Shown: positions 1 to 64,000 of the stretch, in pieces | Layout of the letters: the number at the start of each line of letters is the position of its first letter | Position numbering within the stretch: position 1 is the stretch's first letter | Sequence record: LR756500.1 | Length of the DNA: 64,000 bases | Direction: 5' to 3' (one strand) | Notes under the pieces: model-generated | Database searches by the model: none | Seen by the model: only the letters and a program-made list of their open reading frames with translations | Told to the model about the DNA's origin: nothing | Translations under genes and position numbers: made by a program

Positions 1-123
1 TAAAAGTTTTTCTAATTCTTCTGTTGATAAAGATTCGAAATTATCTGTTGTTTCGTATTCAAATAACACTTTCTCATCACCATTACTAGAATTCATTACT
101 GAATCTCCGGCGTTTCCTTGCAT
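1..123 (-). CDS. 5' part of a gene running off the window edge (MQGNAGDSVMNSSNGDEKVLFEYETTDNFESLSTEELEKLL...); product unknown, possibly the C-terminal half of the split DNA polymerase
   Basis: Manual translation from ATG at 123 is open to position 1 (41 codons). It is not in the ORF track and follows 135..644 closely in the same orientation. Confidence 0.6.
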   Translation of the reverse strand, partial: MQGNAGDSVMNSSNGDEKVLFEYETTDNFESLSTEELEKLL

Positions 124-134
124 AATTTTTAAAT

Positions 135-644
135 TTATTTAATTTTATAATTCATTTTAATTTGTACTAATGGTCTTAATGTTTTTTCTGCTATTACTGT
201 AAATGATTCAATTAATAAATGTATCATTAAATCAAACTTATCACTAATTTTTAAATTTGTTTTAATTTCGTCATTTATTCTATTTGCAGCTTCTTCTATT
301 ATAGAAAGTTCAATTTCTTTTGTTATGAGTCCTGTATTTATAGATGTTGTTAATAAATCATTAGGTTTGAATGTTGCTGAAATAATTTCATCTCCTTTTT
401 CTATTCTATTACCTATTATTTTTATTGTGACATTTTCTGGAATATTTAATTTGCTAAATAATAATAATGATAATGGAAGTAATGAATATTCTTTATCAGA
501 TAGATTATTATTTGTTCTTTCAATAAGAGTATGATGATGTGCATATATACACATTGCTTCTTTTTTATTTACCTCAATATCACTAAAATTTGCATCAATT
601 ATTGGTGTCCAATTTTTAATAATTTGTTCTTTTGTTGCTTCCAT
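135..644 (-). CDS. Hypothetical protein whose N-terminus resembles the T4 gp23 propeptide
   Basis: ORF track 169 aa. TKEQIIKNWTPIID parallels TKAELLNKWKPLLE of T4 gp23 (from memory); the rest is unrecognised. Confidence 0.55.
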   Translation of the reverse strand: MEATKEQIIKNWTPIIDANFSDIEVNKKEAMCIYAHHHTLIERTNNNLSDKEYSLLPLSLLLFSKLNIPENVTIKIIGNRIEKGDEIISATFKPNDLLTTSINTGLITKEIELSIIEEAANRINDEIKTNLKISDKFDLMIHLLIESFTVIAEKTLRPLVQIKMNYKIK

Positions 645-1408
645 TATTCCTCCTCATCTCCATTCATGCATAATGCAATTATTAATAATGTATTAGTATC
701 TTGTGATTTAAAGAAAATTTTATTTGTACATACAGTAACATCATAACTTTCTTTATCTAAAAGAGGAAAATATTTTTTATAAACCATAACTTTTATTAAA
801 CTTTCATCTAATACTTCTACAGTCTCAGATAATATTGCATCATAATTTTTTCCTTTAACTCGTAGTATATTATCTTCAATAGCAAATTTAAATGTTTCTA
901 CTTCTTTATCTAATTTAAAATATGAATTAATATTATCTATTTGTTTAACAGGTAAATCGAATTTAAATGTACCATTATCTGTACTAAATGCTCTTTTTAT
1001 TTCATCTTTACTCATATCCATAAATGATAATGTAGGATCTGCACAAAATAATTTTATTGTTAATTTATCATTAAAAATAACAAAATCGCTAGCTATGAAT
1101 TCATCGCCCATTTGTTCATATACTATTTTACCTTTTATAGTATCATCTCCAAAATACGATAATGCATCAATTATACGTGAAGCATTATAAAATGAAACTT
1201 TAATAGTATCTTTTATAACATCTTTTATTTCAAACATTTGTTCTAATGGTACACTAACTAATTTAACTGCGTCTTTTTGCGGAAAATATACTGTTGATGA
1301 CACAGCCTTTGTATTTATTTTCATAAACACAAATTTATCTATTGCTAATAGCTTTTTAATAAAGCTTTGAAATTCATTAGCAATAACTTTATCTATTTTT
1401 AATTCCAT
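644..1408 (-). CDS. DNA polymerase sliding clamp, gp45-like
   Basis: 254 aa, the size and alternating beta/alpha pattern of T4-type clamps; replication-module context. Confidence 0.6.
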   Translation of the reverse strand: MELKIDKVIANEFQSFIKKLLAIDKFVFMKINTKAVSSTVYFPQKDAVKLVSVPLEQMFEIKDVIKDTIKVSFYNASRIIDALSYFGDDTIKGKIVYEQMGDEFIASDFVIFNDKLTIKLFCADPTLSFMDMSKDEIKRAFSTDNGTFKFDLPVKQIDNINSYFKLDKEVETFKFAIEDNILRVKGKNYDAILSETVEVLDESLIKVMVYKKYFPLLDKESYDVTVCTNKIFFKSQDTNTLLIIALCMNGDEEE

Positions 1409-1487
1409 GTGAATTTTTTAAAAATTTTGACTTAAAATATTGAATATAAATTATATGTAAATAATTTATTTTGTTTATCCGGATACA

Positions 1488-1521
1488 ACAAAGGCTCCAA
1501 GCATAAATGTGGAGCCTTTGT
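1488..1521 (-). terminator. Stem-loop downstream of the H1-like gene, probable intrinsic terminator
   Basis: Perfect 12-bp inverted repeat acaaaggctcca (1488-1499) / tggagcctttgt (1510-1521) with a 10-nt loop, 14 nt after the stop at 1535. The U-tract is weak. Confidence 0.65.
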
Positions 1522-1534
1522 AACCCTTTAAAAA

Positions 1535-1708
1535 TTATGAATTTTTAGTTTCTTGTATACTAATTCTTAATTCTTGCGCTAATTTTTTAGCGTCTTGTAA
1601 AGTTTTTCTAACTCTAGTACCAGCTGTTTTATTTCCTTTTTCGAAGAATTTTGTTACATCATCTTCTAAATTTGCTACTAGTTCTTTAAGTTTTTCATAC
1701 TGTTCCAT
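1535..1708 (-). CDS. Histone H1-like (Hc1-type) small DNA-binding protein, 57 aa
   Basis: Missed by the ORF track. Manual translation gives MEQYEKLKELVANLEDDVTKFFEKGNKTAGTRVRKTLQDAKKLAQELRISIQETKNS*. The GNKxAGTRxRK core is typical of Bacteroidota/Chlamydia Hc1-like proteins. Confidence 0.8.
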   Translation of the reverse strand: MEQYEKLKELVANLEDDVTKFFEKGNKTAGTRVRKTLQDAKKLAQELRISIQETKNS

Positions 1709-1786
1709 AACTGTTTTCTTTAATTAAATTATACATTATTTTTTCATTTATAATTATATGGATAATAATTAATTTGTTTCACAAAT

Positions 1787-2158
1787 TTAAATATTTTTAC
1801 AAAAAATATAATCAAAATGTGCTAACGGCATTATAATTAATCTTGCTATTTTATCACCTATGCTATATGTATTTGGTATATTTTCGTCAGTTGATTTGAA
1901 TTTTACAATAATTTCATCTTTTGATTCGGGATATATTATTCCTATATTATTTTTAAGTATTAAATCTTTATCATTGACAGAATCCATAGGAAATAAAAAA
2001 CCTGCATATCCTTTAGGAATATTTACACTAATACCTGTTCCATATTCTATATATTTATAGGTAGTTTTTTTTGAAATACAAGTAAATTCAAGAGTATTTT
2101 TTCCATCTAAAATAGGGTTAATTGCTCTATCATCTAACTGATTAATTTTAACATTCAT
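1787..2158 (-). CDS. Degenerate dUTPase-fold protein, predicted inactive
   Basis: YGTGISVNIPKGYAGFLFP, LILKNNIGII and YSIGDKIARLIIMP follow the trimeric dUTPase pattern. Motif III reads GIIYPESKDE (no catalytic Asp), motif II RS reads MDS, and motifs I and V are absent. Confidence 0.7.
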   Translation of the reverse strand: MNVKINQLDDRAINPILDGKNTLEFTCISKKTTYKYIEYGTGISVNIPKGYAGFLFPMDSVNDKDLILKNNIGIIYPESKDEIIVKFKSTDENIPNTYSIGDKIARLIIMPLAHFDYIFCKNI

Positions 2159-2175
2159 AAAATAATTTTTTTATA

Positions 2176-2703
2176 TTACTTTAATAGTTCATAAATTTCT
2201 GAAATTCTGCTATTAGTTTCTTTTTTTATTTTAATTATAATTTCAGGATATATTTTATTAAACCACTCATTATCAATAAGTGTATTATTCTTTAATACAC
2301 TTTGTATTACATCTAAACTTATTCCATTAAATGTATTAATTGGAATATGATTAAAATGATAAAATTTTATATTAATACTATCATTTCCAACTAAATGTAT
2401 AGAAACATTATAGTTTATCATTGCATTTGTTTGATCTCGATATATTTTTGTAAGTGATTTACTTTGTATAGTACTATCACTAACATATTTAAAAAACGTA
2501 CTATATTCAATAATATTAGATTGTTTATTTACATTTTTAATAATATAATTAGTTTTACCACTTAAATTATCTGTCAAATATTTAAAATTAGTTTTAGCTT
2601 TTTGATTATTAATAATTTTAAATGTTGTATCTATTTTTAAATCTTGTGAATAACTAACTGCTACAACTAAAAATAAGGATAAAATTAATAAGATTTTTTT
2701 CAT
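2176..2703 (-). CDS. Exported protein with signal peptide
   Basis: MKKILLILSLFLVVAVSYS|Q: basic N-terminus, hydrophobic core and Gln at +1, as in many Bacteroidota secreted proteins. Confidence 0.65.
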   Translation of the reverse strand: MKKILLILSLFLVVAVSYSQDLKIDTTFKIINNQKAKTNFKYLTDNLSGKTNYIIKNVNKQSNIIEYSTFFKYVSDSTIQSKSLTKIYRDQTNAMINYNVSIHLVGNDSINIKFYHFNHIPINTFNGISLDVIQSVLKNNTLIDNEWFNKIYPEIIIKIKKETNSRISEIYELLK

Positions 2704-3689
2704 ATAGGATTTTTTGACAATTTATACTCTTTAGGAAATTCTTTTTTTATTATTTCTCTGTATTCATTAATTATATTATTTGCTATATTTAATTTTTTTT
2801 CAGGTGGATCTTTTTTATAAAAATCTTTATACATTGCTTTATAAGTTGAAGCCTGAGAGCATGCTCCTAAACCTGGTGATAAATTTGATTCTATTAAAAA
2901 TACTTTACCGTTTTTATCGATAAAAAAATCTAATGCATAAAAGTCCGGAGCAAAATGCTTTCTAGTATCTTTTATTATAGTATTAAATTCATTTAAAAAC
3001 TTTAATTTATTTAAATCTTGTTCTATATAAATAAAACTAACTTTTTCTTTTTTATCTTTAGTTTTAATAGTACTATTATCTTCTTGATTTGGAACTCTTT
3101 CATATATTATAAATGCATTATCTTTTAAACATAATGCTCTATATTCTGCTGCAAAATCTATCATTTCACTATATACATCAAAAGTGCCTTTAGAGTTTAT
3201 TAAATCTTGATATGATTCAAATTTTTCTATTCCTATTCCACTATGTCCTGATTCAGGTTTAGCTATTATAGGAAAATTTAAATCTTTAGTATCTCTTCTA
3301 GAATAAACAGTTTTAGGTAAATATGATTTATCTCCTAAAGTTTTATGCCATATTTTTTTACTACCACTAATTTTTGCTAATTCTGGATCATAATTATATG
3401 TATGTTGTTTTACTATATCTAAATGCTTATTTATAAACTCAGAACTAAAACCTGTATCTGAATGAGCATATCTAAACACTGGTCTATAAATATCTAAATC
3501 TTTATGTTCTGTTTGATTATGATATACTTTTTTATTCACAATAAAAATATCATATAATTCATGTTCAGAAGTATTTGCTAATTCTTTTATTCTTTCATTA
3601 TCAGTTGATGAATTTTGATTAAAAATTTTTACCCATTGAATTCTATCATCATTAATTTTAAATTCTTCGTAAGGCTTAATAAATTTCAT
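2700..3689 (-). CDS. ATP-grasp (RimK-like) ligase with N-terminal capsid-targeting-like tag
   Basis: IIAKPESGHSGIGI, EYRALC and DFYALDFFIDKNGKVFLIESNLSPG match ATP-grasp motifs (KP..G..G.G; D; E.N..PG). N-terminus is MKFIKPYEEF. Confidence 0.8.
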   Translation of the reverse strand: MKFIKPYEEFKINDDRIQWVKIFNQNSSTDNERIKELANTSEHELYDIFIVNKKVYHNQTEHKDLDIYRPVFRYAHSDTGFSSEFINKHLDIVKQHTYNYDPELAKISGSKKIWHKTLGDKSYLPKTVYSRRDTKDLNFPIIAKPESGHSGIGIEKFESYQDLINSKGTFDVYSEMIDFAAEYRALCLKDNAFIIYERVPNQEDNSTIKTKDKKEKVSFIYIEQDLNKLKFLNEFNTIIKDTRKHFAPDFYALDFFIDKNGKVFLIESNLSPGLGACSQASTYKAMYKDFYKKDPPEKKLNIANNIINEYREIIKKEFPKEYKLSKNPI

Positions 3690-3850
3690 TAAAAGTATTT
3701 GTTTTAATATATATTTGAATATTTTTATAAAAATAAATTTAATTTCATCAAATACTTTTTCTTTCTAAATAATCATTTCTCATTACAGCTATCATATCAA
3801 CAACATCTATAGCTCTAAATATTTCCCATGTTATCATATTATGACTTAAT

Positions 3851-4279
3851 TTACCATATTATAGTTTTCATAAAATTATATGATAGTATCCAATTTTTCA
3901 TATCTTCTAATGTACAGTGTTCTCTAGATGGCCCATAAGGTATCATTCCACAATTAAATACCCAATAACCATTATCTGAATCCCATCTAAAATATGCATG
4001 ATCATCCTTTACTTTTTCAGTATAAATCTGTAATATTTCTAATTGTAATTTTAAAGCATTTTCTTTAGATTCAACAGGTATATTTGGATAAAATGTTTGT
4101 TTTGAAATATCGATATTTCTTAAAACTAAACCTTTATCAACATTAAAATTAATATCTTCTTTATAAGAACTCATTAATTTATGCATAGATATTTTTGCTT
4201 CTTCTTTTGTTATATTACCAATAGGTATTACGAATTTCCTTCTTATTTGATTATAGCCTGTTATATTATAATTAATCAT
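3851..4279 (-). CDS. Hypothetical protein containing a portal-(gp20)-like segment
   Basis: The track ORF 3851..4420 overlaps the nrdJ 3' end, so the likelier start is ATG 4279 (MINYNITGY). RRKFVIPIGNITKEEAKISMHKLMSSYKE resembles the T4-type portal motif RRIFYIDVGN...KAEQYL...M..Y. Confidence 0.5.
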   Translation of the reverse strand: MINYNITGYNQIRRKFVIPIGNITKEEAKISMHKLMSSYKEDINFNVDKGLVLRNIDISKQTFYPNIPVESKENALKLQLEILQIYTEKVKDDHAYFRWDSDNGYWVFNCGMIPYGPSREHCTLEDMKNWILSYNFMKTIIW

Positions 4280-4298
4280 ATTTATATTATATTTAAAT

Positions 4299-5471
4299 TT
4301 AACCTTGACACAGGGAAAATTCGCACGAATGACAATATGTACAACCTTCCTTTTTATAAAGACCTGACGGATCTCCGCATAAAGGACATTTAGTCTCAGA
4401 TAACTTTTCTTCTGCATCACCTTTTAAGTATTTAGATAATGTTCTAGAAATTGCTTTACTAAATGCTACTATAGTTCCTTCAGATTTATTTAATTGTTGA
4501 ACAATGAATTTAATATCAGCACCATGTCTTAGACTAACAGATATCATTCTAGTAAGAGCTTCTTCTTCATCTCTTTCGAATAATTCATTAACATTATCTA
4601 GTACTCCATTACCTGATATTTCTAAACTATAATGACCTCTTTTAACTTTTGTTAGAATAGCGTCTTTTATATTTTTAGATATACTTATATTTTTCTCTTT
4701 AAAAGCAAATACTTCATAAGGTTCATTATCCATTAGTCCTACAATTACGACATAATCGTGTCCCTTTGCTGTAATATGATGTATATTACAAGGAAGAGAT
4801 TTAGGTCTAATAGGAGCTTCAGTTTTAATTATTTTTTCTTTTTGTTTTTTATTGCTAACAAGTACTCCTGATCTTGAACCTTCTCTATAAACAGTTAATC
4901 CTTTACATCCTGATTTCCATCCCGTCTCATATACCTTAGATACCATATCTTCAGTTGCATTTTCTGGCAGATTTGTCGTCGAACTTATAGAATGGTCTAT
5001 CCACTGTTGAATTGCACCTTGCATTTTTACTTTTGCAACCCAATCAATATCTGCAGATGATGCTTTATAATAAGGAGATTTTTTAATTACTTCATCTAAT
5101 TGAGTTTCATTATATAATTTTACTTCTTCTATATTATAATTATTAATTTTTAACCATTTTAAAAATTTAGGATGAAATACTAAATATGTTTCCCATGCAT
5201 CACCTGAAAAATCAGTAAATGAAATATTAACTTCTTTATCGTTTGGATTTACTTTTCTATTTCTTTTATATACTGGAAGAAAAACAGGTTCAATTCCAGA
5301 TGTAGTTTGTGTCATAAGGGAAACTGTATTATGAGATACTATTCCATTATCTAAAATATAATAATGAGTATCTTCTACCTCTATATCCATTGTATAATCA
5401 GTATCCGTAGTTTTTTCTAATATTTCTATTAACTCATATTGTATATTTTCTAAATTAACTATTTCTTGCAT
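4299..5471 (-). CDS. nrdJ: Class II (B12-dependent) ribonucleotide reductase, C-terminal fragment, preceded by split-intein C-half
   Basis: After ...GIVSHN come TVSLMTQTTSGIEP, Q.WIDHSISSTTNLP and KGLTVYREGSR, then a TSCPD-like region and a C-terminal CPLCG...CHSC zinc ribbon. Confidence 0.92.
   Translation of the reverse strand: MQEIVNLENIQYELIEILEKTTDTDYTMDIEVEDTHYYILDNGIVSHNTVSLMTQTTSGIEPVFLPVYKRNRKVNPNDKEVNISFTDFSGDAWETYLVFHPKFLKWLKINNYNIEEVKLYNETQLDEVIKKSPYYKASSADIDWVAKVKMQGAIQQWIDHSISSTTNLPENATEDMVSKVYETGWKSGCKGLTVYREGSRSGVLVSNKKQKEKIIKTEAPIRPKSLPCNIHHITAKGHDYVVIVGLMDNEPYEVFAFKEKNISISKNIKDAILTKVKRGHYSLEISGNGVLDNVNELFERDEEEALTRMISVSLRHGADIKFIVQQLNKSEGTIVAFSKAISRTLSKYLKGDAEEKLSETKCPLCGDPSGLYKKEGCTYCHSCEFSLCQG
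5328..5471 (-). mobile_element. Split intein C-half (IntC, 48 aa)
   Basis: MQEIV...YTMDIEVEDTHYYILDNGIVSHN|T contains intein blocks F and G, the terminal His-Asn and a Thr+1 nucleophile, and has its own ATG. Confidence 0.9.
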
Positions 5472-6589
5472 AATAAATCTTTTATTTTATTTTTTATTTG
5501 TTCTGTAACTAAATTTATATTAATTAATTCTTTTTCCCATATTATTATAATATCAGATTTAAATTTATCTTTTATAATATTAATTCGTCTTTTATCTCTA
5601 TTTCGTATTTCATCATATATGTTATCTTTATAACATTCTATTTCTGGATTTTTATGCCAATAATCACCATATATTTCAATAACTAAATTAATATCTTTAA
5701 TATAAATATCAGGTTTAATTATTTTAAATTCTCCATTTCCAATATAAAAAGTATATTCATTTTCACCATAATAAATTTTATTAAATATTTTATTATATTC
5801 ATTATAAATATATTCACCTATTAATATAGAAAGTTTAGAATATGGTAATCTTTTAGCTTTTTTAATTAATAATTCAGAATACCATTTTTCTCCGTGTTTT
5901 TTAATTAAATTATCCTTTGAATTTCCAAATTTTAAACATTCTTTAAGTTTGTTATATTTTTCATTTCCTAATTCAACACCAAATTTATTAATATAATTTT
6001 CTAATGTATTAGATTTTTTAGCATTTATTTCTTGCCATTTTATTTTTCCTAACTCACCATATTTACTTATTAACTTATCTAATGATGAGGTATTTTGACG
6101 TTTTCTTAAACATTCTTTTGCTTTTTCAATAGAATCTGTTCTTTTTATCCAATATTCTAATGTTGTGGATTTTTCTCTTTTATTGTATGATGAATTGGGA
6201 TCATTTTTAATATAATCTTTAACTGCACATCTTTTTCTAAATAAATCATATCTTTCTCTACCTAATATTTCTCCATATCTTTCAATAAATCGTTGTAAGG
6301 ACCCAGCCGTTTTTTTATTTTTATTATTCCATATTATTAATCCTTTTTCATTTCCATATTTATCTAAATAATATTGTTTAGATGAATAATATTTACACTT
6401 TAATTTATATTCTTTATATTTTTTATTTCCTTCTATTTCACCGTATTTTAGTATATACTTTTCTAAACTTACTCCTCTAATAAATTTATGATATAATTTA
6501 TATGCTTCTTCAATAGAAAATTTATTAATTAATTCATTCCATTTACTAGGATATGTTTTAACATCTATTCCTTTTAACATCTGCTCCAT
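5459..6589 (-). CDS. Free-standing homing endonuclease (KYG-repeat N-region plus Vsr/DUF559-like PD-(D/E)xK domain) inserted within the fractured nrdJ
   Basis: Repeated Y..KYGE..G motifs and C-terminal KPDIYIKDINLVIEIYGDYWH. It lies between the two intein halves and overlaps the IntC start by 13 nt. Confidence 0.8.
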   Translation of the reverse strand: MEQMLKGIDVKTYPSKWNELINKFSIEEAYKLYHKFIRGVSLEKYILKYGEIEGNKKYKEYKLKCKYYSSKQYYLDKYGNEKGLIIWNNKNKKTAGSLQRFIERYGEILGRERYDLFRKRCAVKDYIKNDPNSSYNKREKSTTLEYWIKRTDSIEKAKECLRKRQNTSSLDKLISKYGELGKIKWQEINAKKSNTLENYINKFGVELGNEKYNKLKECLKFGNSKDNLIKKHGEKWYSELLIKKAKRLPYSKLSILIGEYIYNEYNKIFNKIYYGENEYTFYIGNGEFKIIKPDIYIKDINLVIEIYGDYWHKNPEIECYKDNIYDEIRNRDKRRINIIKDKFKSDIIIIWEKELININLVTEQIKNKIKDLLCKK

Positions 6590-6621
6590 TATTTAATTTT
6601 ATTTTATATATTAATGGAGCA
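6582..6621 (-). promoter_or_regulatory. RNA hairpin sequestering the endonuclease start codon, with a candidate late promoter in its loop
   Basis: 10-bp perfect stem, plus-strand tgctccatta (6582-6591) / taatggagca (6612-6621). One arm contains the ATG at 6589. AATATATAA reads on the minus strand at 6604-6612. Confidence 0.65.
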
Positions 6622-6625
6622 ACTG

Positions 6626-6973
6626 TTAATTTATTTTTTTAATTATTTTATCACCTACTTTTAATTCTTCAGCATTCTTCCAAATTGCTTCTTTATCATT
6701 AATTAAAACTAAAAATTTATGAACTTTACTTGTAAAAATATTGTAATCTTTATCTAATTTAAATCTATAACCCTCTGTTTTTCCATTCCAATATAATTTT
6801 GTTATTTTATTATAGTTTCCATTTATATCTAAAATATTAATAGGTTTAATTAAATCAAACCATATATTATTTTTAGTCTCAAGTTCTTTAATATTAACAC
6901 CATTTATATTAAATATTTCTTCTAATGAAATATCACCTATATCAGTTTTAATTATAGCATCTTTTTCTAAACA
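6626..6973 (-). mobile_element. Split intein N-half (IntN, 115 aa)
   Basis: Starts at Cys1 (TGT 6973-6971) after APTG, with block A CLEKDAIIKT, block B TSKVHKFLV and W..AEELKVGD, then a stop. It has no endonuclease domain. Confidence 0.9.
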
Positions 6974-8470
6974 TCCCGTGGGGGCGGCTGTTAGTAAACC
7001 TATATTTCTTCTTCCGTGTTTAATTAACAGTTCACTTACTTCAGAATCTGCTTTAATTAATCTTTGAATAAATGAATTTCCAATTTCTTTATCTCCATCA
7101 TATATTTTAAAAGATCCTCTATCTTTTGCTAATAAACATGATGATTTATAAACTTCAATTGCCATTATTTTATGAACTTCTTCAGAAAATTTTATAGCAT
7201 CATCTGTAGCATAAGTTAAACCTAATGCAGCTAACATGTCTCCTTCAGCAGTAATACCGATTCCAACTCTTCTGCCTAATAAAGCTTTTTCTTTAATTTT
7301 TTTCCATAAATTTAACTCTATTAATTTAACTTCATCAGATTCTTTATCATTATTAATTTTTTCTAATATTTTATCAATTTTTTCTATTTCTAAATCAATA
7401 ATATCATCTGATATTTTTACTGCATATTTTATATGTTCTTTAAATAACTCAAAATTAAATTTTGCTTCTTTTGTAAATGGATTATCTATATATGAATATA
7501 AATTTATAGCAAGTAACCGACAGCTGTCATACTTACATAGGGCGATTTCCCCGCACGGATTTGTAGAAACAGATTTAAATCCAACATCTGCATAACAATC
7601 TGGCACTGATTCACGTATTATAGTATCCCAAAATAATATTCCAGGTTCAGCTGATTTCCATGCGTTGTGAATAATTTTTTTCCATAATTTTTTAGCATCT
7701 ATTTCTTTAACTATTTTTGCTTTTTCTTTTTGTACGTTTATGGGATATTGTTGAAAATATGATGTATTATTTAAAACTGCCGTCATAAATTCATCATCTA
7801 ATTTAACTGATATATTAGCACCAGTAACTTTACCTTCTGCTAATTTAGCATCAATAAATTCTTCTGTATCTGGATGTTTTATAGATATGCTAAGCATAAG
7901 GGCCCCCCTTCTGCCGTCTTGAGCTACTTCTCTAGTAGAATTAGAGTATCTTTCCATAAAAGGAACTATACCTGTAGATGTCAGTGCAGAATTTTTAACA
8001 GCAGATCCTTTTGGTCTAATATGACTTAAGTCGTGACCAACACCGCCTCTTCTTTTCATTAATTGTATTTGTTCTTGATCTATTTTTAAAATAGATCCAT
8101 AAGAATCACCTTCATCACCAATGACAAAACAATTAGATAATGAAACAATTTGTAAATTATTTCCAATACCCGACATAGGACCGCCTTGTGGAACAATATA
8201 CTTAAAATCCTTAATTAATTCAAATATTTTATCTTCTGATATTGGATTAACATAATTATTTTCTATTCTTGAAATTTCACCTGCTAATCTGTGATGCATA
8301 TCATCAGGTGTTTTTTCATAAAATTTTCCATCAGAATCTTTAATAGCATATTTATTTAAAAATACTTTTGCTATCATTTCATCTCCTTTAAAATATTTTA
8401 AAGATTCTTCTAAAGCTTCATTATAAGTATACGTATTAATAACTTCTTTATTAATTTTAGTCATTTCCAT
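6626..8470 (-). CDS. nrdJ: Class II ribonucleotide reductase, N-terminal fragment, ending in split-intein N-half
   Basis: LSNCFV, RRGGVGHDLS, QDGRRGALM, TNPCGEI and RRVGIGITAEGDMLAALG, then LLTAAPTG followed directly by intein CLEKDA and a TAA stop. Confidence 0.92.
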   Translation of the reverse strand: MEMTKINKEVINTYTYNEALEESLKYFKGDEMIAKVFLNKYAIKDSDGKFYEKTPDDMHHRLAGEISRIENNYVNPISEDKIFELIKDFKYIVPQGGPMSGIGNNLQIVSLSNCFVIGDEGDSYGSILKIDQEQIQLMKRRGGVGHDLSHIRPKGSAVKNSALTSTGIVPFMERYSNSTREVAQDGRRGALMLSISIKHPDTEEFIDAKLAEGKVTGANISVKLDDEFMTAVLNNTSYFQQYPINVQKEKAKIVKEIDAKKLWKKIIHNAWKSAEPGILFWDTIIRESVPDCYADVGFKSVSTNPCGEIALCKYDSCRLLAINLYSYIDNPFTKEAKFNFELFKEHIKYAVKISDDIIDLEIEKIDKILEKINNDKESDEVKLIELNLWKKIKEKALLGRRVGIGITAEGDMLAALGLTYATDDAIKFSEEVHKIMAIEVYKSSCLLAKDRGSFKIYDGDKEIGNSFIQRLIKADSEVSELLIKHGRRNIGLLTAAPTGCLEKDAIIKTDIGDISLEEIFNINGVNIKELETKNNIWFDLIKPINILDINGNYNKITKLYWNGKTEGYRFKLDKDYNIFTSKVHKFLVLINDKEAIWKNAEELKVGDKIIKKIN

Positions 8471-8484
8471 TATTATTTATTTTT

Positions 8485-10428
8485 TTATTTTTTATATTCA
8501 AATTTATAGTTACCTGTTCCAAAACACCTATAACAACCTCTATCATGCATTATATCTACCTCTGTTAAACNNNNNNNNNNNNNNNNNNNNNTTAATTTAT
8601 CCTTCCTAAACTTAAACCTATTCTCCCTTAAACCATCTACTACCCACCAATAATTCAAACCAGTATGCCCTATATATTTAAAACCTAATTTTATATATAA
8701 GTTATCTTGCTCATCAACCGTCCAATCACAATCGGCATAACTTATTATTCTATTCGGTATATACTCCTTTATAAAATGCTTAAATAAGCGACTAGCTCCA
8801 CCAATAACTGAAGTATCTAATTTATTAGCAAATCTAGTCAACTCATACTCTCCTTCTTTAGCTACTTGATTTAAATTTTTACGTAGTTTACCAAAGGTCA
8901 TTAATGATACTAACNNNNNNNNNNNNNNNNNNNNNNNNNNNNNNNNNNNNNNNNNNNNNNNNNNNNNNNNNNNNNNNNNNNNNNNNNNNNNNNNNNNNNN
9001 NNNNNNNNNNNNNNNNNNNNNNNNNNNNNNNNNNNNNNNNNNNNNNNNNNNNNNNNNNNNNNNNNNNNNNNNNNNNNNNNNNNNNNNNNNNNNNNNNNNN
9101 NNNNNNNNNNNNNNNNNNNNNNNNNNGAGTTTAACTCCTTTTTCTTTAGCTAATGCTGTCTTATTTAAATGATAATCTTTAAGTTTATTGAATTCATTGT
9201 GCCAATAAACTCCATTATGTTCTATTCCAATCTTATTATTTGGTATATAAATATCTATCTCATTACCATTTAAAATAGTTCGATCTTTTTTAGTTTCTAT
9301 ATTTAAATCATTTATAAATAATTTAATCTCTTCTTCATTTTTACTTTCAAAAGAATTTGTAGAATTTAAAGGATTACATATNNNNNNNNNNNNNNNNNNN
9401 NNNNNNNNNNNNNNNNNTAAAAGATGTATATTTATATTTTTATAATCTTTGCATTCACTACAATAAAAATCCAATGTTCCATTTTCATATACCTGTTTAA
9501 TATCTAAATTATTATATCGTTCTTTTATTTTATTTTTATGTTTTTCAAATATAATTTTTTTAAAATATATACTCTTAAAAATAATTTTGTTTTTGTATCG
9601 TTCTAAATTAGTATCCTTAATTTTTTCTTGTATATCTTTACACTGTGCTACATTTTCAACTCCATAACGTTCTAAATTAGTATCCTTAATTTTTTCCTTA
9701 ATATCTTCTCTTTGTAATGTATTTTCAACTCTATAACGTTCTAAATTAGTATCCTTAATTTTTTCTTGTATATCTTTACACTGTGCTACATTTTCAACTC
9801 CATAACGTTCTAAATTAGTTTTTTTAATTTTTTCTTGTACATCTTTTCTTTGTATAGCATGCTCTACTCCATATAGTTCCAAATTATTTTTAATAATCTT
9901 ATCTTTTATATCTTTATATTGTAAACTACATTCAACTCCATATTTTTTANNNNNNNNNNNNNNNNNNNNNNNCTTAACATCTTTTGCTTGAAAACTATGC
10001 TCAACTCCATATCGTTTTAAAAATGTTTTTTTAATTTTTTCTTTTACAATATTACTTGATCCTGAATTTTCACATCCATATCTTTCTAAATTAGTTTTTT
10101 TAATTTTTTCTTGTACATCTTTTCTTTGTAAAACAGATGTAATTCCTTCATTTTTTAAAAGTCTTTCTTTAGTTTTTATATGTGCACATTTTAAACATGA
10201 ATATTTATCTGTTAATTTATTGGTCTGTGAAAAATATTTATTATATACAACTTTTTTTTCAATACCACAATAATCACATTTAACATTAATTTTAATACCA
10301 CAGCCGGAATTTAAATTATTAATATCTAAAATTATTATTGATTTTATTTTAATATCTAAATATAAATTTTTATAAAATCTTATATTATTTGAAGTAATAT
10401 TAATTTCAACATTTTTATCTAAAATCAT
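8485..10428 (-). CDS. Hef-like homing endonuclease with tandem KTNLERYGVEN repeats
   Basis: Zn-ribbon CDYCG...CLKC, about 23-aa repeats, EIDIYIP...GIEHNGVYWH nuclease motif and C-terminal YELTRFANK...VIGGASRLF...IISYAD domain. Interrupted by four N-runs. Confidence 0.7.
   Translation of the reverse strand: MILDKNVEINITSNNIRFYKNLYLDIKIKSIIILDINNLNSGCGIKINVKCDYCGIEKKVVYNKYFSQTNKLTDKYSCLKCAHIKTKERLLKNEGITSVLQRKDVQEKIKKTNLERYGCENSGSSNIVKEKIKKTFLKRYGVEHSFQAKDVKXXXXXXXXKKYGVECSLQYKDIKDKIIKNNLELYGVEHAIQRKDVQEKIKKTNLERYGVENVAQCKDIQEKIKDTNLERYRVENTLQREDIKEKIKDTNLERYGVENVAQCKDIQEKIKDTNLERYKNKIIFKSIYFKKIIFEKHKNKIKERYNNLDIKQVYENGTLDFYCSECKDYKNINIHLLXXXXXXXXXXXXICNPLNSTNSFESKNEEEIKLFINDLNIETKKDRTILNGNEIDIYIPNNKIGIEHNGVYWHNEFNKLKDYHLNKTALAKEKGVKLXXXXXXXXXXXXXXXXXXXXXXXXXXXXXXXXXXXXXXXXXXXXXXXXXXXXXXXXXXXXXXXXXXXXXXXLVSLMTFGKLRKNLNQVAKEGEYELTRFANKLDTSVIGGASRLFKHFIKEYIPNRIISYADCDWTVDEQDNLYIKLGFKYIGHTGLNYWWVVDGLRENRFKFRKDKLXXXXXXXXLTEVDIMHDRGCYRCFGTGNYKFEYKK
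9585..9840. repeat. About 69-bp coding tandem repeat (KIKDTNLERYGVENVAQCKDIQE units)
   Basis: cgttctaaattagtatccttaattttttc recurs about every 69 nt; more diverged copies extend to about 10130. Confidence 0.8.
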
Positions 10429-11843
10429 GCACTTTTTCTTTTTTCTAATATATGTTTAATTTCATCTGCTTCCATTTCATATTTAAACATTTCTTTTTTA
10501 TATTCTTTTCTTTGACTATAAAGTCTATTCAATATACCTTTTAATATTGAATCTTTTGTACTATATACACACCCATTAACTGCTACAATTCTATCATCTT
10601 GTTTATATTCATTTCTTACATCAGGATCAACTTTCATTATAAATGAATCAGGAGATACATTCATCTGTCTCATAATCGAAGGATAAAGTGATGCAAAATC
10701 AAAGCAAGCTACTGCTTTATGACGTCCTGTAATTGGTTTTTTAACATAAGCACCTTCATATTGTTCATCTTTATTTTCTTTTCTAATATTAAAATCTGAG
10801 GCTAATATTTTGTTATCTTTTAAAAATTCTCTTGCTAATAATGATTCAGTAATTGAAACTGGTGAATCAGCTTTATAAATACTAATTTTACATAGATTAG
10901 CTAATGTTAAAACTATTTCCATTGTTTTAAGTTTTTCATGAATTAGCATTACTAATAATGTATCAACTGCAGTATAAAATACATATTTTTCAAAATCTTT
11001 TTCTAATAGATCTTTTAAACTTCCATCGTAACTAATTTTCTTTAAACCTACTACTACCTCTGCTACCGTATTTAATTTAAAATTTTCTTTGACATCTACA
11101 CTTCTATCCCATGCTTTATAAAGATCCATATAGTCCATTATTCCAACATGTAGTGGAATATCATTATTTTGATTATTTAATTTTCCGCTTGGTGATGCTA
11201 TAGAAGGATCAATTCCTAATCGACGAGCTCTATTTATAATATATTTCCAATCATAACCAATTACATTCCAACCACTCATCATTGGTATTTTTTTCTGTAC
11301 TATTTCACTTAAAAAAGTATACAGCATGTCATATTCTGTATCAAACTTTTTATAAATAAAGGTAAATTTTTTACCAGTTTGTTCAAAGTATTTATCTATA
11401 CTAGATTGAACATTAGCAATACTTTTTGCAGGCAAATTCAAATGTGAAAATACGATTACTTGATTTTTAGGAGTTGTAAAAGTAATTGTAGTAATTTTTT
11501 CTTTTGCAGAATCTGCTTCTGGAAATCCATCAACAATTTCAACTTCTATATCAATAAAATAAATATCTGGATAGTGTGTTCCAAAAATTTCATCTTGATC
11601 TTCTTTAGATAATCTTTCAAATAATTCTGTTATTGAATGTTTATTTAAAAATTTTGAAGTATATTTTTTAACAGCACGTCCATCCCAATTTGTAAACTTC
11701 TTATCTTTTGATTTATCACTTTCACGACAAATCATCCAATTAGATATATTTTTTAATGGTATTGTTTTAAATGAAACTTTTCCTTCACTATTATAATAAG
11801 ATATAATTAATGAATTACCTTCATTCTCAATGTCTAATAGCAT
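10425..11843 (-). CDS. Family-B DNA polymerase, N-terminal part only (gp43A-like)
   Basis: Exonuclease motifs DIE, SGWN and Y...D, plus polymerase region DFASLYPSIM and L..LYSQRKEYK. It ends before the KxxxNSxYG and YGDTDS motifs. Confidence 0.88.
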   Translation of the reverse strand: MLLDIENEGNSLIISYYNSEGKVSFKTIPLKNISNWMICRESDKSKDKKFTNWDGRAVKKYTSKFLNKHSITELFERLSKEDQDEIFGTHYPDIYFIDIEVEIVDGFPEADSAKEKITTITFTTPKNQVIVFSHLNLPAKSIANVQSSIDKYFEQTGKKFTFIYKKFDTEYDMLYTFLSEIVQKKIPMMSGWNVIGYDWKYIINRARRLGIDPSIASPSGKLNNQNNDIPLHVGIMDYMDLYKAWDRSVDVKENFKLNTVAEVVVGLKKISYDGSLKDLLEKDFEKYVFYTAVDTLLVMLIHEKLKTMEIVLTLANLCKISIYKADSPVSITESLLAREFLKDNKILASDFNIRKENKDEQYEGAYVKKPITGRHKAVACFDFASLYPSIMRQMNVSPDSFIMKVDPDVRNEYKQDDRIVAVNGCVYSTKDSILKGILNRLYSQRKEYKKEMFKYEMEADEIKHILEKRKSA

Positions 11844-11862
11844 AAAATTTAAGATTTAAATA

Positions 11863-12426
11863 TTAATTACCAGTATGTCCGAATCCACCTTCTCCTCTTT
11901 GTGTTTTTTCTGTATAAAGTTCATTTTCAGGTACTTCGATTATGTCAGATAAATAAATAGGAATTTCTAAAAATTGAATTAATTTCATATTAGGAGTTAA
12001 TGTAACTATATTTTCATTTGAAGTGTTATATACATTTAAATGAATTTCGCCCTGATAATCCTGATCAACTACACTTGCCAGGAAGGAAATGCCTAATTTA
12101 GAACCTACACCTGATTTAGTATGAGCTATTAAAGCTCTATCTTTTCCCATTTTTACTTTTATTCCAGAAGGAATATTTATTCTTTCACCTGGACCTAATA
12201 CTATACCTATTACTTTATCTAATTCATAGGTCATTGGCATGCTATTCATTATATCTTTATTTTTAGATACAATATCATCAATAAATTCTTGTGTAAATTC
12301 TGGAATAAAAAAATCAATACCTGCTGATTCAGATGTTCCACGTGTTGGAAGTTTTACTTCTCTTGTTTTAGAAAAAAATATTTTATTTTCTTGCATATTA
12401 AGATTTTTTAGAGTTAGACTTTTCAT
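11863..12426 (-). CDS. dut: dUTPase (trimeric type)
   Basis: SAGIDF, KSG, VVDQDYQGEIH, QF and RGEGGFGHTG: all five motifs are present. Confidence 0.92.
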   Translation of the reverse strand: MKSLTLKNLNMQENKIFFSKTREVKLPTRGTSESAGIDFFIPEFTQEFIDDIVSKNKDIMNSMPMTYELDKVIGIVLGPGERINIPSGIKVKMGKDRALIAHTKSGVGSKLGISFLASVVDQDYQGEIHLNVYNTSNENIVTLTPNMKLIQFLEIPIYLSDIIEVPENELYTEKTQRGEGGFGHTGN

Positions 12427-12613
12427 TTTTCTTTTCAGCTTTTCTTTCAGCTATTTCATCAGCTCTTTTTTCAGCAGCTTGTTTAGAGATATCTCTAATT
12501 TTTAATTTCCATTCCTTTTTAGGAGTATAAAAATAACCATTAGTATTAACTAATTTTTCGGCTATTTCATTATTTACTCGTAAAATTTCATCATTCTTTT
12601 TTACTGTTTTCAT
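12398..12613 (-). CDS. Small basic hypothetical protein
   Basis: 71-aa ORF with AT-rich codon usage like its neighbours; overlaps the dut start. Confidence 0.6.
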   Translation of the reverse strand: MKTVKKNDEILRVNNEIAEKLVNTNGYFYTPKKEWKLKIRDISKQAAEKRADEIAERKAEKKNEKSNSKKS

Positions 12614-12674
12614 AATTATAACATATTAAAATTTAAATTTATATGCATTATTATGCTTTTGTTTCACCTGAGAC

Positions 12675-12710
12675 AATTGTGGCTTCTAAAGTATATTAGA
12701 AGCCACAATT
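12675..12710. terminator. Strong stem-loop just after the 12716..13180 stop
   Basis: 15-bp perfect inverted repeat aattgtggcttctaa / ttagaagccacaatt with a 6-nt loop. Confidence 0.65.
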
Positions 12711-12715
12711 TTAAA

Positions 12716-13180
12716 TTAACCTTCAAGATTTTGTGAAGCATTAATATCTCCAATATAAGCTTCTACATCATCATCTGTCAATTCAGCTTGTTTACCGTTT
12801 TCTAATTGTACTAAATATTTTCCTGTATCTTCACTCCATGAAATAATATCGCCTACTAATCCATCAGCTTTACATTTAACTTTAGATCCAGGTATTAAAT
12901 GACTTTCACCAACCAATTTTTGAGTTTTAGCTCCTAATCTATTATTATCATCATTAACTATAACTTCAATTTCAGTTTCATTAAATTGTTGTTGTCCACT
13001 ATCATCTAAACTAACATTATATTTTTTAATATCTTCACTCCAAGAGTTTAAATATCCTAATTGACCACTAGCTTTTACTTTTATTCTAGTACCTGGTGTT
13101 ATAACATCGGCTTCTTTAACCAAATGCTGATTAGTTTTAACGTCGTTTACAAACTCTTCAAATAATTTTACGTATTCCAT
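12716..13180 (-). CDS. Protein with two tandem SH3/KOW-like beta repeats and capsid-targeting-like tag
   Basis: ITPGTRIKVKASGQLGYLNSWSED..KYNVSLD is repeated as LIPGSKVKCKADGLVGDIISWSED..KYLVQLE. N-terminus is MEYVKLFEEFVND. Confidence 0.65.
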   Translation of the reverse strand: MEYVKLFEEFVNDVKTNQHLVKEADVITPGTRIKVKASGQLGYLNSWSEDIKKYNVSLDDSGQQQFNETEIEVIVNDDNNRLGAKTQKLVGESHLIPGSKVKCKADGLVGDIISWSEDTGKYLVQLENGKQAELTDDDVEAYIGDINASQNLEG

Positions 13181-13200
13181 TGTATATTGTTTTTATTTAT

Positions 13201-13584
13201 TTATTTGTATTCTGTTTTAAATTCATTAAACGTTTTAATGAATTTTAATTTCTTTTTTTTATTTAATAGTATATCACCTGATCCTAGTATTTGTTTTGAA
13301 AAATTAGTTGACAAATCAGGATCACCAGGCAATTTAACTGAACCTATTCCATTAACATTAATTGGAGTACTTGCTACTGGGGCAGTGCTTGTAATAGAAG
13401 TATTTTCATTAGCTTTTTTCATTTCTTCATCAGTAGTATGCGCATAATCTTTTATTTCTTTTATAGTCATTCCATTTGCAGCATCAATTACTTCTTTACT
13501 AACTTCTGATTCTTTCTTTTTACCTTCTTTATATGCTAAAACTATATTAAAAAAAGCTCTCTGTTTTACACTAGTTGATGGCAT
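13201..13584 (-). CDS. DUF3008-like protein
   Basis: MPSTSVKQRAFF...A.KEG.....SKEV...A.GM...EIKDYAHT pattern; a tag-like LKFIKTFNEF sits at the C-terminus. Confidence 0.6.
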   Translation of the reverse strand: MPSTSVKQRAFFNIVLAYKEGKKKESEVSKEVIDAANGMTIKEIKDYAHTTDEEMKKANENTSITSTAPVASTPINVNGIGSVKLPGDPDLSTNFSKQILGSGDILLNKKKKLKFIKTFNEFKTEYK

Positions 13585-13592
13585 AATATAAT

Positions 13593-13877
13593 TTATTTTG
13601 TCATATCTATTCCTAATAAATCTTTAGCTAATTTTAATGCATCAGGTTCATCTACTATTCCACTCTTAACTAATTCAGAATAGTATTTAGGATTTTCTGT
13701 TAAATGATCGATTGCAACTTCTTTTGCTGTTGATTTATCACTAGAGTGTTCAGCTTCTACTGCAATTCCAACTTCTAATTCATTTTTATCGATAGTTGAT
13801 TCATCAGTATCATCACCTTTACCTCCAATTAAAACTTGTTCATTAATAAATTCTAAATAAGTTTTTACAAATTCCAT
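13593..13877 (-). CDS. DUF5661-like protein with capsid-targeting-like tag
   Basis: ELEVGIAVEAEH...AKEVAIDHLTENPKYYSEL motif. N-terminus is MEFVKTYLEFINE. Confidence 0.7.
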   Translation of the reverse strand: MEFVKTYLEFINEQVLIGGKGDDTDESTIDKNELEVGIAVEAEHSSDKSTAKEVAIDHLTENPKYYSELVKSGIVDEPDALKLAKDLLGIDMTK

Positions 13878-13887
13878 ATTATTGTTT

Positions 13888-15849
13888 TTATTTATATATT
13901 TCTTTTTTTAATTCATCATAAAATGAATGTAATACTGTTGGAACCATAACTTTAAATACTTCATAATTATCATCTTTAATTGCAGTTCTAACAACCGATG
14001 CACTAATATCTTCATCTGCTCTTTTAATTTCAAATAACTCAAAATCATTTAGCATATTTAATTCATCTTTATATTTATCTATTTGTATTTTGAATGTTTT
14101 TAATCTATCTGTACCTACTCCCCATTTTAGAGGTTCATATTCAGGACGTAATGAATTAAATATTTTATCTACTGATGCTGAATCAATAATAAATACATTT
14201 TCTAGAAACTCATAATTTAATTTTAGTGCATCAAACATTCTTAATTGTAATTCTTTATCGAAAGGATTTAAATCTTTATCTTGTGAAGTCTCTTTACCTT
14301 TAACTATAAAAATTATAACAGGGAGTTTATTTGTCATATGTAATTTATTTAAAACTTTTATATGACCTAATGTAAAAGGTTGAAATCTTCCTACAAATAT
14401 ATTTACTTGTTGTTTTCCATGTTCTTTATCTTTAATATTTAATGCTTCGAATGTTGAATCTTCTAATTTTTCTATATTACTTTCTAATTTATTTAATTCT
14501 TTTTTTAAAAAATCAATAGTTGGAATATTTATAGGATTACTTTCTATTGTTATAGTTATACTATTTTCAGAAACGTCTTCCTCTTCTTCATATATATTAT
14601 CATTCATTTCTTTCATAATAATATAATCACCAAAAGTTTTAAATGAATCATCAGATTCAGCTTCTGTTGCATCTTTTATTTTTCCTATTATAATATTAAT
14701 TTCTTTAATAATAGGTTCTGTTAATACATTGGTAGTCTTTTTTCTCTTTTTTCTTAATGATGATAAAAATATTTTAAATAAATCTTTTAATTTATCTGAT
14801 GAATTTAAATATTCTTTTGTCTTTTGATTTTTAATTAATTCAATATTTAAATCAAATTCTTTCTTTTTTGCAAAACTTGGAGTTTCAAAATCTATATCTT
14901 TGTATTTATCTATATTTTTATTAACATACTTATTAAATATATCACAAATAATTTCAATATATCTTTCATCAGGTTTAATAGATAAAATGCCAACAGATAA
15001 AACGGATTTATTTCTTTCTATAAATTCAATTATATCTAATAATATTATTGAATAAATATCTTTAATAGTTCTAGTATCTTGTACTTTATTTTTCTCTTGT
15101 ATATTTTTTATAATTGGATCTATTATTTTTCCAATATATGTTTTATCATTGTGCTCATCAAAAAATTTAAATACAATTGAATCTATAGGTTTAATTAAAT
15201 CATTATTTAATGTAGTTTTTTTAAGAGATGGATTTAAAATACTTATAATATATTTAGTAAATGAATCTGTTCCAAATATATCACCTAAAGAATCTTTATC
15301 AGTTTTTATAAAATCTTTTATTTGATTTTTTTGCTTATCATTTAATACACCTTCAAAAATAATAGGAGGACCTTGTACTTCTAGTTTATTAGCCCATTCA
15401 TTTAAAATTTTAGAATTATCTATAACTTTAATTGTTTTATTTTGATTATTTTTTACCAATATATGTGTTAATACTAAATTATTAGTAGGTAAATTATCAT
15501 AAACAATATTTACTGGACTTTTATTTACAAAATATTGAAAACTAAATCTCCAATTATCTGGTATTTCTTTTAAAACAGATTTATCAATTTTATTAACAAA
15601 ATGATTTCTAACAGATTCATAATATATCATTAATGTTCTATCTATAATACTTAATGGAATTCTATCATCCCTTTTAAATATATCTATTGGGTCATTAACG
15701 ATATTTTTTCTATCAGCATCTATTTTTTGAACATATACTGTAGATCCATCTAAATTTTCACTTATAATCGTATATTTTTCGAGTAATTCTTCAATAAACT
15801 TATTACCCTGTTCTTTATAAATATCTTTTATTTCTTGTATTCCTGCCAT
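13888..15849 (-). CDS. Two-domain protein: degenerate ligase-like N-domain plus C-terminal HIGH-family nucleotidyltransferase (cytidylyltransferase-like)
   Basis: N-terminal ISENLDG (KxDG motif with K replaced by N). C-terminal FVGRFQPFTLGH, VGTDR and ISASVVR. Confidence 0.7.
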   Translation of the reverse strand: MAGIQEIKDIYKEQGNKFIEELLEKYTIISENLDGSTVYVQKIDADRKNIVNDPIDIFKRDDRIPLSIIDRTLMIYYESVRNHFVNKIDKSVLKEIPDNWRFSFQYFVNKSPVNIVYDNLPTNNLVLTHILVKNNQNKTIKVIDNSKILNEWANKLEVQGPPIIFEGVLNDKQKNQIKDFIKTDKDSLGDIFGTDSFTKYIISILNPSLKKTTLNNDLIKPIDSIVFKFFDEHNDKTYIGKIIDPIIKNIQEKNKVQDTRTIKDIYSIILLDIIEFIERNKSVLSVGILSIKPDERYIEIICDIFNKYVNKNIDKYKDIDFETPSFAKKKEFDLNIELIKNQKTKEYLNSSDKLKDLFKIFLSSLRKKRKKTTNVLTEPIIKEINIIIGKIKDATEAESDDSFKTFGDYIIMKEMNDNIYEEEEDVSENSITITIESNPINIPTIDFLKKELNKLESNIEKLEDSTFEALNIKDKEHGKQQVNIFVGRFQPFTLGHIKVLNKLHMTNKLPVIIFIVKGKETSQDKDLNPFDKELQLRMFDALKLNYEFLENVFIIDSASVDKIFNSLRPEYEPLKWGVGTDRLKTFKIQIDKYKDELNMLNDFELFEIKRADEDISASVVRTAIKDDNYEVFKVMVPTVLHSFYDELKKEIYK

Positions 15850-15880
15850 CAGTATTAAAATTTAATGATTATATTATATA

Positions 15881-17146
15881 TCAAAAACGAAGCAAACCCA
15901 TAATTTGGTTTACAGGAGAAAAGGATCCCGTTAATTTATATCTCTTTGAATTATAAACAAATACAATTCCTTCAGAAGGCATTATTGAATCAAATCCACC
16001 TAAAGCTTCTATTTTATTTAAGTTTAATTGTAATACATCTAATAATCCTTTTCCACCAGTATTTTCTATTTCTTTAATCTTTTTATCTAAATTATCTTTA
16101 ATAACTTTCACTGTATCATTAGAATTAACGGATAAAAATCCACTTATATTTTTTAAAACAGTAACACCTAATTCTGTAAAAATACTCTCAAATTTATCTC
16201 TTATATTTTGTCTAATATTTTTAATTGAATCAGATTTTTCTAGCATTTTAATAAATCCTAAATTATTTAGTTCTAATTCTTTTATTGATATAATAGTTCC
16301 ATTTTTAAAAGCTAAACGTTTAGCTGCTCGTTCAAACACATCTCCGTCAAAATCAGTTTCATGTTTAGCAATACTATTTAAAATAATTTTTTTCCAAAAT
16401 TCTATATGCCATTCTTCTAATGTAGAATTATCATTCATATCCATTGAATCTCTAATATCATCAATTTTTTTATGAAAATAATTTTGTTTAACAGAAAAAT
16501 CGTTATGCTTAGAAATATTTAAATAATTTGGTTCATGAACTTTAAATATGCTATTAATACTTTTATTTACTAAATTTATTACATCAACAATATTTTTAGA
16601 TATTTTATTATTTTCATCAATTGGATTTCCATCAAAATCATAACTTATAAATCCATGCATAATTATTTTAGGTGAATCATATACAATAACATTTGGAGAA
16701 CTTGGATATATTATTTCAATATTCATAAACTTTTTACCTGTTTCAAATTCAACATCTAATATTGATTGATCTATTTTAGAAAATATTTTATTTAATTCGG
16801 TTATAGCTAATGAAAATGCTTTAGATAATTCTCCTCTATTTTCAAATTTTTGTATTAATTGATCTACTGTTAAAGCATCTTTACCATAATTTTTTAAATG
16901 ACCTTTATTTCTTGCTGTAAATAATTGTCCATGTTTCCATGTTATTGATAAAGCATATCCATCCAATTTTTCAGATATTAATTCTTCTTTATCTAAATAT
17001 CCTCCAAGTGCTCTATCAACTATCGTTTTTAAATCTTTAAATGTTAAACTATAATCTTCAAAAGGATGATTTAAATGTCCGTAACTTCCACCTTCTAAAA
17101 TTAAATTTTCATTTAAAAATTCTTCATAAGATTTTAAAAATTTCAT
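15881..17146 (-). CDS. DUF6267-like ATP-dependent ligase/nucleotidyltransferase-fold protein with capsid-targeting-like tag
   Basis: GHLNHPFED, ISEKLDG (ligase motif I) and C-terminal EGIVFVYNSKRYKLTGSF (ligase motifs IV/V). N-terminus is MKFLKSYEEFLNE. Confidence 0.7.
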   Translation of the reverse strand: MKFLKSYEEFLNENLILEGGSYGHLNHPFEDYSLTFKDLKTIVDRALGGYLDKEELISEKLDGYALSITWKHGQLFTARNKGHLKNYGKDALTVDQLIQKFENRGELSKAFSLAITELNKIFSKIDQSILDVEFETGKKFMNIEIIYPSSPNVIVYDSPKIIMHGFISYDFDGNPIDENNKISKNIVDVINLVNKSINSIFKVHEPNYLNISKHNDFSVKQNYFHKKIDDIRDSMDMNDNSTLEEWHIEFWKKIILNSIAKHETDFDGDVFERAAKRLAFKNGTIISIKELELNNLGFIKMLEKSDSIKNIRQNIRDKFESIFTELGVTVLKNISGFLSVNSNDTVKVIKDNLDKKIKEIENTGGKGLLDVLQLNLNKIEALGGFDSIMPSEGIVFVYNSKRYKLTGSFSPVNQIMGLLRF

Positions 17147-17154
17147 TTATAAGA

Positions 17155-17709
17155 TTATTTTATGCATTCAATTATTAAATCACATTTATGTGGTCTAATT
17201 TCTAAATTGTTTAAATATTCAATTTCACTTTTTCTATAATCAGTTTCAAATGCATTTTTAAAACCAATATCTTTAACAGTTCCTATTAAATGATCAGCAT
17301 CCCAAATATATTGATGTCCCCATTTTTTCATTCCTTCATTCATTAAATCAGCAGCACAAGAAGGAGTCCATCCTACTTCACTCCAATATTCTAAATCATT
17401 TTCTAAATATTTTGTTGCTAATGTTTTTAAATTTGGCATACTCATTCTCATTCTACACCCAGGTTTTAAAACTCTAAAACATTCATTTAAAAAAGTGATA
17501 GCAGTTTCTTTGGGTAAATGTTCCATGAAGTGTTCAGAAAAAATACAATCAACTGAACTATCCTTATATGGTAATTTAGGAGCAGTCCAGTTGATTATAT
17601 TTTTTTTATTAGCTTTATCTAAATTATGCCATCCATTCATAGCGTTTGGACCTGCACCTATATTTAATCTAATAGCATCTGTAGGATCAATATCAACGAC
17701 AGTAGTTAC
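17155..17709 (-). CDS. Class I SAM-dependent methyltransferase (type 11-like); the frame extends upstream of the annotated ATG
   Basis: Track ORF 17155..17640 has LPYKDSSVDCIFSEHFMEHL and ECFRVLKPG. Motif I (RLNIGAGP) lies in the same frame 5' of that ATG, and no ATG/GTG/TTG precedes it before the in-frame stop. Confidence 0.75.
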   Translation of the reverse strand, partial: VTTVVDIDPTDAIRLNIGAGPNAMNGWHNLDKANKKNIINWTAPKLPYKDSSVDCIFSEHFMEHLPKETAITFLNECFRVLKPGCRMRMSMPNLKTLATKYLENDLEYWSEVGWTPSCAADLMNEGMKKWGHQYIWDADHLIGTVKDIGFKNAFETDYRKSEIEYLNNLEIRPHKCDLIIECIK

Positions 17710-18569
17710 TTTTTTTTTGAATATTCGTCGTTTAATTCTTCTAATCTATGTTGTTTATAAAAAGTTAAGGCATCTTTAGATTCCCAGTCAGGTAACATTG
17801 AATATGCTTTTTCATATATCATATGAATATCAGATTCTGTATTTAATTTAGCAAATATTTTTTCATTAAGATGAGTATACTTTGTTAAAAATTTATCTAC
17901 TTGATTACTATCAAATACTTTATCTTTTTTGCCTTTACATGCTTCTATAATTTTTGCATCAAAATCTTCTTTTACTTTGCTATCACCTTTCCATTCAGAT
18001 TTAATTTCATCCCAGAATTTTTTCTTTTTTTCTGGATCTAATTGCATTGGAGAATTAACATTATATTTTTTTAATTTACTCTTAAAAAAATCTTTATATT
18101 CTTCTTCATTAATTACTGCTTCTTTTAATTGATCTTTTTCAATTGCATCAGGAACTTTTTGATCAGCTGCATTAGTTATTTTTTTATCAGCTTCAGTATT
18201 TACAACAACTGGATCAATTTTAATTTGATCAGTAGCAGTAGCTGGAGTTTCTTTTACAACATCAATTGGATCAGGAACTTTTTGATCAGCTGCATTAGTT
18301 ATTTTTTTATCAGCTTCAGTATTTACAACTTTAGGATCAATTTGGCCTTCAATTTTATTTGGAAGTTCAGCTTCTTTTTTCTTTGCAGTTAAACCTTTAT
18401 GAATTTCATCATAAAATTTTTTTCTATCATCATCACTTAGATTACTTAAATCTTTAATTTGAAATGCTTTCATTACATCATTAAATATTCCTGCAATAGC
18501 ATCAGCTTCAAGAATAGAAGTTTCTTTAAACTTATTATAAATGTCAGACATTTTACCGATTTTATTCAT
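17706..18569 (-). CDS. Putative head-associated/internal protein with internal duplication
   Basis: Two similar charged helical units (FNDVMKAFQIK...KKFYDEI and YKDFFKSKLKKYNV...KKFWDEI) flank a duplicated linker. The gene ends in an A9-G-TAA slippery context. Confidence 0.6.
   Translation of the reverse strand: MNKIGKMSDIYNKFKETSILEADAIAGIFNDVMKAFQIKDLSNLSDDDRKKFYDEIHKGLTAKKKEAELPNKIEGQIDPKVVNTEADKKITNAADQKVPDPIDVVKETPATATDQIKIDPVVVNTEADKKITNAADQKVPDAIEKDQLKEAVINEEEYKDFFKSKLKKYNVNSPMQLDPEKKKKFWDEIKSEWKGDSKVKEDFDAKIIEACKGKKDKVFDSNQVDKFLTKYTHLNEKIFAKLNTESDIHMIYEKAYSMLPDWESKDALTFYKQHRLEELNDEYSKKK
18147..18329. repeat. Identical 60-bp direct repeat (18147-18206 and 18270-18329)
   Basis: atcaggaactttttgatcagctgcattagttatttttttatcagcttcagtatttacaac occurs twice, encoding VVNTEADKKITNAADQKVPD. 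Confidence 0.9.
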
Positions 18570-18590
18570 AATTTATATTTTTTTCTTTTT

Positions 18591-19190
18591 TTATATATCA
18601 CCCGTTCGTATCAAATATTCCTTAATTATCTCTAATGTAGTTATTGATGGTCTCCAATATAATTTTATTTTACTTTCAATATTATCTAATAATGTATCAT
18701 AATATTCATTTTTATTATGTATTCTATTAGGAGCTGATGATATCCAATATTCTATATCATCAAAATTAAATGTTGATTGTGCACCATATAATATATGAAA
18801 TTTATTTTCTAATTCTGTATAAGCTTTATTAAATTTAATATCTTTTAATCTATTATTTAGTCTAATTAATTCGTCATATAATATTTCTAATGTTTTATCG
18901 ACATCATGTTGTGTATTATTATCTGCAATTGTGTGATACCTCAAAAAATTTCCTATTTTATCCCTATTTATATCAAATGGTATTTTCCAATCCGTATGAA
19001 TATTAAATCCAATTTTTTTACTTACTTCTTTGGGAGCATAATTTTGTTTTAAATCTATAGGAAACTTTCTTCCATTAACCAGCCATTTAAATGTTCCATC
19101 TTGTGATTTATTCACAATATCTTTAACAAAAGATTCATCACTAATATTTGATTTATTTAAAAATTTTTCATATTCTAATATAAATTTCAT
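18591..19190 (-). CDS. Hypothetical protein with capsid-targeting-like tag
   Basis: N-terminus is MKFILEYEKFLN; the remainder is unrecognised. Confidence 0.6.
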   Translation of the reverse strand: MKFILEYEKFLNKSNISDESFVKDIVNKSQDGTFKWLVNGRKFPIDLKQNYAPKEVSKKIGFNIHTDWKIPFDINRDKIGNFLRYHTIADNNTQHDVDKTLEILYDELIRLNNRLKDIKFNKAYTELENKFHILYGAQSTFNFDDIEYWISSAPNRIHNKNEYYDTLLDNIESKIKLYWRPSITTLEIIKEYLIRTGDI

Positions 19191-19215
19191 TATAAATACT
19201 TATTTGATTTATATA

Positions 19216-20730
19216 TTAAAATTTTATATTTTGCATAGTGTATGAAAATTTTTGTTCTTTATAAATTTCTTTTCTAGCTTCAGCATGCTTAAACAAATAA
19301 TTAACAAAAGTTTTGCCGTTTTCTAGTTTATATCGCATATCATCAACAAAATCAATTATAATTAATTTATCTTTTCTATTATGCAAACGTAATCCACGTC
19401 CGATACTTTGACGAATTATAATTTCTGATTTAAAACTTTCTGTAAAAAATACATTATGTATATTAGTTATATTAATTCCGGTCGAAAAAGTTCCAAATGA
19501 AGCAACTAATAATCGTTTATCCCCTACTTCCATTAATTTTTTATAATCTTCTCTTAAATCTTTATCTGTACCACCATCAACATAATATACATCTCCTTCA
19601 TAAATATTTCTTAATAAATCATAAAGTTTTTTACCATGTTCTATTCTATGAAATAATATTAAACTATTTTTAGTTGATTTTTTAATTACATTAGCAATAA
19701 ATTTTAATCTCTTATTACTTTCTGCTACATAATCTTGTTCTAATTTAAAAACTTTTTTCCTTTCATCTTCATTAGATGATTTAGATAACCATAAAAATGC
19801 CTCTTTTTGTTCATCTGAAACATAATCCATATAAATCATTTTTACTTCACATGGACTTATAAATCCTTTATTAATTAAATAATCTGCACTAATATTTGTA
19901 ATTAATGGACCTGTATTAGACATTAAATTATATCTATCTATTGTTTGTGGTTTAGGAATAGTTCCACTTACCCCGAAACGATAATCACAATGCCAACACC
20001 TATCTAGTATTTTACAGATTGACGAACTATTTGCTTTATGTGTTTCATCTATTATAACAATATTAAATTGTTTAAAATATTCTTCATCTTTTTTAACTAA
20101 TGATTGATATGTTCCTATTACGAGATTAGTATTTTCTTTTAATTTCATTCCAGAAAATATCTGTTGTATTTTAAGTGTTACTTTTTCATCAGTATTATAA
20201 TCATTAAAATCTTCAGTTGCTTGTAATACTAAAGATACATTTGGAACTATTAATAATATTTTTTCAGCTACATCATATTCTAAAAGATATGCAATAACCA
20301 TAAACACTATTAACGATTTACCGGCACTAGTAGCTAATTCAGCTAAACATCTTCTATAACGTAATATTTTATATGCGGTATCAACTTGATAATCACGCGG
20401 CTTTTTTTCGTTACCTTCAAAAAATTTATCAACCCATTTATAAAATTCTTCTTTTTCAATATCTATATTGAATAATTTTATAGTATCAATTAATTTTAAT
20501 GGTAAATTATGCTCTTTAAAAACTTCCATAACTTCCATCCATAAACCAGAAGGAAGTTTATTACCCTTAACAAAACAAACGTCCCCACTCCACACACCTC
20601 GCTTCACAAGTGGATGAAATCTCCAATTATCTATACGTTTAGTAAAACTAAGCTTAAGTTGTTCATATTCATGTTCAGTTGCTTTAGTTATGTATAAATA
20701 TCTTCTATCAGGACTTAATTGTAATTCCAT
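19216..20730 (-). CDS. uvsW: UvsW-like SF2 DNA helicase
   Basis: PRDYQ, LATSAGKS (Walker A), DETH, GVSGT, SFGTFSTGINI and RQSIGRGLR. Confidence 0.92.
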   Translation of the reverse strand: MELQLSPDRRYLYITKATEHEYEQLKLSFTKRIDNWRFHPLVKRGVWSGDVCFVKGNKLPSGLWMEVMEVFKEHNLPLKLIDTIKLFNIDIEKEEFYKWVDKFFEGNEKKPRDYQVDTAYKILRYRRCLAELATSAGKSLIVFMVIAYLLEYDVAEKILLIVPNVSLVLQATEDFNDYNTDEKVTLKIQQIFSGMKLKENTNLVIGTYQSLVKKDEEYFKQFNIVIIDETHKANSSSICKILDRCWHCDYRFGVSGTIPKPQTIDRYNLMSNTGPLITNISADYLINKGFISPCEVKMIYMDYVSDEQKEAFLWLSKSSNEDERKKVFKLEQDYVAESNKRLKFIANVIKKSTKNSLILFHRIEHGKKLYDLLRNIYEGDVYYVDGGTDKDLREDYKKLMEVGDKRLLVASFGTFSTGINITNIHNVFFTESFKSEIIIRQSIGRGLRLHNRKDKLIIIDFVDDMRYKLENGKTFVNYLFKHAEARKEIYKEQKFSYTMQNIKF

Positions 20731-21032
20731 TAAATTTTATTTTTACATTCTGTACATTCTATCTTTTTAATGCATTTTTTACAATCAAAATTGTCATCAA
20801 ACACATCTATCCAATAATCTGCTTTAAAGGTAATAGAAATTTCTCCTTCTTTAAAATCAGTATCAACTTCACTTGCATATAATCCTTGAAATTCATAAGG
20901 TCCTATTTGAATAGGTTCTTTAGTTTTAAAAATACTTTCTTTATTATCAAAAATACTTTCTTTATTATCTTGCTTTTGAACTTCTATTATATTAACCCAT
21001 TCTCTAAGAAAGTTATATACTGTATTATCCAT
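20730..21032 (-). CDS. Hypothetical protein
   Basis: 100-aa ORF with a DNKESIF duplication and a C-terminal CxxC..CxxC. Confidence 0.55.
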   Translation of the reverse strand: MDNTVYNFLREWVNIIEVQKQDNKESIFDNKESIFKTKEPIQIGPYEFQGLYASEVDTDFKEGEISITFKADYWIDVFDDNFDCKKCIKKIECTECKNKI

Positions 21033-21468
21033 GATGTTTAATATTTAATAAATATTTTCTGTTAGAAATAGATTTAGAAGTTCTTTTTAATATTAATGAG
21101 AGTTCTCGTGGATTTAAATTACTATTTAAAATTTTTAAATCTTCTTTTAATGAAAATCTTTTAAATTTATTTTCGTTTATTTTTTTAATTAAATACTTTA
21201 TTCTAGATTTTTTAGAATATTCTTCTTTATGTATATCATAACTTCTTTTCTGTATAGCATGCCAAGTATCTTTATGTGTTTGTCTCCATTTATAATATAT
21301 CTTATTAGATTGTTCTTTATTATTATCTCTCCAATTTTTAAAATTATTATAAGGAAAATTTGGGTCTTCTAATTTCTTTTTTTCATAAGACTTTTTCGAA
21401 TATATTCGTTGATATCCAGGATGCTTTTTTCTCCATTCTCTTTGATATTCTGCACTAGTTTGTTTCAT
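21025..21468 (-). CDS. Basic, putative DNA-binding protein (homing-endonuclease-like linker repeats, no nuclease motif seen)
   Basis: YQREWRKKH / WRDNNKE / WRQTHKD repeats; overlaps both neighbours. Confidence 0.5.
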   Translation of the reverse strand: MKQTSAEYQREWRKKHPGYQRIYSKKSYEKKKLEDPNFPYNNFKNWRDNNKEQSNKIYYKWRQTHKDTWHAIQKRSYDIHKEEYSKKSRIKYLIKKINENKFKRFSLKEDLKILNSNLNPRELSLILKRTSKSISNRKYLLNIKHHG

Positions 21469-22102
21469 TTTCTTTAAACTTTAATGTTAATAATTTATTA
21501 TCTATTTCTTTTTGATTTTGTCTTATTTTATTTACAATAATTTTATCTTCTAATAATTTAATATCTCTATTTAATCCTAAGATAATTTTTATTTTTTTAT
21601 TTATCAAATCTTCTGTATTATTATTTATTATAATAGCATCATTTAATTGTTTTAACTCATCATTTCTTATATTAATAAATTGATTTAAATCACTGCTTAA
21701 TTTTATATTGTTATTTATTAATTCCATAACATAATTTTCACTAAATAATTTAAGTACTTCGGCTTCTACATCTATGCTAGAAAATAAATGTGTGAATGTT
21801 GGAAGATGATAACATAATTCATTAATTCTTAATGTAATATCATTTACATTTACTAATAATATCAAATCTTCTTTATCTAACATATATCCAAATTCATTTC
21901 TGAATATAATGTCTAATATTCGTCTAATAACTGGAGGAGTTAATTGAAAAGCCTTATCATTTGTTATTAAACTAAAATCAATTTTATTTAAAAATTCTTT
22001 AGCTATAATTTTATTTTTATCATTCAAACCATTTAATAAATCACTATCTTTCCAATTAGATAATTTTAAATATTTAATTGTTTCTTCATGCATGTGTTCC
22101 AT
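21455..22102 (-). CDS. Hypothetical protein with a major-capsid-N-terminus-like motif
   Basis: W...DLLNGL...K...F...PVIRRI recalls the W..SGLLEGL...PLVRRV start of T4-like capsid proteins. Confidence 0.5.
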   Translation of the reverse strand: MEHMHEETIKYLKLSNWKDSDLLNGLNDKNKIIAKEFLNKIDFSLITNDKAFQLTPPVIRRILDIIFRNEFGYMLDKEDLILLVNVNDITLRINELCYHLPTFTHLFSSIDVEAEVLKLFSENYVMELINNNIKLSSDLNQFINIRNDELKQLNDAIIINNNTEDLINKKIKIILGLNRDIKLLEDKIIVNKIRQNQKEIDNKLLTLKFKENETN

Positions 22103-22526
22103 CTGTTGTGTTTTTAAGTGTATACTCAGGGTAAACTAGTTCTATATTAGGACATCCTTCTACAGGTACTAAATTTGGAACAGTAAATGTTTTAGCAATA
22201 ATAGTTCCAAATCTAAAAGCAAATCCAAAAAATTCAACATCTTTACTTTCTTTTTCTAGCATTGATAAAATATTTTCCCAATCATTTGGATATTCAATCT
22301 TTAACCAATCTATAAAATTTTCTTTATATGATTTTTCAATTTTTTCAGGTTTATTATATCCATTCATTTCAAATAATTCATAACTTAATTCTTCAACTCT
22401 ATTAGAATATGAATTTAAATATGAGCATTTAACTCCTTTATCGGTAAATTCTAAAGTTTTAACTTCTACTGGAGCTAAACTTCCTAAATCTAATGAATAT
22501 TTTTTATTTAGTTTTATTTCTTTCAT
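22086..22526 (-). CDS. Hypothetical protein
   Basis: 146-aa ORF, translationally coupled to its neighbours. Confidence 0.6.
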   Translation of the reverse strand: MKEIKLNKKYSLDLGSLAPVEVKTLEFTDKGVKCSYLNSYSNRVEELSYELFEMNGYNKPEKIEKSYKENFIDWLKIEYPNDWENILSMLEKESKDVEFFGFAFRFGTIIAKTFTVPNLVPVEGCPNIELVYPEYTLKNTTDGTHA

Positions 22527-22756
22527 AATATTTTTTCTATTGTTATTCTGTATAAATTAGTTCCTATTTCTCGATCTACTCTATTTTTAGCTAAATTTAC
22601 CGCAAACATTAAACTTTTTTTATCATTTTTAACTATTAATGGTCCGTAATTTCCAAAAGAATTTAATATTTCAACTGCTAAATCATAATGTTCATCTTCT
22701 ATGTTGATGATTTCTTTTTCAAAAGTGTGTTCACTTATATATTCTATTTGTTTCAT
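22523..22756 (-). CDS. Hypothetical protein
   Basis: 77-aa ORF with a 4-nt overlap with the next gene. Confidence 0.55.
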   Translation of the reverse strand: MKQIEYISEHTFEKEIINIEDEHYDLAVEILNSFGNYGPLIVKNDKKSLMFAVNLAKNRVDREIGTNLYRITIEKIL

Positions 22757-22884
22757 TTTGTTTTATTTTAAGATTTATAAATAATTGAATTATAGTATAA
22801 TATTTATAAATTATTTTTCTTTATACGGAAATGTATAGACATAAATAATCATACAAATTAAAATTAATACTATAATAATAGCTG

Positions 22885-23760
22885 TCATTCCATAAACTCA
22901 AAGGGTATTTTGTCGCTTACAAATCCTGCTGCACCTTTATGACCTCCACCTCCATACTTTCCAGCAATGTTTGAACAGTCTATACCATCTTTATAACTAT
23001 ATATTGAGAAACCCCAATTTTTACTATCTGTTCTATAGAATGATATAAGTGCATCGTAGCCATCTTCAATATAATTAATTCCAAATACGCTAGGGTTATA
23101 ATGTCTTTCGTTTATAACACATATTTTTAAGTCACCAATTTTTGTTTCTAATCTAGATTCATATTTTAATTTAGCATCAGTTTTTAGATAATTTAAAATA
23201 ATTTTACCTTCAGCTATCCAATTTGTTATTGTATATGGACCAAAATCTAAATATTCATCTTTAAAAGTATCTAATGAATTAATTTTTGATCTAGAAGCAT
23301 ATTGAAATGCTTCTATTTCTTCAACATTCTTTTCCTTTTTATGTCTAAATGAATCGTATTTACCTAAATAGGTTACTAATTTAGGATGAACTCCTCCAAA
23401 AAAATATTCCCAGGTTAATTCGCAAGCAGCAAAATTAGTACTTCGTATTCCATTTAGTTTATCATATGGATAAATATATTCTTTTGATTTCTTAATACTT
23501 GATAAATGATGATCTAACCAAATAATTTCTTTTCCTTTAATTTCATATTCTCTTAATTTATACATATCTTTTTCAGGAAAAGAAATATCACACATTATAA
23601 TAGTATCATAATTATTAAAATTTGGTACAGGTAAATTATAATCCCAACCTTCTAATATTATTTTAGTATTTTTAATAGTTTCATAAAATCTTCGAACTAT
23701 AGCTCCACTACACCATCCATCTAAATCACGATTATGATAATAACATATTACATTTTTCAT
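22885..23760 (-). CDS. DHH/DHHA1 phosphoesterase (NrnB-like)
   Basis: YYHNRDLDG, DISF, WLDHH and C-terminal GGGGHKGAAGF. Confidence 0.88.
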   Translation of the reverse strand: MKNVICYYHNRDLDGWCSGAIVRRFYETIKNTKIILEGWDYNLPVPNFNNYDTIIMCDISFPEKDMYKLREYEIKGKEIIWLDHHLSSIKKSKEYIYPYDKLNGIRSTNFAACELTWEYFFGGVHPKLVTYLGKYDSFRHKKEKNVEEIEAFQYASRSKINSLDTFKDEYLDFGPYTITNWIAEGKIILNYLKTDAKLKYESRLETKIGDLKICVINERHYNPSVFGINYIEDGYDALISFYRTDSKNWGFSIYSYKDGIDCSNIAGKYGGGGHKGAAGFVSDKIPFEFME

Positions 23761-23762
23761 TT

Positions 23763-24230
23763 TTATCTATTTAATTCATCTGATAATTCCATTCTTCTTT
23801 TTATCGCAAATCCTAAATTATCAAGAGTCTTAACAACTTCTTGATAATATTCAATATGTGATTCAATAATTTTTTGTTGTCTTCTTAATAAAGTTATATC
23901 GGCAGCAACAAATTTACTTGTTTCTCCGCCATTAAGTTTAAGATCATATTCACTATCTGATCTTCTATAATATCTATATTGTTGTTTAAAGTAAAAATCA
24001 TATCTACTTTGGACTTTATATAAACTTAATTTAAGTTCAGCCATTTTATCTGTTAATTGATGCCTATAAGATAACATAAAAATTTGAGCTTCTGCCACCT
24101 TATTGATATCTTTAATAGATTCAATTAACGAAATAATTTTTTGATTCCAGCTTGCTCTACTTTTATTTACTCTATCTTCTAATTGAGTATTAGCATCTTC
24201 TAACTCAGTTTTATTAATTATATTTGACAT
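23763..24230 (-). CDS. uvsY: UvsY-like recombination mediator
   Basis: 155-aa helical protein with AD.....Q......IEYY..V...L....FAIK ending; lies near uvsW and the SSB. Confidence 0.6.
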   Translation of the reverse strand: MSNIINKTELEDANTQLEDRVNKSRASWNQKIISLIESIKDINKVAEAQIFMLSYRHQLTDKMAELKLSLYKVQSRYDFYFKQQYRYYRRSDSEYDLKLNGGETSKFVAADITLLRRQQKIIESHIEYYQEVVKTLDNLGFAIKRRMELSDELNR

Positions 24231-24425
24231 TTAAAATAAACCTTTCTTATTATTTATTTTTTTATTTACTATTTTTAGTTTAATTTGTTTTCTTTTAACT
24301 GGTTCTCCTAAAAATATTTCTTTTGTATCATAATCTATATTAACATTTTCAAAATAATCTATAAATAATTTAAATCTTTTATCTCTTAAATCTTTTTCTT
24401 TAAAAAATTCTTCAATTTCACTCAT
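24231..24425 (-). CDS. Small hypothetical protein
   Basis: 64-aa ORF abutting its neighbours. Confidence 0.5.
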   Translation of the reverse strand: MSEIEEFFKEKDLRDKRFKLFIDYFENVNIDYDTKEIFLGEPVKRKQIKLKIVNKKINNKKGLF

Positions 24426-24433
24426 ATTAATTT

Positions 24434-26152
24434 TTATTTATATTCGATATCATCAAATAAAATAGGTATACGTTTCTTGAATTCATCTAAAAGTGGACGC
24501 ATTAATTCTCTCATTTGAGGATGGGCTGCATTTGCAACTCTTAGTTTAAAAATATGTCTCCAATCTCTAATATTAGTTGACATATTTATTTCAGTCTTTA
24601 ATGAATTTGGTAATACTGATCTTGCTTGTTGTGGAGACCATTTGTAATCATTCATTAATTTATTATAATATTGTTCAGATTTTAACATTGATGTTAACCA
24701 TTGTACATTTACCGAAGGATAATCAAAATCTTTTGCTAAAGCATTAACATCAAATTCTGTATAAATATGTTCTTTAATATCTAACCATTCTGGTATAATA
24801 AAAGTAATATTATCATCTTTACTATAATTACAATAACGGGTACTATTATGAACTATAAATCCATTAGCAATATAATTAGAATATGGTTCTTTCATTTCTA
24901 TATCATAAGTATCTTCTACACCAATATATGTAATACTTATAATTTCATCTATTATTCCTTTAACACCTATATGCCAACCGTGATGTAATAAATTATGACA
25001 ACTACAGCATACTTTTGTAAGATTTATATCTTCATTATTGTTTAGATCTTTATCTTTATGATGAACTTCTAATTTAATATTACTTCCACATAATTCACAT
25101 GAAAATATATTTTCTTTCTTAAATCTTGCTTCATCTCTACCTCTCAGTCCGCCACTCCAATTAGAATTATCTTCTCCAAATCCATTGTTATGATGGTTAA
25201 GCCTTAACGAATTTGCTTGCCTTTTAACTGATACATTATTATCCTCGGTTAATCCTTTATTCCAGACAACTCTCCCATCATTGTACTGTTTTTGTATTGT
25301 ATTTTTAATTTTAATATATGAATCAGCAGTATGATTTTTATTGTACTTATCTTTATCTTTATCATTTTTTCGTTTAACAAAAATATTAAGTGTTTGAAGT
25401 TTAGTAAGAATTGTTCTATATGGAATAGAAAATTCTTCACTAATTTCCGTAGGAGATAACCCAACTATATTATATAATCTAATTAATTCATTATCAGATA
25501 ACGTGCATAAATTAGGTCTGCCATTAACTATAACCTTACTACCAATACTTAAATTTCGTAATTCTTCATATTTGTGAGTACTTGTCAAAAATCTATGAGT
25601 ATTAGTACACTTTATTTTATACCCCAATTTAGTAACAACTTCAAATATTACATTATTACCCTTAAAGAATATAGCATTAAAATGATTAGATACTATTTCA
25701 TTATTTTCATTTATACTTCGTAAAGTTAATGTCTTATTATGAGTTCTGTCATAATTTGTACCATGTTCTTGTCTTTCATATAATTCTTTGATAGTAATAT
25801 TTTTATTAGAGGTTGACTTAATAATAGTATCACCTGTTACACATTCTTGGGCAAAACTAGCTATTCTGTGTCTAACTAATTCATGACTAACTCCTCTATC
25901 ACATGTAAATTTAACAGTAATATTACCACCGAATTCTAACATTGCTTCGTGACCCATTTTAATAAGTTTAGCAATAAGTACTCTTGCTGATATAGCATCT
26001 AAATCATATAATTCACCATTAGGTGTTCTATGACCTATTTCTATTTTACCTTCGCTTTTATAACAAGTTCTAGCCGCTATTTCAATTTCTTTTAAAATAC
26101 TTTCTCCATCAATAGGAGTTAATATTTCATATTTTGATTTGATTAAATTCAT
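24434..26152 (-). CDS. thyX: FAD-dependent thymidylate synthase containing an intein
   Basis: GHEAMLEF, RGVSHELVRHRIASFAQE|intein|STRYCNY, ARSVLPNS and WRHIFKLR...AHPQMR. Confidence 0.92.
   Translation of the reverse strand: MNLIKSKYEILTPIDGESILKEIEIAARTCYKSEGKIEIGHRTPNGELYDLDAISARVLIAKLIKMGHEAMLEFGGNITVKFTCDRGVSHELVRHRIASFAQECVTGDTIIKSTSNKNITIKELYERQEHGTNYDRTHNKTLTLRSINENNEIVSNHFNAIFFKGNNVIFEVVTKLGYKIKCTNTHRFLTSTHKYEELRNLSIGSKVIVNGRPNLCTLSDNELIRLYNIVGLSPTEISEEFSIPYRTILTKLQTLNIFVKRKNDKDKDKYNKNHTADSYIKIKNTIQKQYNDGRVVWNKGLTEDNNVSVKRQANSLRLNHHNNGFGEDNSNWSGGLRGRDEARFKKENIFSCELCGSNIKLEVHHKDKDLNNNEDINLTKVCCSCHNLLHHGWHIGVKGIIDEIISITYIGVEDTYDIEMKEPYSNYIANGFIVHNSTRYCNYSKDDNITFIIPEWLDIKEHIYTEFDVNALAKDFDYPSVNVQWLTSMLKSEQYYNKLMNDYKWSPQQARSVLPNSLKTEINMSTNIRDWRHIFKLRVANAAHPQMRELMRPLLDEFKKRIPILFDDIEYK
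24845..25843 (-). mobile_element. Cis-splicing intein (333 aa) with HNH endonuclease
   Basis: Starts CVTGDT, has block B CTNTHRF, HNH CELCG...LEVHHKD...N....CCSCHNLLH, and ends TYDIEM...YIANGFIVHN|S. Confidence 0.9.
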
Positions 26153-26167
26153 TTTAATTATTTTAAA

Positions 26168-27262
26168 TTACATAAAAACTATGTCTAAAGGATTATCACT
26201 AAAATAATCATTTAAATTTTTTAATATTGGTTTCTTTTCAAAATAAGCTATTTTTATAAGATCATTTAAATCTTTAATTTTCCTATTAATTAGAAAATTA
26301 TCTCTTAAATACTTATCCCATAAAAATACTCTTTTATTTTTTTTAATTTTTTGTATCATTTTTTCTTTGCCTGCTTTATCATTATCGAAAAAATATTTTA
26401 CAGTAGGTAATTCATCAAAATCAAAAGGTTCCTTTCCAACTCCTGTTAATGAAAGAGAATTTGAAAGGAACATTGAATCAATAGGTCCTTCAAACATAGT
26501 AAAATCTTTTGTTAAATCTATGCTAAGTATACCGAATATTAAAGATAATTTATCTAATCTATCTCTATCTTTAGCGATTAATTCTAAGCCCATTAAATCT
26601 CTTAATTTAGATATATCATAACTTAAATATTTACTTCTAGTCGTTTTAGTTGAATCTAAATTTCTTGTTTGAAACCCAAGTATTTTATTACCATTATGAT
26701 TAAGATTAAATATTGCTAATAATTTTTTAGTTGGATTATAAGCAAAATTATTTAATTTATGATGTAATAATCTACTTTTTAAATAAGGATAAGCTCTGTA
26801 TGTTTTTTCATTAATAGGATAGTAATCGAATTTTGTAAAAAAATCCTCTTTACTAATAGCCAAATCATTTATATTTTTAAACATTTCTATATCTAATGAA
26901 TCAACTGCTGCTATTTCAGATTGATTTTCTTTAATATATTTAAGTACAGTAAAATGATTACTATCTGTAAAGTATCTATTAAAATCTGATAAAAATTTAA
27001 CTAAGCTTTTATGTTTATTACAGTTATAACAATGAAAATATAATGTATCCCACCAAATATTGCCCCGTTTTTTTGTAGCATCTGCATACGAATCTCCGCA
27101 ATACGGACATGCAAATTGTAGTCTATCCTCGTGTGTATTTATGTTTCTCTTTTCAGAAGAGCGATGCTCTGTATTGAGCACCGCTTGTACTTCTGATTCA
27201 ATAAGAGTTTTGAGTTGAGGAGTTATGACTATTTTTTCCACTGACTCAAATAATGATGTCAT
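26168..27262 (-). CDS. DNA primase, T4 gp61-like
   Basis: Zn finger CPYCGDS...KRG...FHCYNC; TOPRIM EGPIDSMFL and FDND. Confidence 0.9.
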   Translation of the reverse strand: MTSLFESVEKIVITPQLKTLIESEVQAVLNTEHRSSEKRNINTHEDRLQFACPYCGDSYADATKKRGNIWWDTLYFHCYNCNKHKSLVKFLSDFNRYFTDSNHFTVLKYIKENQSEIAAVDSLDIEMFKNINDLAISKEDFFTKFDYYPINEKTYRAYPYLKSRLLHHKLNNFAYNPTKKLLAIFNLNHNGNKILGFQTRNLDSTKTTRSKYLSYDISKLRDLMGLELIAKDRDRLDKLSLIFGILSIDLTKDFTMFEGPIDSMFLSNSLSLTGVGKEPFDFDELPTVKYFFDNDKAGKEKMIQKIKKNKRVFLWDKYLRDNFLINRKIKDLNDLIKIAYFEKKPILKNLNDYFSDNPLDIVFM

Positions 27263-27263
27263 C

Positions 27264-28172
27264 TTATAAATCTAAATCTGCTAAGAATTCATTCATATCA
27301 TTTTTTTCGCTATCTTCACTACCAGCATCTTCGTCATTATTAATTGACATATGAATATTATCTAATTCAGTATCAACATTAATGTCTTCTTTTTCTGTTT
27401 TAATAGTATTAATAGCTCTACCTGGTGAACCGTAAGATGCTAATATATCTGCTACTTTTTTAGTAGTTGCATCATCCCATGGTTTAAAATCAAAATCTTC
27501 GATTTTAGGAGCATCTGCTAATAAATCCATTATTAGTTTTCTACCACTTTCAGTATTTTCAACATTTTCTCCATTAATTTGTATTGGAGATTTTTTACCT
27601 TGAAATTTACAGGAATCATAATTATTAAAACCAAAAGCTTTAGTAATTGTTAATTCAAAATTTTTACCTTCAAATAAATCAAATACTTGTGTAGGTTCTT
27701 CGAATTGAGGAGTTAATTCTTCATCAATTTTAAGTTTTAATTTTTGTCCGTATTTAAAAATTTTAACTTTTCCATCTAATTCAGGATTATGTGGGTCTTT
27801 AATTATCTGAACAAGAGAATAATAAACTTCTCTTCTTTTTAAATCATCAGACATTTTTTTATCTACTGCAGAAGTACTATTTCTTAGTTTAAAGAATTTA
27901 TCTTGAACTGGATCTTTATCACCAATAGTATGAGGTGCATCATAAAGACCAAAGTTACCAGCAGAATCTTTTAACCAGTAAACAAATTTTCTAATAATAG
28001 ATTTTCTTGGATTTCTAGGATTAGGTAAGAATCTAATTAATGATCTATAAACTGAATCTTTACCTTCGTCAGCTGTAGGTTTGTACAGTACTGTTTCTTT
28101 TTTTCCTTCGTTGTAAGAATCGATATCTTTAATGCCTAGATCAAAGATACTCATTGGATTGTCATTTGCCAT
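27264..28172 (-). CDS. Single-stranded DNA-binding protein, T4 gp32-like
   Basis: IRFLPNP, DP......G.VKIFKYG.K and FDLFEGKNF.L...GF.NYD, with an acidic C-terminal tail. Confidence 0.85.
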   Translation of the reverse strand: MANDNPMSIFDLGIKDIDSYNEGKKETVLYKPTADEGKDSVYRSLIRFLPNPRNPRKSIIRKFVYWLKDSAGNFGLYDAPHTIGDKDPVQDKFFKLRNSTSAVDKKMSDDLKRREVYYSLVQIIKDPHNPELDGKVKIFKYGQKLKLKIDEELTPQFEEPTQVFDLFEGKNFELTITKAFGFNNYDSCKFQGKKSPIQINGENVENTESGRKLIMDLLADAPKIEDFDFKPWDDATTKKVADILASYGSPGRAINTIKTEKEDINVDTELDNIHMSINNDEDAGSEDSEKNDMNEFLADLDL

Positions 28173-28558
28173 TTGTTGCCTTTTTTATTTTTAATTGTTA
28201 AACACTTGACAAATCAAGAAAAATTTCGATGTTTCCAACAATTAAACCATTTAATGCCTCTAGAAAGCTGGTTAATTTTCCTTAATTTGCCTTTTTATTT
28301 TCGTTAAATATACATTAATATACAAAAATTAACATATGTAATAGTATATTTATAAGATATCAATCATTAATGGTTATACTATTAACCATTATCAACTATC
28401 TTTAAAGAATTGTTGACTACTTTTCTTATTACTTTAATATAAAGTTAAGAATAATTTCTATATTAATCTTTGTATATTTTATATATTTAATTATATTTTA
28501 AATTATATACCAAACCATGTGGTTGTTACATAATTTTAAATTTATTTTTAAAATATTT

Positions 28559-28903
28559 TTAAACCTTTTCACTTACATTAATATCCATATCATTAGGTAT
28601 AATTAACATAACATCTGAAGGTCTCATACTTATTAATTCTTGCTCACTAAATCCTTTTAAATGGACTTTTATTCCTGAAAAAGGTTGAAATAATATTCTA
28701 TCTCCTATATTTAGATCAGGATCTTCTTCTTTAGCTTTATTTCCAATATGAACTATTATACCAGTATGCTTAAGTTCATTTTGTAATAAAACAATTCCTG
28801 ATGCTGTTTCCATTTCAGATTCTTCTCTAATTACTAAAAGTCTTGATGAAATAGCTTTCACTCCTTTTAATAATTCCAATTTTTTATTCATTTTATTATC
28901 CAT
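28559..28903 (-). CDS. groES: Co-chaperonin GroES/gp31-like
   Basis: RLLV...ETASGIVL...G.IV.IG...IGDRILF...G......D.M.II pattern. Confidence 0.85.
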   Translation of the reverse strand: MDNKMNKKLELLKGVKAISSRLLVIREESEMETASGIVLLQNELKHTGIIVHIGNKAKEEDPDLNIGDRILFQPFSGIKVHLKGFSEQELISMRPSDVMLIIPNDMDINVSEKV

Positions 28904-29147
28904 ATGTAAAATTTTTAAATTATATGCTACAAAAACAAATAGTTTTAATTTTTAAAATTTATTTTTATTTTTAATTTTTTATCTGAATCTCGAAACTTTA
29001 TAGTAAAAACCCAATATAAAATTTACAGTTAAAGGGCCGGTGAAATGTAATATTAAAAGGAGCTATTATAGTATTTAAACGGCCTCTGACGGTAATCCTA
29101 GATGCATTTATTTATTATTAATATAGTATCTATAATTAAATAATACG

Positions 29148-29825
29148 CTATTTCCTAATATCATACAAATATTTACAAATGAAATATGCATCAACTAAGT
29201 CATCAATTGGTTTAACAATATCCTTTTTAGCATTTACACATTTATTATCATTATTAGTTAGCCATTTCCAAAATAGAGATTGTCCTAATATTATATCTTT
29301 TAATACGTTTTTCTTAAAATATTCATACATCATTAATTTATTTGCATTACCCTTCCCAGCGTGCATTTTTATAGCAGAAGGACTAAATACACTAATATTA
29401 TTCCCAAAATTATCATATAACTTACTTCTTAAAAATGAGTTAAAAATAATTAAATCGATAAACGCATTTCCCTTCGATCCGTAGGAAAAACCCTCAATAG
29501 CAATATTTATATTTTTTGAATTATTAACCTTTTTGGTTAGTATATTTATAATATCATTAGCTAGATTAGTCGCATCCTGTATTTTTTGAAATTGATCAAT
29601 CGCATAATCATCATTTTTACGTCTTCTATCATATAGATAAATATCAGCATATTTATTATCTAATAATTCTTTATGAATTTCTAGAGCCTTTGGTATTTTC
29701 TTTTTAATTAGTGAATCCTTTTCATAATTTGAAAAGGATATAAATTCATATTCAGTACTATTAAAAATACAAAGTGAAGGAGAGTTTAAAGAAAAATCTA
29801 TTCCTACATAATAGGTAATATCCAT
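29148..29825 (-). CDS. ruvC: RuvC-like Holliday junction resolvase
   Basis: YVGIDFSLNSP, IAIEGFSYGS, P.AIK..AGKGNANK and DDLVDAYF acidic catalytic motifs. Confidence 0.75.
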   Translation of the reverse strand: MDITYYVGIDFSLNSPSLCIFNSTEYEFISFSNYEKDSLIKKKIPKALEIHKELLDNKYADIYLYDRRRKNDDYAIDQFQKIQDATNLANDIINILTKKVNNSKNINIAIEGFSYGSKGNAFIDLIIFNSFLRSKLYDNFGNNISVFSPSAIKMHAGKGNANKLMMYEYFKKNVLKDIILGQSLFWKWLTNNDNKCVNAKKDIVKPIDDLVDAYFICKYLYDIRK

Positions 29826-29841
29826 TGTTAAATTGTTTAAG

Positions 29842-29875
29842 AAATAAAAGCCCTATTAATTTAGGGCTTTTATTT
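29842..29875. terminator. Probable (bidirectional) intrinsic terminator
   Basis: aaataaaagcccta / tagggcttttattt 14-bp stem with A/T tracts on both sides, just after the 29898 stop. Confidence 0.75.
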
Positions 29876-29897
29876 TATGATTTATAAATTTTAGTAA

Positions 29898-30749
29898 TTA
29901 TTTTACTATATCAATAATTTGTTGAGCTTTAATTTCAATTGAAGCTTTAACTTCGGTTGGAAGTTTTGCCATAACATCTGCATCTATTTTAGATAAAGAT
30001 TCAATTATAAATTGTTTATCTTTAATTTGTAAATGTTTAACATTATCAATATATTTTTTAATATCTTTTTGTTCTTCTACTGATTCTGTTATTGCTAAAG
30101 ATTCTTTTGCTTCATTTGCTTTTTTCTTTTTTCTAGCTAATGCTGCTACACCTAAACCTGCACCTGCAACAACTCCTGTACCTATAGCAACTTTTTTGCC
30201 AACTGGAGTCATAGCAATCTTTCCTCCTTTTCTATAAGCAAAAAGTTTTTTACCACCTTTACCACCTATAGTTTTAGTTAAAACTTTTTTAGATCCATGA
30301 GCTACTTTTTTAGCAATTGTTCCAATTCCTTCTTCTAATTTATTTAATTCTTCTTCAGCTAATGGAGTAATTCCTTCTTCATCTGATAAATGATAATATT
30401 CAATATCTTCATTTTCTTCGATTGCTTCTAATTCAGCTTTTTCTTCTTCAGTTAATGATTCAAATTCTTCATCAGTTAAACCAAAGTATACGTTTTCAGA
30501 TGTAATATCATCTTGATTTTCATTTTCATTTTCATCTAATTGTTCTAATTCATTTAATTTAGATTCAAATAAATCTTGATCTAATATAAAATCTTCTTCG
30601 ATTTTAGTATCATACCATTCATTTAAAAAGCTTTGTGCATCTTCATCTGAATTTAACCATTCATATGCTAATAAAGAAGAAACTTCTTCTTGTGTAAATT
30701 CTCTATTTACAACGTTAAAATAATCTGTAAAATTTAATACATTTTCCAT
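29898..30749 (-). CDS. Putative virion internal protein: acidic N-half, basic Gly-rich hydrophobic C-segment
   Basis: Very E/D-rich with many LxE sites, then KKVAIGTGVVAGAGLGVAALARKKKK. Confidence 0.55.
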   Translation of the reverse strand: MENVLNFTDYFNVVNREFTQEEVSSLLAYEWLNSDEDAQSFLNEWYDTKIEEDFILDQDLFESKLNELEQLDENENENQDDITSENVYFGLTDEEFESLTEEEKAELEAIEENEDIEYYHLSDEEGITPLAEEELNKLEEGIGTIAKKVAHGSKKVLTKTIGGKGGKKLFAYRKGGKIAMTPVGKKVAIGTGVVAGAGLGVAALARKKKKANEAKESLAITESVEEQKDIKKYIDNVKHLQIKDKQFIIESLSKIDADVMAKLPTEVKASIEIKAQQIIDIVK

Positions 30750-30789
30750 AATTTAATATTTTGTTTTAATTTATTTTATATATTTGGAA

Positions 30790-31167
30790 TTATTTGGCTT
30801 TTTTACTACTACCACTTCCTATAGCAGCACCTATAGCTGTACCAACTAATCTGCTAGTTAAAAGGTCAAAAAATACTCCTTTTTCAATTCCTAATATTTT
30901 AGCAATTAGTTTTCCAACTGATTTACCTAATGCAAATCCAACTAAACCCCCAAATATTGCTCCTAAAAATCCTTCATTAATTTCATCAAAATTAATTTCC
31001 TCTAATTTTTTTCCTTCAAATTGTTTGACATACAAATTAATTGCTTCATCAATTTTATTTTCTAACTCTTCTGTTAGCACTATATCTTCATTAATATTTT
31101 CATTAACGAATGAATTAAATGTTTTAAATTCATTATCATTATTTTTATATTCTATAAAAGTTTCCAT
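30790..31167 (-). CDS. Small protein with Gly-zipper hydrophobic helices
   Basis: EINEGFLGAIFGGLVGFALGKSVG...LVGTAIGAAIG, preceded by tag-like FKTFNSFVNE. Confidence 0.65.
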   Translation of the reverse strand: METFIEYKNNDNEFKTFNSFVNENINEDIVLTEELENKIDEAINLYVKQFEGKKLEEINFDEINEGFLGAIFGGLVGFALGKSVGKLIAKILGIEKGVFFDLLTSRLVGTAIGAAIGSGSSKKAK

Positions 31168-31197
31168 TATTAAATTCTATTTATGTTATATATTTTT

Positions 31198-31752
31198 TTA
31201 ATCTAATTCTACTTTAGTAATTAATTCATCATATCCAAATGTACAATCAAATGTTGTAAAGTCTTGTGAGTTATTTGAAAAAGACATTTCTAAAGAACCT
31301 ATTTCTTTAAATAACAGTTTTCTGAACTCTGAAGTAACAATAATATTACCTTCTGAATCTAATATTCTCAAACTTGTACCTTCAGGTATAAAAGGTTTAG
31401 GTTGTGGAAATTGATACCAAAAAGCTAAAGTATCCAATAATATCCAATAATTAATATTACCATCTAATAATTGTAATGTTATAGTAAGTTCTTTAGACAT
31501 TAATTCTTGTTCTGGAACAGATGCCCTATATTGACGGGTTCTTCCGTGCTTTCCAACTTGTGTTGCAGGATCATAAGAAACTGCGGGTAAATTTACTGAC
31601 TGAACTGAATAATTTATAAAATCAATCGGTCTAGTTATCATATTACCTGGAATTCTATTTAAATATTTACTATATCTATCCTTTATTTCATCAGGTATAA
31701 ATGCTATAGGAAAGTTAAATAAAAATAAATTATTTCTGCTATTTAATATCAT
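31198..31752 (-). CDS. Tail tube-fold protein (gp19/gp3/gp54-like)
   Basis: 184 aa with VQSVNLP, ELTIT, RILD..GN and TFDCTF.Y pattern; lies in the structural module. Confidence 0.6.
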   Translation of the reverse strand: MILNSRNNLFLFNFPIAFIPDEIKDRYSKYLNRIPGNMITRPIDFINYSVQSVNLPAVSYDPATQVGKHGRTRQYRASVPEQELMSKELTITLQLLDGNINYWILLDTLAFWYQFPQPKPFIPEGTSLRILDSEGNIIVTSEFRKLLFKEIGSLEMSFSNNSQDFTTFDCTFGYDELITKVELD

Positions 31753-31755
31753 ATT

Positions 31756-32634
31756 TTAAAAATTAGTTGTTTTAAATGATTTTGCTTGTGCTTCTAAATC
31801 TTTTATATTATTTCCTTCTGTTAAAGAATTATTAATATTCGTAGAATAATTTAAAGCTTCTCTATCTTTTTCAATCAATACTTGTTGATCCTTAGTTAAT
31901 TTATCAGCATCTTTAGCTGATAATTTAGGCTTAACACTATCTAATAATTGTTGTAAATTTTTATTTGATTCTGTTAAACTCTTTAAATATTTTTTAAGAG
32001 TAATTATTTCTTGATCTTTTTTAGATGATATAGTATTTTGTTCTACTACAGTTAAACTTAAATCATTAAGTATAGTTTCACTATTATTTTTTAAATTACT
32101 ATAATCTCTTTTAAGGGTATTAGTAGGTATTTCATTAAATGGAAAAAACTTACCTGTGTATAAAACAGACTCATCAGATTCTTCACCATTAGTTGTTAAT
32201 TTAGATGATATGTAAAAATTATTATCTTTAAAAGCTAATATTTTTTTAGATTGATCTTTATTAATCTTGAACAATACTTGTCCATGTTTAGGATCTATTC
32301 CATTACTTTCTTTAATATTCTGAATTTTAACTTCACTGTTATTACTTAAAAAGCTTAAATATAAATCGCCAGTGTTAGTTAAATCTATTGGAATATCTTC
32401 TCCATTTTTTTCTTGTACTAAATTGAATAAAAAATAATCATCAAATGGAGAAATTCCAATATAAGCTTCTCCTTGATAATAATAAGTTTCATTATCACTT
32501 AGATTAGCAACTTGTGCTACATTATAATTTAAAGGCTTTTCATTTAAATTAGATAAATTTAAATTACTGTCTTTAGCCATAGCTTGTATATTTGCTAAGG
32601 AATTATTTCTTTGTATTTTGTTTGACAAACTCAT
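31756..32634 (-). CDS. Putative structural protein with C-terminal coiled coil
   Basis: 292-aa ORF in the structural cluster. Confidence 0.55.
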   Translation of the reverse strand: MSLSNKIQRNNSLANIQAMAKDSNLNLSNLNEKPLNYNVAQVANLSDNETYYYQGEAYIGISPFDDYFLFNLVQEKNGEDIPIDLTNTGDLYLSFLSNNSEVKIQNIKESNGIDPKHGQVLFKINKDQSKKILAFKDNNFYISSKLTTNGEESDESVLYTGKFFPFNEIPTNTLKRDYSNLKNNSETILNDLSLTVVEQNTISSKKDQEIITLKKYLKSLTESNKNLQQLLDSVKPKLSAKDADKLTKDQQVLIEKDREALNYSTNINNSLTEGNNIKDLEAQAKSFKTTNF

Positions 32635-34042
32635 TTTTATTTTCCTTTTTAATTTTATCTAGTTTAACTTTTGAAAAACTTACTTTTATATTTACTCTAT
32701 CTCTATAGACATTTACAAATTCTGTTTTAATTTGAATTTTTGAATTATTAAGAGATGTTTCATTTTGGCTTAAAACTGAATTTTCAGAATTAATTTTTTC
32801 AATTTTATTATATATGTGTACTATTTTAGGTGATACACCCATATTTAATTGTTGCATTTTAGGACCATATTTTTTAACATTAAATGATGTTAAAGTAGAT
32901 GTTTTTATTATTTGAGTATTATCTACTCTATTTATAATTCTTAATGCATAATTAATAGTATATGATACTGCAGAGGATGCATTCATTACAACAGGTCTAT
33001 ATATAACAGGCTTATCCCAATATTCTGTTTGTATTAAAGTTTGACGAGTTGTTTCAACAAATTCTGTATCTATTTGTTCCTCTAAAAAAAATTCATGAAA
33101 CACCATATAATTAGAATTTGGCTGATTATTTAATGTTGTAATAAAATCTTCAAATATAATACCGTTATATTCACCATATAATTCATAATAATCGCCTGAT
33201 TCAGATTCTTTTATTTTTGCTACTAATTGTTCAAATTCATCTTTTTGATTAAATGATACAGAATTATTTTCTCTTACAGAAAAATATGTAAATCCATTTT
33301 CCTTTTTAGATTCAAATATTTCTAATAATTTAATATCTATCATTGTAGACTTTAATAAACCTACACCTAAATTTCTATTAGTTGGAGCTATATCAGTTTG
33401 AACGTTTTTAGATGTTAACCTTGAATTTAATGTATCACTACTAATAGGAGGATTTGCTGTATTAGGGCTTAATAAATAATTTACAGCTGGAATTTTAACC
33501 TCAATATATGAAGAATATTCTTTTTCACCAACTATAAATGGATTTGAATTAAATGTTTGATAACTATCAGTTTTTCTATATACTAACGACATCAAATTAA
33601 TAACTGCTCCACCTCTTTGTGTAATAGTAATATTAAAGATATATCCATCTAAGTCACTAAATGTAAAACCTGTTTGTAAATGTATTTTAATTGTATCATA
33701 CTTTATATTAGTTGTAGTAGGACTATCAAAATTTTGAACTAAATTTGTAGTCTTAGTTAAATTAGAATCATAATCTATATAATTTATAGGTAAATCCTTA
33801 TTTAAATAAACATATTTTGAATATTTATTATTTACAGGAATTGCACTTCTATCTCTTATATTACCCATGTCAATAGGTGCACTATCACTATTAAAATAAT
33901 AGTTAGTGTTGGTATATCCATTCGATAATATTTCAACTGGATGAGAATCTACTTCATATGATTCTGGGTTAAGAGTATCAGTATAAATATATTCTATTAA
34001 TATTTGTTTATCTATTTGTACATATTTTGAAGATCTAGCCAT
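32603..34042 (-). CDS. Putative virion structural protein
   Basis: 479-aa beta-rich ORF in the structural cluster. Confidence 0.55.
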   Translation of the reverse strand: MARSSKYVQIDKQILIEYIYTDTLNPESYEVDSHPVEILSNGYTNTNYYFNSDSAPIDMGNIRDRSAIPVNNKYSKYVYLNKDLPINYIDYDSNLTKTTNLVQNFDSPTTTNIKYDTIKIHLQTGFTFSDLDGYIFNITITQRGGAVINLMSLVYRKTDSYQTFNSNPFIVGEKEYSSYIEVKIPAVNYLLSPNTANPPISSDTLNSRLTSKNVQTDIAPTNRNLGVGLLKSTMIDIKLLEIFESKKENGFTYFSVRENNSVSFNQKDEFEQLVAKIKESESGDYYELYGEYNGIIFEDFITTLNNQPNSNYMVFHEFFLEEQIDTEFVETTRQTLIQTEYWDKPVIYRPVVMNASSAVSYTINYALRIINRVDNTQIIKTSTLTSFNVKKYGPKMQQLNMGVSPKIVHIYNKIEKINSENSVLSQNETSLNNSKIQIKTEFVNVYRDRVNIKVSFSKVKLDKIKKENKNEFVKQNTKK

Positions 34043-34055
34043 ATCATTTATTAAT

Positions 34056-34901
34056 TTAAAATTGTAAAAATTTTGGTGTATAACTTACACCTACTCCAAC
34101 ATATGGAGATAATTTTAAAGGATTATTAATACCTATTCCATATCCAACTTGAAATCCGATACCCCATGTTTTTCTTGTTTTCTTTAAAGCATCCATCGAA
34201 GCATTGTTATCAATAATATCTGCTCCAGCTATTTCTGTAAATTTAACTCCAGGATATTTAGTTTCTACCCATATAATAGGTTTTTTAGTTTTTTTATCAT
34301 AAGATAAACCAGTAAGTAAACTTATATTTTGTTTAATATCAAAAGTAGCTAATCCTGGATTAGGTTTAGAAAAATAATTTAGACTATCTAAACTTATTTC
34401 TGTAGAATCCTTTTTATTATAATATTGTTGTTGAAAAGGAATTAAACCAACTAAAGATCTTGAATTACCATCACTAAAAAGTGTATCAGTTTTAAATGTA
34501 AATTTTCCACTTCCATCTTTACTTAAATCAACTTTTATTGTTACATATTTAATAACCTCAGTAATTTCAGTTGTTGTTTTAATTATAGTTTTAGGTGGAG
34601 TTTTTTTCCATTCATCTAAATCACCGAACAAATCTTTATAATCAGTAGCTAATTCATCAAGAGTTAATTGATATGCTTGAATTTCTCCATGCATTGCTCC
34701 ATTAGTTTTAAGATATTGTTTTATTGTATCCTGAGATGCATCCCAATTATTTTGAATTCTTTTAGATTCTTGCTCAGCTCTTTTAGTTGCATTGCATTGT
34801 TGTAAATATAATAATGCAAAAACTATACCTATTATTAATAATAAGATACTTCTATTTTTAGGATCAAACATCCATTTAATTATATTTGTTACAAAATTCA
34901 T
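34056..34901 (-). CDS. Membrane-anchored protein, DUF6808-like (possible spanin-type lysis protein)
   Basis: N-terminal TM ILLLIIGIVFALLYLQQC, then a coiled coil, and C-terminal WGIGFQVGYG...PYVGVGVSY beta hairpin. Confidence 0.55.
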   Translation of the reverse strand: MNFVTNIIKWMFDPKNRSILLLIIGIVFALLYLQQCNATKRAEQESKRIQNNWDASQDTIKQYLKTNGAMHGEIQAYQLTLDELATDYKDLFGDLDEWKKTPPKTIIKTTTEITEVIKYVTIKVDLSKDGSGKFTFKTDTLFSDGNSRSLVGLIPFQQQYYNKKDSTEISLDSLNYFSKPNPGLATFDIKQNISLLTGLSYDKKTKKPIIWVETKYPGVKFTEIAGADIIDNNASMDALKKTRKTWGIGFQVGYGIGINNPLKLSPYVGVGVSYTPKFLQF

Positions 34902-35137
34902 AATAATATATCTTTTAAAAAGTTTGGTGTAATTATATTTCCATATTTTTCTATTAACTTATTAATTAAATAAGTTTCTTCTTCTTGTGTTTCCTTTATT
35001 TTAATTAACATCTTATCTTTTTTTGATTCGAGAATTTTCATTTGACTTTCTATCCATTCTATATCAATATTTATACCTCTATAAATAGAAATAATTTCTT
35101 TTAATTCTTCTTTTTCTTTTTCTGTTATAGTATTCAT
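34898..35137 (-). CDS. Small coiled-coil protein
   Basis: 79-aa ORF overlapping the next gene by 4 nt. Confidence 0.55.
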   Translation of the reverse strand: MNTITEKEKEELKEIISIYRGINIDIEWIESQMKILESKKDKMLIKIKETQEEETYLINKLIEKYGNIITPNFLKDILL

Positions 35138-35149
35138 TTTTATAAAATA

Positions 35150-38100
35150 TTAAATTAAACCTAATTTTTCCTCTATTAATCTTAATCTTTTTTCTAAATC
35201 ATTAATTTTAGTATCTTTTTCCTCAATTAATTTTTGTTGTTCTTGAATCGCAGGAATAGATAATAAAGCTAATTTTTTATAATCGATTGCTTTAATATTT
35301 TTATGTACTTCTCCATCAATTGTTACTTCATCTAAAAATTCATTAATCATTTCAGGAAATAATTTTTCTAAATCCTGTGCTATTAATCCTAATTCTGAAT
35401 CATCTAATTTATTAGTTTTCCATGCAAAATTAACTAACTGTAATTTATTAAATTTTTCTAATATTGATTCATTTTCTCTATAATTTCTAATATTAGTTTT
35501 TAATCTTTTATCTGATGGCGGAGTTGTATCAAAACTTACAATACTAGTTTCTTTTTTTCCATAATATACACAACCTCCAAGTGTTGCTCCATTATTATAC
35601 CAAAATGATCCATTTGCGTCATTGCCTGCAGTAGTACTTAAATGTCCTAAATAAACAGCACCTGTTCCTCCAACTGAAAATACATCAGTTGATCCATTTC
35701 TTAATTTTAAAATTTTTTCCGTTGATACTATTGAATCAATATCTATTAATAGTCCAGATCCTGTGGAATCATTTTGATATATTTTAACAGCATAATCTGC
35801 TTTATTTCCATAGAATAAACTAGTAGTATCTCCCATTACCCTAAATACTTCACCATCATTATTTTCAGTATTTAATATAAAAGCTGATGCACTTGTATTA
35901 TATATTTTAGAAGATAATCCAGATCCATCGACATTATCAAAATTATAAATTTGAGTTGTAAAATTTCCATTAATTGATGATGTAAATATAGATGATCCAC
36001 TTCCATACACTCTAAATCTTACATTTGAACCACTTTTCAGACTAATTAATTCTCCTGTTGATGAACTAGGAACTGTTATCTGTAATCCATCTCCATTAAT
36101 ATGTTCATTTTCAACTAATAGTGAAAATTTATTATTCATATCGGCAATAAAAGTACTTTCTCCTTCACCAGTTATCTTAAATATTTCGGAAATATTATTT
36201 CTACATGAAATAATATTTCTTGTAGCTAAAACATTTTCTATTTTAACATATAAACCATCTCCATTTGCATTATGATTTACTATTGCACAACTTGAATTAT
36301 TTAATGCATTACTATCTATAGTAAAAAAATTAGTATATGTTCTTATATAATTAATTCTATTTGTAAAAGAACCAAATTCAACATCTCCACTTAATTTATT
36401 AATGTATAAAGTAGTAGGAGTATTTGAAGCACTTTTACACATTATTTGATTTTCATCAAATGCTATATGTTGTCCTGATGGATCTCCTATAATTAAATCT
36501 CCTGTAGGATCAGTAGCACTTAATGTTATAGGATTTAATGAATTAATTACTAAACCTGTAATATTAGTTGCTGCTTCAATTTTCATATTATATCTATCAA
36601 AAGCACTAACTGCATAATTACCCATTGTAATAATACCTGTTTTATCTTTATAAGATTTAAATGTTAATTTAGTATCTATCACTGATCCGTCTCCTTGCTC
36701 AATAAATATAGCAGGATTAGTACTAGTCTCAGATGGAGATATAATAACATTTGATGAATCATTATCAGAATAAAATCTAACACTTTTATTTGAAGTAGAT
36801 TGAATATTAAAGTTTGCTATATACGATCCTAATCCTGCACTACTATTTACCCAAACAGATGAAGTGCTAAATACTGCATCATTATAAAAATAAGAATTGT
36901 TATTAGCTATTAATAATGCATTAAAAGTAGAATTATCATTAAATATAGTTAATCCATTAAAGGTAGAGTCATCATTAAATATAGTTAATCCATTAAATGT
37001 TGTAGTATTTGTAAAATCATTTAATGCATTAAAAGTAGTATCATTTTCAAATACAGCTAATTCATTAAATGTTGATTCTCCATTAAAAATAATTTGATTT
37101 TCAAATGTAGCTATTCCATTTAATGTTATACTTGAATTAAATATTACAGCATCATTAAAATCAACTAATGCATTAAATATAACGTCACCGTCAAAATTAA
37201 CTATTGCATAAATATTAATATCATCATAAAAATTAACTGTTGCATTAAACGTAGTTATATTATTAAATTCATTTATATTATTAAATGTAGTTGTTCCATC
37301 AAATATCGATGCTGCTGTAAAAGAAGAACTTCCTAATACTGTTATTGTGTTAGAATTAGTAAATTCAATTAAAGGCTGGTTAAATTGATTATTAATAGAT
37401 AATTTATGTGTAACTGAATTATAATTAATAGCCATCCATCCTGTAGTAACATTACTATAATCTCTAAATCTTAAATGTGTTGCTACTGGAGAATCATAAT
37501 ATGTATTTAAAGTAGCTATCGTATTAACTGCATGTATATCAGTAGTAGGATTGCTTGTAAATAATCCTATTTTACCTCTTTCATTTGTTCCAGTATGACC
37601 TAAAATTACATTTCCATTTAATGCAGTGCTTGATCCTAGTCCTCCATATAATTTAACATCACCACCAGATACTGTAACAAAACTTAAAAAATCTCCAACA
37701 TTTCCACCACTTAAAATTAAATCACCACCTTGTTCAGGAAATCCGCCGGAAAACGGTTCATCTTTTCCTTTTCCAGCAATTATAGAAAGATTAGGTTTGT
37801 TAGTATTAGTAGATTGACCAACTGATATTATTTTAGCAGAAGGTAATAAAGCATTAGTAGAATTAGGAAGGAAAATATTTCCTAAATAATCAAGTTCAAA
37901 TAATGATTGAGGCACAAATGTTGTATCACCAATTTTAATTTGAAATTTATTTTTTCTTCCACCATTATCTGTTGGTATAGCATTAAGTTCTACTCTATTT
38001 CTTTCATTTGTTACTGACCCAGATAATGTAGATAATTTTATACCTATGCCATTAGTTGTTGCTCCTGGATTATTATGTACAAATTTAATATATTGAGTTT

Positions 38101-40519
38101 GATTTAATTCTTCAGATATTGCTTCTATAAATTCACTTGGAGTAGATGTTCTAAATCCAAATAAACCTGTTTTAGTAATAGCAAATCTATCAATAGATTC
38201 AGTATTATCTTTTATTACAAATCCAACATTGTTATTTAATATTCTATACTCGTGATCAGTGTTACCTAAAATTATTCCCACTATATTTGTATCACCTTGT
38301 TGTAAAGCCATATACATAGCAGATCCTATATTATAAGCATGAATATTATAAGTAGGAACATTAATTCCTATACCTAATTTTCCACCTCTATCTGTTCCAT
38401 TATGACATAATATTACATCATTTAAAGATATACCTGTAGTAGCACTATCACCGCCATAAATATAAACTTTACCACCTATAGGATTAGCATGTGTCCCTCC
38501 ATAAATAGTTCCAGCATTACCGCCCTGTAAATATAAATTAGCACCAGCACCAGGATCTACTTCAATTAATGATAATGATAGAAATCCATCTGATCCGGCT
38601 CCTGCTTTTATATAAAGATTTGTTCCATTTGTAGGAATAGATGTACTAGGTGTTCCTTTTTCAACATCTAATATTCTACTAATAGCATCATTAGTAAATC
38701 TAATATCACCATTAATATTTAATAATACATCAGTATTTAAAGTATTAATACCAATTTTGCCATTAAAATAATTATATGTATTTGAACCTGTTTGATATAT
38801 ACCATATTTTTTTGATATAACATTTCCATCAATAGTATCTAAATATAATTGATAAACATTTGTAATATATCCACCTACTGCATTATCTTTAATTTTAATA
38901 TAATGTCCGTAAGCATTAGATATAAATTTTGTTGATGAATTTATAATTTTAATTTTTGTTCCATATGTATTTGTTATACTCCCACTTACTGCATAAATAT
39001 CTTGATCAAATCCTATTATTTCAGTTACATTATTTGTTCCAATTTGTTTAATAAAAGAATATATAGTACTTATTGATGATGAAGATGCTATAGTACCTGT
39101 ACCAGATTTATTAATATTAAATATCATACCTGATCTCTTAGGATATTCTGAAGTAACAAATCCTAAATCATTATAATTTAATGTAGCATAATATGCAGCT
39201 GCTCCTGTATTTCCAGCAGTTGATGTTGTATTATTAACATGAATAAATTGAATATCATCATTAGAATTAAAAGATCCGAGAGGTGTATTAAATATACCTT
39301 GTCCTGTTATACTTGTTGTTTTAGAAACACAAATTCTTCCGTACTTATCAAAAATAATATATCTATTTTCTGAATCATATTGTATAAATTTAGTTTTTTC
39401 TTTAGTAAAAATAGATATATCGTCATCAGAAGTATCATTTAATTTAATATAATTGTTAATACCAGTATTTAAACTATCAGTTACTAAATGTATATAACGT
39501 CTACCTAATTTACTATCAGCACCTAACTTTATATAAGTATTTTGTTTTTTAGTTATTTCATTATATAAAGCGTTTTCTAATATAATACTATTTCCACCTG
39601 TATATGTATCACCAGAAGAAGTTCCACTATCATTAGTATAATCAAATGATTTAAAATTAATATTTCCAGTTGTATTCGATAATCCAGATGTGTAATTTGA
39701 AATAGGATTACCACTAACAATAACATTAAAATCTCTTGATGAGAAAAATTCAATATCTGAATCAGTAGTAATAAATTTTATACCTGATAAAATAGAGGTA
39801 TCAATTAATTCTCTTGAATTATAAATATTTAATTCATCATATAATCCTGTTGAAATTGTAGGCATTTTATCAGTATCAACAGTATTAGTTGTGCTACCTC
39901 CTGATAATTTAATTTGAGGTACAGATCCATTATAACTATGAATAAATAATACTCCACTTGATCCTGCTGATATATCATTTGCATATGAATTACTAATTGC
40001 ATTTAGCCATGGACCTCCAACACTTGGATCAGGAGCACCTTGTGGATATCCACCAATTAAAACTGATAATATATCAATAGGATTATTTAAATTTCTTAAA
40101 TTTATAGAAGGTTGAATAAATAAAAAATCTTCTCCATCATAAGGAGCACTTCCAGAAACTACATTAACTCCACCTCTTTTAAAATCACTTATTCCACTAT
40201 CTCCAGTATCTCCTTTTAAATTAATCGATGTTTCTAACCATACATTATTAGTATATGTCCAAACACTACCATTGCTTTGTAAATAATTATCATTATTAAA
40301 TAATTCATCAGAAACAATTACTGTATTTGGGTCAGATGATCCTCCAAACCATTTAGATCCTCTTCTTCCATTAGGTCCAATAGTACCAGGGCCTCCTTTA
40401 TTACCTAAGAATCCTCTTGGTCCACCACCATGTAATAATACTTGGTCAAAATTATAATTTAGTTTGTTAACAAGATCTGAAACATTATCAGAAGCTAAAA
40501 TTTCTTTAATTCTTATCAT
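35150..40519 (-). CDS. Long tail fibre with C-terminal intramolecular chaperone (peptidase S74)
   Basis: N-terminal GxxG collagen-like stretch, repeated fibre modules, PSDKRLKTNI...GLIAQDLEKLFPE...IDYKKL...AIQEQQ and a terminal coiled coil. Confidence 0.85.
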   Translation of the reverse strand: MIRIKEILASDNVSDLVNKLNYNFDQVLLHGGGPRGFLGNKGGPGTIGPNGRRGSKWFGGSSDPNTVIVSDELFNNDNYLQSNGSVWTYTNNVWLETSINLKGDTGDSGISDFKRGGVNVVSGSAPYDGEDFLFIQPSINLRNLNNPIDILSVLIGGYPQGAPDPSVGGPWLNAISNSYANDISAGSSGVLFIHSYNGSVPQIKLSGGSTTNTVDTDKMPTISTGLYDELNIYNSRELIDTSILSGIKFITTDSDIEFFSSRDFNVIVSGNPISNYTSGLSNTTGNINFKSFDYTNDSGTSSGDTYTGGNSIILENALYNEITKKQNTYIKLGADSKLGRRYIHLVTDSLNTGINNYIKLNDTSDDDISIFTKEKTKFIQYDSENRYIIFDKYGRICVSKTTSITGQGIFNTPLGSFNSNDDIQFIHVNNTTSTAGNTGAAAYYATLNYNDLGFVTSEYPKRSGMIFNINKSGTGTIASSSSISTIYSFIKQIGTNNVTEIIGFDQDIYAVSGSITNTYGTKIKIINSSTKFISNAYGHYIKIKDNAVGGYITNVYQLYLDTIDGNVISKKYGIYQTGSNTYNYFNGKIGINTLNTDVLLNINGDIRFTNDAISRILDVEKGTPSTSIPTNGTNLYIKAGAGSDGFLSLSLIEVDPGAGANLYLQGGNAGTIYGGTHANPIGGKVYIYGGDSATTGISLNDVILCHNGTDRGGKLGIGINVPTYNIHAYNIGSAMYMALQQGDTNIVGIILGNTDHEYRILNNNVGFVIKDNTESIDRFAITKTGLFGFRTSTPSEFIEAISEELNQTQYIKFVHNNPGATTNGIGIKLSTLSGSVTNERNRVELNAIPTDNGGRKNKFQIKIGDTTFVPQSLFELDYLGNIFLPNSTNALLPSAKIISVGQSTNTNKPNLSIIAGKGKDEPFSGGFPEQGGDLILSGGNVGDFLSFVTVSGGDVKLYGGLGSSTALNGNVILGHTGTNERGKIGLFTSNPTTDIHAVNTIATLNTYYDSPVATHLRFRDYSNVTTGWMAINYNSVTHKLSINNQFNQPLIEFTNSNTITVLGSSSFTAASIFDGTTTFNNINEFNNITTFNATVNFYDDINIYAIVNFDGDVIFNALVDFNDAVIFNSSITLNGIATFENQIIFNGESTFNELAVFENDTTFNALNDFTNTTTFNGLTIFNDDSTFNGLTIFNDNSTFNALLIANNNSYFYNDAVFSTSSVWVNSSAGLGSYIANFNIQSTSNKSVRFYSDNDSSNVIISPSETSTNPAIFIEQGDGSVIDTKLTFKSYKDKTGIITMGNYAVSAFDRYNMKIEAATNITGLVINSLNPITLSATDPTGDLIIGDPSGQHIAFDENQIMCKSASNTPTTLYINKLSGDVEFGSFTNRINYIRTYTNFFTIDSNALNNSSCAIVNHNANGDGLYVKIENVLATRNIISCRNNISEIFKITGEGESTFIADMNNKFSLLVENEHINGDGLQITVPSSSTGELISLKSGSNVRFRVYGSGSSIFTSSINGNFTTQIYNFDNVDGSGLSSKIYNTSASAFILNTENNDGEVFRVMGDTTSLFYGNKADYAVKIYQNDSTGSGLLIDIDSIVSTEKILKLRNGSTDVFSVGGTGAVYLGHLSTTAGNDANGSFWYNNGATLGGCVYYGKKETSIVSFDTTPPSDKRLKTNIRNYRENESILEKFNKLQLVNFAWKTNKLDDSELGLIAQDLEKLFPEMINEFLDEVTIDGEVHKNIKAIDYKKLALLSIPAIQEQQKLIEEKDTKINDLEKRLRLIEEKLGLI
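36880..37330 (-). repeat. Hexapeptide F-x5 repeat shaft within the tail fibre
   Basis: More than 20 units of the type FNxxxx (FNGLTIFNDDSTFNGLTIFNDNST). An exact 27-nt duplication with 36-nt period lies at 36935-36961 and 36971-36997. Confidence 0.8.
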
Positions 40520-40528
40520 TTTATATCT

Positions 40529-43500
40529 TTACTTTTTGTCAATTTTTATGGATAATCCTATGCTAGTTTTATATCCTAATATTTTATTATATATCAACGA
40601 GATATCAAAACTACTATTGTTTAAACCTTTAACTTGAAAGTTATTAAATATTTTCATTCCAGATCTTAGTTTATCTGAGTTATTAATAGTTAATGGCAAA
40701 TAGTTTGTTGCTCCATCCATTTTTTCTTGCTTAATATAAAGATCAATTCCACTTATTTTATATCTAGGCAAAATATTTTGGTTAATATATTCAGTAACAT
40801 CGTCTTCAATTGATTCTTTTGAACCATATGAATATAATGGATTAATATATTTTACAAAAGTATTATATACTCCATCATGCAAATAGTTTCTTAATTTCTT
40901 TTCTATAAAAATATTTAAGGTAATTACAGAATTAATTTCAGAATAAAATATTTCTTCATTTAAATTATTTAAATCTATATTTATATCAAAAGTATTTAAT
41001 GCATACGTAAATGTATCTAATATAAATTGACTAGGTATAGTCATTACTTTAGATGCAAAAAAGGAAGGAATTTCCTTTTGAGATCTTGTACCTAATACTA
41101 ATTCAGTTAATATTTTACTTTTTTGATATGTATAATAGCCTTGATCCCAATTTGAACTAAATAAATAAAAGTTCTTTTTATCAATTCCTATTTCATGTAT
41201 TAAAGGATAAACGCTAGTATTTGAATTATTTTTAGATAATTCTAATATACTATCAGGATTATCTACATTAACTTTATGATAAAACATATTATTAATTATT
41301 CCAAAATAAGAATTTAAATTGAATTGAGTATTAGTATGTCTTACTAAATCAAATACTTGTTTTTCATACCATGTTAAATCTTCGCTGTATGTTCCAACAT
41401 AACCTTTTGTTATATAAGGATCTTCATATTTAATTACATCTATAAATTTAGGTTCATAATATCCTTTTTGTCTATAATATGGTGTAAGTTTAATATTAGT
41501 ATCCATAATTAATTTATAACCAATGGTTGAGCTTAAGTTTAATGAAACTGGTTTATTATCATCTTCTACTCTAGTAATATATGTAGGTTTAATAACTTCA
41601 TTAGGTGTTATTAATTCAACTAGAAATTGATCATAATTAATTGTTCCATCTTCTTCAACAGATTCATATATAACTTCAGGATCACCCTGATTAACCATTT
41701 TTTGAATATTAGAAAAGGATGCTTTCTTTAATCTATCTTTAAATACTTCATATCCACCGTCAATAACATAATAATTAACTTCTTTTAGTTTTTGTAACAT
41801 TGGTAAGCTAGATGGAAATGATACACTCGTACTTCCATTTCTAGATATTACTCCAGCTATTAAAGTATTATCATTTACTATTTTTACTATTTCATCTATT
41901 ACATAAACTCCAGCTCCACCACCACTATTAATAGTAAATGTAATTTTATTATATTTACCATTTGGGCCAACTTTAATATCATCTAAAAATTTAGTAGGAA
42001 CGCCATCTTTATCAGTCATTCCCTTAATTGTAAATGGACCTGGAAATGTTCCTCTACTACTAATAAAATCTATCGCGCCTTGCATTTTAATATCTTCATA
42101 ATTGTATGGTGATGGAAACGGTTGATCACCAGTAGAAGGTGCTATGTTATGTTTTAATGCATATAATAATGTTCTATCAATAAAATCTAAATTATTATCA
42201 AAATAAGGATAATCTATTGTTAAGAAAATCATCATAGTAATAGTTTTCCATTTTTTATTTTCAACTATTTTTATTTGAAATGTTGGATGTTTTGTTATAA
42301 TTGGATTTTCGATTGTAGCTATATTTTGATGCGGTATTAATACACATGAAAATTTATAGCCGTTAAATTTAGTATTTTTAACAAAATTTAATGACGACAA
42401 ATTATAATTAATATTTATTTTATCATTAATAAAAGCATCACTTCTTTGTTTAACTAAAATTTTAATTCCTCTAAAAAAAGTTTCAGCAAATCTATTTGTA
42501 TTTCCAAATTTAAAAGTATTATATCTAAATTGTTTATCAATAGTAATATAATTAGTTCCATTATTTAATCTATCAACAACAAAATAATTTAAAAAATTAT
42601 CCTTTGTAATATCTTGAAAAAATCCGTTTTGAAATTCTATAAAACCTTTTTGTTCAATATTATCGTATACTTTAGTATCAAAATAACTCCAAGATTTTTG
42701 TAAATCTGAATCTGTAAAATAATTAGGATATTTAGATAATAAATACCACTCATGAGTAAATGAATCTGGATCTTGTCCATTAACTTCTGCTGATGGTGAA
42801 AAATTATATAATCCAAATGCATCAGAAAAATTTAATCTATAATCATTATTTCTAACATCTTTTCCATCTTGATAAACCCATTTATTTACATAAGGAATTA
42901 CTCTAGATATAGTTGATAGTTCTTTTAAATAATTTTCTTTTAATCTATCATATTCATTCGTTAATTCATCTCTTCCGTTTGCATCAGCATTATCTTTTTC
43001 TAATATACCTTCTAATCTACCAAAACCAGTTGAATAAAAATCTAAAATATCAGGATTAGAAGATTTTTCAATAGGTTGTTCATATATAGAATCTACTTTA
43101 TTATATTCATCCGCTTCTGCAAATAATTCTCCTTGTTCAAAATACTCTGTTGAATAAAAATCAGTATCAAAATCTTTTATAGGATACATACTAAAACGTC
43201 CAAATGTAGGTTCAAATAATTCAAATAAAGATACTTGTTTTAATGAATCAACATAAGGTTGATTTCCATCTATTATTACAATTCTATAATCTTGATATAA
43301 TGATATATTGTCATTATAATATACAATATCTTTTATTTTTCCATATCCAGTATCAGTTTTAACATACCTATTAATATTAAATCTAGATATATCTTCATAT
43401 TTAATTTTTAATCTAGATTGATTTTTATCTGTTCCACCAACAAAATTATTTTCTAACTCATTTGTATTTGGAAAATATGAAATATGATCTCCTAATGTTA

Positions 43501-45112
43501 ATTCATTTAATACAAATCTTAATCTATTAAAATTACTTCCTGCAAATTTTGCTTGTATTATGATAGTATTTTTATTAACAATGGCTTCAAATAATCTTTT
43601 ATTAGGATCTATATTATTAATAGCATCTGTCATTGCTTCAGCTATTTCTTCTATTGTTCCGGCATTACTAAAATAATGATAATTAGATTGACCTGGAATA
43701 GTTAAAGTACTATCAGCGGATACTTCACCAATATAACTTTCATCTCCAGTTAATTGTAATATATTATTTCCATCATAAAATTTAATAGTAAATCCATGTG
43801 GTAAAGTATCGTTAATAGTAAATATAGAATGTGATTTTCCTAATGATTCTAGAATTTCAACATTAGCATATGTTAAAGGATCAGATACACCTACAAAATT
43901 TCCAATATTTATTTTTGTTTCGGCTAATCTTAATTCATTATTCTTCCAAGTTGAACCATTTTTAATATTATAAAAAATATTATTTTTATCTTTAACATAA
44001 AAATAACTAGCTAAACTATTTAATATTGAAGATGATGGTAAATCTGTTATAGTATTAATATTTTTTAAATACAATAATATACCATTATCATTATTTAGAG
44101 TATAATTTAAATTATTTGTATTAACAATAGTTTTAGTAGATGGAGGTTTAGGTAATTGAGATTTTTCTATATTCCATTTAGTATTAAATGCTTCCCCATC
44201 AATCACGAAGGATCCTTCTTCTATTTCATTAACATATAATCCAAAATATCTATGTAAATCATAATCATTAGCATTTTCATCTGAGAATAAAAATTCTAAA
44301 TTAATTAAATTACTTGCTATAATAGCATTTCGTTCAAACCCTTTTGTTATAAAGTATTCTGTCTCAATAATAGTCTTATCCTCAGTAATTAATTGTTGAT
44401 ATATCATTTCTCCTTTAGAAGCAAATCCTCCTTTATCATACGATATACCGTTCCAAGTTGTTAATCCGTATTTATCATTATCAAAGAATAAAGTTGATTG
44501 TGGATATAATGGATGATTAATATGATTTCTTAAATATTTTCCAATATTACTATTTTCTTTTAAATTAAATGTTTTAATTAGTGTAGATTTCTTAATTATA
44601 TTATCTACAAATTTAGTTTGATCTAATATATCATTAATTTTACTTGTCTCAGAACTCTCATTTGCTGTATTAATTGTTACAGGACCATCAACTCTAAATA
44701 TTATAAAATAGTTCGGTATGTTATTTTTATTTAACCATATAGGTGCAAACAATTTCATGTCTTCTGTATAGTTTTCAGATATATTTGCTCTTGTTCCATA
44801 ATTATAAAACATTTCATATTGATCAGAATACTTATCTAATACTTTGGTAGTACTAGTAGACTCATATAATGCATATGCTAATTCTTTAGGAAATTTTCCT
44901 TTATCATAAAAATTAAAAACATCTTGACTATAATCTGATGCTGGATTAATTTTATATGCTTTAAATTTAGAACTTGACAATTCCTTATTACTATCAAATG
45001 ATTCTAAATAAAGATTATCAAAAGAATCAACTAATAATTTAACATTTGACGTAATTTTTACATTAGTTCTTACTAATCCAAATGAAGTATCTAACAGAAT
45101 TTGGTTGGCCAT
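40529..45112 (-). CDS. Large virion structural protein (baseplate/tail-associated)
   Basis: 1527-aa ORF among tail genes; no catalytic motif recognised. Confidence 0.55.
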   Translation of the reverse strand: MANQILLDTSFGLVRTNVKITSNVKLLVDSFDNLYLESFDSNKELSSSKFKAYKINPASDYSQDVFNFYDKGKFPKELAYALYESTSTTKVLDKYSDQYEMFYNYGTRANISENYTEDMKLFAPIWLNKNNIPNYFIIFRVDGPVTINTANESSETSKINDILDQTKFVDNIIKKSTLIKTFNLKENSNIGKYLRNHINHPLYPQSTLFFDNDKYGLTTWNGISYDKGGFASKGEMIYQQLITEDKTIIETEYFITKGFERNAIIASNLINLEFLFSDENANDYDLHRYFGLYVNEIEEGSFVIDGEAFNTKWNIEKSQLPKPPSTKTIVNTNNLNYTLNNDNGILLYLKNINTITDLPSSSILNSLASYFYVKDKNNIFYNIKNGSTWKNNELRLAETKINIGNFVGVSDPLTYANVEILESLGKSHSIFTINDTLPHGFTIKFYDGNNILQLTGDESYIGEVSADSTLTIPGQSNYHYFSNAGTIEEIAEAMTDAINNIDPNKRLFEAIVNKNTIIIQAKFAGSNFNRLRFVLNELTLGDHISYFPNTNELENNFVGGTDKNQSRLKIKYEDISRFNINRYVKTDTGYGKIKDIVYYNDNISLYQDYRIVIIDGNQPYVDSLKQVSLFELFEPTFGRFSMYPIKDFDTDFYSTEYFEQGELFAEADEYNKVDSIYEQPIEKSSNPDILDFYSTGFGRLEGILEKDNADANGRDELTNEYDRLKENYLKELSTISRVIPYVNKWVYQDGKDVRNNDYRLNFSDAFGLYNFSPSAEVNGQDPDSFTHEWYLLSKYPNYFTDSDLQKSWSYFDTKVYDNIEQKGFIEFQNGFFQDITKDNFLNYFVVDRLNNGTNYITIDKQFRYNTFKFGNTNRFAETFFRGIKILVKQRSDAFINDKININYNLSSLNFVKNTKFNGYKFSCVLIPHQNIATIENPIITKHPTFQIKIVENKKWKTITMMIFLTIDYPYFDNNLDFIDRTLLYALKHNIAPSTGDQPFPSPYNYEDIKMQGAIDFISSRGTFPGPFTIKGMTDKDGVPTKFLDDIKVGPNGKYNKITFTINSGGGAGVYVIDEIVKIVNDNTLIAGVISRNGSTSVSFPSSLPMLQKLKEVNYYVIDGGYEVFKDRLKKASFSNIQKMVNQGDPEVIYESVEEDGTINYDQFLVELITPNEVIKPTYITRVEDDNKPVSLNLSSTIGYKLIMDTNIKLTPYYRQKGYYEPKFIDVIKYEDPYITKGYVGTYSEDLTWYEKQVFDLVRHTNTQFNLNSYFGIINNMFYHKVNVDNPDSILELSKNNSNTSVYPLIHEIGIDKKNFYLFSSNWDQGYYTYQKSKILTELVLGTRSQKEIPSFFASKVMTIPSQFILDTFTYALNTFDINIDLNNLNEEIFYSEINSVITLNIFIEKKLRNYLHDGVYNTFVKYINPLYSYGSKESIEDDVTEYINQNILPRYKISGIDLYIKQEKMDGATNYLPLTINNSDKLRSGMKIFNNFQVKGLNNSSFDISLIYNKILGYKTSIGLSIKIDKK

Positions 45113-45220
45113 ATTACAATATTACATAATTTATTTATATATTAGAATTTTATAAAATTAATAAAAAAGTCCCTATTACTAGAGACTCTTTATTTATTTT
45201 ATTTTTAAAAAATTAAATCG

Positions 45221-48200
45221 TTATTTACTTCCACTTCTATTAGAAGTACTAGATTCTGAACTTGTTTCAACTATACTTGGAGAAATAGATGATAATGTTT
45301 GTCTAACATCATCTAATGCAGCTTGTATATTTCTAGTTGGTATTTTATCTAGATTTAAATTATCTGATTTATATTTAGCAGAAATTTCTATATCAAATGA
45401 AAATATATTTTGATTATAATCATATAAGTCAATACCCATTTTTTTAGCATAAATAATATTAGTAACAGTTGCATTTTTTTCGCCTGCAATATTTCCTAAT
45501 CCTGTACTGCCTTGACCCCAATAATCTGTCATTCTAAATTGGAATATAATTGGAATACGAATAGAATTAGTCGAACCAAATTTTAATTCTTTTATAGATA
45601 TAGCACTTTTTCCATCAACTATTAAATCATCATGTGTATTTGAAGCTAAAAATAAATAACAACCACAAGATCTTTTTCCTAATAAATATTGATCATTAGA
45701 ATCAAAAGATGTTTTAATAGTTCTATTATATACTATATCAGATATTGTACCACCTGCATTTGTTATATCAATAGCATTTGTTACCGATGCATCATATAAA
45801 TACAAATTTTGTTTTTTACCTAATTTAGATGATGCACTTAAAGGTGCAAATCTTGATTGTATAAATAATTGTTTTGCTAAAGTACTCCATGGATCAACAA
45901 TAACATCAGGTAAAGTAGTTCCTGTAATAGTGTTATACATTGAAATAAAAGTAGTTTTATTTTTAATATATGGATGTTCTATATGAAGTTCAATAGTATC
46001 ATCAATAGATGAATCAAAATCATTAGCTCTATATGGATCACCAGATGGATTAAAATTAGCACCCCATATAAAATCAGTAGTTAAACTACTTGTACCTAAT
46101 ATAGTTCTTCCATAAGAATATTCAGCGTCATTAACATTAGTAATTTTAGTACCTGTTTCAATACCATTCATATCAGGTTGATCATATGAATAAAATATTT
46201 CCTCTGATGCAACATCTTTATATCTACAATAGATAAATTGTGATTTAACTTGTGATGATTGAAATGGATTTTTAACATTTATTTCTGAATCAACTGTTGT
46301 AGGATTAGCTAATACTATTGGAACTAAATCATATTTTAATTTAGTATTATAAGTATCATCTGTACTTGAATATGAAGGATTACCTTCTATTAAAATACTG
46401 TTATTATTATAATATGAATAAGAAGCTGGAATTATATTTGGAGAAGTTGATGGTTCTGATGCATTAACTTTTCTAGTGTAACTGCCTGGTATTCTAGATA
46501 TTAATTCTAATGTAGTTGCTTCAGAATTTTCTAATGTAAGGAAGAATGTTTTGCTCACAATAACTCCTTTTTTAATATCTAAATCTTTAACAATATCAGA
46601 ATAATATCCAGCAAAGAATTTATTTAATTGATTTTTCTTAATTAAAGTTTCATTTCCATTTTCATCAATCATTTTAATAACCAAATTACCTTTAGCTTTC
46701 TTAAGTATTTCTTCTAATTGAGCTAATCTTGTTTCATAAGATACTAATTTATCAAATAATGTAATAGGAGTTTGTTCTGGACTTAAAAATCCTGATGCGA
46801 TTTTAGTTGAGTCATGCGCAAAATAATTCTCTTTAGCAGTAAATGAATCAGAAATATGTTGTAATACTCCTTTAGAAGATAAATCTTCTTGCATATTTAC
46901 TTGTGCTAATTGAATAGTATTATTTTCAACTATTTGAGATAAAGCATCTTCATTACCTAAATTATCTGGAAAATCTTTTCTTATTATAGTAGACCAATCA
47001 GATTTTGCAGGGTTGCTTGGCCAGCCCGCTTCACTTACTGTTCTAACTTTTATTTCAATTGATTCACCTTTGCTTATAGGAATATCAATTGTATTAATAT
47101 TATTTTGATCTCCATCTTCTGGATTTTCTTCTTTCCAAATATATCTATTTAGTACTTCATCAAATATTCTTTCTCTAATTTTTCCTTCTACTTCAACCCA
47201 TGGAGACCATGTACCTCTTTTTTCAACACCACCATCAGAAAAATTATATTGTTTAGTATTAGATAAATTGCCGTCTTTAGATAAATATCTATAAGCATAT
47301 ATAAATTGAATAATAGTTTGATCTCCAGTTTCAATAGAGTATTTAGGTTTAGGCATTGGAAAATAACCTCTTAAATGGTATTTTCTTTTTACATCAGTTA
47401 AATTTTGATCTTTTACTTTAGCATCTACTTGTTTAATGAGTGAAGAAAATAATTGAGATTTTGAATTTCTTTCAGTTATTAATTTATTTTGTTCTGTTTT
47501 ATCAGTTTCTTTTTGCGATGAATTACCTTTATAATTCTTTGTTGCTATAGTTTCTTTTTTATTAAAAATAGCTTTATCAATTTCTTTAATTTCATTTTCT
47601 AATGAAATCTTATCTTTATGTAAAGTTTCTAATTCTTTAATAGACTTATTAGCAGTAATATGATCATTAATTTGTACAACTTCAAAATTAGTATCTACTA
47701 AAATAGGTATATCAGGTGTAATAGCTAATATAGATGGTGGTATATTATCTTTAGCCATTGATCTTAAAAATACACTAAAATCAGTTACCTCATTTTTATA
47801 ATAAGTTTCTAATTTTTGAGTTTGACCATTAACATTTATTTGTAATTCATTTGTATAAAATGAAGAACCTAATGACCAATTTTTAGCAGGTATTTTAGAA
47901 TCAGGATCAATTGGTTTTAAAAATACAACGCAATATTGATCATATCCTATTCCTATTTGAGCTTCAATTGTATCAGCTTTCTCATTAAAGAATATTAAAG
48001 TATTTGTACCTATTTGAATACTTCTTTGACCTTCTAATAATTCCAGTACAATACTGTTTGTTGATGAATCTATAGAAGTAATTTTGTATTTAGTGTCCAA
48101 TGGACTAGAATTTACTATAAGATGATCACCTACTCTTAAACTAACTGTATCGGAAAATTTAGAATCATTATCAGTATAAGTTAATTTATTTAATTTATAA

Positions 48201-48916
48201 AGTTTTCTTCTTTTAATTATTGTTACACCATTAATAGTTTCTTCTACATTAGTATCATTAATTCTTAATACATTAAATGTTCCGGTATATCTAATTGTTC
48301 TTGGTGGAATATCCATTATTTCATCATCTGGTATATAAGATATTTTCATATCTATAATATCTTTTAAGAATGTTGAATATTGTATATCAGATTTATTTTT
48401 ATAATTGTTATCATACCATGTTTTTTTAGTAAGTGTATCTAGATTCAAAATAAATTTTGATACCATTATTTTTTCAATATCATTAGAAACCTGTCCAGTG
48501 ATATCAAAAGAAACATACATAAATGGATTAATAAAATTTTCAAAGAAATAATTATTTTGTATATCGAAATTGGTTATAGTATTTAGTTCCTTTAAATCAT
48601 TTGCTTCTCTTTTTATATCGGTAACAAATATCTTTCTGAATGTTCCATCTGGCATTCTTAAATTACTTTGACTAGTACTAATTCCTCCTAATGATTCAAT
48701 ATTATTATTTAATCTTTCAATTTCGCCTTTAAGAAAACCAAAACTTGGAATAAATATTCTTTTAATATTATTATTACTATCAACAAGATCAAGAGCAACT
48801 GTTTCATTACTAGTAGTAATTGCTTCAGTTACTTTGTCGAATGATTCCATAGAATTATTAAATTGCTTTAATAATTCAGGTAACATTGTAGATATACTAT
48901 TTATGCTTTCTTTCAT
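45221..48916 (-). CDS. Large virion structural protein with central coiled coil and FN3-like segment
   Basis: 1231 aa, with IEIKVRTVSEAGWP..P.KSDWS (FN3-like end); structural context. Confidence 0.55.
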   Translation of the reverse strand: MKESINSISTMLPELLKQFNNSMESFDKVTEAITTSNETVALDLVDSNNNIKRIFIPSFGFLKGEIERLNNNIESLGGISTSQSNLRMPDGTFRKIFVTDIKREANDLKELNTITNFDIQNNYFFENFINPFMYVSFDITGQVSNDIEKIMVSKFILNLDTLTKKTWYDNNYKNKSDIQYSTFLKDIIDMKISYIPDDEIMDIPPRTIRYTGTFNVLRINDTNVEETINGVTIIKRRKLYKLNKLTYTDNDSKFSDTVSLRVGDHLIVNSSPLDTKYKITSIDSSTNSIVLELLEGQRSIQIGTNTLIFFNEKADTIEAQIGIGYDQYCVVFLKPIDPDSKIPAKNWSLGSSFYTNELQINVNGQTQKLETYYKNEVTDFSVFLRSMAKDNIPPSILAITPDIPILVDTNFEVVQINDHITANKSIKELETLHKDKISLENEIKEIDKAIFNKKETIATKNYKGNSSQKETDKTEQNKLITERNSKSQLFSSLIKQVDAKVKDQNLTDVKRKYHLRGYFPMPKPKYSIETGDQTIIQFIYAYRYLSKDGNLSNTKQYNFSDGGVEKRGTWSPWVEVEGKIRERIFDEVLNRYIWKEENPEDGDQNNINTIDIPISKGESIEIKVRTVSEAGWPSNPAKSDWSTIIRKDFPDNLGNEDALSQIVENNTIQLAQVNMQEDLSSKGVLQHISDSFTAKENYFAHDSTKIASGFLSPEQTPITLFDKLVSYETRLAQLEEILKKAKGNLVIKMIDENGNETLIKKNQLNKFFAGYYSDIVKDLDIKKGVIVSKTFFLTLENSEATTLELISRIPGSYTRKVNASEPSTSPNIIPASYSYYNNNSILIEGNPSYSSTDDTYNTKLKYDLVPIVLANPTTVDSEINVKNPFQSSQVKSQFIYCRYKDVASEEIFYSYDQPDMNGIETGTKITNVNDAEYSYGRTILGTSSLTTDFIWGANFNPSGDPYRANDFDSSIDDTIELHIEHPYIKNKTTFISMYNTITGTTLPDVIVDPWSTLAKQLFIQSRFAPLSASSKLGKKQNLYLYDASVTNAIDITNAGGTISDIVYNRTIKTSFDSNDQYLLGKRSCGCYLFLASNTHDDLIVDGKSAISIKELKFGSTNSIRIPIIFQFRMTDYWGQGSTGLGNIAGEKNATVTNIIYAKKMGIDLYDYNQNIFSFDIEISAKYKSDNLNLDKIPTRNIQAALDDVRQTLSSISPSIVETSSESSTSNRSGSK

Positions 48917-48931
48917 TATTAATAAAATTAA

Positions 48932-50032
48932 TTATTTTGATTCTTCTTTCCATGCATCTATTGCAGCCTGCATTGTTTCATAATCTTCTTTATGTTCTTT
49001 ATAAAATTTCTCGGCTTCAGCTGCATCATTTAAAGATAATTTATATGTTCTACTTATAATTAAATGATTAACGCATTTATTCAAAAATACTTTATAATTG
49101 TCACTTTCTCTTAATGCAAGTGCAGCATCACCTATTAAACTATTATATCTATCCCATACTTCTTTTACTTCTCTTTCTTTAATATTACTATCTAATAGTT
49201 TTAAATCATCTTCCATATCAACAAAACTAAATGCTTCTATTGCAGTAAATCCATATTTTTGTTGTAGGTCAATCCATCGTTGACTATGTTTATAAGGATC
49301 TGAACCTATTTGAGATTTTCTTTCAGATGATCTTTCTCTATGTAATGAATTATAAACATTTTGTAAAACACTACTAACTTCGCCTGGTTTATCTTTCATT
49401 AATTCATCAAGTTTTAATAATATAGGACTTATGTTTTTTTCATATCTATTATAATCTTCTGGATTACCTGAAGTTCTACCTCTTGTAGCATCATTAACAT
49501 CCTTATAATCTTTTTTAATTTGTCCATCTGCCATTTTATCAAAATTTCCATATGCAAATTTTTCATCATCAGTTGCAGTATCGGTCTTTAATGCATTAGC
49601 ATCTTTAATTCCTTTTAATTGTTCTCCCCTAAAAACTTTTCTTAAATATACATTAGTGCCTGCTATTTGCTGCGCATCCTTTTCCATTTCGTTTGCTGTA
49701 TCTAAAATTGGATCATTTTTCTTTTTAATTATTTGATCTAATTTAGATATATCAAAATATTCATTAGCTAAAATCATTTCTCTAACTTTACGTCTAGCTG
49801 CATCAGTATTTTGAGCTGCTTCTAATCTTAGTGCATTTACTTTCTTCATTATTTTTCTAATCTTAGGAGCAGTAAACATCCAATTTCCTATTTTACTAAA
49901 AATACCTTCTTCAATTAATTCCATTAAAATTTCATAATCTTCAATAGATTCAATTAAATAATTTTCATTATTTTTAATTTCAATTTTTTTAGAAAAATTT
50001 TCATATTTATTAATATATTTCATTTCTTTCAT
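48932..50032 (-). CDS. Helical hypothetical protein with capsid-targeting-like tag
   Basis: MKEMKYINKYENF, then LIE/IEEG sites typical of processed head proteins. Confidence 0.55.
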   Translation of the reverse strand: MKEMKYINKYENFSKKIEIKNNENYLIESIEDYEILMELIEEGIFSKIGNWMFTAPKIRKIMKKVNALRLEAAQNTDAARRKVREMILANEYFDISKLDQIIKKKNDPILDTANEMEKDAQQIAGTNVYLRKVFRGEQLKGIKDANALKTDTATDDEKFAYGNFDKMADGQIKKDYKDVNDATRGRTSGNPEDYNRYEKNISPILLKLDELMKDKPGEVSSVLQNVYNSLHRERSSERKSQIGSDPYKHSQRWIDLQQKYGFTAIEAFSFVDMEDDLKLLDSNIKEREVKEVWDRYNSLIGDAALALRESDNYKVFLNKCVNHLIISRTYKLSLNDAAEAEKFYKEHKEDYETMQAAIDAWKEESK

Positions 50033-50036
50033 TTTT

Positions 50037-52139
50037 TTATCTAATTATATCTACATCAAATGTATAGCTTTGACTATTTAAACAAATTAATTCAAATATA
50101 GGTCTTGCACTTAATAAATCTAAATATGATATAGTTGCTATTTTTAATCCATATTGTCCATTTCCAAATACATTTGCTTTATCTGTATATATTTCTATAC
50201 TGTATTCTTGTAAAAGTAATTCTGTAGGAAATACAAATTTAATAATTTGACCCTTTTCAAAACTTCTATTAGCATCATTTATATAAATTTTAAGAGTATT
50301 TAAAGCAGTATTAATTGTATATAATCTACACATATTAGTAAATTCCAATAACTCAAAATATACTCTAATATCAGATCTATTTAAATCTAACTCATGATTA
50401 AATTCAGCTGAAATTTCTTTATCATTTATATCATACGGAATAACAATATTATATTCTTGATTTACGTTGTTTATAATAACTCTATTTGGAACACTTTTAT
50501 CTAATCGTACTCCTTTTCCACTTTGTAATACATTTGTATTATAAGTTAAATTAATTGAAAGATTTCCACTTATAATATTTTGTATCTCGTCAGAATTAGC
50601 AGCTATTAAATCTAATAATGTTGTACTACTAGCAAAAGCTAATTGAGCATTATTTAATTGTGTTTGTAAATCTTCAATTCTAGTTTCTAATGTTTGAATT
50701 GAATCTAATGCATAAGATGTATTTTCTAAATCTGTAACTCTTATTTTTAAATCTCCTAATTCTAATATTCCATTTGTTAATATAACTGAAGCCTCCTGTA
50801 ATTTAGCAGTAGCTTCAGAAAATAAACCCATTGAAAAATTATTATATTCATTTACTATTGTAAATACTCCACCTTGTTCAATAGAAACATCTTGTTTAGT
50901 ATTAAGACTTAATCCATATGAATTTCCATTTAATTTAGTAATTTCATTCGGTTTATATTTTTTAAATCTTGGTATATAACCACCATCACTAGTAGATTTA
51001 ACATTATCTAAAAATAATATTCCATAAAGATTTGTAGCTCTATCTAATACTTGTGTTGCATCAAAAATATCATAATAAATAAGAACGGCATTAAATTCAA
51101 AATTTTTAGATTTTGCCATTGAATTATATTGTTGAATATTTTGAATATTAGAATCATTAATAATATCATAATAACTTTCAGGTTCAAAATCAACAGAAAT
51201 TCCGTCTAATTTTGATCTTTTATATGCAACTCCACCACTTTGTCCAGCTACATAATCATCATAATATTTTTTAATATTAACATTAGTAGGATCTGTAAAT
51301 GAATTTAGTTCTGTAAAATAACTATTTACGTTACCGCCACTAATTGATTCATTATGCCAATTAGCATTAGGATCAGTATAGTCAACTGATGCATCATAAT
51401 CATAAAAAGCATTAATGCTTAATCCATCAGGATGTATAGTACCTGAAGTTCTTCCTTGTAAATATTCTCCAGATCCTGTTATAATAAGATTAGGTTTATA
51501 ATTAGTATCTGAAAGTGCATCAAATAAAACCATTGGTGTATTACCAACTAATGTAGGTATTCTAATATAAACTTCCGTATACGTTTCTCCTGCAAGTTCT
51601 ACACTATTCATTACATCTAATTCACCTATATATGTTACAACTTTTTGGTATCTTGTTGTTCCTGTTAAATTTTCATCTTCTTCTACAAATCTAGGTGCTC
51701 CTATATTAGTATTTACTTCCGTAGAAGTAGCTTCTCTAAATCTTATTGCACCTATTTCTTTTAACCATTTAAAAAATATTCTTTCAGAAGTAGATTTCTT
51801 AGATGATGCATCATAATCAGTATCAGATAATACTAAAGCTTCCATATTTAAAACGTAATTTTGAAAACTTTGTATTAAATCAACATTTGGATCACCCGTT
51901 AATCCACCATTAAATAAAGTACCATCAATAGTTTCTAATTGAACATAATTTTCATAATGTCCAAATGTAGCAAAATCTAATTTACTTATATTTGGAATAT
52001 TCAAACATACAAATTTTGAAAATTCAAGTTTTAAATTTTCATTTGCTTTTATTTTTGTAAAATCTCGAGCAGCAGAAGAAAAAGCATAGAAAGTTCCGCC
52101 TTGTATATTTAAATTCTTAATAAGTGGACCGGATGCCAT
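50037..52139 (-). CDS. Putative virion structural protein
   Basis: 700-aa ORF with a central coiled coil; structural context. Confidence 0.55.
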   Translation of the reverse strand: MASGPLIKNLNIQGGTFYAFSSAARDFTKIKANENLKLEFSKFVCLNIPNISKLDFATFGHYENYVQLETIDGTLFNGGLTGDPNVDLIQSFQNYVLNMEALVLSDTDYDASSKKSTSERIFFKWLKEIGAIRFREATSTEVNTNIGAPRFVEEDENLTGTTRYQKVVTYIGELDVMNSVELAGETYTEVYIRIPTLVGNTPMVLFDALSDTNYKPNLIITGSGEYLQGRTSGTIHPDGLSINAFYDYDASVDYTDPNANWHNESISGGNVNSYFTELNSFTDPTNVNIKKYYDDYVAGQSGGVAYKRSKLDGISVDFEPESYYDIINDSNIQNIQQYNSMAKSKNFEFNAVLIYYDIFDATQVLDRATNLYGILFLDNVKSTSDGGYIPRFKKYKPNEITKLNGNSYGLSLNTKQDVSIEQGGVFTIVNEYNNFSMGLFSEATAKLQEASVILTNGILELGDLKIRVTDLENTSYALDSIQTLETRIEDLQTQLNNAQLAFASSTTLLDLIAANSDEIQNIISGNLSINLTYNTNVLQSGKGVRLDKSVPNRVIINNVNQEYNIVIPYDINDKEISAEFNHELDLNRSDIRVYFELLEFTNMCRLYTINTALNTLKIYINDANRSFEKGQIIKFVFPTELLLQEYSIEIYTDKANVFGNGQYGLKIATISYLDLLSARPIFELICLNSQSYTFDVDIIR

Positions 52140-53343
52140 AATTGTAATTTTTATTATTTATTATATATTCATTTTTATAAACCCAGAAGTACCCATTATA
52201 TATACTTTTATCAGATATTGATTTCCTAATTTTTATTAAATTATAATTAAGCTCTTTTATTTCTCCTATGTTATACCATTCTTTTACTATATTACTATTA
52301 ATATCTAATTGTAAAATAGGTTTAGATGAATGGTTATTTTTTCCTTTTTTACCATACATTCCATTTTTACTACCCATTTTAGATTCGCTTAATTTTTTTC
52401 TATATTCTGTACTATTCATTGCATTTCTCCATGCTTCTGAATTCTTAATTGCCTCACTCATTTTTTTGCTATATTCTTTACTTTGCATAGCAATCTTGTG
52501 TGCCTCAGAATTTTTAATTATTTCAGATCTTTTTGTTCTATATTCTTCACTTTGCATAACAATCTTATGTGCATTTGAATTTTTAAGTGCTTCACTTTGC
52601 TTTTTTCTATTAGCATCTATACTATAATATTTTTTTAAACTATTACTTACTTTTTTATTGCGCTCTTTACTTCGCATAGCGATCTTATGTGCCTCAGAAT
52701 TTTTAATAATTTTACTCATTAATATACTTCTTTCTTCACTATGTATATAAGTTTGAAATTTTTCTGAGTTTTTTAATGATTCACTTATTTTTTTACCATG
52801 TTCTTCACTATGTATGCTATTTTGAAATTTTTCAGAATTTTTTAATGATTCGCTTAATTTTTTTCTATATTCTGTACTTTTCATAAGAGTCTTATGAATT
52901 TCAGAATTTTTTAATCCATCTGAAAGCTTTTTTAAATATACTGGATCTAAATATAATTGTTTTCTTATTATTGAATTTTTTAATCCATCTGAAATTTTTT
53001 TTCTTATTTCTTCGCTCGGATTTAATTTTATTAAACTTATTTTTTTCTTAGTTTCTTCACTATGCTTTAAGTTAGTCATAGGAGCTTCACCACCTAAAGA
53101 AATGTTATAACCTATACTTTTATTACTTGAATTATAATAAGATATCCAATATATTTCTCTATCATTTAAATACTCTCTTTTTTCACATTCCTCAAGTATT
53201 TCTTTCTTAAAGTTTTCTTTTCCATATTTATTTATTGCTTTTATAATAAGCAAACCTGATCCTAAATATTCAGGATCATTTTTGTATGATTGTCCAATAT
53301 AAATTTTATTGTTAATCAAATTTGTAGTTTTATAAATTATCAT
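52117..53343 (-). CDS. GIY-YIG homing endonuclease with NUMOD3-like repeats and C-terminal NUMOD1-like HTH
   Basis: IIYKTTNLINNKIYIGQS...YLGSG...E.YWI, GYN...GG, HSEETKKKIS and about 10 KKLSESLKNSE-type repeats. Confidence 0.9.
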   Translation of the reverse strand: MIIYKTTNLINNKIYIGQSYKNDPEYLGSGLLIIKAINKYGKENFKKEILEECEKREYLNDREIYWISYYNSSNKSIGYNISLGGEAPMTNLKHSEETKKKISLIKLNPSEEIRKKISDGLKNSIIRKQLYLDPVYLKKLSDGLKNSEIHKTLMKSTEYRKKLSESLKNSEKFQNSIHSEEHGKKISESLKNSEKFQTYIHSEERSILMSKIIKNSEAHKIAMRSKERNKKVSNSLKKYYSIDANRKKQSEALKNSNAHKIVMQSEEYRTKRSEIIKNSEAHKIAMQSKEYSKKMSEAIKNSEAWRNAMNSTEYRKKLSESKMGSKNGMYGKKGKNNHSSKPILQLDINSNIVKEWYNIGEIKELNYNLIKIRKSISDKSIYNGYFWVYKNEYIINNKNYNYGIRSTY

Positions 53344-53418
53344 AATGACATATTTTATTATATATCATATAACCAACATGTAATTGTATAATTTATATAT
53401 AAGTGCTATGTGACTTAT

Positions 53419-54036
53419 TTATACTATTGAATATAAATGTCCTCCAAGTATATACCATTCTTTAGTTCCAACATCGTTTGTAATACACAATAATTTTACA
53501 GTCTGTCCAACAGTATTTAAATCTATTTGACTTGTTCCCATAAAAGGAACACTACCTCCTGCTATAATTGATACTGTACCACTATTAGCTTTATCATATA
53601 CAAAAGTAATTTCTTGTCCTATTTCGCCTTCAAATAATTCAATTATTACAGGTTGTGTACCATTAGGATTTGTAACTCTATAAATACCATACTCTGGTAC
53701 AGAGGTTCCGGAACCAATACTTGTATCATCACTTATTGTATTTGAAAAAATATTATTTGATAATATTTTTCCTGTTAAATTTACATCTCCATTAATAGTT
53801 ATATCAGTATTTAATGAAGAGTTTGATGCTGATATAGATAATAATGTTGTATTTAATCCAACTACAAGATTATCACTAGATATACTATTCATATTATCTA
53901 AGATTGCACTTGATGGATCAAAATATGTTTCAATTAAATTTATCTCATTTTTTAAAACAGTAAAATTTGTATTAATTACTGTTCTAGATCCAGATAATGA
54001 ATCTGTACCTAAAATTTCCGTTACGGCTATACTCAT
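53419..54036 (-). CDS. Putative tail/baseplate structural protein
   Basis: The N-terminal I.EILGTDSLS.SR..IN.NF motif matches the start of the 35150..40519 fibre (IKEILASDNVS..V..LN.NF). Confidence 0.6.
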   Translation of the reverse strand: MSIAVTEILGTDSLSGSRTVINTNFTVLKNEINLIETYFDPSSAILDNMNSISSDNLVVGLNTTLLSISASNSSLNTDITINGDVNLTGKILSNNIFSNTISDDTSIGSGTSVPEYGIYRVTNPNGTQPVIIELFEGEIGQEITFVYDKANSGTVSIIAGGSVPFMGTSQIDLNTVGQTVKLLCITNDVGTKEWYILGGHLYSIV

Positions 54037-54050
54037 AGTTTATATTTTAT

Positions 54051-57047
54051 TTATTCTATTATTATTAAATTTTTATCAATTTGTTTTCTATTTCCATTAG
54101 TATCTTCAATTGCTAAAGAAATTGTATAATTTCCATTTTCAGTGAACATATAATTTAATTGCTTTTGGTTAAAATATATATTAGAAAAATTATCGTTAGT
54201 ATTGTTTTTTATAGTCCAAAGTGGTTTAGTTTTTCCAGGAATTTTACATTTATCATAAGAAAAACTAATATATGTAAATGGTTTTAAAATTTTATATGTA
54301 TCTAACAAATTTAAATTATCCCATGTTGGATTTGTAACTCGACTATTTTTCCATTTCTCAATAATTACTTTTCCTGGAGTACCAGATATTGAATTAATAT
54401 CAGCTCCTTTTCCAGCAAATTTAGCTACTGCTAAAATATATTTAACTTCATTATTTTCATCTAATACTGCATTATATACATATCTAGAAAATATAGTATC
54501 TTTACTATTATTCAATTCCGTTGCAGCATTAATTAAATCATAGCATTTAAAGGTATGTACGTGGGTATTAATACCGTCATCTAGGATTAAATCAGAACCA
54601 TAGTATATATTGGTAATTTTAAAATACGTATTGCTATCACCGCTTACATCCGTTGAATCCCACCATAAATGTGTAGTGTCATTCCATAATCCATCAGTTA
54701 AATTATCCCAGAAATAAGGACCTGGATAACTTATTTCATCATAAGCAGTAAATGTTTGTATATATGTTTTAGGATCAATATTATTAGGTAATGAATTTGC
54801 TCTATCTAAAACATCATACCAACTTAAATCACAATTATTCCATATTGTATCTTGAACTAATGGTAAATCCCAGTATGATCCATATTTATCCCAGGAAGTA
54901 TTAGCATTTTTCCATTCATATTTTTCATTTCTATATTTATAAAATCCTATAAAATCACTTTCTTTATCTTCAACAGTAATATGATTATATTTTATATCAT
55001 AAGACATATGATTAAACGTATCATATAATTTTAATTCTATTGTATATTCTCCTACATAAGGAAGATTTACTGGATATACTTCATAATCTGCAATTGCACC
55101 TCTTACATTATGATAAAATTCTGGAGTGGTATCAGCAGATTTGAAAACAGTCCATTCTATATCGTAAAAGCTACCTCTCAGAATACTATCCCAAGTATAC
55201 ATATTAGATAAAGAAATATTTTTTGTTTTAAAATCAGTATATATACTTCCTATATTATCAACACTTGTTACAAAGTTAAAATGTATTTGTTGTGATGCAA
55301 CATTTATTCCTTTAACTCTAACAGCATATCCTAAATCTGTTTCTACTACAGTAGGATAAAATCGTTCCCATGGAAGTCCATCACTAGTTATTTTTGTCCA
55401 CCATAATACAACTAAATTTTCACTTATTTCTTTACTTGTATCTCCAGGTTGTGCTTGATATTCAATTTCTTGTCCAGAAATAGTTTCACTAATTTTAAAT
55501 ATTGTATATGACGTAACACTAATAGGTTCAAAATCATAAATATGATTTGCATCAGTATCTAAATTATTCCAAGTTAACATATAAGAATTATCCCAAGTTA
55601 TATCAAAACTTGTATTTTCTAAAACTATTGGATATCCTACTGGTATGCCTTCTTTATCTGGAAATTGTTCTACTGTATTTAAATTTGGATAATAATTTTG
55701 AAAATATGCTAATAAAACATTGGAGATATCTCCAAGTGTTATATCAGTAGCTTGAATTAATTCTCTAAAATCATGAGGAATATTCCATCCAGTATTTTCA
55801 GGCCATTGTAAATCTTCTATATTTCTCAAATCTATTACATAACCTGATGTTGAAGGGAGTACTTTAAATTTAGGATGTATACCAACATCAATATGTTGTC
55901 TTTCACTTATACATGGAAGAACTATTTCTTTTATCTTTGTAAAATAATCGGCTTCTGCTGTAATGTCTAATATTCTAGCATTTAATGGTAAGAAATGATT
56001 TTTTAAAATCTTTTGCAAACCCATAAACTTTATTAAAGCTTCTTCAATAGTATAATCGAAAGACTCTTCTGTTATTGGAATATCATATTCATCATAATAT
56101 CCTTCTTTATGTCTATTTATTCTAAATGATAAATTAAACATATTAGTTTTTCTATATGAATCACTTTTATCATTTATAATAGCGTCATTTAATTTAATAG
56201 AATTATCTTTTATACTAATAGATTTATTAGGAATATACTTACCATACTTAGAAGAATAAATATTTATATTTTTCCAATATTCTTTTATTACTAAATCATT
56301 ATATCCAAAGTATTTAATACTATTTATAAGTGCTTTATATGATCCAATATAAGGAACAATTTTATGGCCTTCTAATAATATTTCTTTTCTTTTTTCATTT
56401 AGAATAATATTATCTGATAGTTCTTCGTATATATCAGATTCTTTAAACATTGATAAATCATTTGCTATAAAATCATAACCCAAATTTTTAGTTAAGACTT
56501 TTAATCTTTCGTCTTCATCGACAGTTTCACCATAAAACTTTATTTGTGCAAATATATTTCCAGTATTTAAATCTCTTAATAATAATACTCTTTCATAAAT
56601 ATCTTCTTCATCAGAATTAATTGCTACATATAAAGATATAGGTTCATTATTAATAACATCAGTTATTTTTAATTCATCTATATTTAATGTTTCAGTTGGA
56701 TCAAGATCCAATTCTATTTCTAAAGTATCTATATTTTCTATAGTAGGAGAAGTAGTACTTTGATTAAATTGAAATAAAAATATTTTTAATGTACTATCAC
56801 TATACCACTCAGCTTGTATATTTTTATTAGTAGCAGATGGATCACTAATATGAGGTTTACCGTATTTTATAACAGAATTAGTAGTGACAAATTTTTCAAC
56901 TATAAATAGACTTTCTACCTCATATAAATTAGTAGAAACCTTAGGTAAAAATAAATTACCTATCCATTGATTACTTTCTGTATCAAATTCAAAATTGCAA
57001 TTTTGACCCAGCTTATTAAAAAAAAATAAATTTTTATAATCAGTCAT
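54051..57047 (-). CDS. Baseplate wedge-type protein with PKD-like domains (gp7-like position)
   Basis: IGSYKAL.NSIKYFGY motif; GEYTIELKLYD and GNYTISLAIED PKD-like ends; adjacent to the gp6-like gene. Confidence 0.55.
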   Translation of the reverse strand: MTDYKNLFFFNKLGQNCNFEFDTESNQWIGNLFLPKVSTNLYEVESLFIVEKFVTTNSVIKYGKPHISDPSATNKNIQAEWYSDSTLKIFLFQFNQSTTSPTIENIDTLEIELDLDPTETLNIDELKITDVINNEPISLYVAINSDEEDIYERVLLLRDLNTGNIFAQIKFYGETVDEDERLKVLTKNLGYDFIANDLSMFKESDIYEELSDNIILNEKRKEILLEGHKIVPYIGSYKALINSIKYFGYNDLVIKEYWKNINIYSSKYGKYIPNKSISIKDNSIKLNDAIINDKSDSYRKTNMFNLSFRINRHKEGYYDEYDIPITEESFDYTIEEALIKFMGLQKILKNHFLPLNARILDITAEADYFTKIKEIVLPCISERQHIDVGIHPKFKVLPSTSGYVIDLRNIEDLQWPENTGWNIPHDFRELIQATDITLGDISNVLLAYFQNYYPNLNTVEQFPDKEGIPVGYPIVLENTSFDITWDNSYMLTWNNLDTDANHIYDFEPISVTSYTIFKISETISGQEIEYQAQPGDTSKEISENLVVLWWTKITSDGLPWERFYPTVVETDLGYAVRVKGINVASQQIHFNFVTSVDNIGSIYTDFKTKNISLSNMYTWDSILRGSFYDIEWTVFKSADTTPEFYHNVRGAIADYEVYPVNLPYVGEYTIELKLYDTFNHMSYDIKYNHITVEDKESDFIGFYKYRNEKYEWKNANTSWDKYGSYWDLPLVQDTIWNNCDLSWYDVLDRANSLPNNIDPKTYIQTFTAYDEISYPGPYFWDNLTDGLWNDTTHLWWDSTDVSGDSNTYFKITNIYYGSDLILDDGINTHVHTFKCYDLINAATELNNSKDTIFSRYVYNAVLDENNEVKYILAVAKFAGKGADINSISGTPGKVIIEKWKNSRVTNPTWDNLNLLDTYKILKPFTYISFSYDKCKIPGKTKPLWTIKNNTNDNFSNIYFNQKQLNYMFTENGNYTISLAIEDTNGNRKQIDKNLIIIE

Positions 57048-57289
57048 TAGTTAATCTTTTTATAGTTATATGGAACTGTGTAATTAAAAAATGTTCGTAT
57101 ATATTTAACATTTTCAATATGATGAACCATTATATCATTAATATATTTTAGAAATCCATCCATATTAATATTTTTGAAAAGATAATTAGAACTAGTTTTT
57201 CTTATTAATACATCTTTATAATCAAAGCCTAAATTTTTTAAACTTTCATTACGATAATATGTTAAATTATATAAACTTACTTTTGCCAT
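57047..57289 (-). CDS. Small baseplate-associated protein
   Basis: 80-aa ORF coupled between the gp6-like and gp7-like genes. Confidence 0.55.
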   Translation of the reverse strand: MAKVSLYNLTYYRNESLKNLGFDYKDVLIRKTSSNYLFKNINMDGFLKYINDIMVHHIENVKYIRTFFNYTVPYNYKKIN

Positions 57290-59088
57290 TATTTTAATTT
57301 CTTTCTATTATTTTCAGTTATTCTATTATATAAATCGTATTTAACTTCACCTTTAAAAATAATATTTAAAGAAGATAGTTTAGTAGGTTCAGGATATATT
57401 TCATAAAATTTATTATTTCTATCTCTCCATCCACCTCTTATAATTGGAACTTCTTTCTCTTTAATAACTATATCACCAAATTCATCTAATCCTAAATTTG
57501 GATTTTCATTTTGTTTAAGTGTTATTTTTTTATTTGTTAATAGTTTTTTTGTATTAGTTTTAGTATCATATCCTTCAACTGGAACATAATAATATCCTCT
57601 TATTAATGCTAATTCGTTTTCTTTAGAAACAAATGTAACATTTACAGAATCAATACCATCAATATTTTCTATTAAAGCTATTATATCAGATCTAGGTATT
57701 TTGTCTCTTCTTCTAACCGTTAAAAAATATTCACTTAATTTAGTTCTAATTTCAGATCTTAAATTACTTTCTGATTTATTTTCAAAATGAGTAATAATAA
57801 TATTAATTGCATAATATTTAATTATTGGATCAACTAATCTTAATTCTGAACTAATTAATTGTTGTTGACTTTCTTCGATTATATTGAATATATGTTCTTT
57901 TTCTAAAGGAGTTAATGTAAATTCAGATTGATCTAAAGTAAAATAATCAACATCAGTTGTTACTTTTCTAGATATATCAGGTAATAAAAATAAATAAACA
58001 ATATTATCATCATTTAAATATTGATCATCAAATGTTGAATATGCATCAATAACAGAAAAGAAATTATATCTTCTTAAAAAATAAATATAATTATCAGGTC
58101 TTGCTAATACAAAAGATTTACTAGCTTTAGGAGCTATCAATCTTGTAAAATCTAAAGGTTCAGAATCTGATCCAAATGAAGGTGGCATTAATATGCTTGT
58201 CATTAATACTTCATTTAAATCTATTTCATTTCCATATTTATCAAATCCAGAATCTTCATATTTTAAAATTACTTCATTACTATTTCCAATATTTCCGCTT
58301 CTTCCATTTATCTTAATATACTGTATTTCAATAATAGATCCTTCAGCTGGAATGGTTCCAAAATTTTCAGATCCAAAATATACGTCTAAACCTCCACTAA
58401 TACCAGTTTTAACAATTACTCCTTCATCACCTCGCATCATATCATAAAGGCTTTCATATTTTTCCCATTTCTTTCCATTTATAAATACTTCGACTTGAAA
58501 ATGATCTGTCATATCTTTAGTAGTTAAAGAATGACTTTCCATTGATCTTCCCTGTGATACAAATTGTTGTGATTCAATAGTTCCCTGATATATTTGAGCA
58601 TGATGAAATGACGTATCTCCTTTTTCTAAAATAATATTATCCTTATCTAAAAATAAAAAATAAGGTAAATTATTAGTTAAACACATTATCTTTGTATACT
58701 TTGGAATTATTATATAATCACCGACTATTTCTTTATCTATCCCGCTCTTTAATTTTAATGCAACCTTTCCAAATGCAGAAATACCTCTAGTAGGATTATG
58801 ACCAGTTAATCGACTTAATCCATAAATAGATTCTCGATTTCTTGCAGTCATGAAATTTAATTCAGTTAATGCATTCTCAATATAATAAAATATTAATTCA
58901 CTTATCTCAGATAATACATGAAGTATTTGAGAAAATGGACTAGCAGGTGTTAAAATATTTTTACTCTGTTCATATTTCTCAACTAAATATTTAAAAGCTT
59001 GTCCAAATATTTGAGCTGATAATAAACGTTCCTTACTTAAAAATTTAAAATTCATTCTATTGAANNNNNNNNNNNNNNNNNNNNNCAA
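57289..59088 (-). CDS. Baseplate wedge protein, T4 gp6-like
   Basis: TAR..ESIYGL.RL.G.NP.R..SA, V.FG....G.IP..G..I...Y....G..GN and GSDSEPL....L.AP. The start is obscured by an N-run. Confidence 0.75.
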   Translation of the reverse strand: MXXXXXXXFNRMNFKFLSKERLLSAQIFGQAFKYLVEKYEQSKNILTPASPFSQILHVLSEISELIFYYIENALTELNFMTARNRESIYGLSRLTGHNPTRGISAFGKVALKLKSGIDKEIVGDYIIIPKYTKIMCLTNNLPYFLFLDKDNIILEKGDTSFHHAQIYQGTIESQQFVSQGRSMESHSLTTKDMTDHFQVEVFINGKKWEKYESLYDMMRGDEGVIVKTGISGGLDVYFGSENFGTIPAEGSIIEIQYIKINGRSGNIGNSNEVILKYEDSGFDKYGNEIDLNEVLMTSILMPPSFGSDSEPLDFTRLIAPKASKSFVLARPDNYIYFLRRYNFFSVIDAYSTFDDQYLNDDNIVYLFLLPDISRKVTTDVDYFTLDQSEFTLTPLEKEHIFNIIEESQQQLISSELRLVDPIIKYYAINIIITHFENKSESNLRSEIRTKLSEYFLTVRRRDKIPRSDIIALIENIDGIDSVNVTFVSKENELALIRGYYYVPVEGYDTKTNTKKLLTNKKITLKQNENPNLGLDEFGDIVIKEKEVPIIRGGWRDRNNKFYEIYPEPTKLSSLNIIFKGEVKYDLYNRITENNRKKLK

Positions 59089-59120
59089 AACGAAAAAGTC
59101 TCTAAGAAATTATAAACTTT

Positions 59121-59480
59121 TTATAAAAGTATGCTTAAAGATTTTTTACCTTCAATTATAATATCAATTAAAGCAATATCTTTTTCAGTTCCTCTTAAAA
59201 AATAAGCTCTAACATCAACTGGATGAATTCTAGATAATGGACAATAGTTAATTATATTAGAAGATACTTTAGCAATTAATTCGTTTTCATTAACATTAAA
59301 TGTAAATAATAATTCTTCTAAATTAACTCCCATCCCTGGAAATCCAATTACTTCTCTTCTTTTAGTAAATAAAATATTTTCTATTTGAATAATTAATAAA
59401 GAAACAGTATCAGATAATTCCATAATATCTGATTGATATTTAGGAGCAGTATCATCTCTTGTATAAAAATCTCTTGGCAT
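59121..59480 (-). CDS. Baseplate wedge protein, gp25-like
   Basis: 119 aa with IENILFT.RREV.G.PGMG..L..LLF pattern; directly upstream of the gp6-like gene. Confidence 0.75.
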   Translation of the reverse strand: MPRDFYTRDDTAPKYQSDIMELSDTVSLLIIQIENILFTKRREVIGFPGMGVNLEELLFTFNVNENELIAKVSSNIINYCPLSRIHPVDVRAYFLRGTEKDIALIDIIIEGKKSLSILL

Positions 59481-59485
59481 ATCTT

Positions 59486-59872
59486 TTATTTATTTATTAG
59501 AATTTTAGAATAAAACAATTCAAATACTCCAGAAAATGCTACATATAAAATACCTAGTTCTAAAAATATATTTATTCCACATGATTCATAAAAAATTATT
59601 GCACAACATAAACATGTAATCATTAAAGATTTTGCACAGTGCCAAGCATCTGTTACAGAAACTAAAAATGTCATTGATCCAAAAAATGCTGGACCTTTTT
59701 TTGGATCTTTATCTTTATACTTATTTTTCCAACTAACTGCGGGATTAATCCATGATATTAATTTTTCATTTTTTATATCATTAAAAATAGATTTATAAAA
59801 TCTAAATGAAAGCACGTCCATTATAGCATTTAAAATTCCAGCAATTAAAATAAATATTAATGATACAATCAT
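59486..59872 (-). CDS. Membrane protein
   Basis: Hydrophobic segments flank SWKNKY and TDAWH.AK. Confidence 0.65.
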   Translation of the reverse strand: MIVSLIFILIAGILNAIMDVLSFRFYKSIFNDIKNEKLISWINPAVSWKNKYKDKDPKKGPAFFGSMTFLVSVTDAWHCAKSLMITCLCCAIIFYESCGINIFLELGILYVAFSGVFELFYSKILINK

Positions 59873-60171
59873 TTTTTATTCATTTTATTTACAATAAATG
59901 CTACTAAAGTAATAATAGGTTTAACTATCCAAGCATATCCTATAAATACTAATGCTATAATAGATAATATTAATGCTCCTAAATTAAATATAGTTCCAAC
60001 TATATTATCTATAGTTGTTCCTTCTGTTGTAAAATTTAATATAATTGATGTTATAATAACTAATGAAGCTCCAAACAATATTTGTGTAATAGTATTAAAT
60101 AATAAACTCTGAAAAAACTTACAAAATATATTTGTACATTTTTTCTCTTTAAATGATTTTAAAAAATTCAT
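59869..60171 (-). CDS. Small membrane protein (2 predicted TM helices; holin candidate)
   Basis: Two long hydrophobic stretches and basic termini. Confidence 0.5.
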   Translation of the reverse strand: MNFLKSFKEKKCTNIFCKFFQSLLFNTITQILFGASLVIITSIILNFTTEGTTIDNIVGTIFNLGALILSIIALVFIGYAWIVKPIITLVAFIVNKMNKK

Positions 60172-60578
60172 ATATTTTTATTTTTTTCTATTTCTAAACT
60201 TACTAATTTTTTATACTCATAATAATCTGAATTTTTAACTGTTTGAGTACAACATCTAAGACAATCTAAATCTAAATAATAAACTAATATCATAGGATTA
60301 CTATTAGTTATACTTGGAATTAATTGAAAGCATAAAGGATCTTTAATAGCATCTTTATTTTCATTAAAAGGATGATTATAATTTTTAAAAACTTTATTAA
60401 ATATTTCAAGAGTATATATTTCATCAATAGTATTTGATGAAAATAATAATTCTATATCTTTACATATATTTGTACAACTATCATTAATATATCCAAAATT
60501 TTTAAAATAAGTATAAATTTTTTTAGATATAAATAAATCTGCGTATATTCTACTTCTAGTTTTTTCTTTGTAATTCAT
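60168..60578 (-). CDS. Hypothetical protein
   Basis: 136-aa ORF coupled to its neighbours. Confidence 0.55.
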   Translation of the reverse strand: MNYKEKTRSRIYADLFISKKIYTYFKNFGYINDSCTNICKDIELLFSSNTIDEIYTLEIFNKVFKNYNHPFNENKDAIKDPLCFQLIPSITNSNPMILVYYLDLDCLRCCTQTVKNSDYYEYKKLVSLEIEKNKNI

Positions 60579-60579
60579 A

Positions 60580-60903
60580 TTAAATTTTTATAAAGTGATT
60601 ATTGTATTTAGTTAATTCCGTTATATTTTTTTCTACCTTTCTACAAATTAATCCAAATTCTTCTAAGTCATTTTGATTAAGTTTAAAAAATTCTCCTTTA
60701 ATTTGTTTATTTGAATAATTTCTTTTTAAATAAGCTTCAATTTTTGTAGCAAATTTTGTATTGTATTCTAATATTACTTTCCATTCTCCAGGATTACCGG
60801 TTGTCATTCCTTTAATTCTATCTTCCATATTTTGACCAGTCCAACCTATTTTATATTGAACTTCTTCTCCTATTATATTTTCTATTAAATAAACTTTTTT
60901 CAT
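60580..60903 (-). CDS. GIY-YIG nuclease, T5orf172-like
   Basis: VYLI...YKIGWT...RI..M.TGNP...E..L...Y....KGEFF.L. Confidence 0.8.
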   Translation of the reverse strand: MKKVYLIENIIGEEVQYKIGWTGQNMEDRIKGMTTGNPGEWKVILEYNTKFATKIEAYLKRNYSNKQIKGEFFKLNQNDLEEFGLICRKVEKNITELTKYNNHFIKI

Positions 60904-61304
60904 CTACTAGGTATTGCTAAATCTCCATAATATAAAACTTCTTTTTCATTTGGTATTTCTATAAATCCATTCTTTTTATAAAAATTAAATTGTTTCTTAG
61001 AATCTGCTCCATATCCACCAGGAGTAACATATATTGATTTTGGATCATATTTTTTTATTATTTCTTTTATAGCTATTTGTAAAATTTTAGATCCTACTCC
61101 TTTTCCTTTTCCTAATACATCTGGAATATTTACTCTATTAATATACCATTCACAGTTATTAATATTTGAAATTTCACATACTCCTAAACTAAAATTTTCT
61201 TTATAATATACATTGACATATTCCTTTGTTGAAACAATAGTTATATTGTTAGATTCACTTAATGTTTCGCTTTTAAATAATTTATATTCTTTTATGTATT
61301 TCAT
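60900..61304 (-). CDS. GNAT-family acetyltransferase with capsid-targeting-like tag
   Basis: I..VNIP..LGKGKGVGSKIL (acetyl-CoA motif A) and FYKKNGF. N-terminus is MKYIKEYKLF. Confidence 0.75.
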   Translation of the reverse strand: MKYIKEYKLFKSETLSESNNITIVSTKEYVNVYYKENFSLGVCEISNINNCEWYINRVNIPDVLGKGKGVGSKILQIAIKEIIKKYDPKSIYVTPGGYGADSKKQFNFYKKNGFIEIPNEKEVLYYGDLAIPSR

Positions 61305-61321
61305 TTTTCATGTTTTATTTT

Positions 61322-61852
61322 CTATAAAAATCCAAAATCATCAGCATTATACAAATGCTCGTATTTATTTTTTATTTTACTACTAACACTTAACTTTCTT
61401 ATAAATTCATACTTTAAATATAAATTGGGATCTTCACTCAACCAATTATCAACTATACTATCTATATCATTTCCAATTATATCTAATTGCTCTATCTTTA
61501 AAAATTCTTTTGGTAATTTTTTAAGATTATTATTATTTAAACTTAATATTCTTAATTTTTTTAACTGACTTATCTTTTTAGATATCAACGTTAATTTATT
61601 ATTATTTAAATCTAATACGACTAAATTTTTAAGTTTTAATATGTCATCAGGTACTGATGACAATTGATTATCAAATAAATAAAGTTGTATTAAATTTTTA
61701 AATTTATATACTCTATCTGGAATAGTTGTTATTTGATGTCCGTTTAAATATATTACATCATCATTTATATTTTTTTCAGCTATAATACTCATAGCTATAT
61801 CAGGTCCTTTATTTTCTAATAAAAATTCTTCATATTCTAAAATGTATTTCAT
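61322..61852 (-). CDS. Leucine-rich-repeat protein with capsid-targeting-like tag
   Basis: LYLFDNQLSSVP / LDLNNNKLTLIS / LSLNNNNLKKLP fit LxLxxNxL. N-terminus is MKYILEYEEFLLE. Confidence 0.85.
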   Translation of the reverse strand: MKYILEYEEFLLENKGPDIAMSIIAEKNINDDVIYLNGHQITTIPDRVYKFKNLIQLYLFDNQLSSVPDDILKLKNLVVLDLNNNKLTLISKKISQLKKLRILSLNNNNLKKLPKEFLKIEQLDIIGNDIDSIVDNWLSEDPNLYLKYEFIRKLSVSSKIKNKYEHLYNADDFGFL

Positions 61853-62460
61853 TTTCCACGTCTTATATTAGTTAATATTCTCAAATCATTTGCACTATGT
61901 TGTGTATAATTTAAATTAAATTTCTTAGAAAATATTTTAAAATCAAAAGGATCAGAATCTCCGCCACTATGAATTATTGTATACTTTAAAATTAATTCTG
62001 CCAAGTCTTTAGATGTACTAGCGTCAATTATTTTTCTTTCTAAATATAATCTTATTTGATTATCCATTAATACACTATCTAAAGCTACTAATAATTGTTG
62101 CCTACTTCTTTCAGGCCCTATATCATCAAATCTTTGAAGCAATCTCATACTAGTTACTTTTTCTTTGAAAGGTCTTATTTGTTTTGTATAATATAACAAA
62201 GTAACTTCTAATTTATTTTCATCTTTGTTTCCTTCTTTTTCTTTTGCTTTTCTTAAAACTTCATCAAATTCTTTTTGCGATGCAGTTCCTTTAACAGTAT
62301 TAGGAGTTCTAAATGAGTTACTTGATTTTGATTTATTTTTATCATTAGAAGTGTTTTTAAACTTATTCGCATATTCGGGTGGAATATAACGTCCACTATA
62401 TCTTATTTTTTCATCATCTGCTTCTAATAAAAATTCTTCGTATTCTAAAATGTATTTCAT
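61849..62460 (-). CDS. Hypothetical protein with capsid-targeting-like tag
   Basis: N-terminal 13 aa are identical to those of the LRR protein. Confidence 0.65.
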   Translation of the reverse strand: MKYILEYEEFLLEADDEKIRYSGRYIPPEYANKFKNTSNDKNKSKSSNSFRTPNTVKGTASQKEFDEVLRKAKEKEGNKDENKLEVTLLYYTKQIRPFKEKVTSMRLLQRFDDIGPERSRQQLLVALDSVLMDNQIRLYLERKIIDASTSKDLAELILKYTIIHSGGDSDPFDFKIFSKKFNLNYTQHSANDLRILTNIRRGK

Positions 62461-62468
62461 ATGCTTAC

Positions 62469-62511
62469 TCTATTTTAATTATATATTTTGAATATATAAT
62501 TAAAAATAGAA
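62469..62511. promoter_or_regulatory. Near-palindromic divergent promoter region
   Basis: tctattttaattatatatt-ttg-aatatataattaaaaataga gives AATATATAA on both strands, upstream of the two divergent tagged genes. Confidence 0.55.
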
Positions 62512-62515
62512 GGTT

Positions 62516-63517
62516 ATGAAGTTTATATTAGAGTATGAAGAATTTTTGTTTGAGAATACTAGATATGTAGATGCTGAAAAAGACTTTTTAAAAACTAAAA
62601 GAATAGATAAAAAGACTTGGGATTATTTAATAACAAATATAAGTAATAAATATGTTTATTGGGCTGTAAGAGAGTATGTTTTAAATAAAGAAAATAATAG
62701 AATTGGTAATAAATTAGAAGATTATGTTAATATATCACGAATGTATGATATCAAAGGAAATACATTTGCTAAAAATGAAAGAGATTTATATAATTTTTCA
62801 GATTTTAATAAAAATAACGATTATACATTTAATAAAGTAAAAGATTTATATAATATTAATAACAGTTTAAAAATCAAACCAAAAGATATATTTAAAACTA
62901 GAACAGATTTAGTTGAAATAGGAAGTAATATTTTATATGAAGATAAAGAAGGTAATATTGTAGTTGAAGCATTAAATAGAGCTGCTGATTTATATTGGGG
63001 AAGTTGGTATAAAAAAAGAGAAGGTGCATTAGTTATAGATAACTGTATGACAAGTGAACCTTCATCTGATATAAAATATTTAAAAGATGTTCCAGAGGGT
63101 GGTAGACTTTATATTATATTACCTAAAGAACCGATAATTATATTAAGAAGATTATTTATAATGGAATATGAAGATGCATGGGGATTCGTAGGTCATCAAG
63201 ATTTTTCGATTGAAGAAACTAGTTATAAAAATATGTTAATTAAAAAATATCATGCTTTATATAAAGAATTAAATAAAAAATTAAATTATAAAAATGAAGA
63301 ATTATATAATATAATTAAAAGACTTTTTGAGTTAGATAGTAAACATGTAATCTATGATTACATTTATAATGGTTATAATGAATTAGATATTAATATAGAA
63401 TTTAATGAATTTATTAAACAATTAAACAATAATTTTAATCATATACCATCATATATGTCAGAGTATTTTATAGAATTATATAATTATTATCATGGATTAA
63501 CTAATAAAATAGTTTAA
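62516..63517 (+). CDS. Hypothetical protein with capsid-targeting-like tag; the only convincing plus-strand gene
   Basis: 333-aa ORF starting MKFILEYEEFLFE; no competing minus-strand ORF covers it. Confidence 0.75.
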   Translation: MKFILEYEEFLFENTRYVDAEKDFLKTKRIDKKTWDYLITNISNKYVYWAVREYVLNKENNRIGNKLEDYVNISRMYDIKGNTFAKNERDLYNFSDFNKNNDYTFNKVKDLYNINNSLKIKPKDIFKTRTDLVEIGSNILYEDKEGNIVVEALNRAADLYWGSWYKKREGALVIDNCMTSEPSSDIKYLKDVPEGGRLYIILPKEPIIILRRLFIMEYEDAWGFVGHQDFSIEETSYKNMLIKKYHALYKELNKKLNYKNEELYNIIKRLFELDSKHVIYDYIYNGYNELDINIEFNEFIKQLNNNFNHIPSYMSEYFIELYNYYHGLTNKIV

Positions 63518-63616
63518 AAATTAATTGAACATAAGTAATAAAAATAGAAAATGATATAAAAAAGTATTTACTTAAAGGTTATAATAAAATATATTTTAAA
63601 TTATAACATTTAAAAA

Positions 63617-63952
63617 TTATTTTCTTTGTTTGTATTTATTTTTTATATAATCATTAATATCTTCTTCACTCATACCTTTACGTCTTAAAATATTTTTCAT
63701 AACATGTGTACGTTTTTCTTCTTTACTCATATTTTTTAAATTTACTGTTGGTGCTGGACCAGATTTAATTTGTTTATATTTAAATTTAATATAGTCGTTA
63801 ATCTCTTCATCACTTGCGCCTTTACGTCTTAAATGAGTTTTAATAGTAGATATATTGAAATTTGATCTTTCTTCATCATTAAGAGATGAAGAAAGATTAT
63901 TAAATTTACTCATAGTGTATTCATTATATTTTTTAACGACTTCTTTAGCCAT
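63617..63952 (-). CDS. Small basic protein with a duplicated helical motif
   Basis: IKTHLRRKGASDEEINDYIKFKY and MKNILRRKGMSEEDINDYIKNKY. Confidence 0.65.
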   Translation of the reverse strand: MAKEVVKKYNEYTMSKFNNLSSSLNDEERSNFNISTIKTHLRRKGASDEEINDYIKFKYKQIKSGPAPTVNLKNMSKEEKRTHVMKNILRRKGMSEEDINDYIKNKYKQRK

Positions 63953-64000
63953 ATTTAATGTCGGTTCATTAGCTAACCAAACATATAAATTATGTTTGGT

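What the first reader, a model, noticed from the sequence alone, without database searches (positions are those of the whole stretch)
17641..17750. Methyltransferase reachable only via a -1 slip at A_AAA_AAG: programmed frameshift, phase variation or error
Seen: ORF 17706..18569 ends TCA AAA AAA AAG TAA (A9 run, 17710-17718). The -1 frame continues GTA ACT ACT GTC...RLNIGAGPNAMNGW, supplying the SAM-binding motif I missing from the annotated 17640 start, and it has no ATG/GTG/TTG of its own. Established: A_AAA_AAG is the classic bacterial -1 frameshift heptamer (dnaX, IS elements). The result would be a short head-type protein plus a minor fusion product carrying a methyltransferase.
Basis: partly seen in the sequence, partly recalled or inferred. 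Interest (0 to 1): 0.7.

Follow-up and report, generated by a model that had tools for sequence, protein, structure and literature searches.

The report
Start-less methyltransferase behind an A9 slip site
In an uncultivated 430-kb groundwater phage, an intact methyltransferase gene has no start signal of its own and begins, one base out of frame, exactly at a run of nine A's that ends the gene before it, so it is probably made only as a rare slip-generated fusion protein; this is a credible but unproven case of a known kind of recoding.

Summary
On the minus strand, ORF-A (18569..17706, 287 aa) ends TCA AAA AAA AAG TAA, with A9 at 17718..17710. The -1 frame then runs 184 codons through a class I SAM methyltransferase. 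Its glycine-loop motif I (LNIGAG, 17667..17650) lies upstream of the first canonical start, ATG 17640.

- **Not an assembly error:** four assemblies and a second sample all show A9.
- **No start region:** every candidate start has a leader scoring below about 92-100% of real leaders in this genome.
- **Frame switch at the tract:** the -1 frame looks non-coding before it and strongly coding straight after it.
- **Tract is rare:** sense A>=9 runs are ten-fold depleted in coding DNA (7 vs 70 expected).
- **No PRF stimulators:** there is no downstream RNA structure, the genome does not use Shine-Dalgarno sites, and in-frame A_AAA_AAG is not avoided.
- **No conservation:** relatives of both proteins are stand-alone, and a syntenic phage lacks the methyltransferase.

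Best reading (about 0.5): one translational unit, with a minor 471-aa fusion made by slippage at the tract. RNA polymerase adding an A is favoured, and a ribosomal -1 slip before the stop is possible. Rivals are a dead remnant, non-canonical initiation, and DNA-level phase variation. It is a new member of a known kind.

The parts
17706..18569 (-). ORF-A, 287 aa. A helical phage protein of unknown function with a widespread ~45-aa module (res ~150-198, with a weaker copy near res 40-60). It ends ...EELNDEYSKKK then TAA.
   Evidence: phrog_28651 hit. 400 library hits to the module. Closest relatives P0012 and P0013 end at ...RLEELK* and ...RLDEINQ*. AF2 model is all-helical with a disordered repeat linker.
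17710..17718 (-). A9 tract (T9 on the + strand). Proposed slip site; one extra A in the mRNA, or a -1 ribosome slip, joins ORF-A to the methyltransferase frame.
   Evidence: Identical in four assemblies and in a second sample. Sense A>=9 runs: 7 observed vs 70 expected.
17709..17715 (-). Heptamer A_AAA_AAG in the ORF-A frame.
   Evidence: Genome-wide, in-frame copies number 44 vs 45.8 expected, so it is not avoided. The phage carries only tRNA-Lys(UUU).
17706..17708 (-). TAA stop of ORF-A, directly 3' of the heptamer and followed by C.
   Evidence: TAAC context occurs in 29 of 602 ORFs.
17674..17709 (-). Linker in the -1 frame (VTTVVDIDPTDA). It is coding-like and not leader-like.
   Evidence: GC is 39% against a leader mean of 15.7%. 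Coding-vs-leader log-odds is +14.6 bits; 0 of 295 leaders reach this, and it is at the 97th percentile of coding windows. Just upstream, the -1 frame scores -4.4, the 0.2nd percentile. Residues 1-9 are disordered in the model.
17650..17667 (-). Motif I (LNIGAG): strand beta-1 plus the glycine loop of the SAM-binding fold, upstream of the first canonical start.
   Evidence: Alignments A1 and A3, with G18 and G20 invariant. AF2 places beta-1 at residues 14-17.
17155..17709 (-). Methyltransferase reading frame, 184 aa from the GTA at the slip site. Class I SAM-dependent, Methyltransf_11-like.
   Evidence: Pfam 37.7 bits vs cut-off 21.2. pLDDT 85.5. Foldseek matches small-molecule SAM methyltransferases. 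It keeps all 20 columns that are invariant in 9 sequences.
17638..17640 (-). ATG used by gene callers. It is an internal Met; a product starting here would lack beta-1 and the glycine loop.
   Evidence: Leader score -11.5, below all 254 trusted starts. Relatives have Met at the same column.
17746..17748 (-). TAG that closes the -1 frame upstream. A TAA lies three codons further up, so TAG recoding would not help.
17676..17678 (-). Out-of-frame ATG (ORF-A frame, 4-codon mini-ORF). It lies where relatives have Met1, one base out of register.
   Evidence: Leader score -7.6.

Best explanation
ORF-A and the methyltransferase form one translational unit joined at the A9 tract. Normal decoding gives the 287-aa ORF-A, which stops at TAA. 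The methyltransferase has no initiation region of its own.

It is made only when the frame moves -1 at the tract, giving a minor 471-aa fusion (...EYSKKK-VTTVVDIDPTDAIRLNIGAG...). A short disordered linker precedes an intact class I SAM methyltransferase.

Two routes give the same protein:
- **(a) RNA polymerase slips on the T9 template and adds one A.** I favour this route, because selection in this genome acts on run length and not on the heptamer.
- **(b) The ribosome slips -1 on A_AAA_AAG, or on AAG with the stop codon in the A site.** The phage's only tRNA-Lys is UUU.

Shown: the anatomy, the lack of a start region, the frame switch of the coding signature at the tract, and the intactness of the enzyme.

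Inferred: that slippage happens, its rate, and that the fusion is useful. The likely history is a methyltransferase (+421-aa gene) cassette inserted after an ORF-A that used to end ...EELK.
For: - **Sequence and frames:**
- **Same A9 in four assemblies (~50x) and in a second sample:**
- **Leader model from 254 trusted starts:** ATG 17640 scores -11.5 (below all), ATT 17673 -7.3 (0.4th percentile), ATT 17691 -5.9, and ATG 17678 -7.6. ORF-A's own ATG scores +6.2.
- **Coding signature:** the -1 frame scores -4.4 bits just before the tract (0.2nd percentile of coding). It scores +14.6 bits in the 36 nt after it, which no real leader reaches.
- **Length-dependent purge of sense A runs:** A7 0.69, A8 0.33, A9 0.10, A10 0.03 of expectation. 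KKK is coded AAA-AAA-AAA 1 time in 84 and AAA-AAA-AAG 3 times in 84. This is the only such run at a gene end and the only one where two long frames meet.
- **Enzyme intact:** all family-invariant residues are kept, the model is confident, and motif I is needed for the fold.
- **Natural fusions exist:** the family also occurs as the C-terminal part of 400-1100-aa phage proteins.
- **Literature (PMC5009743):** runs of 9 A/T give efficient RNA polymerase slippage in bacteria. A_AAA_AAG is shifty where a single tRNA-Lys reads both codons. Candidate dnaX genes have been proposed in which the zero-frame stop directly follows the shift site.
Against: - There is no downstream stem-loop or pseudoknot; the folds are weaker than shuffles (z +0.6 to +1.3). 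There is no Shine-Dalgarno-type stimulator.
- In-frame A_AAA_AAG is not depleted, so the heptamer alone may be weakly shifty in this host.
- There is no conservation. No relative carries this junction. The closest ORF-A relatives are stand-alone and end at the same place. The closest methyltransferase relatives are stand-alone with Met 3-5 residues before motif I, and 29 of 29 viral relatives have a canonical start.
- A9 tracts also occur as leader A tracts at -7..-19 of real starts (2 of 602 genes). Here the tract would fit a start at about 17703, where there is none.
- There are no RNA or protein data, and raw reads were not available.
Confidence: 0.5

Rival explanations
1. Dead or dying remnant. 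The methyltransferase cassette lost its start, was captured without one, or was an in-frame A10 fusion that lost one A. Any slip product is negligible and unselected, and the A9 tract is a former leader A tract or a chance feature at a tolerant gene end.
For: Both partners are stand-alone in all relatives, and the syntenic phage L007 lacks the methyltransferase and the 421-aa gene. An out-of-frame ATG (17678) sits where relatives have Met1, one base out of register. The A9 geometry matches leader tracts (-7..-15) for a missing start near 17703. A coding signature persists for a long time after inactivation. There are no PRF stimulators.
Against: 184 codons are still open in a stop-rich 24% GC genome. 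Every residue invariant in the family is retained and the model is confident. A>=9 tracts are rare in leaders (2 of 602) and in genes (7 vs 70), so the coincidence with the exact frame junction is unlikely, at roughly 0.3-0.5% per junction. A9 would still give slipped transcripts by known polymerase behaviour.
Confidence: 0.25
2. The methyltransferase is translated on its own from a non-canonical start (ATT 17673, 17691, 17736 or 17745), possibly by ribosomes re-initiating after the TAA.
For: ATT 17673 lies two codons before the motif I leucine, close to where relatives start. There is a precedent in the same genome: two TnpB copies have no canonical start for 116 codons. Their N-terminus aligns with residue ~1 of solved TnpB-like proteins, and ATT at codon 3 follows a leader scoring at the 99.6th percentile.
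Against: Unlike TnpB, none of these ATT codons has a leader typical of this genome. Their scores are -7.3, -5.9, -0.5 and -1.9, which is the 0.4th to 15th percentile. The 36 nt before ATT 17673 are coding-like and 39% GC, against a leader mean of 15.7%. The -1 frame upstream of the tract is not coding-like, which argues against the 17736 and 17745 starts.
Confidence: 0.15
3. The tract length differs at the DNA level. Either the assembly is wrong (true A10, a plain in-frame fusion), or the phage population is a mix of A9 and A10 genomes (phase variation by replication slippage).
For: Homopolymers are indel hot spots. A10 gives a clean in-frame fusion. The purge of long A runs fits DNA-level instability as well as it fits RNA-level slippage.
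Against: A9 appears in the NCBI, ENA, Logan and JGI assemblies at about 50x, and in a 222-nt contig from a second sample with no difference. No indel is reported at the tract (table 4). Contigs hide minor alleles, so a minority A10 population is not excluded.
Confidence: 0.07

Closest known systems
Thermus thermophilus dnaX; also Shigella mxiE/spa genes and Citrobacter rodentium tssM (transcriptional slippage on A/T runs)
   Same: A run of nine A/T in the coding strand. RNA polymerase adds bases, so that a share of mRNAs reads through into another frame and two products come from one locus (PMC5009743; PMC4256274 by title and abstract).
   Different: Those genes are single genes with conserved tracts and measured mRNA heterogeneity. 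Here two proteins of separate origin are joined, there is no conservation, and there are no RNA data.
E. coli dnaX and IS3-family orfAB (-1 programmed ribosomal frameshifting on A_AAA_AAG)
   Same: The identical heptamer in the zero frame. The downstream frame has no start of its own. The product is a fusion. Only a tRNA-Lys(UUU) is present.
   Different: dnaX and IS3 have a downstream stem-loop or pseudoknot and often an upstream Shine-Dalgarno-like element. Neither is present here. Here the zero-frame stop follows the site at once, as in the candidate dnaX genes in other bacteria that the review mentions.
Phage T7 gene 10A/10B and lambda G/GT (phage -1 frameshifts near the end of a gene)
   Same: A slip just before the stop of an abundant protein gives a minor C-terminally extended form (own knowledge; the Xu et al. 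2004 tail-chaperone frameshift as cited in PMC10885494).
   Different: Those extensions are structural and conserved across phages. Here the extension is a whole enzyme, and the site is a singleton in a replication or nucleotide-metabolism neighbourhood.
Poly(A)-tract rescue of frameshifted genes in AT-rich endosymbionts (Buchnera, Blochmannia)
   Same: A very AT-rich genome in which a frameshift at a poly(A) tract is corrected in part of the transcripts by polymerase infidelity (PMC5009743).
   Different: In the endosymbionts the tracts interrupt ancestral single genes under weak selection. This phage genome purges such tracts strongly, so a retained one is more notable.
Stand-alone and fused members of the same methyltransferase family in phage contigs
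   Same: 35-43% identity, the same motifs, and the same C-terminal ...E.RP...DLI.E..K end. Some are C-terminal domains of long proteins (L019, L025, L064, L073).
   Different: All 29 examined have a canonical start in frame before motif I. None follows an ORF-A-like protein.

Membership tests
-1 programmed ribosomal frameshift (dnaX / IS3 type) | X_XXY_YYZ heptamer in the zero frame | tested here: met
   A_AAA_AAG at 17715..17709 in the ORF-A frame.
-1 programmed ribosomal frameshift (dnaX / IS3 type) | The -1 frame is open across the site and codes a product that lacks its own initiation | tested here: met
   Open from 17745 to 17158. No canonical start before motif I, and all candidate leaders score poorly.
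-1 programmed ribosomal frameshift (dnaX / IS3 type) | Stimulatory RNA structure 5-9 nt downstream | tested here: not met
   Four windows fold no better than shuffles, z +0.6 to +1.3.
-1 programmed ribosomal frameshift (dnaX / IS3 type) | Upstream Shine-Dalgarno-like stimulator | tested here: not met
   No GGAGG-like element upstream. The genome as a whole does not use Shine-Dalgarno sites; GGAG occurs in 0.7% of leaders.
-1 programmed ribosomal frameshift (dnaX / IS3 type) | Site and frame arrangement conserved in relatives | tested here: inconclusive
   No relative with this junction exists in the collections searched. Relatives of each part are stand-alone.
Programmed transcriptional slippage | Homopolymeric A or T run of about 9 or more in the gene | tested here: met
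   A9 at 17718..17710. The threshold is taken from PMC5009743.
Programmed transcriptional slippage | Adding one base restores a long continuous frame | tested here: met
   A10 would read TCA AAA AAA AAA GTA..., giving 287+184 codons.
Programmed transcriptional slippage | mRNA population heterogeneous in tract length while the DNA is uniform | not testable with these tools
   No RNA run holds the locus, and the DNA runs are kept only as contigs.
Class I SAM-dependent methyltransferase (Methyltransf_11-like) | Profile match above the curated cut-off | tested here: met
   PF08241 scores 37.7 bits against a cut-off of 21.2. phrog_6636 'methyltransferase', E 8.5e-12.
Class I SAM-dependent methyltransferase (Methyltransf_11-like) | Motif I glycine loop after strand beta-1, and a Rossmann-like fold | tested here: met
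   Met only in the -1-frame extension. LNIGAG aligns with the family motif. The AF2 model has pLDDT 85.5 with beta-1 at residues 14-17. Foldseek probability is 1.00 to SAM methyltransferases. The ATG-17640 product lacks both elements.
Class I SAM-dependent methyltransferase (Methyltransf_11-like) | Methyl transfer activity and substrate | not testable with these tools
   The nearest structures are small-molecule methyltransferases at 11-18% identity. No substrate can be assigned.
Phase-variable gene (simple-sequence contingency locus) | Tract length polymorphic in DNA among reads or strains | tested here: inconclusive
   There is no variation among four assemblies and two samples, but only consensus contigs could be laid.
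Pseudogene | Loss of conserved residues or internal stops | tested here: not met
   There are no stops in 184 codons, and all 20 invariant columns are kept. The lack of a start is the only defect.

The most novel reading that the evidence does not exclude
The junction is a selected recoding device. A methyltransferase cassette, captured without any start signal, is expressed solely through run-length-dependent slippage at an A9 tract. That tract is one the phage otherwise purges from its genes. A fixed small share of a replication-module protein (ORF-A) would then carry a tethered methyltransferase. This would be an enzyme delivered as a slip-generated fusion in a huge phage, with transcriptional and ribosomal routes converging on the same product.
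Probability: 0.3. Interest if true: 0.6.

Novelty: new member of a known kind. Interest (0 to 1): 0.45.

Why it matters
If real, this adds a non-structural, enzyme-bearing recoding event to the short list known in phages. It would also show that huge phages can express captured genes without any initiation signal, by using a slippery tract.

It matters for annotation too. The called 161-aa 'methyltransferase' starts after the SAM-binding loop, so it is a mis-call either way.

The genome-wide result is a clean, testable signature that slippage on A runs is a real hazard in this virus-host system. Sense A runs are purged steeply from eight bases upward, and AAG is used as an interrupter inside Lys-Lys-Lys. 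This signature can be used to flag the few retained tracts as candidates for recoding.

Tried and rejected
- **Assembly error:** rejected as far as consensus data go.
- **Raw-read or RNA support:** not obtainable. All runs are kept as contigs and no RNA run holds the locus.
- **Close relatives with the same junction:** none in viral contigs, metagenome contigs or two protein libraries.
- **ORF-A module fused to a methyltransferase elsewhere:** ten long hits have no Pfam domain at all.
- **Downstream stimulatory structure:** none. **Terminator between the genes:** none. Promoter-like hits are fewer than in shuffles.
- **TAG recoding to extend the -1 frame upstream:** the genome has a tRNA(CUA), but the idea is useless here because a TAA lies three codons further up.
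- **Second copy of the methyltransferase in the genome:** none.
- **Function of ORF-A by fold:** no significant match in BFVD. 'Head protein' is rejected for lack of any support.
- **Substrate of the methyltransferase:** only generic matches.
- **RNA-ligase idea for the 421-aa neighbour (KxDG-like ISEKLDG):** no support from PDB, Pfam, PHROGs or NCBIfam sequence searches.
- **Control gene ending A_AAA_AAG_TAA (G000 32862..33500):** its -1 frame stops after three codons.

Full report
**What the window is**

The window has 24% GC, and nearly all its genes lie on the minus strand. It is part of an uncultivated huge phage from a groundwater metagenome. The same sequence is held as LR756500.1 (462 kb) and as a 429-kb JGI contig. 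The phage has 25 tRNAs and a tmRNA.

Its genes do not use Shine-Dalgarno sites. Instead, starts are preceded by an A-rich leader that peaks at -14..-10.

**The observation**

ORF-A (18569..17706, 287 aa) ends TCA AAA AAA AAG TAA on the minus strand. The A9 run is at 17718..17710, and the heptamer A_AAA_AAG is in frame.

The -1 frame is open from 17745. It reads ...FKKK-VTTVVDIDPTDAIRLNIGAGPNAMNGW... and continues for 184 codons from the GTA that overlaps the last base of AAG. There is no ATG, GTG or TTG before ATG 17640.

The frame encodes a Methyltransf_11-like class I SAM methyltransferase. Alignment with relatives shows that LNIGAG is the family's motif I. It also shows that the Met at 17640 is an internal residue, which several relatives share.

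An AlphaFold model has pLDDT 85.5. It places strand beta-1 at residues 14-17 and the glycine loop at 18-20. Both lie before the called ATG, so the 161-aa called protein would lack the core of the SAM site. Foldseek finds only generic small-molecule SAM methyltransferases.

**Is it an error?**

The NCBI, ENA, Logan and JGI assemblies all have A9, at about 50x word depth. A 222-nt contig from a second sample of the same study spans the tract without any difference. Only contigs could be laid, so minor A10 alleles cannot be excluded.

**Does the methyltransferase have its own start?**

I built a leader model from 254 trusted ATG starts. Real leaders score 2.1 +/- 2.9.

| Candidate start | Leader score | Position among real starts |
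|---|---|---|
| ATG 17640 | -11.5 | below every real start |
| ATT 17673 | -7.3 | 0.4th percentile |
| ATT 17691 | -5.9 | about 1-2nd percentile |
| out-of-frame ATG 17678 | -7.6 | 0.4th percentile |
| ORF-A's own ATG | +6.2 | 96th percentile |

ATT starts are not absurd in this genome. Two TnpB copies elsewhere have 116 start-less codons, and ATT at codon 3 follows a top-scoring leader. The methyltransferase has nothing comparable.

**Where does coding in the methyltransferase frame begin?**

I used a codon log-odds of coding against leader.
- The 36 nt after the tract score +14.6 bits. That is the 97th percentile of real coding windows, and none of 295 leaders reaches it in any frame.
- The 36 nt of the same frame before the tract score -4.4, the 0.2nd percentile of coding.
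- The linker is 39% GC, against 15.7% for leaders.

So coding switches frame at the tract with no spacer in between. This is the signature of a single translational unit with a frame transition.

**Is the tract special?**

Measured against synonymous-codon shuffles, sense-strand A runs are purged more steeply as length rises:

| Run length | Observed / expected |
|---|---|
| A6 | 0.91 |
| A7 | 0.69 |
| A8 | 0.33 |
| A9 | 0.10 (7 vs 70) |
| A10 | 0.03 |

- T runs behave similarly.
- Of 84 Lys-Lys-Lys triplets, one is AAA-AAA-AAA and three are AAA-AAA-AAG. AAG is used as an interrupter.
- By contrast, in-frame A_AAA_AAG is at expectation, 44 vs 45.8.
- The tract here is the only sense A>=9 run at a gene end, and the only one where two long frames meet.
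- A9 tracts in leaders are also rare, 2 of 602 genes.

**Stimulators**

No downstream structure is present; the folds are weaker than shuffles. There is no Shine-Dalgarno-like element and no terminator between the genes. The stop codon directly follows the heptamer, and the phage's only tRNA-Lys is UUU.

The Atkins review (PMC5009743) gives the relevant background:
- A_AAA_AAG is shifty where one tRNA-Lys reads both codons.
- Runs of 9 A/T give efficient RNA polymerase slippage with extra bases.
- It notes candidate dnaX genes in which the zero-frame stop lies directly after the shift site.

**History**

The closest ORF-A relatives are P0012 (214 aa) and P0013 (212 aa), at 38-40% identity. Both are stand-alone and end ...RLEELK* and ...RLDEINQ*, where ORF-A reads ...RLEELNDEYSKKK*.

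In the syntenic contig L007 the order is helicase, then the ORF-A homologue, then the homologue of the window's 653-aa gene (42% identity). That contig has no methyltransferase and no 421-aa gene.

Methyltransferase relatives are mostly stand-alone, with Met 3-5 residues before motif I. All 29 viral relatives examined have a canonical start, and some are C-terminal domains of long proteins.

So the methyltransferase, probably together with the 421-aa gene, is a lineage-specific insertion after ORF-A. The junction is not ancestral.

**Verdict**

The best reading is a slip-dependent minor fusion of 471 aa. Run-length-dependent slippage, by RNA polymerase on A9, is the favoured route, and a ribosomal -1 slip before the stop is a second route (confidence about 0.5).

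Three points cannot be shown here: whether slippage occurs, at what rate, and whether the fusion is selected.

Rivals:
- A remnant without function (0.25).
- Own initiation at a non-canonical codon, or re-initiation (0.15).
- DNA-level tract variation or error (0.07).

The mechanism class is known, and the case is a singleton, hence the moderate interest score.

Noticed in passing
window 18139-18220 and 18262-18343: An 82-bp direct repeat (94% identity, spacing 123) lies inside ORF-A and encodes VVNTEADKKITNAADQKVPD twice, within a predicted disordered linker. The independent ENA and Logan assemblies break at this repeat.
   Followed up: partly
G000 151012-152229 and 24226-25443 (outside the window): Two copies of a full-length TnpB (OrfB_IS605 + Cas12f1-like TNB, 405 codons) have no ATG/GTG/TTG in the first 116 codons. 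ATT at codon 3 follows a leader at the 99.6th percentile, which suggests ATT initiation in this phage or host.
   Followed up: partly
G000 373380-373448, 357239-357649 and 356794-356869 (outside the window): The phage carries a tRNA with anticodon CUA (an amber suppressor, called 'Pyl' by ARAGORN), a tmRNA, and tRNA-Lys(UUU) as its only lysine tRNA. In my crude gene set, 29 of 602 ORFs end in TAG. I did not test whether TAG is recoded late in infection.
   Followed up: no
whole genome G000: There is a steep, length-dependent purge of sense A and T runs from 8 bases upward. AAG is used as an interrupter in Lys-Lys-Lys (AAA-AAG-AAA 40 of 84, AAA-AAA-AAA 1 of 84).
   Followed up: yes
G000 389791-390606 (outside the window): One 271-codon gene keeps both an in-frame A9 and an in-frame A10. 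It is the only gene with two such tracts and another candidate for slippage-based variation.
   Followed up: no
window 15881-17146 and 13888-15849: The 421-aa and 653-aa neighbours share an ISE[KN]LDG motif reminiscent of nucleotidyl-transferase motif I. The 653-aa protein has a C-terminal cytidylyl/NMN-adenylyltransferase-like domain and is conserved next to the ORF-A homologue in L007. The 421-aa protein has no database match.
   Followed up: partly
window 17976-18122 (ORF-A residues ~150-198) and L012 2501-2647: A ~45-aa helical module (consensus YQ.FF...L.KYGV.SP.EL..E.KKKFF..I...W, phrog_28651) occurs in more than 400 mostly phage proteins of 58-900 aa. It also occurs inside the 936-aa protein annotated 'DNA ligase 1' of Tenacibaculum phage pT24. 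Its function is unknown.
   Followed up: partly
window 17676-17678: An ATG in the ORF-A frame opens a 4-codon mini-ORF. It lies where methyltransferase relatives have Met1, one base out of register with the methyltransferase frame. It may be the scar of a 1-nt deletion.
   Followed up: partly
whole genome G000 and window: Translation starts lack Shine-Dalgarno motifs and have an A-rich leader (TAAAA/AATAA), as in Bacteroidota. The distant module matches are to Tenacibaculum phages. Together these hint at a Bacteroidota host.
   Followed up: no
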